Shown piece by piece: positions 1-64,000 of a stretch of 64,000 bases of DNA. Every line of letters begins with the position of its first letter. Within the stretch, counting starts at the first letter, position 1. The DNA comes from Lytechinus pictus (taxonomy: Eukaryota). The DNA lies in assembly GCF_037042905.1 (NCBI RefSeq), contig NC_087254.1, positions 16,678,001 through 16,742,000 on the forward strand, in the 5' to 3' direction. Below the pieces are notes generated by a model that was not told where the DNA came from, did not search any database, and saw only the letters and a program-made list of their open reading frames with translations. Both the position numbers and the translations under genes were made by a program.

Positions 1-17
1 GCGTGGAAGCCGGTGCC

Positions 18-2113
18 CGGGGGGGGGGGGGGGGGTCGAATGTATTGCAATACACATGCGTGATCAAATTATTTCCAAACACCCCTTTAACGAGTTTTTC
101 TCTGTGTCGCCATATTATGACCCCAATACTTGCTAACAATAAGCTTAAAAATTATATTCATGGGTATTGCATACCCCCATGCAGTGCAGTTAGGGTTAAA
201 ATACCAGTTACACTTCGTACTTCCGAAGGTTCGTAATTCCGAAACACGTGAATTGCCTATCTTCTCAATGTTCGTTAATCCGAAAAAAAAAGAAAAAGTG
301 TTCGTTAATCCGAACATTCGAGGCGTCATTCCTATCAAGGTTTGTTAATCCGAATAGGGTTCATCATTCCGAAGGTTTGTTAGTTCGAAAACGAAATGAG
401 GTTCGTTATTCCGAGGGTTTGTTAATCCGAAAACGAAATAAATTCCGAAGTATCGTTTAATAGTCCGTAAAAGAAATAAGGTTCGTTGGAAGGCATGCAG
501 GTGCGCGGCCGAATGTATTTTCCTGGGGGGGGGGGGGGGGGGGGGAGCAAAGCCAAAATGTAGCACTTATATGAATGGGCCTTTTGGTGATAACATTTTC
601 ACCAGAAGATTATCATCTGTATAATTTATGATGTCCTTATATGTTTTGTAGTAGGAGCAAAGCCTTTTTTGATAATTTTGTTATTATTATTATATATTTA
701 GACTTTTTACGCGATTTGGAAAAAAATCCAAATCTGAAGTTATAAGACTCGCTTTTTGGTCAATTATGGGGCTAAAAATTAGGCCATATACTGTTAATAT
801 TGTAGGCCCGCGCGAGATGTTGCGAGCACTAATGGCTAATCGCAAGCTCAAACTATTGGACATTTCAATAAGAAATGAAAATTCAACATTCCGAGCAGTT
901 CTCGTTTTCATGAAAAAGATGTTTATCCAACCAAAGAATTAACGCGAGCACGAAGCGCGAACTTAAAAATTTATGATATTCCAACCATAAAAATGAAAAT
1001 TCTTAGCAATTTTATAACCGGAAAATTGAGGCGAGCCAAAAAAAAAGCGATTTTCTAACCTGAAATGTATTATGTTAAAAAATAGTATCATTTTGAAAAG
1101 GGGCATAATTCATTTTGAAAAAAAGGCATTTTCCCCTTTGAAAGGACATTTTTTACCTACGGGGATTTTTTTTAAATCATAACCAGCAGAAGCTGTTAAA
1201 AATGACACCCCTCCCTAAAAAAATCCCCTTATCTTGAGATCACATGTGACCAACACATTCCCCAACATTCTTAACCCATTATACGTGTAGCTCGATCAGG
1301 CAATCGAGCAATTGCTCAGAGAAAATGAAAATTAAGATGTTTGATCCAAGAACTGATGCAATACATGCTTGGACCATATACATGCATCCTCCGTTGAAAC
1401 TATAATTGCATAATATCCTGTTATTTTTTTAATTACAACACCGTTTTTGTTACAAAAATGACCTAATTTCGGAAAAAACGAACCTTATTTAATTTTCGGA
1501 CGAACGAACCTTCGGATTAACAAACCTTATTTCGTTTTCACACTAACGAACCTTCAGAGTAACGAACCTTATTTCGTTTTCAGACTAACGAACCTTATTT
1601 CATTTTTTTAAAACGAACCTTCGGATTAACGAACCTTATTTAATTTTCGCTGACTAACGAACCAGACTAACGAACCTTCGGAGTTACAAACGTTATTTTG
1701 TTTTAGAATTAACGAACCTTCGGAATATTCAGACCTTCCGCGGAATAACGAACCTTTGGAATTACGAATGTCACCCAAACTACCATTATGTTAACACTGT
1801 AAATAAGTGTCATCCGTAATTCATCAGGTAATAATCTAAAAAGCCCCGGTGAACAAGCTTGGGGGTGAAACATACCCTAAACAGGTTTGGCTTGTCTAAA
1901 AAAAAGCTTTGGAAAAAAAACATATACCCTAAATACGTTTGACCCCTTGATTGACCATTGTCTTTAACCACCTTTTTTTTTAAATCGGTGTTTTTGATAC
2001 CCTCAACGAGTGCATGCGCGGCCCGCGACCAAAAGTGAAAAATACGTCTTTTTAAACCCCCTTTTTGGGTCACGCATGTGTACAGCAATATATTTGACTG
2101 GCCCATCCCCCCA
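18..2113. mobile_element. Poly-G-ended MITE split by the 205-1776 foldback element
   Basis: 18-200 and 1840-2113 are the two halves, in reverse complement, of the uninterrupted copy at 41309-41799. Confidence 0.7.
205..1776. mobile_element. Foldback element with inverted arrays of a ~16-bp unit (CCGAAGGTTCGTTAAT)
   Basis: Array at ~214-490 mirrored by an AACGAACCTTCGGATT array at ~1465-1770; ends CAGTTACA / TGTCACCC. Confidence 0.75.
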
Positions 2114-2799
2114 ATAAATTCCACATCCAAAATTTAAAACAAAGGAGGAAAGATAGAAAAGGGAAGGGAAAGGTCATTCTATAAATAATAGGTAAAAATG
2201 AATCACAAAATTATATTTTTGCATTGTAAAGGTTAAGCTTTATAGAAATTTTGTTCCAGCCCCCTCAAACTTTGTGGCTCCTAACGCTAAATTTCATGGA
2301 GATACTTTCTGTAAGCCTTGCATTTGTATTTTCAAAGCTTTACGATTTGGTAGAAAACTTTGTAATTGCGACATCATTTTTCCTGGTCGCTTTCGCTTTG
2401 TTTGAAAGAACAATCCTTAGAAAACAACAACGAAAACATAACAAAGCATATAGGTATAGCAGGTATACTCATAAAGTACTTGGGTGATGATGTGTTGTGC
2501 AATACCCTGACTTTTCAACAATTCGGCTTTATTCTAGCGCCCTCTTCCATCTGGGTGCCAATTAATCGTCTTGGGTTAGTTCATTCTAAAATGGGTGTAA
2601 CATGGGTCACAGTGAACATATATTTATAATTATCATCTCAAAAGACATAAATATAAAAAATAACTCTATTGTATTATCGTTGAATTATAAAATTGAATTA
2701 ATTCGATATTAATTTCTCTACTTAAATTGATTTGTTAAAATATTTACTTCATATTGAATACATTATATTTGTTCTGCCTCCTATTCTATGAATTAGAAT

Positions 2800-3320
2800 A
2801 GCCTGTACACATGCGCAAGATCTCTCTATCGACGATCGAGGCTAGTAGTTTAGCCAGCTCGAAAGACAGGGTACAGCTGCCCCGAATCTCCAAAATACGC
2901 CTATTTTCAACGATGTTCAAAGGATTTCCTGTTATCCAGCGTATATGTCTGAAATTTCGATGAGTTTCATCATCTGCTGGTCGAGCATAAGAACACTCCC
3001 ATCGATGGTTCGAGGAAAGAAAATGCGTTTACCAAGAGCGAGATTATCAAGAACTTGTCTCGGACCGCAAGTCGCATGTAAAGTGACATTACGTGGTTTA
3101 TGTGCATAACAAACGAGAGTTTCTTCTGTTGTGAAGACCGAAGTGTGTGTTGGTGAATGTGAAATCTTACCCGGTGGAGTCGGCTTACATAACACTGCAC
3201 TGAACAGTCTGCGTCGCGTTGCCGTTGCGTTGGTCTCGATTCTTTCGACTTTTAATTTTATTCAGCCAATCCCCACCCAGGGCCTCTACCTTGACTCTGT
3301 ACTCCTGAGGTAGAATTCTC
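2800..3320 (+). promoter_or_regulatory. Probable GTPBP1 promoter / non-coding first exon
   Basis: CpG-enriched unique sequence upstream of the acceptor at 3789; candidate donors at 3310 (GAG|GTAGAA) and 3513 (TAG|GTATGC); TSS not determinable. Confidence 0.45.
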
Positions 3321-3835
3321 ACTTGAAAAAATATTTGTCAATTTACTTGCCCTCAGCTCCGGCCTCCACTCAAATTGTCTATTCTATAATTTCTAGTTTT
3401 TAAAAACGATCTGCTAATTTTTATTCATGAATTTTTACCCGATTCTTTTTTACAAACTGATTGTGGATGTGATTTTGTTGATTCATCTGTATTCTGTGCA
3501 ATAGAATGTTAGGTATGCAGGCCTAAAAACATTTTTAGTTTCGGCCTAACATTACGCAACGAACGATCCTTCCTTGAATGATAGTTGATTGGAGACTTGT
3601 GATAATTGATGACTTATTTTGTTCGTGAACTGAGAGAAAAACTTTACAATAACAATCCATAATTTGTGTTTCTGGATCTAACTAAAGTAAAGTTACATGT
3701 ATCTACATGTATTTAGCTGCTAGAAATTATAAGTGCAGAATTACCTGAATTTCTTGTGTGTTCCTAACTGAAATCTACTCTTAAACCAGGAATTAGCATC
3801 ATTTTCAAAGAGAAAGAACAATAATTGTTGGTAAA

Positions 3836-17538
<13,703 letters not shown>

Positions 17539-20171
17539 TGCTACCTTCAGTCTTCATACATACAGCATGGGAAGGATTTAGTTTATCGTTTAAGAAGCAG
17601 CCCACCTTTTGAGGGCAGTGCTTGTTAAGTTTTCTGCATACCGTCATATGCATTGATATATTGTTATTGTGTAAGGCAACCCTTTCCAGACTGCATCCTT
17701 GTAAACTCAGAATTTCACTGCATAGCGTTACTTCAGGCAATTAGTGATTATGCTTACAACTACAATTTTGGAAAACTTTGAGTTCAAATATAATTGTGAA
17801 TCACTATTATTATTTTCAATGTCATGTGATGTTGCAATTGTGATGAAACTCTCCTAAAAAGGCAGAAATTTACACTTTCATATAACACCGAGAGCTGATT
17901 ATGGCAAAATCTTCTTTTCAGCTTAGGTACATGTATATGTGACAATTGTAATTAACCCTGTGCTGTAATAAAAATCTCATTGGTAAAGGTTTTGCAGACT
18001 TGGGCAGCCGCAATCATATCAACTTTATATATGCAAGGACCTCTGTTAAATGTAATATCATTGAATACTTTGAAGACAAGTAAAGCATGGAGGGCCGACG
18101 ACCAGATGGATTGATTGATCGTGTCAAATCCTTGGATGATCTACATAAAATTACATTAGTTTGAGAGTACCGTAATATTCCCATCTACATGATAGTGTAT
18201 AAAAATTTATCTTCGAGCCATCTTGTCACCGTTATATGGAATTTGAGCTTATTATACCAAGAAGTTTTATGCATGAAGATTGGTCTAGTTGAGTGAAGTC
18301 ATAATCCTTGATGATACATACAATTAAACATCAAGTGGAACAAAATAGAGATCTAATAAGAGGACCATTAACCAGGATGGGTATGTAGGGAGACAAAATA
18401 ATTAGGATGTATTAAGCACTCGAATAGGGGGGGGGGGGTGGGTAAGTCAATGAAATCAAGTGAAGATATCGAGCAGAAGTTGAGACAAAGTTCTCTTTTT
18501 AAATTGCAGTGTAGATAGTACATTTGTAGATATTCTCATAACAGATTTTCATTTTTATGCATTTTTTTTTCTTCTGTAATATTGTTTCTTCCAGTTTGAA
18601 GTTTTTTGTTTTTTTAAAACTACATAGGAGTGCTCTTGTGTAGCTCTTTTTTTGCCTGGACATGTACTCTGCAATTCTCATGACTATCATCATACAAGTT
18701 CTTTTTTCCTTTTTTACCCCTCTGACTACAGGAATTTTGGCCTTGCCTTGCATAGTTTTCTCATAAACCAAGGAGCATGCTGGTTGATCAAAACAATGAC
18801 CTATGCACAAGTGTTAATTATGTTATTGGCAAAAATTCAACAAATGCAGTCATTTTGATTGCATATTTGAGCAGGTGTAAGTAAATTATCGGTATTTTGC
18901 TTCCCCCGATTTTAGTGCTTATTGTGTCTGTGTTTATAATACCTGTCATTCAAACTACCACAATATTGCATTTGGTGTTTTGAACTGGATCAAGTTAAAA
19001 AGAGAATGCTCGGGACTGAAGTTTTTAAGTGAGGCAGCTCATGGTTTTATAATTAATTGGAACAATTGGTACTCTTTGCAAGGTGGGGCCTTGTTCTTTT
19101 TCAATCAAATCTATGGGGCTCAAATATTTGGTAGTCGGAGGGTAAATATCGGGAATGAATGCGGCTAGGCGAAACTGCGCAACCGTGAGAAGTGTTGGCA
19201 ATGCGGTATTTTTCAGTAAAACAAGATATTGCAGCTGTGTACAAAATACCATGAAGTTGGCTTGTAGATCAAGACAGGAATTAACACGAATAACATGGTC
19301 AAATGTATTTTTTTCTCAGACTTAATTACTGTTTAGAGGTACAAAATGTATTTTTAACAGATACTTTTAATATACGCATCTGTTAAATTCAATTATATAC
19401 CCACATGTAGTACAAGAGTTCAACATTCATATGAATCAACATCTCTGTAATTGAGCCTTTTTTTCATTTTATTATTCATGAATAGGTTTGTTGCTTATTA
19501 TGCACTTTAGACTTACATTTTTGCTATAATTCTGTATTTTCATCTTTTAATTCATTTTCCTTTTATTAGGGTTGTTTACATGAGAACATTCACTGATATT
19601 CTGACAAGCAGGCCTTACTTTGGGAAAGGGCAAACATGTTTACTGGCTACTATGAAATTAATAACAAGAAACATGTCATGCAGTGGCTTACGCAGCTGCC
19701 ATAAGATTAATATGAATCGCACTGAAATCTAAATTATTATAGAATGAAAACAAACCTTAATGAAGAAATACAAGTTTTTAAGAATATTGCAGTCTACCAA
19801 ATCAGTGAAATATTTGGAAACAATCAATTGAATTCATATCAGATAGAGAAACAAAGAGGGGAAAAGAATGTGTGGGAAGATATGAAGCAATTAGTTTATG
19901 CCAAAATAAATGTTAATTGTATTATTAGAACAAATGTTTGTATTTCTCAAATTCATTTCACTTCTGAAATCCTGAATGAGAGGGAAGAAAGAGAGAAACA
20001 GTTATTGAAAGGAAGGGGACAAGAGAGAGAAGGGGAAAGGGATAGAGGGGGACAGAAAAACTTGACTTGGGCAGTTTCACCAATTCATTAAAGTACAGCA
20101 GGCTCTCTCAATCGTCAGCGTCTTGAGCATTTTTTTTTCAGGCCATATGTATAACGTGTTCATTAATCTTA

Positions 20172-20522
20172 AGCCCAGCATGCACTAGGCGATGCAATTG
20201 CACTAAGATCTGATTACAACAAGTTGTCAATTGCATCTCCATGCAATTGCATTGCAGGCGCCAGCGCACGTATAACAACAGCTCTGCATCTCCATGGCAC
20301 CTCTTTCCACGCTTACTTTGCACTGCAGCAGCGCATCAAAGGACAGATCTGATTGGCCCATATTATTAAAATCGCACCAAGATTTGATGTCCAATGTCTG
20401 AGATTTCGTCTGATTCTTCTGCAAAAAATTGGATCTCGGTTGCAGTCCGTTGCAGGTTGGTGCACATTGCGATTTGTTGCAATTGGATCTCGGTGCAATC
20501 GCGTCGCACAGTGCGCTGGGCT
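20172..20522. mobile_element. MITE with AGCCCAGC...GCTGGGCT termini
   Basis: Imperfect TIR AGCCCAGCATGCACT / AGTGCGCTGGGCT; repeated internal TGCAATTGCA motifs. Confidence 0.6.
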
Positions 20523-21038
20523 CAAGTCAACATTAATATTAGTCAAACAGACTTCTGTGGTCCCAAGAGATTTGACTTGGGCAGATTCAACTATACAGTA
20601 CATTCAGACTTGCCAACCATTGGGAATGAAAAATTGTATTCTGTGATAAAAACTGTATTTCCCCCCAATATACTGTATTTCATAATAAAATAGGCACTGC
20701 TATGCAGATAGCAGGCCTGCCAACATTTTGAAAATGAAAAAGGAGTCCCAATTGCGGCGCTTAAGCTGCATGCAAGCTAAATTGCGCACTGCTCTTGCAG
20801 ATGGAAAAAAAAACAAATTACCTGAAATTGCATTCATCAAATAACCATATTTGTATAAGTTTAAGGAAATTGAGACATATAGAGATGATTTTTTTTCAAT
20901 AAATTACGATTTTGTTTTAAAAAATGTGTACAAAATCATAGACTTATAAGAAAAAACGTACTGTTGTATTTTGGTTGCGAAAACGTACTAAATAACCAAA
21001 AAACGTACTGGTTGGCAGCTCTGTACATTGTCCTCTCT

Positions 21039-22423
21039 GGCCCATATTCTTAACTCTGAATTAATTTAAAATCAGGTTTAAATTGTGGTTTAACTATGGA
21101 TAGCCAATTGTGACATATATCTCTTAACAGTAGAGGTTCAACCATCAGGTGATTTGACTCTAATCATTGTAAACTGTCTGGGAATGATAAGTAAGATGGT
21201 TGTCTTCACCATTAAAGAATTAGGGATAAAGACAGTAAACATGCAAAACATACATGTAAATAAAATTTTGACATTTATGGCTTCCTATAATTCTAGTGAA
21301 GATTTAAACCATGAATTCAGAATATGTGCCTCTGAATCCAATATTTCCTGCTTCTATGGCCTGTATTCTTAACTCTGGTCTAAAGTTGTGGTTTAACTAT
21401 GGATAGCCAATTGTGACCTATATTTCTAACTGTAGAGGCTCATATAATACAAATATACCAGGTTTGAGAAAGTATAGTGGAAATATTTTTATCCGAGTTT
21501 GGTTCGGCAATTACTATTAACATTGCCGGACAAACTGAGGATAAAATATTTCCACTACACTTTCAAAAGAAATGCCTGGTATATTTGTTTTATATCCCTT
21601 CCATATTAAAGTTTGAACGAAAATTGTTAGTAATCTAGTCTTAATTGACCTATCTCCATGATCTGGACAAAATCTAGATCGCCTTAGCTTTAATTTAAGC
21701 AAAACTGGCTCATCATTGGCTAGTCGGTTATATACTGCGCGCGGTTTGGTTTGTTGTTGCGCAGCGGCAGTACTGAGATCGATCTAATAATTCCACTTAC
21801 CGGTTGTGAACTAATCCTACTGATCTAAAATCAAGCAGCCCGAATCATTCGATGATCGAATGATGGCCATCATTAATATTATTTTCAGAATACAGATTAA
21901 TTATAAACAAGCAAGACGTGATTTCATATTGACATTTACTTATCGGAGAGTTTGTGATTCAGCTCGCATTGCATTTTTAACTGTATTGATTGCACTGAGC
22001 TCAGCGGACCACTGATAAGCGTCTGCGCCGTTGCATCACGGAACTGTGCCCGAGAGATCGTGTGGTTTTCAGTCAGACGCAAAATAGTAAATAGTGACTC
22101 TGACGTCACAAACTATTTTGATCACGTATGAATTTCATTTTTCTGGTGAAATTATGATTAGTCATGTGAAGGGCTCTCAACAAATCAAATAGCAACACAT
22201 TTTCAGTAAGGGATATAATATCATCTCATTTGACTCTCAAATCATTGTTAATTGTCTGGGAAGTATAACTAAGATAATTGTCTCCACTATTGATTAATTA
22301 GGAAAGAGCATTCTAAACATAAGAAACATACCATGTGAACAAATTTTGACATCTTTGGCTTCCAATAATTTCAGCACAGAGTTAGACCATGGTCTAATTC
22401 AAACCAGAGTTCAGAATACGGGC
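21039..22423. mobile_element. Two tandem copies of a GGCCCGTATTCT-ended MITE; the second is interrupted by an ~770-bp insert
   Basis: Copy 1 at 21039-21330; copy 2 at 21358-22423 with unrelated sequence at ~21450-22225. Confidence 0.7.
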
Positions 22424-23101
22424 GTATGGGTCTGGCACTATCAAATTCAGATTGGGCAATGTTAATATACATAACAAAGTACACAACAATGCCCTATTCA
22501 TAACTTTTCAACAAAATAACTTGTCTGGAATTTTACATTCATTGATTTATTTCACTCATCCACTCAGTCATGCACGTGTGAGCACATATCAACAGCCAAA
22601 AATTCACTCAGAAGTCAAGAGGTCCATTTTTGGGATTAGTAACACATAATTTTGAAAAATGTCTCTGGTCAATGAGCGCCATTAACCCACTTTTTGATCA
22701 CCACCTGACCAAGTGGTGAAATAGCCTAAGAAAACATCCACTGAAAATAATCAACATACATGTATATTCAAAATGTATTGAAGCTTTATTCACTTTAAAC
22801 AAAACGAAATACAAAAAGTCAATTTCTCAAAATTTTGGCTGACCTTGCAGTGAAGTTTTCACAATAACACAGTAATGGTGAAATAAAGAAAAGTAAAAAA
22901 AAAATGTTCTGCAATTCAGGATGAATAAAATTGTCACACTGCTTGCACAAGAATCCCCAACTGAAGTTGGGTTCCATTCAAGCCCTGAGGAAAGTTATTA
23001 TAGAAAAATAATTTCTATATTTTCCATCAATAGAGGGCTTCACAAAAATGTGCCTAAAATATTACAGATATTTGATCACTCTCATGAACAAAAATAATAT
23101 A

Positions 23102-23619
23102 CTCCTAGCTTGGAGGCTCCTAGAGAGTAAAAATCATTCACTGACGTGAGCTTACTCTCCACGGAGCCAGGGATTGCGACCCATTCATGTGTGTGTACCC
23201 TGAAAAAATTGAATTTTTGCCCGAGATTTCTACTTTCCTTCTAATAGATCTAGACCTAAATCATATAAATCGGATACAACTTCATTTCCGACATATCAAA
23301 GATAAACGCGTCTTGTCGCTTAGCGAAAAACAATGAAAACAAGATGGTGACTTAAACATCGTCTTTTCATATTTTCCCCTTTTTTAAAAATGAATTCTTG
23401 TTTAAAAATGAAATTAATATTGTAGAAATGTCGAAAATGAAGTTGTATCCCATTTACATGATTTAGGGCTAGACTTTTTAGAAGTAGAAATCTTGTGGGT
23501 GAAAATTTCAGTTTTTTTTGCGGTACACGCACATGAATGGGACGTAATCTCTGGCTCCGTGGAGAGTAAGCACACGTCAGTGAATGATTTTTACTCTCTA
23601 GGAGCCTCCTGGCTAGGAG
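23102..23619. mobile_element. Palindromic MITE with TA TSD
   Basis: TA|CTCCTAGC..GGAGGCTCCTAGAGAGTAAAAATCATTCACTGACGTG with its reverse complement at the right end |TA; arms ~190 bp. Confidence 0.85.
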
Positions 23620-25494
23620 TACTGGCCTTGGCCACTCATCCAACGTACATGGTTATGACATGGACATCAGAGCAGAGGATTATCTAGGGGACACAATAGA
23701 TGTCCCCCCCCCATGAACAAAGGATAATCCTCAGCACCGACGCCCATGGGTTGTGATATCATGATGTCCTAAGACAGGACCCCCTGTGTGGTGAAATAGG
23801 GTTGGCAATGTTTGGCTTACTTTCTCTTGTTTTGGGGATGTATGTTTGATTTTTCTTTTTTTACACTGACAGTTTCCATTCCAGCTAGTTATCATATAAC
23901 TTGGCTCTAAAGTAAATCGAATTATTTTCATTCTTCTTTTTTTTTTAATTAAAAAGATTGTTTTGTACCCATTCAGACCAACTTTATAGGTACTTTCCGC
24001 CATTAGAAGGCCATTAGAAGATTTTCAGTGCTCTGGTGAATAACAAATATAATCCCAAAGTTAATAATAAAAAAAAATCACAACTGAATGGAACTGAGTA
24101 TTTTGGGTTACAAAAAGTAATATTTTAAAGAATTTCTTAAATGTATGTTGTATATTGCATACATCAACATGTAGATTACCACAGACAGGATGGTTGCACT
24201 GTACAAGCTAAATGGTAATTTTCAAAAGAATAACTCACTTATAGATTGCTTCCCTTTTTCTGCTTGAACCATCTCCATAATAAAGTAACTTGCTCTTTCA
24301 ATGCTCAAATGGTGTGACAGTCCAAAATCTGCCAGGAGGCCACTGCTATTACCGGTGCCCCAGATTTCTTGTGCACACAGGTGAATAGGCAATAACACAG
24401 ATCCATGATACACGTATACAAACTGCACATGAAATAAATCACCAACTCCAGCACATCATCGGTAGTGCAATAAGTGACGGTGCATAATACCTATCCTTAT
24501 TGGCAGCAATCATCAATACAGACAGTGCATGAACATGCTCTTGTTGATTCATTGTTCCCTAACAAAATAGACCAGGAAAGCATTTCATGGACCAAATAGT
24601 GAGTGATTTTCCCTGACAATTGTTATAAGCTACTGCAAATCCTTGCATTTGATTGGCTGGGAGAAAATAAGTCACTGAATAAACTTTTCATGAAACACTA
24701 CCCAGCTTACTCAACTGTGCAAACTCTTCAATTCCTTTTTGCTTGGCGGGGACTTAGTAACGAAGAATTCCATTCACATGTTATTCATGGATGAACTACA
24801 ATACTTGGAATCCAGTTGCATTGCTTCATGATCAGTCAGGAAATTCTCTCGAAGTGGTGGCAACAACTTTTGTTAATTAATGCATAGGATTTGAAAGTGG
24901 TATCATGGTCAAGCAGTCTATAGACCAATTCAGTTGGATGCTGTTTTTTTATGGTAATTTCTATTACGTGGGGGGCTTAAAGGATACCTTACAAAAAGAT
25001 CATGTCTGCACTGACATAGCAATGCACCTGGCTCATTGCATAACCCATTGAAAAGTGTTTTTATTTTTCTTTGGAAACCCCATGTTATAATGGCTGCCAT
25101 AAATTGCAGTGATATGAAATAAAATTCTTCTATAGATGAAGCCAACTTCACAGCACTGCGAATGCTGCCTATAACTGGATGGGCTTCCAAAATTTTTTTT
25201 TACATAGCAACATACAAGGCTCATGCATAACTCATAACCCATTGGGTTATGCATGAATCATGTGTGCTGCTATGTTACTGAATAAATTACCCATTGTTAA
25301 TAGACATAATTAACAGTCCCCAGTTATAAATTGATCAGTACTCGTTTCTCTGCTCACAGCATTTAATGAATCCCTTCATGCTAGTAACCCATTTCTGCAT
25401 GGGTGAAAAATGACATATCTAGTTGACTGTCTGACCAGAAGACATTTGTGCTCCAAGATAAGGCCTATAAAAATGTTGTTGCCATCATTATAAC

Positions 25495-26878
25495 AATAAT
25501 AATAGGCGGCATTTATATAGCGCCATCTATCTAGAGATAATCTATGTATTCTGAGGCATATTTTTATTTTTATCATTATTACCCTGGCTTTAGCTCAAGC
25601 TTTATTTCAGCACTCAGCAGTCAGTCCGCAAGCCCCTGTGTTAATGAGCAAATGAGCAAGATTTATCCAAGTCCTCTCGTGGCTGAATTCATGTCCCTGC
25701 AAAATATCGTGAATTGTGAGACTTTCTTTCTCAAAGAATTTAACCACTTTTTCCTTGAGTAATATTGATTATTTTTGTACCATGGGCAAGAGTAAATGTT
25801 ACTCTTTTATATTGGTAATTTCTTTTGAATGAAATATTTTGATAAATAAGTGAATTTTTTACCTGAAAAGATGCATCAAACAGAATTTTCTTCCTCTGTT
25901 TTCACTTGCAAATTGTGCAACAATTTGTGTTTTAGGCACCAACATTATTTATATCATCAGAAAGCTCAAACTCTATACTTTCTTACAATGTCACTCTTGA
26001 TATGTGGCATCTTTTAGATGGGTCAGCAGCCAGCTTTGTCCACCAAGATGCAAGACGAGATTTCTGAAATTTCTGAGTAACATAAAATCCAGAGTTCTGA
26101 TTGGCTGAATACTGTTTTCAAAACAAACAGGCGCGGGTAATTTGAAGAGATTACCACATGGTGAGTGTGACCTTGCAGAGGCCCAGTGTGGGGAACATTG
26201 GAATTTGCGTGGCTGTGTGGTCTCTATGACCAATCAGAGCGCAGTATTCTTGTTTTTGAGCTGCAAAATGTACTTGGCCTATGAAAAGCTGGCTGCTGAC
26301 CCATCTAAAATACATCTTCTTGTAAAAATAATATCATATCAAAGCTTAGATCTTCAGCTTTATCATGATCTAAATATCATTTGTGCCCAAACAGAAATTA
26401 AGTGTGAAAACAACAACCTTTGTTACATGAAAAAAATATTTTGTTTCATGTTTTAGATCAAAAGTTTTTCCTATATTACAACATTCTTTTAAAATTCCAA
26501 ACACATGACCTGAAAGAACGATTCTTCTTCTTTACAAAGATACCAAAAACATGAAATTTGGTCAATATTTAGAGCAGCAATGGCCGAATAAAAAGAGGTG
26601 TTTTGGTTCGCACCAAGCTCATTAACTATGCAAAAACCCTCTAGTCATGAATATCACTTGGATAAAAGAAGCTACTTTTTCAGGGCTTGCGGACTGACTG
26701 TCAGTACATGCATTCAAGGAGTTAATCCTGCTGGGTACCCATTCACCTCACCTGGGTTGAGTGCAGCACAATGTGGGTAAATTTCTTGCTGAAGGAAAAC
26801 ACGCCATGGCTGGGATTCGAACCCAAGACCCTCTGTTTCAAAGTCCGAATACTAATCCACTGGGCCACAATGCTCCAC
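25495..26878 (-). mobile_element. tRNA-derived SINE split by the 25618-26700 transposon
   Basis: Tail at 25495-25617; core and head with B box GGTTCGAATCCC at 26701-26878. Confidence 0.85.
25618..26700. mobile_element. Non-autonomous DNA transposon with 18-bp TIR CAGTCAGTCCGCAAGCCC
   Basis: Perfect TIRs at 25618-25635 and 26683-26700; TCAG on both flanks; interrupts a SINE; homologous inverted copy at 9089-10732. Confidence 0.85.
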
Positions 26879-27271
26879 ATAAACAAATGCAAACCCAAAT
26901 AAACAAATGCAATGTTTTTGTGAGATTTGCTCGAATTTATATTCAGTGGCTTAAAAAGCACTTAAATATTCATGAGGTTTGACTGCATAAATAAATCATC
27001 CTATGTGTGCAGTGCAACAGCAAAGGTAACTAAAAAAAATTGACCAACCCAACTTTCCTATTTTGGAGGTATAGGGGCAACATAACTTTTGCAGGCCAAA
27101 GATTCAAACAAGATCCATGGGCTGACAGATCTTTGACCTCTTGACTTCAACACGCTAGAGTCCCATTCCATCACAGGTGTCCATACAACACTGTTGAATA
27201 AAGGTGTCTTGCAGAACATCTAGCATCTGCATCGACATCATCACCAAAGACGTTGCCATTTCCACTTTCCA

Positions 27272-27292
27272 TCATATCTTCCCTTTCAGTTC
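27272..27292 (-). CDS. TELO2: TELO2 probable terminal exon, coding part (ELKGKI*)
   Basis: T-rich tract plus atag| acceptor at 27293-27294, phase 0, TGA after 6 codons; too short for homology support. Confidence 0.6.
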   Translation of the reverse strand, partial: ELKGKI

Positions 27293-30200
27293 CTATGAAT
27301 ATAAATGATAATAAAGGTTGGGTTGCAAATCATTTATTTTCATAAGTGATGACATTTGACAGATATAAATTTAGAGTTGTATAAAAATTTATTCACCATT
27401 AGCATTTTATTCCATCAAAAAGCAAAGAGGGAAGGACAGTATGGGCTCCAATATATAATGAAGATATAACAGTGTTTATTTTAATAGTGCGACACATGAA
27501 TATTGATGGGCACGCGAAATGTATGGATATAGCACCTCAGCTCGATTGGTTTTTTGCGCAATCAGTAAGCTAACAGAAGTCAAGGCCACTGACACAGGTT
27601 TGAGTCTAGTCTTGAACGATTTCTCAAATTTTTTTAAAATCAAAAGTTGAAGCAAGAATCTGCAAAAAATACAAGTCCAAAATTTGTATATGAATATTTA
27701 TGTCAATCGTGTTGGTAACAAATTGGAGCCAGAATAGTCATTCTCAAGCATAGACAAACAAACTCACACTGGTAATGTACCAGTGATAAATGAGGGCTTG
27801 GAACAAGGGTGAAATAGGCTGGACTAATTAATTTAAATAATAATTGGGACCAATAGTATAAAGATTCTAGGTCTATATTCATAAAACCTTAACAAGACTA
27901 GAAATCACCCAATTGTGTACTGTTGCCTATATAATTAGGTGAAAATTAGACTTATTCAGGTAATATGAATATGGGCCACGGTGATTACTTGTTATATCAT
28001 ACATATATTTTCATAATTGTATATTGTGATCAATAACATGAATCATGAAAATCATAAAATAAGTTGGTTTTTTGTGTCAAGGGTTCCTTCCTCATCATAT
28101 AATATTTTTGTGTATCCCAGTGAGCCCAGGAATCTGTTTACAGTAAGCAAAGGCTTTGAAATATACAATTATCTGCCTAGTATCTCTTTCAAAGTTTCGG
28201 CTTACTTTCGACTCAAGCGAAAGACGGCTGATATATTAGTTTCATATTGCAACTGGGCAATATGACAGCATATTGCATTTATTCATAACCCTATTATTTA
28301 CATTCATGAATATTCATGAGGACTAGTTATTGGCTAAATAAACAAATATCATAATGTAACTTGCACAGACCTTTGGCTTACTAGGTTACAAACAAAGAGG
28401 GATCCAGGTTAATATTTCTTTGAAAAAAAGGTTTACCTTGCTAACAGTTGAATCAATGACCAGAAGAGTCTGACCAGCGAGAGCCTTGCATTCAGGCTCA
28501 GGATCTTTCTCCAAAATATCTGAGAAATAAAATAAAATCATGAAAAGAGGTCAGATGTAATTTTCTCAATCATGGTGTTCTTCTGTAATCCTCAATTGCA
28601 TATCGATATGCCGTTACTCATTCATTTCATGTTTATGTGAATAGTATCTATAAAATCTGTAAAATTAACGATTCCAGCTTTCAAGCTGCATATTCCTTTT
28701 TTAAATTGTAAATCGAATTGAATTGAGTTTCCTCAGAGGATTCAGGGCCAGTGTGTTGTCTTAACATGACACCTAGGGACCATTTCATCATAAATATTGT
28801 CAGTATAACAACTGTTATAAGCTACTGAAATCCTTGCATCTGATTGGCTCAGATCAAATAAGTCAATGAAAGTCACTGACTGTTAGTATTTTCTTCATGG
28901 AACAATCTCCCTTATATCAAAGTTTAGGAAACAGTATTTTTTCATTCCAAGATCTGTAACTATTGGAAGCCGCATGTGGATTTTACAGCAACTACTAGCA
29001 TTACTTTCATGTAAACTGCACAGTAAATTGTGGGGGCATCGTGGTCTAGTGGTTATGACTCTTGTGGGACGTGGGACCGATTCCCAGCCATAGCGTGTTT
29101 TCCTTCAGGCAGGAATTTACCAATATTGTGCTGCACTCAACCCAGGTGAGGTGAATGGGTACCCAGTAGGAAGAAATTCCTTAAATGCTTGAGCGCCTAT
29201 ATCTGCAGTGAAGCTAAAGCAGGGGTAATAATAGCAGTGCTTTGTATCTTCAGGCAAAGAGCTCTATATAAGTCTAGCTATTATTATTATTATCTATGCA
29301 ATCTATTGCAAATCTTTGTATTACAGGGATTCAAAACGACATCATCTCATACATTTTTAGACACTATGGTCTAAAAGGAATTATTTTGATTGAAAAGGCT
29401 TTAGAACCAAACAGACTGGGTTATTTTGAAGCCCTTTGTTTACCTTGTAACCAATGACGACATTCCAAAATATCACTCTGGAGATCAGTCACAAGTAGGT
29501 GGGCAGGAACACTGAGTGTAACCATGGAAACAGCAAACATCAGAGACTGCCTTACATATCTTCATTAAAAAAAATGAATAAAATAATCATATAAGACAGG
29601 TTTTTACCAGGGAATACAGAATATATTCTTTGATTCTTTTCGGAATGAATTCCTTTGTTAGCTTGAGATATCTGCTAATTATGTTATAAGTGTAAAACAG
29701 AGTCTGGTGCTATTGAAAATGGTGTAAACATAAGTAACATACTGTACATGATAATATTAAATATGGCTCTTTCTACCAAGTTACTTAATAGCCATATTGA
29801 AATAAAAAATAATTCTCAAGATATTTTGTTAACCAATTGCACGATACCAATTATCAAGTTGATGATGAGGATCACTTTGAAACATGTTCCGTTCTTTCAT
29901 CAAAATGAAAGTCATTTTTTCCTGAAAATATTCTGAGGGTTCAAGAAACATGCATGTTTCAACAACAAAAAAATTCTAAAGCTCTTGTGTCACTTATATG
30001 AGCAGCTTTTTTTGCTTTGCCCAGAGATGCCAACGTGAACTAAACATTTCAGTTTTTTAAAAGCTGGAAATCATTATTTAGGTGTGTAAAAAGTGATTTT
30101 GTGCATCTTGAAAAATACCATTACCTTTAGAAATCAGTGTTTTGCATGAAACTACCAGTATTATTCTTATTTTTCAGTACTAAAGTAATTACTGAAAATC

Positions 30201-33200
30201 AGTACTACCTGGCAGCTCTGTTTGCCCATAGGATTTATGCTCTCAGAGGCAAATAGATTGAAAAAAAAATGCTCCAAATGGAGGAAAAAAAATGCACATA
30301 CTATTATTTAACAGGAAAATTTTGTTTCTACTGTGATTGAAATAAAAAAATAAAGGTGGGGGGGGGGGGGGGGGGGTTAATTCTCTGATATTCAAACTTA
30401 TACTTACTGTTCAGAATGGTACCTCAAGGACCAAATAAAGTCCAACAGGCTAACAGCCATCTGACGACATATCTAGACAAAAATATCAAATGAAATATCA
30501 AACCTAGTACATGTAAGTAATTTTGAATAAACAAAAGCACAAAAATACTAGTAATTGCTGCTCAGCTTCCCTCCTCCCTACATTCAAAACAATGTATGCA
30601 GTACTTAAAATCTTAACTTATCTTAGCTTCGCTTCTTATTTGGATGGTATTTCTAGATGAAATTCACTGTAATTTGACCAAGAATGCATATATAGCATTT
30701 CCATGTATTTGAATGCAAGGTAAAAGACCACTGTCGATTCAATGCCTTGCTCAAGGGCATAGGTGCCATGGCCAGGGATCGAACCCCGGACTTTCAAATG
30801 CCTAGTCAGGCGCCTTACACAGTGAGCCAGACTAGTTTGGGTGACTCACCGTTTTTTCGCTGTTTTTTCTCTCTTTTTTCTCCCTTTTTCCCCACAGGAA
30901 ACTGCTAGAAAAGGGCGAGAAAATGGCTAAAAAACGGCGACAAAAAAAGTGTACCGACTATGGAAAGCTAACTGTATGCAACAATGATTTTCATCAGAAT
31001 AAATTGGCGAATACCTCCCTTGGGGAAAACGGCTACAAAACAACTAATAAAGGGCAAATACCTCCCTCATGGAAAACGGCTAATAAATGGCGAATACCTT
31101 CCTTGTGGAAAACGGCTAAAAAACGGATAATAAAGGGCTAATACCTCCCTTGTGGAAAACGGCTAATAAATGGCGAATACCTTCCTTGTGGAAAACGGCT
31201 ACAAAATGGCTAAAGGGCTAATATCTCCCTTGCGGAAACGGTAAAACGGCTAATATAAGTGTGATACCTCCCTTGGGGAAAAAGCCTTCAAAACTGCTAA
31301 TAAATGGCGAAAGGCACAAAGTAATAATAAATAGGACTAACAAGTGCAAATCAGCAAATAATGTACCACACAAGCGGGTGAGTGTACAATTGTGACAACT
31401 TGGAATAACATTGACACTGCCGTAATGTATGGTGATATATAATACCAAACAATCTTCATTTTTTTCAATCATATAAAACCTTTTCTTAAAATTCATCAAA
31501 CTTCCACCATAAAGTAATCACAAATACCTACAAAATATGAAGATTTAAAAATGGCTGAAATCAATCGGCCTATATCTAAAAAAAAACTTATCAGCTTCCG
31601 ATTGCGCCCCTCTTCGCATGTGAAATGATTTTCACTTGTGGTTCGTATACCAAACATGTGTTTGGTACATGTATATTAACAAAAATCTATAATTAACTAA
31701 TTTTCACCATATTTTGTTATTTTTAGAAAATAGATACTTCATAAATATGATTTTTTTTTCATCATCTTTTTCTTTTGGAAAGGTGTTGCAAAGTGCTAAA
31801 TGTATGCAATATACTGTACTGTACTGTATTATTTTCTTTATCTTCTTGGGCTTGTTACCACAAAAGACCACAAATAGTAGACGGGGATTTGATATTATGC
31901 CCCCCTTTCCAAAAATTGAGGGACGCGTCCCCCTCAGGTTCCCGCCCATGAAGAAGGGAAAATAAGAGTAAAGAATAAAGTATTCAATGAAGTTTCAATC
32001 AAATTCAATTAAATTTTATTTTTTTCTGATTGACATTTTATCAAATTTCAAATGAAATATAAAAAAATATTGATATAAAACAATGAATGTAGGCCTATAC
32101 AATATGGAAATTAGATTTATGAAAGAAGGCGTAACCCCCCCCCCCCCACAGAAAGCAGGTATGTTATGCGCAGGGCAGGATGGGAGTATAGTAACGTTCA
32201 TAAGAGCTGAAGTGGCTTCCCCGGGTAAAATAACAATATTTTTATATGTATGGAATGAGAATTATTACTAAATATTACCCATGAAAACGAGAGCTTATTT
32301 CCAAAATGAGTTCTTAAGAAAATCTTAAGTTTATAGAAATGTTGAAAATATATATTCTACGTTTTCTATAGTCGCTTTTTCCCATTTTATGGAATGCATA
32401 TCACACATTTTCACAATTTTTTAGCCATTTTATGCAATGCACGTCGTACTACCCATTCGCCCTTTTTTTTTTTCTAACCCTTTTTTTCTCCATTTCATGC
32501 TCTCACCTCTTACTACCCATCCGCCCTTTCTGTTTTATTCGCCCTTTTCTCTCAGTTTTCTCTCCATTTTATGCACTGCACGCCTTACTACCCATTCGCC
32601 CTTTTCTCTCCGCTTTATGCAATGCACGCCTTACTACCCATTCGCCCTTTTGTCTCCGTTTTCTTTCCCTTTTGTCTCCGTTTATTAGCCGTTTTCTTTC
32701 AGTATCTTCACTCCTCTAACAGGATCCTCGGCCTTAACATTCGCCGTTTTCATGGGGAAATAAATAGCTCCGCTTATATTGCACAATGATGGCACTCCAT
32801 AATAATTCAAGATTTACGTAGGAAACCTAATGTAGCCGTTTTTTCTCCAAAAATTCTCCCTTTTCTAGCCGTTTTCAAAACGGCGAAAAAACTGCAACTT
32901 TGAATTTCCCATAGGTTATAACACACAAAACGGCTAAAAGAGGGCGAAAAAACTGCAGTGGCTCACTGTGTTAGACCACTCGGCCATGGCACCTCCATGC
33001 AGAAATCAATGGAAAATCAAACAATTGTAGATATATACATGTATAGCTATACTAAAATGAAATAGAAATAGTCTGCTTCGGCATAGTAGAATGCCGTAGA
33101 AAATGAAATAATAGATTTCAAGAGGAGCATAGCTCTAAAAAATAAAAGGTTAAGTCACACTCTTTGTCAGTGCCCATGGTGTGAAAAAAAAAAGAATTCA

Positions 33201-36200
33201 AAATCCGTACTTACTGTCGAGTGTACACAATGTCACAAACTGTTATTCTTTAATAATACTTCTTAAGGACGTTCCACAGTTATGTTTGTGCGCATTATGA
33301 TCTGCGCATAGTTTACACGCTGCGCGCTGACGTCACAATGGATGAACAGGTGATTAATTAGCTGCGGGTATGTGCTGATTTTTCTCATCTTCTGCACTTT
33401 AACTGCAGATCGGTTGCGTTATTTCATGAAGCTAAAAAATTGAATTATTCCATGGACCATTAAAAAAAAAGATTCTCTACAATTTCAAAATACTTTACTC
33501 TGCAGTGCTGCCAAGAATCACGAATATTACCCCGAGTTTGAATAAATGGTAGAGTGGTTTTGATTTTTTCTTCACATAGATACAAAGCCTTCGGCGCATT
33601 TTTGGTGTTTTAAAAAGCACATTTGCTCTAATAAAAATACTGATAGTTTAAAAACAAGCACATGAACCCCTATTTTTTAATGTTTGTTCCTCTTAGGTAT
33701 ACCTTCCTCTACAACTCTACAAATTTTGGTGAAAATGACATGGATTTTGAATAAAGTGCAGCATTTATTGTACTTTTGTAGTTTGTTACCGAAATTTCAC
33801 ATTTTTTTGATTGGGATTTTGTTATCTTTTACGCCATTTTTAAGAACTGACAGTGCTGTTAAACTTAAAATTGCAAACAAATAGCACTATAAATATATTC
33901 TCCATTCTAACGATACAATTATTAACTCTCTTGCGAAATATGATGACTTTTTCATGTATTTTGACTGAGTAATACAGGTTTAAACTCATTGTAGTAATCT
34001 TGGGCGGTCTAAAAATGCCAAATTCTTTTGAATGCGCAATTCTTAAGAACATCAATTTGGGTGAACTTTGAAGTTCTATAGCAAAAAATCAAGCACATGG
34101 ACCTATGTTAATTTTTGCATATTTCGAATATTAAGGTTCTAAAGTATCTATGTGCAAAGTATGGTGAAAATGACATGGATTTCACTTTAACCATGTTAAC
34201 TGTGGAACGTCCTTAATTCACTTGGTAATATAAAAATTCAGCCACATACTTTAGCCCTCCAAGGGAGCAACAAAAAGAGAGCTAAACTTTAAATACCTTT
34301 AACAACTCCCTCTCTTTCTCCTTTTCCTTTTTTGTTCTGTGGCAAATTCATAAATCTGATGAGTAGGTATTTGGGATATCTCTTATTGCAGATGAACTTA
34401 CTGGTGTGTTTTGTGCAGCATACATGGTGATTCCCAGAGTATACATCAGCCTTCCTAAGAGAAGGAAGTCGTTACCAAGCAAGTCCATCGTGTTCAACTT
34501 ACTGGAGTAAAAAAAAAATGAAAAAAAAGTAGACAGTAAAAACTATGATTGCATGTCACAAAGGCTTTTTTCTCACTTTACCTGAGAGATCATCTTTCGA
34601 AGCATTGCGGTCAGTTGTCAGCTCGCATGTGCAAGACGCCCTTAATTTGGGCTGAATTTGTCATATTTTCGAGAAATTGACCATGTTTCTCATGCCCCAG
34701 CGCCATGACCCACGTGGATTATGTCTTTTTCGATAATTGCAGACGATAAATGCGTACGTAAAGCGAGCGGCACGTACTGCATGCAGAGGTAAATGCAATC
34801 AGACAAGAGGGATCCATGCATCTTTCCAAATCCTTTTCTCGCCTACCCCAACTGTCGCACACCAATTTTGATGTCTTGCTCAGTAACCTTACCGATGCTC
34901 AGATATGGTGCTGTAGTTGGTACATTTCACTCAGGCAAAGTATCGGGCTGGGGTGGAGATATCGAGTGTGCAGTGGGCGACTGTCACGTTACATTTTTTT
35001 GGCTGCACTGATATCAAGTACGCAAAACCCTGGCCCCTGACCAAACTTTCCACTCCTTTTCTTCATTGTTCACCTTTAAAAAAATCTCTTTGTGTTTTAA
35101 AGAACAGTTAAGTAGTCGCAAGATATTTTTGCAGTGAGTTTTCTAAGGTCACAGGTGAGTGCAGCACGATATGGATCAAATTATTGCTGAAAGAAATTAG
35201 GCCGTGGCTGGGATTCGAAACCCACAACCCTCTGTATCAAAGTCCTGAGACTGATCCACAATGCTGTCACAGAAGACTACACGAATAGGAAAGTGAATGG
35301 ACAAATGAAGAAATTATAAATGTTTTGTTTTACCTGTCATATGACTTCAAAAGAGGGAAGAAGAAATGACCAGCCACAGGAGCAAAACGATTGATGGCAG
35401 GATTCGGAGCTGGTTTGCTTGGACCCTGTGTGAAGAGCAAGACATTTGGAATTTTTTAAATAATGAACCAGGTTCTAATATTTGCAATTTCATTGTGCTA
35501 CTGTCGTGGAGCAAATAAACAGAATGATGACAATGTGAAATACAGTAATAATACAGTAGGTAACTCATGAATATTTGACATGATTGAGAGATCACACATC
35601 CTGGCATTGGTTGGTGCATTGTAATGGTTAATGGGCAACTCCGGTCATTGATATTTTGCTTTGAAAAATTTATCGGTCTCTTTGCTTTGTGGTTATACCA
35701 AGCTTCAATCAGCATCTGAACTATTTTCAGAATTTAAAGTCATTTTGTTCTGGTTGAAAAAATATTTTTTTTCCAACCTGCAGTATTTTGGGCAGGGACA
35801 TCACAACATTGGCGAGTCACAAGGTTTTATATTTGCACCTTGTTTGTTCATAATGTGTAATTACACCTCGGTCTCATGATCTGATCTGTAGTTCATTTCA
35901 AGAATAGGTTGAATGAATAGCAAGACATGACCTGTTCAAAATGCACTTTCATTTATTTCATATGTATCAGGGTCTATTGTTTTTAATACTAATATGATAA
36001 ATAAAAAGGGAGAATTTTGAAGACAAGACTCCACCTTTGCGAATCTCCTCGTCTTGCTCTCTATCCTCTTCTGCACAATATCTCTCCAATTCTCTTCTTG
36101 ACTTTCTTTAGCTTTGTGTTCCTGTGGGTTTACCATCCCCGAACTCTTTGAGGCAGGACCTGGGTCTTCGGATGGTTTGGAGAGGTCCTGAGCAGCTGCA

Positions 36201-39200
36201 GCTAATACCTACATTAGGAGATATCAAGTTCAGTGTTGACCTATTGGTGTTGGTGTTAAGACAATTTTCACATCAGCAGAGCACCTTCAAATTAAGAATT
36301 CAACAATATACGTGTAGACATGTTTTACTACCGTACTTTTATTACTCTTCTTTAGCTTATCTTTTATCCGACAAAAACAAAATAGACCCCAAAAGCAAAG
36401 ATTAACTATGACTTTATTAATCACCCATCTTCAAGTTACCCAATGATTATACACTGTACATGTAAAATGTATGTTGTGGCTGGGCTGATAGAACCTTTTG
36501 AGGTTTTGAGGGCAGCTTAGAAAAGGCTGTATTTAAAAAATATAGCAATGGTGGCAGTCTCATATTGTCTGAAAACAGTCTCCTGATAGTGATAATAATA
36601 ATAGTAATAGCGGTATATTTACCCAGGGTAGCCACTTCAGTTCCTAAAACTCCCAGCCGGCCCTGCTATTATTATCCCGGCTTTAGCTGGGCTGCTAGGC
36701 GCTCAAGCATTCAAGAAATTAATTCTGCTGGGTACCCATTCACCTCACCTGGGTCGAGTGCAGCACAGTGGGGATAAATTTCTTGCTGAAGGAAAACACG
36801 CCATGGCTAGGATTCAAACCGACGACCCTCTGTTTGAAAGGAAACAGTCAGAACCACTAGACCAAGACGCCTGATACCTGTGAAGGACTCTTTTGAGGCA
36901 AAAACAAGGTTGCTACACATGTTATAACTCTAAAATTAAGCTCATTCTGACCTGTCATCAACATTTGATCATATTAAATTTTGAGGTATGAGGTTTATCA
37001 GCCCAGCCACAATGTATTGTTTTATATACCTCTAAGATATCCATCCTTTGTCTGATGTTGTAGTTTCTATTGTAGAACTCTCCAGTTAAATACTTTGATG
37101 TCTAAATTTAAAGAAGAAAGAAACATGTCAACGTCATCAGCAACATTATAAAAATAAACACCATCAAAATTACAATTACAAATGCACCAATGCTTACAGG
37201 CATTGTGGTGTGCACCTGTAATTCAAGCTACGAGGGGGAAGTTACAAACGGATGCAGAAGTTTTAGCCCTGGTCACGTCTTTCGGATGGTGATGTTAAAG
37301 GTTGGGCCCAGATGTAAATAATCTTATCTGATTGATATATTTCTATAGAATCTCAATTACATTAACACTCACACACTATCATTTTATATAATCAGAAGAT
37401 CAAATACAACCCCCCCAAAAAAAAAAACCAACAACATAATTTTATCAATGTCAAGAAGTTCCCCCCTTGCAAAAACTAATATCTCACTGATAATAAATGA
37501 TTCAATAATCTTAAAATCAGAATGATCATTATTGATGTAATCAACATTATCAGCATCAAGGTAACAGTAAATTACATGCAAAGCAGGCAAAAAATTATAA
37601 TTTGTTTTTTTCTTTCATCAGTTTCTTTTAAAAATTACAATCAATATCAATTTCAAGGTCTAAAAGAATGTTACGCTGCCCTAATCCGATAGAACATAAA
37701 ATGCGAAAAAAAAAACCACATACCTGTAGATGCAATTTTTAATCTTTTACTTCGGAGATAAAAAATATACAAAATGCAATGTTTTTGTGAGAAAATATCA
37801 GACTTGGGCAAAGAATTTGCTCATACTTCTATTCAACTGATTTATAAAAAAATACTTATATATGCATTTCAACTGCATATATAAACCATCCCATGCATGA
37901 TTTCCTTTTTGCAGAGCAGAATCAAAGATACATGTAAAAAGAACAAGTGGAGCACCTCTGGTAGTCTCGCCTGCATTACGCGATTCAATATAGCAACAGT
38001 GCTGACTTTGAAAATGACTTTAAAATAATCATTCACAAAAAACACAATTCATATGATGATAAAATACTATGTTCATTGACCCTAAATGACATTTGACCTT
38101 GATCGTGTGACCGAAGACTTGTGCAAGACAATCAGTGATACTTGATTACCCTTACATGTATGTCCACATTTCATGAACTAGATCCATAAACTTTCAAAGT
38201 TATGATGGCAATTCAACAAATACCCCAAACACGGCCAAAGTTCATTGATGTTGGTCATGTGACCTTAAACATGTGCAAGATGTTCACTGATGCTTAATTA
38301 CTCTTACATGTATGTCCAAATTTAATGAACTAGATCCATATACTTTCAGATTTATGACATTAAGAAAACTTAACCTTGTTAAGATTTTGTTTCTATTTCC
38401 CCAATATAATCTAAGTTCATTGACCCAAAATGACCTTTGACCCAGGCCATGACATCTGAAACTCACAAAGGATGCTCAGTGATACTTGATTACTATTATG
38501 TCGAAGTTTCATGAACCAGATCTATAAACTTTCAAAGTTATGATAGAAATCACCTAATACCCCCAACATGGCCAAAATTCATTGACCCTAAATGACCTTT
38601 GACCTTGATCATGTGACCTGTAAATCAGGCAGGATGTTCAGTAAATCTTGATTACCCTTATGTTCAAGTTTTGTGAACTAGGTCCACATACTTTCTAAGT
38701 TATGGTGAAATTTCAAAAACTTAACCTTCGCTTAAGATTTTGATGTCGATTCCCCTAACATGGTCTAAGTTCATTGACCCTAAATGACCTTTGACCTTGG
38801 TCACGTGACCTCAAACTCCGGCAGGATGTTCAGTAATACTTGGTAATTATCATACCAGGTTTCATGAGCTAGGTCCATTTCCTTCCCCAAGTTATGATGG
38901 TATTTCAAAAACTTGACCTTTGGTTAAGATTTGATGTTGACGCCGCCGCTGCTGTCGGAAAAGCGGTGCCTATAGTCTCGCTGTGCTGTGGAGGCAAGAC
39001 AAAAATAAAATATCGACTGACCAACCCAGTTTCTGATTTTTGGCTAATGAGGGGAAACAAAACAATTTGATTTATGCTTAAAGTTGAACTGATTTTCTGA
39101 ACGTAAATTGTTCATACCTCAATAGGGCAGTTTACTGCTAATGCCACCATAGCCGAGTGTCTGAGAAATCTAAAGTTTTCTGTGTTGTATTGGTCCTCCA

Positions 39201-42200
39201 GATGAAGCAAGATGGCCACAAACTGACTACAAACCTGCATGGAAATCAGTACAGAACAAAAAAGAACAATATACAGTTATACTGCGATAATATATCATGA
39301 TGATGAAGATTATGATGATCTTGATGAATAGCATTTGCATAGTGCCATTTATTTTTCAGAAAAATTAAAAAGCACTGCATCCCCGTTCCACAGTATGACA
39401 CATATTAATCATAAAGATGCTAGAAAACGTACATATTTATTTCAAAATTCGAAAGTCTCGAGGTTGGTACAAAAAAAGAAAGATTGGCTCTGATCACCTG
39501 AACATTCATCTTGTGCCAACATACATACAGAAACTAAAGAAGGCGTCTCCAGTTTCTAGGCAACGGTATGACTGGTCAGATGATGCAACGGAGCGCCTAC
39601 CAGCCTGCATAGATTGTATGAACTGGGACGTTCTGTTCAATTCCACGGCTACGCTTGATGAGGCAACGGAGGTCATCAGTGCCTACGTCAACTTTTATAT
39701 TGACTCGAACATTCCGCATAAAACATCAAAGGTTTATCAGAACAATAAACCATGGGTTTCCAAAGAATTGAGGGAATTGCTAAAAGCCAAAAATCAGGCA
39801 CTCATCGCTGGGGATCGCATAGAAGTAAAAACTGTGCAGAAGTGTATTGAACTTGCGGAATCTTTCACGGAGTGAAATATTCTTAAATAAAATGCCCAAT
39901 GAAGGGGCTTAAATCTATATTAAGTCCAACTTGATCTTCTACTTTCTTTTTATAAGTTTTAATTATCTAATACCAAAATAAAATAATGAGTTTACAGATG
40001 ACATCAATTTGACCATGGGTACATGGAAATTAGACTTTTGAAGTGTTTTACATGAGTGAGCAACTATTTACATATAATTTCCATATTAATGAACCAAGAA
40101 TTAAAGTCTGATTCTCTTACATCTTTTAAATCATCTGGCTTTGCTCTGATGAGCTTCTCTGCAACCTTAAGACTAGCTTCGGTCAGCTCAGGGGCATCTC
40201 TTGAAGTCAAACCTGTTCAATGGAATAAGAGAGGGAAAGCATTCATAAAACTTGACTAAAACCAATATAGGTTTGATGAATTCAGAATCTGTAGTTTTTC
40301 AAGTAACCTGTACATGTATGTACTAAAGAAAGTTAAGATTTAATCTGGGATTTTTTTTCTTCAATTACTGCTAGAAAAATTGGTACAGGCGGAAGGGAAG
40401 ATCATGTATACAGCAATCAACCATGGTGAAAGGAGGCATAAACAGCTCTGAATGTTCAAGTTGGAAGTCAGAATGTGCAAAGGCATCATGTTTAAGAACT
40501 GGGTAATTCCATATATGAGAAATATCTTTTTTCTCCATCGCTACTACTCAAGCCATGATAAATTGAAAGCATAACAGCTTTTCACCTGAAGCAATAACTG
40601 GAAGCAAAAAAAAAAAAAATGATTTCAGGAAGTTCCAGCTAATGGGCAACGGTATTGTCCTATAAACAAACGTGGTAGGTTTGAGTCAACCTTGTCAACC
40701 ATTGTGCATTGTAAATGATAGAGCTACAAAAATCTGAAGGGGAAGTTACAAATTTAATCTGGAAAATTTGTAATAAAAAAAAAATCAATATTCTATGAGA
40801 AAAAAAATTACTTTTGGTATATTGGATGGTATACATTGAGGACGCCGAACCTAATAATTCTGACCCCCCACCCCCCAAAAAAAGAAAACAGACAAAGAAA
40901 AAAGTGGATAGGAAATCAAAATGATTTTAAATAACATTACCAATATTTTCATGGAAATTAAACAAGGAGTGGGCAAAAACAAACACATAATTCTCTGTTC
41001 CATTACCATCAATACAGTCCCGAACGTAAACAGGTACTTTGACCTTCGTGACCTTGGTGTCATGTGACATGTCGCAGGGTTCAAACTCATCATCACTGTA
41101 AAGTAAGAGGAAGTAAAAGGGTCACTGAAAGATGAATGAAGCTGTGAATCAAAACATGCTGTATGAACTATGTAAATGCACGGCGGGCAAAAGATTAAGA
41201 AATATGTTTGCATTTACATAGTTTGAATAATAAAAAAAAAAAAAGCAAAAAAAGAGAAAACAAAATGACAGAAGGATCAAATGAAACATGGATGGGAAAT
41301 AGATTCCCTGGGGGGGGGGGGGGGTAGTCAAATATATTGCTGTATACATGCGTGATAAAAAAATGTGTTAAAAGGGGTGTGTTTTCAGTTTTGGACGTGG
41401 GCCACGTGTGCACTCGTTAAGGGTATCAAAAACACTGATTTTCAAGAAAAAGGGTTTTTAAAGACAGGTCAATGGTCAATCACTGGGTCAAACATATTTA
41501 GGGTATGATTTTTGAAAGACTAGCCAAACGTGTTTAGGGTATGTTTTTTCCCCAAACATTTTCCCAAGGGCTTTTTCCTACTTGTTTCTGAAAATTGCTC
41601 GGGTTCTTCCCGATAGTATACAAAACCTGTTTAGGGGTCATATTCTGGCGACAACTTGTTTAGGGGTCAAAATGTGTAAATAAAGCCTGCGAAAAACTTG
41701 TTTAGGGGGTTATTATGCACACAGACAAAAACTTGTTTAGGGGTGTTTGGAAGTAATTTGGTCATGCATGTGTACAGCGATACATTTGACTGGCTCCCCA
41801 GATAGATTCATTTTGAATTAAAGAATAAGAAAGTTCTTTATGAAAATTCAACTAGAAGGAAAAAATAAAAATTTCAAGTCTGTAAAGAAACATAAACAGC
41901 AAAAAAATCTGTGTGCATGGAAAAAGAGACAATATATTTTCAGACAGTGTGGTCATTGATATTGAATGGGCGACTGCTATGCATGGTGTTGAGCTAAGCT
42001 GACAAGAGGAAAACCAGTTAACCCGTTGTTTACAGAGTTCTGTGATTCCCATTGACTTTGTATAGGGAACATTCAGTTCATCATGACAATAGGTTAACAG
42101 TTAATAAACAGGTTTTAAAAGGCAAATCTAATTACCTGTCAAATTCTTCCTCTCTCCCCTGTTCTTGGTTTGGTGCATCACTGACTCTACACCCTACTTG

Positions 42201-42364
42201 GTCTTCAGTACCATTGGACTTTTCCATATCAGACTCTATAGCAACTTGATCAATCCCCCTAGGAAAAAATAAATGAATAAGTACATGTAATAAACAAATA
42301 CTATTAATAAAATAAACTATCAATAAAAATATCACTAATGTTAATACTACTACTACTACTACTG

Positions 42365-42396
<32 letters not shown>

Positions 42397-45300
42397 TTAC
42401 TACTACTANNNNNNNNNNNNNNNNNNNNNNNNNNNNNNNNNNNNNNNNNNNNNNNNNNNNNNNNNNNNNNNNNNNNNNNNNNNNNNNNNNNNNNNNNNNN
42501 NNNNNNNNNNNNNNNNNNNNNNNNNNNNNNNNNNNNNNNNNNNNNNNNNNNNNNNNNNNNNNNNNNNNNNNNNNNNNNNNNNNNNNNNNNNNNNNNNNNN
42601 NNNNNNNNNNNNNNNNNNNNNNNNNNNNNNNNNNNNNNNNNNNNNNNNNNNNNNNNNNNNNNNNAACTACCACCACCAACTACCACCACTAACACCACCA
42701 CACTACTACTACATGTACAACTAATAATATCAAAAATAACAATAATAATGAAAATAATAAAGACAATAACAACCTGCCATTAAATGCTACTATAGGGACA
42801 ATCAACACTAAGGAAAACCCCTGGGAGATCAATAGGTTTATTCCATCTACAGTATGGATGGAAGAATTAACCAAGTTTTTTTGGTAAAAAAAAAAGGACT
42901 AACTTAATCAGGGAATCCAGACCAGGATCTTCAGGCGGATTGACCAATGACCAAAGCAATTGACTCTCCTCGTCCTCTTTGTATTCAAACGCCAGCTTAG
43001 GACCGTTGGGGTCAAGGGTCTTTGCCATGATCTCTGCCGTCGCCATGCCCAGCCTTCTGACCCTTTGAATGGGACTCTCAAGATGGGCCTGCACCCCGCC
43101 CATCAACATGGTGGTCAGATCTGAAAAGCAGAATAAGAACGAGAGGAATAGCGTTTGAAGGGTGACACGACATATGCTTCTGCGATATTTGCTTCGGTCT
43201 TAATATCTCAGAGGGCATAGGGTTAGAGTTAGGATTCTAATATAGTTGTTGGTTCAGAATAATGTAAAGATTAAGATTAGGTTTTATTCAGTTTTGGAGG
43301 TTATGTTTTATGGGTGGCTTAACATGCAGAATGCTCTTGACTTGGTCCGTTTGATGCAAATTCCTTTGTTATTTTGCCATCGAGAAACATGACACTTACA
43401 CGTTCAGTTCGAAGGTCTGCTGATGAAAAAGACAGATTATGTTCTACTAAAAAGCACACATACACACAATCAAAACAGTGTTTTACACAATACAGCACAT
43501 GTAGCACACGTAGTTGGAATTCAGAAAAATCCTTTTAAACAATCCTCAGAAAATTTTTTATTAACATAAATCATACTTTTTAGGCAAAAATTGTACAAAA
43601 TGATTGTATCTTACCTCCCTTGTGTTTTGCTTTCTCCTCTTCATTAAGATGTCCGACAGAAATAACAATGACCATGGTCAGATAGGCATGCTGGCTGTGT
43701 GATGTATGTTTTACGGCTGAACGGTCGCCCCATGTATTCAACACGCTCTTTAAAACCTGAAGAATGGAGAGATTTCTAACATCGTTTTTATTTTTGAGGG
43801 TCTATTTTTAACCTTTTACATTGGGGCGATTGCTGAAATTTTGGTGCCATTTCATTTCAAGGATTACTTTTTGCACAATGAGCAAAAATGATGTCAATAC
43901 CATTATTCAGCATGTAGAATATAGTTTTGAAAAGTATTCTAGAAAACTATTTGTGATGATCTTGTTGACTCTAGAAAAGGTGGTCACCCAAAAGAATGCC
44001 ATTAGGAGCATTTTACCCCATTCAGATTAATTTTGGCTGACATGAGGGCAAAATTGCCAGTCATCCTGCTGTATTTCCTACACCGGTATCCTTGCCTGAG
44101 GTTTCACAGGCATAGGGTCCAATGAGTTAAAATAATAGCACACAGGATTTGCATAGCTCTCTTTTGTCGTTATCTAGATTGTTCAAGGTGCGTGAGTATG
44201 TAAAGGACAAGTTTCGAAAACTATATTGTGCACAAACATAAATAATGCCAACCCCCCCAAAAAAAAAAAGTGAAAAGAGAGGAATTTCAGGGGAAATAGT
44301 CCACAATATCGCCACTGCAGTGACATGACATTTGATCCTGTGACAATGGGTCTGGGCTTGATTTTATCTAAGATGTAGGATTAGGGTTGCAATAGGGTTT
44401 TATGTTAGGTTTATGTTAGGGTATAATGTTAAACCCAGGGTTGGAGTTGGTCATTTGATTAGTGGGTGGAATTAAGAGCAGAGCAATTGTCGGCGGAGCT
44501 CATGTCATGGAACTGCCATTGTGTTCCCATTTACAGAAATGTATTTGAAACTACATGTACTCACTTCATGAATATTTATTGGAAGAATGGGATTTACCTT
44601 CACGATCAAATGCCTTCGGGAGGGAGAAGAAGCCAGATAGCCAATCAGATTCTGAGGAACGATAACATCCGCAAAGTGACGCAGGAGCAAGAACTTGTTG
44701 GTGAGGAGGAAGTTGATCTTGGCATTAGTAAGTACAGCATCACTCAAGAGTCTAGCGACATAACCAGACCTGAAAGGATAACAAGGAGGCAACATGGAGA
44801 AAGGGATACAGAGTACCAAACTCACAACGTCACAATTTTTTTCTACACCATACCAGTGGCAAGGAATAATGAAAAACACCTCCAACACCCACCCCAAATC
44901 AATCCCCAATAACAATAACACCAAAGTTCACTGAACTAAGCAATAAAACTATATAATGTATAAAAGAAAACAGTAATGAATGGTGAACAAGAGTGTCGCT
45001 AAGGCGAGCACATAATATGTCCACCTGTAACGTGGAAAATGGAGTTATGGTCAAGCAAGAAAAGTGGAAGGTGGCGACTTCACCTTTGACCTTCTGACCT
45101 CAAAATCAATAGAATTGCTGGGATCTATGCTAGTATCATACACACCAAATCATATGAGCCTAGGTTAAGTTAAACTAAAGTTATCGCATTTACACGGACT
45201 TTAGAAGGGCAAGATGAAAGCATGTCACTGTGACCTTGAACTTTGACCTTTTCACCTCAAAATCATTAGAATTTCTGGGGTTCACGCTTGTGGCATACAC

Positions 45301-48300
45301 ACCAAATTATATGAGCCTAGATTAAGTAAAACTGAAGTTATCGCGTTTACAAGGACTTCAGAAGGGTAAGATGAAAACATATCACTGTGACCTTGACTTT
45401 TGACCTTAAGACATCAAAATCAATTGGCTTCCTGAGATCTATGCTAGTATCATACACACCAAATTATATGAGTCTAGGTTAAGTTAAATTGAAGTTATCG
45501 CGGGAAAAGTTGACTGATGGACGGACAGACAGGCGGATGGACACCGAGTGTGATACCATAATACGTCCGGTAGGACGGGCGTATAAAAAACAAGTACATT
45601 GAGAAAAATATCAAGCAAAATGGTAAAAAACAGATTAAAAAAAAAATGATTACCATGGGCAATGTCTGAGTAAGTATTCAAGAATGACTTCCAGACTCCT
45701 GTCTGGAGCTCCTGCCAGGATTCGATTAGCAATGCGACACCAGATGAAATTAGAGGAAGTCAACTTCAGTAGCTGTGGAAGCAGTATGCCAAAAAGTCTC
45801 TCTGCGCACAAGGAGGAAAAATAATTATTCTGTTTAAATTCAATTTATTTCCACTAAAAAAACCAATACAAATCAACACAATACAATAGTTGATATACAT
45901 CAATACTAGTACTGGCTCATAAAAAAATGAACTCTTACAGCATGTAAGAGATCATTTCAATACTGTAGTTAGTTATGTTGTTATAATAATCATCATACTT
46001 GACAGAATATTGCACACCAATTTCTTCATCAGAGGCCAGATGAGTGCTATCTTCAACTTGCCCTCTATCACCTTGTACTTACTAAGAAATGTAGACTATT
46101 TGAATACAATTTTTTCCTGAAGTTAAGTATTTCTCAAGGATTAAGATACAGGGTAACTACTCACATGAGAATTCTAAGTATATGACTCTGTACATTCATT
46201 CATATATCTCATGATAAATTAAAAAAGCCAGCCTCTGGAAGAAAACGCTAATTATATATTTGCACAGTTACAATTGACACATCTTAAATCTCAAAATACC
46301 TTGTACAAAGTAGACAGCCCCCCCCCCCAAAAAAAAAAATACATCTTACCGGTGTAACCTTGAATGCATAATCGACCAATCAGCTCACTCACAAACTGCA
46401 GGGAAGCATTTTCAGACTCTGGAAATAACAAATGTTGGATAAATAACATTAACAATACTCTACAGTGCATTCCACAATAAAGGAAACCGTATTCCCAGTT
46501 ATTTTTTTTAACACAGCCAAACACTTCTATGGTCTTTTATTGATATTATCATAACATTCAGCTTGTCATCTTTATTTAAATTCAAATATGATATGAACAT
46601 GCAATGTAAACAGCAAGTTGGGCAGAAAGATGGTTTGAGATTTGTTATCAAGGATGCGATGACCTTGGGTAAGAACAAGATGGCTCATTAGCATATCTTT
46701 TGTTTAGTTTCTTTAACTAAATTCACATGCAAGTGTTTGCACACGTCGTTTCTGACATGCTCTGGACATTATTTGTTTTTTACTCATCAATGCATGAACA
46801 ATACACTTAAGTATTTGGTAAAAAATCAAAGAGATTCACTTTTTTACTATCACTTTAAATCTATGATTGAAACATATTCAAATTAATATTTATCTCAAAG
46901 ACAGCTTTCCCTTATATTTGTGGGATGCAATTAATTAGGTCTATTTTTTGCAAATTTAGAGAAGTATGATCAGAAGGAAAGAAAATCTCTGATCATTATA
47001 ACAAGAGGAAACATGGAAGTAATCAGACAACCTCCTTAATATTAATGTACAAAAAATGCTTGTATATTCTTACTTTAGCCAATAACCTGATGAAGACAGA
47101 TATCTAAGAGACTTTTCCCGGAAAATTGAGATTGTAAATATTATATGGAACTCACTTGATAGTTTCTCATGGACGTAGTGTAATGTTTTCAAAATCTCTT
47201 TCGCTACCATTGGAATGAAATGATCAGGGTAGAAGAAGTAACTGCCAACAGAACAAATGAGATCGAAGGAACAAATTACAGTAAGATTCAATTTTATTTT
47301 GCCATCAAACAAATCAAGTCATACAAATATCTTGAGCATTTCTTAATTTACTTCATTTTAGATCATTATCATATTTAACTTCATCTCTTCAATTATTTGT
47401 TCATAAATTCATTCATTACTAAATCAAACATATCTTTTAGTCAATATAAATTATGTCTGCATTAATTTAATTAATATTTCCATTTATCTCTTTTGGGAGG
47501 GTGGCAAAAAAAAAAGAGTTTCAATGAATCTGAATTGCCTCAAGAAACAAACAAATTACTAAAAGTTCATCATGTACACTTTAAGAAATGAATCTCAATT
47601 TTTACAGTTTACCTAATCTCTAAAAGTCTTGTGATTATTGTATGTTTAATCGAGAATAAAACAATAAATAGATCATAGGTTCTTTCAACTGATGCTTGGA
47701 TTACCTGCAGTCCTTTTTCATTGCATTGGCAATCCGGTCAGGTAGAGTCACCAGAACAGTCATGACCTGTGACCTTTGACCATCCAGTGCCGACCTGGAA
47801 GAACAAGGCGAGGTCGACAGAAAGGTCGCTGAACCTGGGGAGACATCACACATGGAACAGAGCATTGTCTGGAGTTGGTGCTGATTAAAGAACTCTTCAA
47901 GGAGCAAGACACATTTCTTCTGTTTGAAGCTTGGACTGCCAGAGGAAAATTTGAGTTGGAGATACAGATGAAAAATGAAAGAGATAAAAAATAAAGAAGA
48001 TGAGAGATTGCAGAGTAGGCTGTGGTGTAGAGGTACTGACTCTCACCTTGTAACTAACCAGAGGGTCATGTGTTTGAATCCCACCATGACCTAGCATCCT
48101 TTAGCAAGGCATCAATCCACACTTTACAACTCTCCACCCAGGTGTTAAAAGAATACCTGGTAGGATGTGATGCCTATGTAGTATACCTTGTAGTTGAGTC
48201 TTGAAGTTCTTGTTAAAATGCTCCCCAGGGAGTGGAGAATGTGCATAATATATCTGTAAAGTAAGCACTTAGAGACATTGCTCTGATATAAATGTATTAA

Positions 48301-49893
48301 GAGCTATATATGTGGATTATCATTATTATCATTTCCATAAAATTATGTATCCCCTGATTAAAGTTGAGAAAATAAAGGTTTGATCAATGATAAATTGAAA
48401 AAAATAGGTCTCTAAGAATTTTTTCAATATATTTTATAACACAAATAAATGTAACATACACTTTTAAGCATACGTTCATTTCCTCATATTCTACCCTGAA
48501 ACTATGTCATAATCGTCCATAAATAAATAATATCAGAATAATCTACCGTATAAATAAAGTCAAAGTATACTTTGCAGATGGTTTGCATGGTTTTCAATCA
48601 ATCCATATGGAATAGGATAATTGATTCTCATTAAAGGTCAAGTCCACCTTAGAAAAATGTTGATTTGAATCAATAGAGAAAAATCAGACAAGCATAATGC
48701 TGAAAATTTCATCAAAATCGGATGTAAAATAAAAAAATTATGACATTTTAAAGTTTTGCTTATTTTTCACAAAAAAGATATGCACAATTTAGTCACGGTC
48801 TGCTCTTTTTTTTATTGTTTGAATTATACAATATTTCATTTTTTTACAGATTTGACAAAGAGGACCAACTTGACTGAACCATATAATGTTAAACAATGGT
48901 AATTTCACAAGTTCAGGGCAAAATAAAACTTGGTTTCAAGGGACAATGAGGAGAAAATTAGAATATTTCATATTTCACTTAATAACAGACAAAAAAAATA
49001 GTGAGTGATGTCATCAGCTCCCTCATTTGCATAATGACCTGGATACGCATATAACTATTTTGTGAAATTAAGCAAAAATAAAAAATGTCATAACTTTCTT
49101 ATAAAATTTTACATCCGATTTTGATGAAATTTTCAGTGTTGTGCTTGTTTGATTTTTCTCTTTTTATTTAAATCAACTTTTTGTTAGGGTGGACTTGTCG
49201 TTCAATCATAGCAATGTTCAAGTCCCACCACCTGTTGAAAAAAAAAATTGATGCAAAATATGTTTGATTTAATTCATTTACCAATAAAGGAACATAAATT
49301 TGATTCTCGCAAGAGATGAACAAAAACTAGGCCTGTTGACATAATAATGACAGTTAATACATGGTGTCATACTATGATATTTATTGGTGACCTTTTATTT
49401 TGATGAATGAAATTAAAATAAAACAAATTCAGCTTGGTATTTTGAATTGGGAAGTGTAGCAAACTGACCAAAATATGACCTTATTTGTCTATTTCACTAC
49501 AAACCTGCTATTCTGAATAACACTGCATAGTACAAGCAGAGCGTCTTCAGGTAGACCTTTCAGGAAAAAGCTGTTGAACAATCGGTTGCCTTCTTGACTT
49601 CGCCCAAAATTGCTGTACCATTCAAAGTTCAATATATTACACAAGTAATTAAGGAAATGCACATAGTGGCTTTCACGAATCTGTCTTTGGGCTAAATCCA
49701 TATCATGATCAGGTAAATCGGTAGTTTTCAGTAAATCCTTAAAGTCTGAGGAGTCACCAGATTGCAGCAGGAGACTTCCAATTTTTTGAAGAGCTGCGCA
49801 CATTTCCCTCTCGCTTTTTGATCTGGAAAGCACATTCCTTGCATCAGTCACAACATTTTGTGCCAGTGTCTTAATTTCTGATAAGCTGGTCAT
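27272..49893 (-). CDS. TELO2: Telomere length regulation protein TEL2 homolog (TTT complex), whole gene, 20 coding exons, 2598 nt / 865 aa
   Basis: Spliced translation shows TELO2 hallmarks: LPDRIAN, VRRLGMATAE, DSDDEFEP-DMS, YVRDC, LLHLED, NYNIRQRMDILE, WRDIVQKRIESKTRRF, NRFAPVAGHFFFPL, LGRL-YTLG, YVRQ, EKDPEPEC. All introns are GT-AG and phases are consistent. Confidence 0.96.
28437..28519 (-). CDS. TELO2: TELO2 exon 19
   Basis: ILEKDPEPECKALAGQTLL; tcag| and |GTAAAC. Confidence 0.92.
29032..29292 (+). mobile_element. tRNA-derived SINE
   Basis: A box TGGTCTAGTGG, degenerate B box, core TGCTGCACTCAACCCAGGTGAGGTGAATGGGTACC, (TAT)n tail. Confidence 0.85.
29444..29559 (-). CDS. TELO2: TELO2 exon 18
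   Basis: YVRQSLMFAVSMVTLSVPAHLL...ECRHWLQ; gaag| and |GTAAAC. Confidence 0.93.
30408..30472 (-). CDS. TELO2: TELO2 exon 17
   Basis: ICRQMAVSLLDFIWSLRYHSE; ctag| and |GTAAGT. Confidence 0.94.
30735..32996 (-). mobile_element. tRNA-derived SINE head split by the CACAGTG element
   Basis: B box GGTTCGATCCC (30775-30785) and A box TGGCCGAGTGG (32976-32986) on - strand; removing the insert rejoins them as GGCGCCTTAGACCACTCGGCC. Confidence 0.8.
30818..32970. mobile_element. Non-autonomous DNA transposon with CACAGTG termini and TTA TSD (Chapaev3/CMC-like)
   Basis: 12-bp TIR CACAGTGAGCCA / TGGCTCACTGTG; TTA at 30815-17 and 32971-73; interrupts a SINE; AAAACGGCTA-type subterminal repeats; no transposase ORF. 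Confidence 0.85.
33267..34212. mobile_element. Kolobok-type non-autonomous element, TTAA TSD
   Basis: TTAA|GGACGTTCCACAGTTA ... TAACTGTGGAACGTCC|TTAA, perfect 16-bp TIR. Confidence 0.85.
34402..34501 (-). CDS. TELO2: TELO2 exon 16
   Basis: TMDLLGNDFLLLGRLMYTLGITMYAAQNTP; ccag| and |GTAAGT. Confidence 0.95.
35334..35425 (-). CDS. TELO2: TELO2 exon 15
   Basis: NRFAPVAGHFFFPLLKSYD; acag| and |GTAAAA. Confidence 0.95.
36035..36208 (-). CDS. TELO2: TELO2 exon 14
   Basis: VLAAAAQDLSKP...NWRDIVQKRIESKTRRFAK; gtag| and |GTGGAG. Confidence 0.93.
36591..36871 (-). mobile_element. tRNA-derived SINE, same family
   Basis: Reverse complement of the same core; A/B-box-like head; (TAT)n tail. Confidence 0.85.
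37030..37101 (-). CDS. TELO2: TELO2 exon 13
   Basis: YLTGEFYNRNYNIRQRMDILE; ttag| and |GTATAT. Confidence 0.94.
37942..39005 (-). mobile_element. Second, more diverged copy of the 7690-8826 HINE family
   Basis: Reverse complement of the same termini (AACAAGTGG...GTCTCGCCTGCAT; GTCGGAAAAGCGGTGCCTATAGTCTCG) and of the same internal repeats. Confidence 0.8.
39118..39234 (-). CDS. TELO2: TELO2 exon 12
   Basis: VCSQFVAILLHLEDQY...LRHSAMVALAVNCP; gcag| and |GTATGA. Confidence 0.94.
39484..39850 (+). mobile_element. Internal LINE fragment (Rex1/Babar-like EN-RT linker) in TELO2 intron 11
   Basis: GSDHLNIHLVPTYIQKLK...WSDDA...CIDCMNWD...AYVNF...IPHKT...NNKPWVSKEL resembles the ORF2 linker of this LINE group; truncated on both sides. 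Confidence 0.75.
40121..40212 (-). CDS. TELO2: TELO2 exon 11
   Basis: LTSRDAPELTEASLKVAEKLIRAKPDDLKD; acag| and |GTAAGA. Confidence 0.92.
41007..41095 (-). CDS. TELO2: TELO2 exon 10
   Basis: SDDEFEPCDMSHDTKVTKVKVPVYVRDCID; acag| and |GTAATG. Confidence 0.94.
41309..41799. mobile_element. Poly-G-ended MITE (TIR AGTCAAATATATTGCTGTATACATGCGTGA)
   Basis: Inverted termini ...TCATGCATGTGTACAGCGATACATTTGACT; internal CTTGTTTAGGGG repeats. Confidence 0.75.
42136..42258 (-). CDS. TELO2: TELO2 exon 9 (acidic linker)
   Basis: GIDQVAIE...EEEFD; ctag| and |GTAATT; phase fits neighbours. Confidence 0.85.
42345..42712. repeat. (TAC)n microsatellite spanning an assembly gap (256 N, 42409-42664)
   Basis: TAC/CAC triplet runs on both sides of the N block in TELO2 intron 8. 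Confidence 0.95.
42904..43120 (-). CDS. TELO2: TELO2 exon 8
   Basis: GGVQAHLESPIQRVRRLGMATAEIMA...PKLAFEY; tcag| and |GTTAGT. Confidence 0.94.
43615..43756 (-). CDS. TELO2: TELO2 exon 7
   Basis: VLKSVLNTWGDRSAVKHTSHSQHAYLT; tcag| and |GTAAGA. Confidence 0.93.
44598..44769 (-). CDS. TELO2: TELO2 exon 6
   Basis: VARLLSDAVLTNAKINFLLTNKFLLL...NLIGYLA; tcag| and |GTAAAT. Confidence 0.93.
44986..45590 (-). mobile_element. DINE-1/Pearl-like HINE, second family
   Basis: On - strand: TTTTTATACGCCCGTC..GACGTATTAT start, (GTCC/GTCT) microsatellite, ~158-bp repeats x~3, 3' hairpin GTGCTCGC-CTTA-GCGACAC, CTTGTT end. Confidence 0.75.
45654..45801 (-). CDS. TELO2: TELO2 exon 5
   Basis: ILLPQLLKLT...WCRIANRILAGAPDRSLEVIL; gcag| and |GTAATC. 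Confidence 0.92.
46350..46418 (-). CDS. TELO2: TELO2 exon 4
   Basis: SLQFVSELIGRLCIQG; ccag| and |GTAAGA. Confidence 0.92.
47156..47241 (-). CDS. TELO2: TELO2 exon 3
   Basis: YFFYPDHFIPMVAKEILKTL; |GTGAGT donor. Confidence 0.9.
47705..47935 (-). CDS. TELO2: TELO2 exon 2
   Basis: PSFKQKKCVLLLEEF...VTLPDRIANAMKKDC; gcag| and |GTAA. Confidence 0.93.
48017..48330 (+). mobile_element. tRNA-derived SINE (diverged)
   Basis: TGTGGTGTAGAGG A box, GTTTGAATCCC B box, CTCCACCCAGGTGT core, TATTATC tail. Confidence 0.7.
48635..49201. mobile_element. T2/Kolobok-type MITE in TELO2 intron 1
   Basis: TTAA|AGGTCAAGTCCACC ... GGTGGACTTGT; long imperfect TIRs with the TTTCATCAAAATCGGATG motif. Confidence 0.8.
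49505..49893 (-). CDS. TELO2: TELO2 exon 1
   Basis: MTSLSEIK...FFLKGLPEDALLVL; donor AG|GTTTGT. Confidence 0.92.
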
Positions 49894-50099
49894 CGTTGCT
49901 CACATTAAATCGTTCAACAAACAATTTGGAGAAAGAATGACCAAACTCCAAATCCAAAGATTGTTCCGTTCCCAACATTAACTAATGAAAACCACCAAGG
50001 GAAAGGTCAAGGACAATGTGATGTGCTCTTCATTGTTCAAGTTCAATTCAAGGAAACTCATTTCCAAATTCCTTATTCCCTCAGTAACAAGACCATGAT

Positions 50100-50360
50100 G
50101 GCATGAAGACACTCACCCGAACAGCAAGCTACATTGGATTCACTCACACTAATACGAGGTTAGCTATACCGGTACTGCGCATTCGTTACAGAATCATAGC
50201 AAGGTTCAATTTGCACGGTTCAATTATAGGACACTACGCTGCTACGCACATGACGCAGCGGAGAGCATTGACTGTAGTGAAAGCTCAGCGGGCTGGCTCC
50301 GGCTAAGTTACGGCGCGGCGTCTGCTCTGGTAAGACAGCTATCCCCTGGCTCGTCTTTTC
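50100..50360. promoter_or_regulatory. Probable TELO2 promoter region
   Basis: CpG-enriched unique segment 200-450 bp upstream of the TELO2 ATG. Confidence 0.45.
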
Positions 50361-50776
50361 ATCCTGTCTGTTTCCAGCAAGTGAAAACAAATTTGTTACG
50401 GTGCTCTCCTTGATTCAGAGAAAACTCATTTCCATGTCGAGTAATAAGAGACGCTTTATAACCTGCTGGAAATAACTTTAAGAATCCTTTTCACCAACAG
50501 AAGTTGCAAGCTTCTTCAAAAAATCAAAGTTCAACTTCAGTCTTTACGTGACGCTTACCATACTATCGATTTATGGAGTGCTTGCTGTGTGCATGGGTAT
50601 ATGCATATCACGCACATGAGAACAAAATATGAAAATTTCTTGGTTTTCTAAATATGCTTATTTGTGCAATTTGAGCATGGTCCTGGGAAAGAGGGGGGGG
50701 GGGGCATCCCTATACCACTAGCCTTTGTTTACCAAATTACATCCCTATCTCTTTTTTTTGGGGGGGGGGGGTTTGA

Positions 50777-52626
50777 CGGCTCGGTGTAAAAATGGCTGAG
50801 GTAAAAATGGCAGAGGTAAAAATGGCAAAGGTAAAATTGGCAGAGGTAAAATGGCAAAGGTAAAAATGGCAAAGGTAAAAATGGCAAAGGTAAAAATGGC
50901 AGAGGTAAAAATGGCAAAGGTAAAAATGGCACAGGTAATAATGGCAAAGGTAAAAATGATAGAGGCATAAATGGTCAGTTTTAAACCCCCATGCCAAAAA
51001 ACCCAAAAGCCCCTCCATGCACAGTAGATTAAATATGAAAGGTTCTGAGAAGAAATTTGGAATTATAATGTTTGACTAATGGAAAGGGTAACATTTTCAA
51101 ATGATGCTGTAGATCTTCTGCACCAAATTGATAACACTTGAGTTGGTATTTCTTATTTTTTCCTGGACTTACGCGGTCTTCTCATGTCAAATCGCTCTTT
51201 TAATATTCAAATTTGAAGCACACTTTGGATCCCAAGTATTATACTTCATTCATTACAGGGGAAATTCACACTGACATAAAGATTATTGTAGAAAGAGCAG
51301 AAAATAATTAAAATGATACTGGTGGGGGTTTTAGGGAATCCATATCAAAGATTTAAAAAGCTGTTAGAATTTTACATTTTAACGGTGACGTCATTTGCGA
51401 GCAGTTTTTCCCGCATATGGTGTAATAAAAAATACCAATGAAATGTCAATTTAAAAAAAAATGAAAATGGCTTTTATTGTAACATACAAATCATTTCACA
51501 TCCGCACCTGAAAGTTTTTTTTAGCAATCATGAACCACTGATTAAAATATTGAAAAGTATACATTTTGGTGCATTAAATACGGGGCAGCTGCTAGTATAT
51601 GACGTCACAGATCATAAAAACTCAAACTTCTAATAACTATCTTAATCTTTGATGGGCTTGCCGCAAACTTTCACCAATATATTTTTCTGCTAATTTTACA
51701 GTAAACCATTTGTCAGGGTGAATTTCCCCTTCAAAACAGGTCGATAGAATGGTACCTAAGAAACACCTAAAAATTCAAATCCCTAAATTCGCTACACATT
51801 TCAAAATTAATGCGGTAACCGTTACCATAGAAACTAGGTTAGGAACCTGACATCCACTTGGACTAGGTGCAATGAGCCTGAGGTATTGCTCTGAAAAACT
51901 GAACACTAGTTGCTATCATTATATCATTTACATTAAACTATATACGTATCATATCAATATCTATTCGGATCCATTATGATGTTGAAATATGAAAAATTGC
52001 TTTTATTACAGAACGTTTTGTTATTTTTCTGTTATCCAAGTATTATGCCAGTGGTTCAAAGAAATCCCGAACTTGTCTATTTCAGTGTGTTAATGGTAGC
52101 GCACATTGGTCTTTATACATTAAAATTTGTTGGTTATGTATGGGATGAAGTACGTGCTGTTCTACTATACGAACTGGCCAAGATAAATACTTTCATCAAT
52201 CACTAATTGAAATTATTTTGGCATGAAATAGTTTGAGTTTGATCATATCAACGATAAATTATAGACCTAAAATGATGACAGAAAAATCCATATAATATCT
52301 AATCAGTTCATAATACTCCTTTCGTCGAGAGGAGTCCATTCAAGTTCAATAACTATGACTGATATTAACCAAAAAGGTTCTGTTTTTTTCCTTGTTGATG
52401 TATAGCATATCATGATCTTTACCTCTGCCATTTTTACCTCTGCCATATTTACCTCTGCCATTATTACCTCTGCCATTTTTACCTCTACCATTTTTACCTC
52501 TGCCATTTTTACCTCTGCCATTTTTACCTCTGCCATTTTTACCTCTGCCATTATTACCTCTGCCATTTTTACCTCTGCCATTTTTACCTCTGCCATTATT
52601 ACCTCTGCCATTTTTACCCGGCACCG
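50777..52626. mobile_element. Foldback (TU-like) element with inverted arrays of a 15-bp unit GTAAAAATGGCAGAG
   Basis: ~13 units at 50785-50972 and ~13 inverted units at 52418-52618; CGG...CCG ends; flanks GTTTGA / GTTCGA. Confidence 0.8.
51257..51730. mobile_element. T2/Kolobok-type MITE nested in the foldback element
   Basis: AGGGGAAATTCACACTGACA ... TGTCAGGGTGAATTTCCCCT; degenerate TTAA flanks. Confidence 0.7.
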
Positions 52627-53783
52627 GTTCGACAAACTCCCCTTTATTCGGGAGTTTTTTATTGTCAAATTTATAACCAAAATCACCTTTGTTGGAAGTG
52701 ATGACCTTCTTTCAATAAAAAAAAATTGCTTGTCGTTTTTTCATTGACAAACCAAGCACCAGAAAATCGTTCCCAGACACAGGGCTACCACGTGAGTAAA
52801 AAATAAAAAATGAAATAATAATAATAATAAAAAATCACCTCGCAAATCCCCAATTTAATAATAAAAAACAAATGTTATGGAGACATAATCATTATACATG
52901 GACTGAAAGAATATGTTCTCCCAATCTATGTGCAGGCGTGAATCCAGGGGGGGGGGGGGGGGGGCACGTGCCCCCTCTTTTGAGAAGCAAAATTAAAATT
53001 TGTAATGTAAAAATGCTGAGGTGTTTTTTTTTTGCTTGTCGAATTTTATCGGGTACGAATTTATATCCTTTATTTGTGGTTGAAAACCTGTCTATGTGGT
53101 ATATTGTGTTAACACTTGGATTATTAGGAGGTGTTCTTTGCAGTGGTGTAAATTTTGATTTGTACACCAAAGGCACTGCAATGTCGACTGACAATCCTAC
53201 AAGGGTTGCATTTATATTGCAAAACAAGTTTTCAATGATTTATGTCATAATTGTTTCATAAACACTTTTTAGTAATGATTATTAAGTTAATTTCATTGAA
53301 AATGGATTCGAAAATATACCTTAGTCATTGGCATCTGTAGTTGGCAATCATGCCATTTGGCGCAAATAAAATTTATATCACTGCAAATACACAGGGCTGC
53401 CAACTCCCACTCCTTAAGAGTGAAACTACCGGTAAATCGATTGGGGGAAAGTATTCCCAACAATATCCACCATTTCACTGAAATAATGTAAAACAGTGTA
53501 GGCCTATGTCATAACTTTGTCATCCTTTGTCCGATTTTGATGAAATTTCAGTGTTTTGTTGGTCAGCCTTGAGTACCCCTTTATAAGCACAACGATGTAC
53601 ATGAGAAATCGTGAAGGTGATATATATATTTCTCATTAAATATGATAAATCATTGTAAAATCTTGTTGTCCTTTTAATGGGATACACTATATTGGCCTAT
53701 ACCATTGTGTGTGACCTTCGCATGACTGGTGTCCTATAGCTGCTCTTGATGCCTAATCAGGGGCCTGTTTCATAAAGACTTAA

Positions 53784-54367
53784 AGGGGTAATCCAGTCTG
53801 AAGTTGATATGGTTTAAACAGATAAAGAAAATTCAGACAAACAAAACACTGAAAATTTGATCAAAATCGGACAAGGAATAACAAAGTTATGACATTTTAA
53901 AGATTTGCATTTTCTGGTGTAACAGTTCTAGGCATGTCTTCATGAATATTTAATGGACAAATTGATGATGTCATATCCCCACCTGTTCTTTGTATTTCAT
54001 TATATGAAATTGGGTTTATTCAAGTTTTTCCTCCAAAAACTAAAAAATTGGATCGACAACTGATTTAGTGCATTATATATTCATTGCTGCAGCTTGTTTC
54101 ATTATATGGGAGACATATTATTCACACATGTATGAAATAATGAAAAAATTATGATTTCGTGTAATAGCATAAGAAAAAGGAAAGTGGAGATGTGACATCA
54201 TCAGCCCACCTGATGTGTATATAACTGTTGTCACAAAATATTGTTAAACTTTAAAATTCAATAACTTTGTTATTTGTTATCCGATTTTGATGAAATTTTT
54301 GGCATTTTGCTTTGTGAATTTTACGCTATTTATTCAGATATAAACATTTTCAGCCCGGAGTATCCCT
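53784..54367. mobile_element. T2/Kolobok-type MITE nested in a smaller GGGCC-ended MITE (53760-54440)
   Basis: TTAA|AGGGGTAATCCAG ... CCGGAGTATCCCT|TTAA. Confidence 0.8.
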
Positions 54368-54630
54368 TTAATAATTTTACTATCAGCCAATCAAACTGAA
54401 TGATTTCAGTAGCTTTAAATCGTTATTGAAAATGGGACCCAGATCATTTTGATTCCCAGTAGCTAAAGCAAATCTTTGTTGAATATAATATAATTCACGT
54501 TGAACCATGCGAATGAAAAGTTTGTTAAAATTTCTGTAGGTTTTAAGAAATTTAGTCTTAGAGTATTGAAACACCAAGGGAAACAATATTAGGTAGTATC
54601 TCATAACCCAAGCACAAGAGCTGGTCACCA

Positions 54631-54999
54631 CACTGCAAAAACTTTGGTGTTGATTTAACACCAGCTCGGAATCTATATATGTCCACACCAGAGAAGTGTT
54701 AAACAACACCAGTTTCGTTTTGGTCTAACACCAGAAAGGTGTCTATTCAATAATAATAATAATAATAAACAGTTCTTGTATAGCGCATATCATGATTATG
54801 AATAATGTCTCTATGCGCTTCCAAAGGACTTGGATATTATTACCCCAGCTGTAGCTTGGCAGCCGTAATTACTACAACACCAATTAGTATTAAAACAACA
54901 TCGGTTTGATTCCAAACTGGTGTTGTTTCAATACTTCTCTGATGTGGACATATATAGATTCCGGGCTGGTGTTAAATCAACATCGGAGTTTTTGCAGTG
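54631..54999. mobile_element. CACT-ended (EnSpm/CACTA-like) palindromic MITE with an inserted SINE tail
   Basis: CA|CACTGCAAAAACT...AGTTTTTGCAGTG|CA (2-bp TSD); (TAA)n SINE tail at ~54750-54872. Confidence 0.75.
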
Positions 55000-55199
55000 C
55001 AGTCATGAATTGAATTGGGGGAAATTGAAAACTACACTATGAAAAATCATCCTAAGTAGACACTTATTTCTACTATCTACGATAAGTATTAGTGAGCCGC
55101 CTTCAAAAACGTTCTGCTCATAAAAATACTTTGTTAGAACTTTGAATATGATGCATATAATTTAGCAACGGTTTACCTTATTATATCAAGCAAGTAACT

Positions 55200-58100
55200 A
55201 AGTACAATCGATGAGAGAAATGGGATTCGACCATTGTATATCTCACTATATTGAGCAAATAACTACTGTTTTGAATAATAATTATGATGCAAAGAATTTA
55301 AACAGGGTATATCTCGATCATTATGTTAATCAAAAGTAACTAAGTACTGTTTTGAATAATATGATGTATGAAATTTAAACATGGTATATCTCATTGTATC
55401 AATCAAGTACAGTTGATTAGAGTAATGGGAATTGACCATGGTATATCTCATTGTATCAATTAAGTACAGTTGATTAGAGTAATGGGATTTGACCATTGTA
55501 TATCTAATCAATGAAGTAACTAAGTACTGTTGATAAGAGTGATGGAATTTGATCATGGCATATCTCATTGTATCAATCAAGTACAGTTGATTAGAGTAAT
55601 GGGATTTGACCGTTGTATATCTCACCAATCAAGTAACTAAGTACTGTTGATGAGAGTTATTGGATTTGACCATTGTATTCTCATTGTATCAATCAAGTAC
55701 AGTTGATTAGAGTAATGGGAATTGACCATGGTATATCTCATTGTATCAATCAAGTACAGTTGATTAGAGTAATGGGATTTGACCATTGTATATCTAATCA
55801 ATCAAGTAACTAAGTACTGTTGATAAGAGTGATGGAATTTGATCATGGCATATCTCATTGTATCAATCAAGTACAGTTGATTAGAGTAATGGGATTTGAC
55901 CGTTGTATATCTCATCAATCAAGTAACTAATACTGTTGATAAGAGTTATTGGATTTGACCATTGTATATATCATTGTATCAATCAAGTACAGTTGATTAG
56001 AGCAATGGTATTTGACCGTTGTATATCTCATCATTCAAGTAACTAAGTACTGTTGATAAGAGTTATTGGATTTGATCATGTCATATCTCATATTGTATCA
56101 ATCAAGTACAGTTGATTAGAGTAATGAGATTTGACCGTTGTACATCTCATCAATCAAGTAACTAAGTACTGTTGATAAGAGCGATGGGATTTGACCATCT
56201 AGCAAGGAACTAAGTACTGTTGATGAGAGTAAATGGATTTGACCATTGTATATCTCATTATATCAATCAAGTACTGTTGATGAGAATGATTGGATTTGAC
56301 CATTGTTTATCTCATTATATCAATCAAATAACTAAGTACTGTATTGGATTTGACCATGCATATATCTCATTATATCAATCAAATAACTAAGTATTGGATT
56401 GGACCATGGTATATTATTATAATTATATCAATCAAGGAACTGAATACTGTTGATGAGAGTGATGGGACTTGACCATGGCATATCTCATTTTATCAATCAA
56501 GTACTGTTGATTAGAGTAATGGGATTTGACCGTTGTATATCTCATCAATCAAGTTACTAAGTACTGTTGATAATACCTTGGTCGCATTTGCTTTACGGCG
56601 GCCGTACGGCGAGTCGAAAACAGCCGTTTTAACATTTTTTCCCAAACTACATATAGGTGGTTTGAATTGAAATTAATAAAACGGCTGTTTCGACTCGCCA
56701 TACTGCCGCCGTAGAGCAAATATGACCAAGGTATGAGTGATGGGATTTGACCATCTAGCAAGGAACTAAGTACTGTTGATGAGAGTGATTGGATTTGACC
56801 ATTGTATATCTCATTATATCAATCAAATAAATAAGTATTGTATTGGACCATGGTATATTTAATCAATCAAGGAACTAAATACTGTTGATGAGAGTGATGG
56901 GACTTGACCATTGTATATCTCATTATATCAATCAAGTAACTAAGTATTGTTGATGAGAGTGATGGGACTTGACCATTGTATATCTCATATCAATCAAATA
57001 ACTAAGTACTGTATTGGATTTGACCATGGTATATCTCATTATATCAATCAAGTAAGTACTGTTGATGAAAGTGATGGGAATTGACCATTGTATATCTCAT
57101 TATATCAATCAAATAACTAAGTACTGTAATGGATTTGACCATGGTATATCTCATTATATCAATCAAGGTACTAAATACTGTTGATAAAAGTGATGGGAAT
57201 TGACCATTGTATATCTCATTATATCAATCAAATAACTAAGTACTGTTGATGAGAGTGATGGGAATTGACCATTGTATATCTCATTATATCAATCAAATAA
57301 CTAAGTACTGTTGATGAGAGTGATGGGAATTGACCATTGTATATCTCATTATATCAATCAAATAACTAAGTACCGTTGATGAGAATGATGGGAAATGACC
57401 ATTGTATATAACATTACATGTATACCAATCAAGTGAGTACTGTTGATGAGAGTGATGGGAAATGACCATTTTATATCTGATTATATCAATCAAGTAAGTA
57501 AGTACTGTTGATGAGAGTGATGGGAAATGAGCATTGTATATCTCATTATATAAATCAAGTAAGTAAGTACTGTTGATGAAAGTGATGGGAAATGACCATT
57601 GTATATCTCATTATATCAATCAAGTAAGTAAGTACTGTTGATGAGAGTGATGGGAAATGAGCATTGTATATCTCATTATATCAATCAAGTAAGTAAGTAC
57701 TGTTGATGAGAGTGATGGGAAATGACCATGGTATATCTCATTACATGTATATCAATCAAGTAAGTACTGTTGATGAGAGTGATTGGAATTGACCATGGTA
57801 TATCTCATTACATGTATATCAATCAAGTAAGTACTGTTGATGAGAGTGATGGGAATTGACCATGGTATATCTCATTACATGTATATCAATCAAGTAAGTA
57901 CTGTTGATGAGAGTGATGGGAAATGAGCATTGTATATCTCATTATATCAATCAAGTAAGTAAGTACTGTTGATGAGAGTGATGGGAAATGACCATTGTAT
58001 ATCTCATTATATCAATCAAGTAATAAATATTGTTGATTAATGGGATTTAACCATGGCATATACTGTATCTTATTATATCTAACAAGTATCCAACTAAGTA

Positions 58101-58200
58101 CCGTTTTTAATCATATAATGTAATGTATAGGATTTAAACAGGGTGTATTTCATAATATTAATCCTGCAAGTAAATACTGTTGATGAGATTGATTTGATCA
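55200..58200. repeat. ~3 kb minisatellite, unit ~52-62 bp
   Basis: Consensus AAGTACTGTTGATGAGAGTGATGGGAATTGACCATTGTATATCTCATTATATCAATC, repeated roughly 45-50 times with variant blocks. Confidence 0.95.
56574..56733. mobile_element. 160-bp GC-rich palindromic MITE inserted in the minisatellite
   Basis: TACCTTGGTCGCATTTGCTTTACGGCGGC...GCCGCCGTAGAGCAAATATGACCAAGGTA. Confidence 0.85.
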
Positions 58201-60225
58201 TGGTAATGAGAGTGAAGGAAGGCAGTAGCGTAAGCAGGATTTTTTTTAAAGGGGGGGGGGGTTCAAGCTGAATGAAATGTTGACAACCTCCCCCCCAAAA
58301 AAAAGGTCTTCACTATCAATTTGAGGTCGTTTCCTCCCCAAAAAAGAATTGACAAGCAAAAAAAAAAAAAATAAATAAAGGTCTTCAATTTTTTTTTTGG
58401 GGGGTAACCACCCCCTGCGTATACTACTGAAGGAAGATTACAATTTTTTAGGTGATTAGGGTATAGATATGTTTCTATACTCTGTTCACATTGATATCGC
58501 CTCGACAGGAGTAAGACACAGTCTAATATTGGAACAATATTCAATAATGCGAGCCTAAAGCTTTTAAAAATTCTATGCAAGTGTTCCAAGACTTAAACTC
58601 TTAAATCACAACAGATCAGATAGAAAAGATTGAATCTTTGTGAAAATGATATAGATACATTTTATTCTCACTATATAATGCAAACACTACATTAATAATA
58701 ATAATAGGCATTTATATAGCGCCATCTATCTAGAAATATTCTATTCCCAGGCGCGTTGTTATTATTATTATCACCCCGGCTTTAGCTTAAATTAAAAATG
58801 AAAAGAATAATAAATGAAAGACCCATGATAACTATTATACACCAATGCACATTTTAATGGAAGACATTTTGTTAAGAAAATGCAATTTTACCCCTTCTAC
58901 TACAGATATGTGTTAGAATAAACTTAGGAAAACATTAGAATCATTTAAGCTTTTAATTCCTTTAATAGTCTGCAGGCACAGACCCTTGGTTTTCACAATT
59001 TGCTTTAACAGTGCATGATGCAGAGTCTGAAGTAGTGAGACTAGATTCACTATGTACTGTGGCTGCCTAAAACAGACAGAGACTTAGTCTTCACACTACA
59101 CGTGGTTTTGGTTAGAGTGTCAAATTTGAGTCTGCGCTTGCAGACTAGTGATTCCAGCCATTCATAATTCATGCCCATCAATGTTAATTGACAGGCCTCC
59201 CTTTCCTTGTGAGTTGACATATTTTTCCTAGATAGCAAATTCTGCGAGTGAGAAATTAAGAGATGAAGAAAGACTTCTCTGAATCCTTAGGGAAAATGGA
59301 GTAAAGAGTAAAAAACAAGAGTGATCCAAGGAAGACTATAAGTGTTTATTAATAAGATTCATAATTGCTTTGAAAGAGCAATATTGGGATTACTGCATGG
59401 TGTCAAGTAAACTGTTGTCAATCCATCACTCAAGATTAACACAAAAAAGTGACCTCACAAAAAAGGTGTGACCGGAGTGCATGTATTATGAAATGCACAA
59501 ATTACTTGTTAGGCAAATCATTTTCTTAAGTAAAAGTCACATTATGTAGACTATAATAAAAAAAAGAAGATAATGTGCAGAGTAATAATGAGCACCTGTA
59601 TATATGTGATATCAATCACCTAATTTCATTACTCTACAAAACATGAATTATAAGTGCAATCCTCCAACATATGATCTTAGGAACAAAACAATATTTTTTT
59701 TAAGAAGCTAGAGGAAGTGTAAAGTGCATTTTGGTGAAAAAAAAATTCTAAAATAATCTTCAAGAGATGCAAGTTTTCGATATACTTGTAAATGGGGTTT
59801 CTCCATTCTTTACAATAATCGACATCTCATAATAACTGAGTACATGGACAATAACAATTACAAATTGGGTATAGCCTTAGAAAAAATGGTTCAAGCTTCT
59901 TCCTGGATCAATCATTGAATTTCGTTTTTGTGAATATTTTTTATATTTCATATCATTCGTCACCTTTATTTCTTTAATTACTTGTGCACCACAGAAAGGC
60001 AATCCAGGCAAAAGCCATGATATCACAACAGTGCCTTGGGCAATCATTCATGTGCCCGTTCTCTTTCCATTGCATGTTTACAAATATTATTCATGTTTCT
60101 TGAATATAAAGGTTATATAAAATCTACATACAAGTTCATAACAATTGTTAAGTATAATATATAATATTCCATTACATATATTTTTTTGTATCATGTACAT
60201 GGATGTGTACAATATGATTGTCTTA

Positions 60226-60701
60226 CAAACTTAAAAGAAATTACACATTTAAAGAGCTATCTAGATCATGTATTCATTAAGATAATACATTTGAAAACAT
60301 TTTAACACATTACTAATTAAACAATATGCATTCTTTCTAAATTTTTCCTTGGTATATTTAGACAAGTTTTGTATCATTTATTAATGCAGAAGAAAAAATA
60401 ACAAACATTATTCGACCATTACTCACCCATACATAGAAAATAAGCTATAAAGTTTTAATTGCAAACTTAAAAGAAATTACACATCCAAAGAGCTATCTAG
60501 TTCATGTATTCATTAAGATAATACATTTGAAAACATTTTAACACATTACTAATTAAACAATATGCATTCTTTCTAAATTTTTCCTTGGTATATTTAGACA
60601 AGTTTTGTATCATTTATTAATGCAGAAGAAAAAATAACAAACATTATTCGACCATTACTCACCCATACATAGAAAATAAGCTATAAAGTTTTAATTGCAA
60701 A
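60226..60701. repeat. Near-perfect tandem duplication, 2 x 236 bp
   Basis: CAAACTTAAAAGAAATTACAC starts at 60226 and 60462; only ~3 mismatches seen. Confidence 0.9.
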
Positions 60702-61154
60702 TTGCACCGAAAAACATCAAATACAACTATTTTACGAATGAGAACTTACTCAGAATACCAGAATACTACAGTAGCAGGGTTCATAAACAAAATAAAAATG
60801 GAAATCTTCTGACTTCTTTTTAGATGTACACATAAAATGCTGATACACTAACTCAACATGTGCATTGCAGTAGTTTGGTTGTTATGCTATCATTTTGTTT
60901 AATTTCGTACAAAAATACTCTACCTTATTTGTAGAGGAGGAAGCACATTAATTGTAATATTGTGGCATTCTGGCTAACAATTCTTGGCAGCAAAATTGCA
61001 GAATAGTGATTGATGCACATATAAATGGGGAATTGTGGAAATTGTTTTTTTCAATACTATAATCATATTACTTATTTGAACCAACAGCAGTACTGCCGTA
61101 TCACTCGGGTGGCACAGTTGGGTTTGTAGTTGGTAAAGGGGGAGGCAGAGTTGG

Positions 61155-61600
61155 ATAGGTAGGTGGTTGAGATGAATTTGTTGGTGGTTGAAATGGACTG
61201 GTAGGTGGTTGAGATGATTGGTTGGTGGTTGAGATGGACTGGTAGGTGGTTGAGATGGACTGGTAGGTGGTTGAGATGGACTGGTAGGTGGTTGAGATGA
61301 TTGGTTGGTGGTTGAGATGGACTGGTAGGTGGTTGAGATGAATTGGTTGGTAGTTGAGATGATTGGTTGGTGGTTGAGATGATTGGTTGGTGGTTGAGAT
61401 GAATTGGTTGGTAGTTGAGATGATTGGTTGGTGGTTGAGATGGACAGATTGGTAGTTGAGATGAATTGGTTGGTAGTCGAGATGAATTGGTTGGTAGTTG
61501 GGATGGACTGGTAGGTGGTTGGGATGGACTGGTTGGTAGTTGAGATGGACTGATGGGTGGTTGAGATGAATTGGTTGTTGTTGTTTGAGATTGACTGGTA
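61155..61600. repeat. 20/21-bp tandem repeat in the protease 3'UTR
   Basis: GGTTGAGATGGACTGGTAGGT / GGTTGAGATGATTGGTTGGT units, about 21 copies. Confidence 0.9.
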
Positions 61601-61607
61601 TAGGTGA

Positions 61608-61790
61608 CTAGGATGGATCGGGAAACCGATTCTCTCGAATAGTTTTGTAGATGAAATCAATGTAACTCGAAACTCTGGTTTTCCCTGATGGCGTATATGC
61701 GCTGCCACAATCACGTAGTCCCCAGCTGTTTATTCCATAGATTACCCACTGACCATTCTTTTCTTGAACTATTCCACCTCCACTATCACC
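61608..61790 (-). CDS. Terminal exon of a trypsin/chymotrypsin-family (peptidase S1) serine protease; the rest of the gene lies beyond the window
   Basis: catag| acceptor, then GDSGGGIVQEKNGQWVIYGINSWGLRDCGSAYTPSGKTRVSSYIDFIYKTIRENRFPDPS*. It has the catalytic Ser motif GDSGG, SWG and the TRVS-Y-DFI C-terminal helix. A phase-0 intron before GDSGG is common in this family. Confidence 0.9.
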   Translation of the reverse strand, partial: GDSGGGIVQEKNGQWVIYGINSWGLRDCGSAYTPSGKTRVSSYIDFIYKTIRENRFPDPS

Positions 61791-61829
61791 CTATGATTGC
61801 AGAAAATATGAAAGGGGAAAAAGTGTTAT

Positions 61830-64000
61830 CAAATAAATCAAATCAAATCAAATCATTTATTTCCACAATAATATAAAAACATTGCAAATATGTACAAAAA
61901 TAGGAAACAAACAAACATAACTGAAAAAAGGAAAGTGAACCGAGTTGTTTAAAAGTAATACAAAGAAATGTATATTACTGTGGGGGAGCCAAAGAAGACA
62001 AGATAAAGTCTTAAAATCAGGCACCCAACATAAAATAAACAGATAAGTGCTATTAAAATAGACATTTCTTAACAATATGTAGCATGTAAATATGGCTCTC
62101 ATTCATAACTTTCAAGATAATAGTTAAGAAAAATTAACACATTCATAAAACAAAATCAAATAACGTTACGTATGGGAAAAGAATTTAGAATAATAACTTT
62201 GATAATGACATAAACAATACAAAAAAAGAAAGGATAAGTTTGATTTTTAAGCTCTACTGTTATTTTTTAAATTTGTATCAATCAGGTACTTTTTGAAATT
62301 ACGTTTAAAGGAATGGAGTGATACTGAGTTTTTTATTTCTTTTGGTAAGGAACTCCACAGTTTAGGGCCAGTGAATAAAAGAGTGGATTTAGCATATGAT
62401 GTTCGAACCTTTGGAAAATGAAAGTCATTGGCAGAACGGGTTTCATAAGAATGTAAATCTAGATTAAGGGGAAATAAATCAGAGATATGAGGAGGGTGTA
62501 GACGATGTTTGCATTTATACATAAAAATTCCGATTTGTAAATTCTTGATATCATATACAGTTAATAGTTTGAGTTTATGAAATATTGGAGCAGAGTGGGA
62601 ATAATATGAAGAATTGGAAATAAGGCGAACCGCTCTTTTTTGCAATTTGAATACTCTATCAGATAGATATTTTGGACAACAAGCCCAGATAATGTTACAA
62701 TATGAGATATGTGGGAGAAACAAGGTATTATAAATGGAAAGAAGTATTTTAGGCGGGAGAACGTGACGTAAGCGATACAATACACCGACAACTTGAGATA
62801 TTTTAACACAGACATCTTCGATATGATATTTCCATGACATGAGTTCATCAATATGGATACCTAGAAATTTTGAATGATTTGTATGTAATAATTCAGATCC
62901 ATTCATGTGTAATTTAATATCCTTAATATCATAATTAATGTTACTAAATACCATAAAATTAGTTTTAGACATATTTATAACTAATTTATTACATTTTAAC
63001 CAATTGCTTAAATTTTGAAGTTCATTGTTTAAAGTATAGGTTATAAAGGAAATATCATTATGAGTAAAAAAAATACTAGTATCATCTGCAAATTGTATAA
63101 AATTTAAAATATTTGAGGAGCATTGAATATCATTTATGTAAATAAGAAATAACAATGGGCCCAATATGGATCCTTGTGGAATCCCACAAACAATATTTAA
63201 CATAACTGAATTAATTGAATCAACAGAGACAAATTGTTTTCTATTTGTTAGATAATTCACAATCCACTGGTAGGGCGTTCCCCGTATACCACAGTGATAA
63301 AGTTTTTGTTTTAGAATATGATGATCTATGGTGTCGAATGCTTTGGACAAGTCGATGAAAATTCCTACGGTTGTTTTTTTATTTTCAATGGAATTTGTAA
63401 TATCTTTAGTAAATTTATTTAGAGCCAATGACGTTGAGAGACCCTCCCTAAATCCATATTGTGTACTATTGAGAATGTTATGAGACGATAAAAAATGGGA
63501 TACCCTGGTATATACACATTTTTCAATTATTTTTGAGAAGACAGTAAGAACAGATATTGGTCTATAATTCGTTACAGTTTCTTTTGATCCTGACTTGAAT
63601 ACAGGTATCACTTTTGCTATCTTAAGTTTATCAGGTACGATTCCTGTAGAAATTGATTCATTAAAAATATAGCATAGTTGTTTACATATAAATGGAATAA
63701 CTTTCTTAATAACTTTTATGTCTACGTTGTCGAACCCAGAAGAAGTATTATGTTTCAATTTATCTACAACAGATATGATTTCACTTTCAGATATTGGTTG
63801 AAAATATATTGAAAAAGGACATCGATTTAAAAGGTATTTTGAAGGAGGTTCGTTAGTTACATCACTTGTGTTTTTTATTTCTTCCTGCACATTTGGACCA
63901 ATAGAAGTAAAAAAGTTATTGAATTCGTTGGCTATTTCTTTTTGATCCGTAATAATGTTATTATTGTCGACAATTTTTGAAATTTTATTATGATTCTTTT
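61830..64000 (-). mobile_element. LINE (CR1-group, probably L2/Crack-like) 3' part: RT ORF, 3'UTR and (GATTT)n tail
   Basis: RT ORF followed by an ~390 nt 3'UTR, AATAAA (61856-61861) and a short tandem tail GATTTGATTTGATTTG. Confidence 0.9.
62247..63998 (-). CDS. LINE ORF2 reverse transcriptase domain (open to the window edge)
   Basis: IANEFNNFFTSIG, YRPISVL, DLSKAFDTIDH, GIPQGSILGPLLFLIYIND, FADDT, KFLGIHID; no stop or frameshift in the visible part. Confidence 0.93.
   Translation of the reverse strand, partial: KNHNKISKIVDNNNIITDQKEIANEFNNFFTSIGPNVQEEIKNTSDVTNEPPSKYLLNRCPFSIYFQPISESEIISVVDKLKHNTSSGFDNVDIKVIKKVIPFICKQLCYIFNESISTGIVPDKLKIAKVIPVFKSGSKETVTNYRPISVLTVFSKIIEKCVYTRVSHFLSSHNILNSTQYGFREGLSTSLALNKFTKDITNSIENKKTTVGIFIDLSKAFDTIDHHILKQKLYHCGIRGTPYQWIVNYLTNRKQFVSVDSINSVMLNIVCGIPQGSILGPLLFLIYINDIQCSSNILNFIQFADDTSIFFTHNDISFITYTLNNELQNLSNWLKCNKLVINMSKTNFMVFSNINYDIKDIKLHMNGSELLHTNHSKFLGIHIDELMSWKYHIEDVCVKISQVVGVLYRLRHVLPPKILLSIYNTLFLPHISYCNIIWACCPKYLSDRVFKLQKRAVRLISNSSYYSHSAPIFHKLKLLTVYDIKNLQIGIFMYKCKHRLHPPHISDLFPLNLDLHSYETRSANDFHFPKVRTSYAKSTLLFTGPKLWSSLPKEIKNSVSLHSFKRNFKKYLIDTNLKNNSRA

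What the first reader, a model, noticed from the sequence alone, without database searches (positions are those of the whole stretch)
30815..32973. DNA transposon whose two ends are the exact V(D)J RSS heptamer CACAGTG
Seen: a 2153-bp element in TELO2 intron 16 with 12-bp TIRs CACAGTGAGCCA...TGGCTCACTGTG. Its boundaries are unambiguous because it splits a SINE between the A and B boxes and duplicates TTA. Both arms carry dense AAAACGGCTA/AAGGGCGAA subterminal repeats and ~40-45-bp tandem arrays (31010-31310, 32420-32660), and there is no ORF. Known: RAG1 derives from Transib/RAG-like transposases with CAC-starting ends and 5-bp TSDs, and sea urchins encode RAG1L/RAG2L. CAC ends with a 3-bp TWA TSD are characteristic of Chapaev3. 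Inference: this is a non-autonomous Chapaev3/CMC-like family with a perfect heptamer but no ACAAAAACC nonamer at 12 or 23 nt. It is a possible intermediate or convergent RSS-like end. An autonomous partner may exist elsewhere in the genome.
Basis: partly seen in the sequence, partly recalled or inferred. Interest (0 to 1): 0.7.

Follow-up and report, generated by a model that had tools for sequence, protein, structure and literature searches.

The report
Non-coding CACTA-type transposon, RSS-like tips
This is one copy of an ordinary, roughly 48-copy family of non-coding cut-and-paste jumping genes in a sea urchin; its tips spell the V(D)J heptamer CACAGTG, but its 3-base, AT-biased target duplications place it with CACTA/EnSpm-type elements, not with the RAG/Transib lineage or the Chapaev3 group.

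Summary
A 2153-bp element (30818-32970) has perfect 12-bp inverted ends starting CACAGTG. It is flanked by a duplicated TTA and splits a tRNA-derived SINE. It has dense subterminal repeats and no ORF above 95 aa.

At genome scale it belongs to a family of about 48 copies. The terminal 24 nt are almost invariant. 19 of 20 strictly paired copies carry a perfect 3-bp duplication, but only 5 of 19 are TWA and none shows the A-TWA-T context that defines Chapaev3.

The window copy is an internal-deletion derivative of a 6.6-kb form. At least four loci share its deletion junction, so the short form has itself transposed.

No copy encodes a transposase; this covers the 6.6-kb form, the four longer copies I read (7.1-14.8 kb) and the solo ends I held. 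Nothing else in the assembly shares the ends.

RAG, RAG-like and Transib elements make 5-bp GC-rich duplications and carry an A-rich nonamer, and neither feature is present here.

Best reading: a non-autonomous CMC (EnSpm/CACTA-Chapaev) type family moved in trans by an unidentified transposase. The exact heptamer is a coincidence on top of the CAC...GTG termini this clade shares. One small extra: a T6CGC box lies 10 nt from the heptamer at one end and 26 nt at the other, in every matched end. Earlier notes report other transposons in this genome, but not this family.

The parts
30815..30817 (.). left copy of the 3-bp target site duplication (TTA)
   Evidence: family-wide 3-bp duplications
30818..30829 (+). 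left 12-bp terminal inverted repeat, starting with the heptamer CACAGTG
30851..30860 (+). left T6CGC box (GTTTTTTCGC), 26 nt after the heptamer
   Evidence: same spacing in every left end that matched the pattern
30818..31311 (+). left subterminal arm with 8 AAAACGG motifs and the tandem array at 30998-31311
31858..31859 (.). internal-deletion junction (master positions 985|5385), shared with three other loci
32417..32970 (+). right subterminal arm with tandem arrays (32417-32695) and inverted AAAACGG/GGGCGA motifs
32944..32953 (-). right T6CGC box, 10 nt inward of the heptamer
32959..32970 (-). right 12-bp terminal inverted repeat
32971..32973 (.). right copy of the target site duplication (TTA)
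30762..30817 (-). 3' part of the tRNA-like head of the interrupted SINE (B-box side); the SINE body continues to about 30690
32974..32990 (-). 5' part of the tRNA-like head of the interrupted SINE (A-box side)

Best explanation
The element is a non-autonomous cut-and-paste DNA transposon. It is one of about 48 copies of a single, isolated family in this sea-urchin genome. By its structural hallmarks it belongs to the CMC clade (EnSpm/CACTA-Mirage-Chapaev); the subgroup cannot be resolved without the transposase. Shown: CAC...GTG termini, a 12-bp perfect TIR, 3-bp AT-biased but otherwise unspecific target duplications, and dense subterminal repeats in both arms. Also shown: the window copy is an internal-deletion derivative of a 6.6-kb non-coding form, at least four loci share its deletion junction so the short form itself transposed, and no copy that I read encodes a transposase. 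Inferred: a DDE transposase supplied in trans binds the subterminal AAAACGG/GGGCGA/T6CGC motifs, cuts at the CAC/GTG tips and integrates with a 3-bp stagger. That transposase comes either from an element with different ends, or from a partner that is absent from this assembly or extinct. Also inferred: the identity of the first seven bases with the RSS heptamer reflects the CAC...GTG termini common to the whole clade plus chance at positions 4-7, not a RAG-related end.
For: Ends, duplication and SINE split. Census: 48 left and 43 right ends against 0 for controls; the 12-mer TIR occurs 123 times against 26 for the control, with no non-family inverted pairs among the 100 places listed. Duplications: 19/20 perfect 3-bp, 15 different triplets. 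Deletion-derivative structure and 98.7% identity of two 6.6-kb copies. Shared junction in four loci at 90-93% identity. No coding capacity. Long copies are nested insertions. Solo ends are truncated fragments. Motif architecture. Literature: CAC..GTG plus 3-bp TSD is used to classify elements as EnSpm, and the CMCT clade shares CA..TG termini and 2-5 bp TSDs (PMC12730594). Chapaev has 3-4 bp TSDs and CAC/GTG termini (PMC4079192). Repbase classifies non-autonomous elements by termini and TSD (PMC4455052). The genome holds intact Transposase_21-type ORFs of 650-914 aa.
Against: No transposase is linked to the family, so the superfamily call rests on termini, duplication length and subterminal repeats alone. 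The one CACTA-type transposase locus I could read (L078) has neither the heptamer nor the family motifs within 10 kb. Other superfamilies that I recall making 3-bp duplications (Zator, Academ) could not be excluded with these tools. I could not compare with Repbase or Dfam.
Confidence: 0.78

Rival explanations
1. It is a non-autonomous Chapaev3 element, mobilised by a Chapaev3 transposase.
For: CAC...GTG termini and a TTA duplication at the window copy. Chapaev3 elements have TWA duplications (PMC4079192).
Against: Across the family only 5 of 19 duplications are TWA and 0 of 19 sit between A and T. Triplets such as CCC, TCT, ACA, CAT, TGT and ATC occur. The paper reports that all Chapaev3 elements examined have TWA between A and T.
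Confidence: 0.04
2. The ends are RSS-like signals of a Transib/RAG-like transposase, either an evolutionary intermediate or a substrate of the urchin's RAG1L/RAG2L.
For: The first seven bases equal the consensus RSS heptamer in essentially every copy. Both ends have a second conserved box at unequal spacing, 10 versus 26 nt, which superficially recalls the 12/23 asymmetry.
Against: Duplications are 3 bp and AT-biased, against 5 bp and GC-rich for RAG, RAG-like and Transib elements. There is no A-rich nonamer: the second box is T-rich on the heptamer strand and is a copy of the element's own subterminal repeat. The spacing difference is 16 nt, not about 11. Heptamer conservation is no stronger than that of neighbouring positions.
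Confidence: 0.03
3. It belongs to another superfamily that makes 3-bp duplications (PIF/Harbinger, Zator or Academ).
For: The 3-bp duplication length alone is compatible. The AT bias at the target faintly recalls Harbinger's TWA.
Against: Harbinger's TWA specificity is not met (5/19). CAC...GTG termini with long arrays of subterminal repeats are the CMC hallmark. I have no tool evidence on the termini of Zator or Academ.
Confidence: 0.12

Closest known systems
EnSpm/CACTA superfamily (CMC clade), non-autonomous derivatives
   Same: 5'-CAC...GTG-3' termini, short perfect TIR, 3-bp duplication without strict sequence specificity, many subterminal direct and inverted repeats distributed unequally between the two arms, and internal-deletion derivatives that keep transposing.
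   Different: The terminal pentamer is CACAG rather than CACTA. No transposase is linked to the family. The longest form (6.6 kb) is itself non-coding.
Chapaev / Chapaev3 transposons
   Same: Invariant CAC and GTG termini and a 3-4 bp duplication (PMC4079192).
   Different: Chapaev3's TWA duplication between A and T is not met (5/19 and 0/19). Chapaev-type transposase motifs could not be tested.
Transib, ProtoRAG/RAGL TIRs and V(D)J recombination signal sequences
   Same: A heptamer beginning CAC; here all seven bases equal the RSS consensus, against CACAATG in Transib and CACTATG in ProtoRAG. A second conserved box at unequal distance from the two tips.
   Different: The duplication is 3 bp and AT-biased, not 5 bp and GC-rich. 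There is no A-rich nonamer at 12 or 23 nt. The spacing asymmetry is 16 nt. There are hundreds of bases of subterminal repeats, which RSSs and RAGL TIRs lack.

Membership tests
CMC clade (EnSpm/CACTA-Mirage-Chapaev) | termini 5'-CAC...GTG-3' | tested here: met
   Nearly all of 48 left and 43 right ends; exceptions are three point variants at position 1 plus one degenerate left end.
CMC clade (EnSpm/CACTA-Mirage-Chapaev) | target site duplication of 2-4 bp (3 bp for EnSpm) | tested here: met
   19/20 strictly paired copies have a perfect 3-bp duplication.
CMC clade (EnSpm/CACTA-Mirage-Chapaev) | [quoted passage not shown] | not testable with these tools
   No copy encodes a protein and no element shares the ends.
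Chapaev3 | TWA target site duplication | tested here: not met
   5 of 19.
Chapaev3 | insertion between A (5') and T (3') flanking the duplication | tested here: not met
   0 of 19.
Transib / RAG-like transposons | 5-bp, GC-rich target site duplication | tested here: not met
   No pair has a 5-bp match; the duplications are 3 bp and AT-biased.
Transib / RAG-like transposons | heptamer-like CAC tip followed by an A-rich nonamer-like block at about 12 or 23 nt | tested here: not met
   The heptamer is met. The blocks at those spacings are T-rich or G-rich.
PIF/Harbinger | TWA 3-bp duplication | tested here: not met
   5 of 19.

The most novel reading that the evidence does not exclude
The fixed bipartite, asymmetric ends (a shared 12-bp tip, then a T6CGC box after 5 nt at one end and 21 nt at the other, in all 73-75 matched ends) might reflect a paired-end rule, analogous to 12/23, in a 3-bp-duplicating CMC transposase. 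If so, the heptamer-plus-second-box logic of RSSs would be older and wider in the CMC-Transib clade than RAG/Transib alone.
Probability: 0.05. Interest if true: 0.6.

Novelty: new member of a known kind. Interest (0 to 1): 0.2.

Why it matters
It matters little beyond annotation. The result documents a young, low-copy, entirely non-autonomous CACTA-type family in a sea urchin. It also shows that an exact RSS heptamer at a transposon tip is not in itself evidence of a RAG connection: duplication length, target composition and the second signal element all point elsewhere. The family could be a convenient substrate if its transposase is found, because the ends are invariant, the short 2.15-kb form is demonstrably mobile, and the two ends are fixedly asymmetric.

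Tried and rejected
1. An autonomous copy among family members. I paired nearly all left and right ends and read four of the five longest copies, of 7.1, 11.4 and 14.8 kb, plus two 6.6-kb copies. The extra length is nested insertions and there is no transposase-like frame. The interiors of the 7.4-kb (C8:4638232) and 10.8-kb (C8:28305995) copies were not read; only part of the 7.4-kb interior was seen to match the master.
2. Pfam on ten stop-free pieces of the 6.6-kb form gave nothing.
3. A partner with the same 12-bp TIR. The excess of 12-mer hits over the control is fully accounted for by the family, and the listed places show no non-family inverted pairs (23 of the 123 places were not listed).
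4. A partner or sister family with a different TIR tail or a different heptamer but the same T6CGC box: none found.
5. A relative sharing the internal 1.8 kb: only family copies, plus an unrelated abundant repeat in the first ~360 nt.
6. Reading the termini of the genome's CACTA-type transposase loci. One locus (L078) showed no family motifs.
7. Insertion polymorphism at this locus. The public runs found hold only other copies or relatives, not the unique flanks, so this was not informative.
8. Yuan and Wessler 2011 (PMC3093488) is not held in the library.
9. Repbase and Dfam are not available here.

Full report
**Observation.**
- TTA lies at 30815-30817 and CACAGTGAGCCA at 30818-30829. The perfect reverse complement lies at 32959-32970, followed by TTA at 32971-32973. 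The element is 2153 bp.
- Beyond the 12 perfect bases the arms are only about 80% complementary (pair I11).
- Tandem Repeats Finder confirms arrays at 30998-31311 and 32417-32695.
- No ORF in the element exceeds 95 aa.
- Deleting the element and one TTA restores a tRNA-like gene on the minus strand (ARAGORN, relaxed threshold only).
- Contigs from public runs that carry uninterrupted copies of the same SINE read through the site with a single TTA (tables 5c and 7). These serve as paralogous empty sites.
- The genome's only Telomere_reg-2 domain hit is at window 39067-39237 on the minus strand. An intronic position in TELO2 is therefore plausible, but I did not verify the intron number.

**The family.**
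- Searching the window's own 812-Mb assembly with the two 180-bp ends returned 40 or more matches each.
- Exact-pattern censuses give 48 left ends and 43 right ends (up to 2 mismatches in 24 nt), against 0 for the reversed controls.
- The bare 12-mer occurs 123 times against 26 for its control, so the excess equals the family.
- The first 24 nt and the last 24 nt are identical in nearly all copies. In an alignment of 29 ends, the first 20 nt are 0.2% non-consensus, against 1-5% further in. The last ~100 nt of the right arm are equally invariant.
- The heptamer is therefore not singled out. No copy varies at heptamer positions 4-7; three copies vary at position 1 and one left end has a degenerate tip.

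**Target sites.**
- In 20 strictly paired copies, 19 have a perfect 3-bp duplication, where chance gives 1/64 per pair. None has a 5-bp match.
- Fifteen different triplets occur, including CCC, TCT, ACA, CAT, TGT and ATC.
- Only 5 of 19 are TWA and 0 of 19 lie in an A-TWA-T context. The target is merely AT-biased.

**Structure.**
- Two 6.6-kb copies (L072, L073) are 98.7% identical over their full length.
- The window copy aligns to master positions 1-985 and 5385-6591, so it is an internal-deletion derivative.
- Three other loci (C8:2996583, C12:16490712, C4:18633367) align across the same junction at 90-93% identity. The short form has therefore itself transposed, and not very recently.
- Each arm has T-strand motifs (CCGTTTT and a T6CGC box) in the first ~50 nt. 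In the 6.6-kb master, 8-10 copies of AAAACGG plus GGGCGA boxes follow in the opposite orientation out to ~430 nt; the window copy has 8 and 5.
- The T6CGC box lies 26 nt after the heptamer at the left end and 10 nt after it at the right end, in every one of the 73-75 matched ends.

**Coding capacity and partner.**
- The 6.6-kb form has no stop-free frame above 168 aa, and the frames it has are low-complexity. Ten of them gave no Pfam hit at E up to 1.
- The 7.1-, 11.4- and 14.8-kb copies are the same element with nested insertions. The interiors of the 7.4-kb and 10.8-kb copies were not read.
- Solo ends are truncated fragments.
- No other element in the assembly shares the 12-bp TIR as an inverted pair among the listed places. 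None has the heptamer plus box or a variant heptamer plus box. None shares the internal 1.8 kb.
- The genome does contain intact Transposase_21-type ORFs of 650-914 aa. Earlier notes of this scan report intact 16-25 kb two-gene CACTA families in it and name the species as Lytechinus pictus (unchecked by me).
- The one such locus I could read has none of the family's motifs.
I did not seek those letters by another route.

**Comparison with what is known.**
- Chapaev elements have 3-4 bp duplications and invariant CAC/GTG termini. Chapaev3 elements all show TWA duplications inserted between A and T (PMC4079192).
- CAC..GTG termini with 3-bp duplications are used to classify elements as EnSpm. 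The wider EnSpm-Mirage-Chapaev-Transib clade shares CA..TG termini and 2-5 bp duplications (PMC12730594).
- Repbase classifies non-autonomous elements by termini and duplication (PMC4455052).
- Transib TIRs have a CACAATG heptamer and an A-rich nonamer at 23 nt (PMC1131882). ProtoRAG has CACTATG (PMC8289069).
- RAG, RAG-like and Transib elements all make 5-bp GC-rich duplications, and the most RSS-like TIRs (P. flava RAGL-A) carry an A/T-rich nonamer with a 10-bp spacer asymmetry (PMC10629977).
- The present family fails the Chapaev3 test (duplication sequence and context). It also fails the Transib/RAG tests (duplication length and composition, nonamer). It meets every structural CMC hallmark that could be tested.

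**Mechanism.**
- Shown: cut-and-paste structure, 3-bp staggered integration, mobility of deletion derivatives, and dependence on a transposase supplied in trans, since there is no coding capacity.
- Inferred: a CMC-type DDE transposase recognises the subterminal motifs and cleaves at the CAC/GTG tips. Its own element either has different ends or is missing from this assembly.
- Given that CAC is obligatory in this clade, an exact match at positions 4-7 has a chance of roughly 1 in 256 per family. With the very large number of CMC-type families known across animals, that is expected to happen somewhere.
- The 10-versus-26-nt asymmetry is a real, fixed feature. However, the box is a copy of the element's own subterminal repeat, and from general knowledge of En/Spm (not tested here) unequal arms are usual in CACTA elements. 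I rate a 12/23-like rule as unlikely (about 5%).

**Public reads.** The only runs found hold 10% or less of the sampled words. When laid, they show other copies of the SINE and of the element at 88-99% identity in three coded organisms, but not the unique flanks of this locus. Insertion polymorphism here is therefore untested.

**Verdict.** This is a new member of a known kind, of low interest.

Noticed in passing
G000:C11:18645964, C10:30079926, C19:528181, C14:1492420, C13:28965433, C8:25613545, C1:26467200, C21:13944018: Eight open frames of 650-914 aa with a Transposase_21 (CACTA tnp2) domain; two pairs have near-identical lengths, suggesting recently active CACTA-type families in this genome. 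The C14 one (L078, 914 aa) has only that one Pfam domain and no short TIR/TSD pair within 10 kb.
   Followed up: partly
G000:C10:30298204-30298392 (+): The single genome hit to the RAG1 N-terminal (RAG1_imp_bd) family, in a 109-aa open frame at E=2e-5. It lies within ~220 kb of two Transposase_21 hits on the same contig. It could be a RAG1L or Chapa-domain exon.
   Followed up: no
L073:1300-1660 (element positions ~1200-1560 of the 6.6-kb form): This ~360-nt stretch is a separate, abundant repeat (1528 first-look candidates genome-wide, 74-85% identity), probably a small element nested in or captured by the 6.6-kb form.
   Followed up: no
window 30690-30817 and 32971-33000 (minus strand): A tRNA-derived SINE that is very abundant in public contigs of this and related organisms (summed depths up to tens of thousands). 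The region at 33228-33400 is another very high-copy repeat.
   Followed up: partly
window 39067-39237 (minus strand): The only Telomere_reg-2 (TELO2) domain hit in the genome; the match contains one TGA, probably an exon boundary rather than a defect.
   Followed up: no
L073 and L064 (copies at C11:11109175 and C5:26670861); C10:8084333: Three copies do not show a clean 3-bp duplication (ata/tat; aat/taa, which would fit a 4-bp taat; aga/cta). This may be post-insertion mutation or occasional 4-bp staggers.
   Followed up: no
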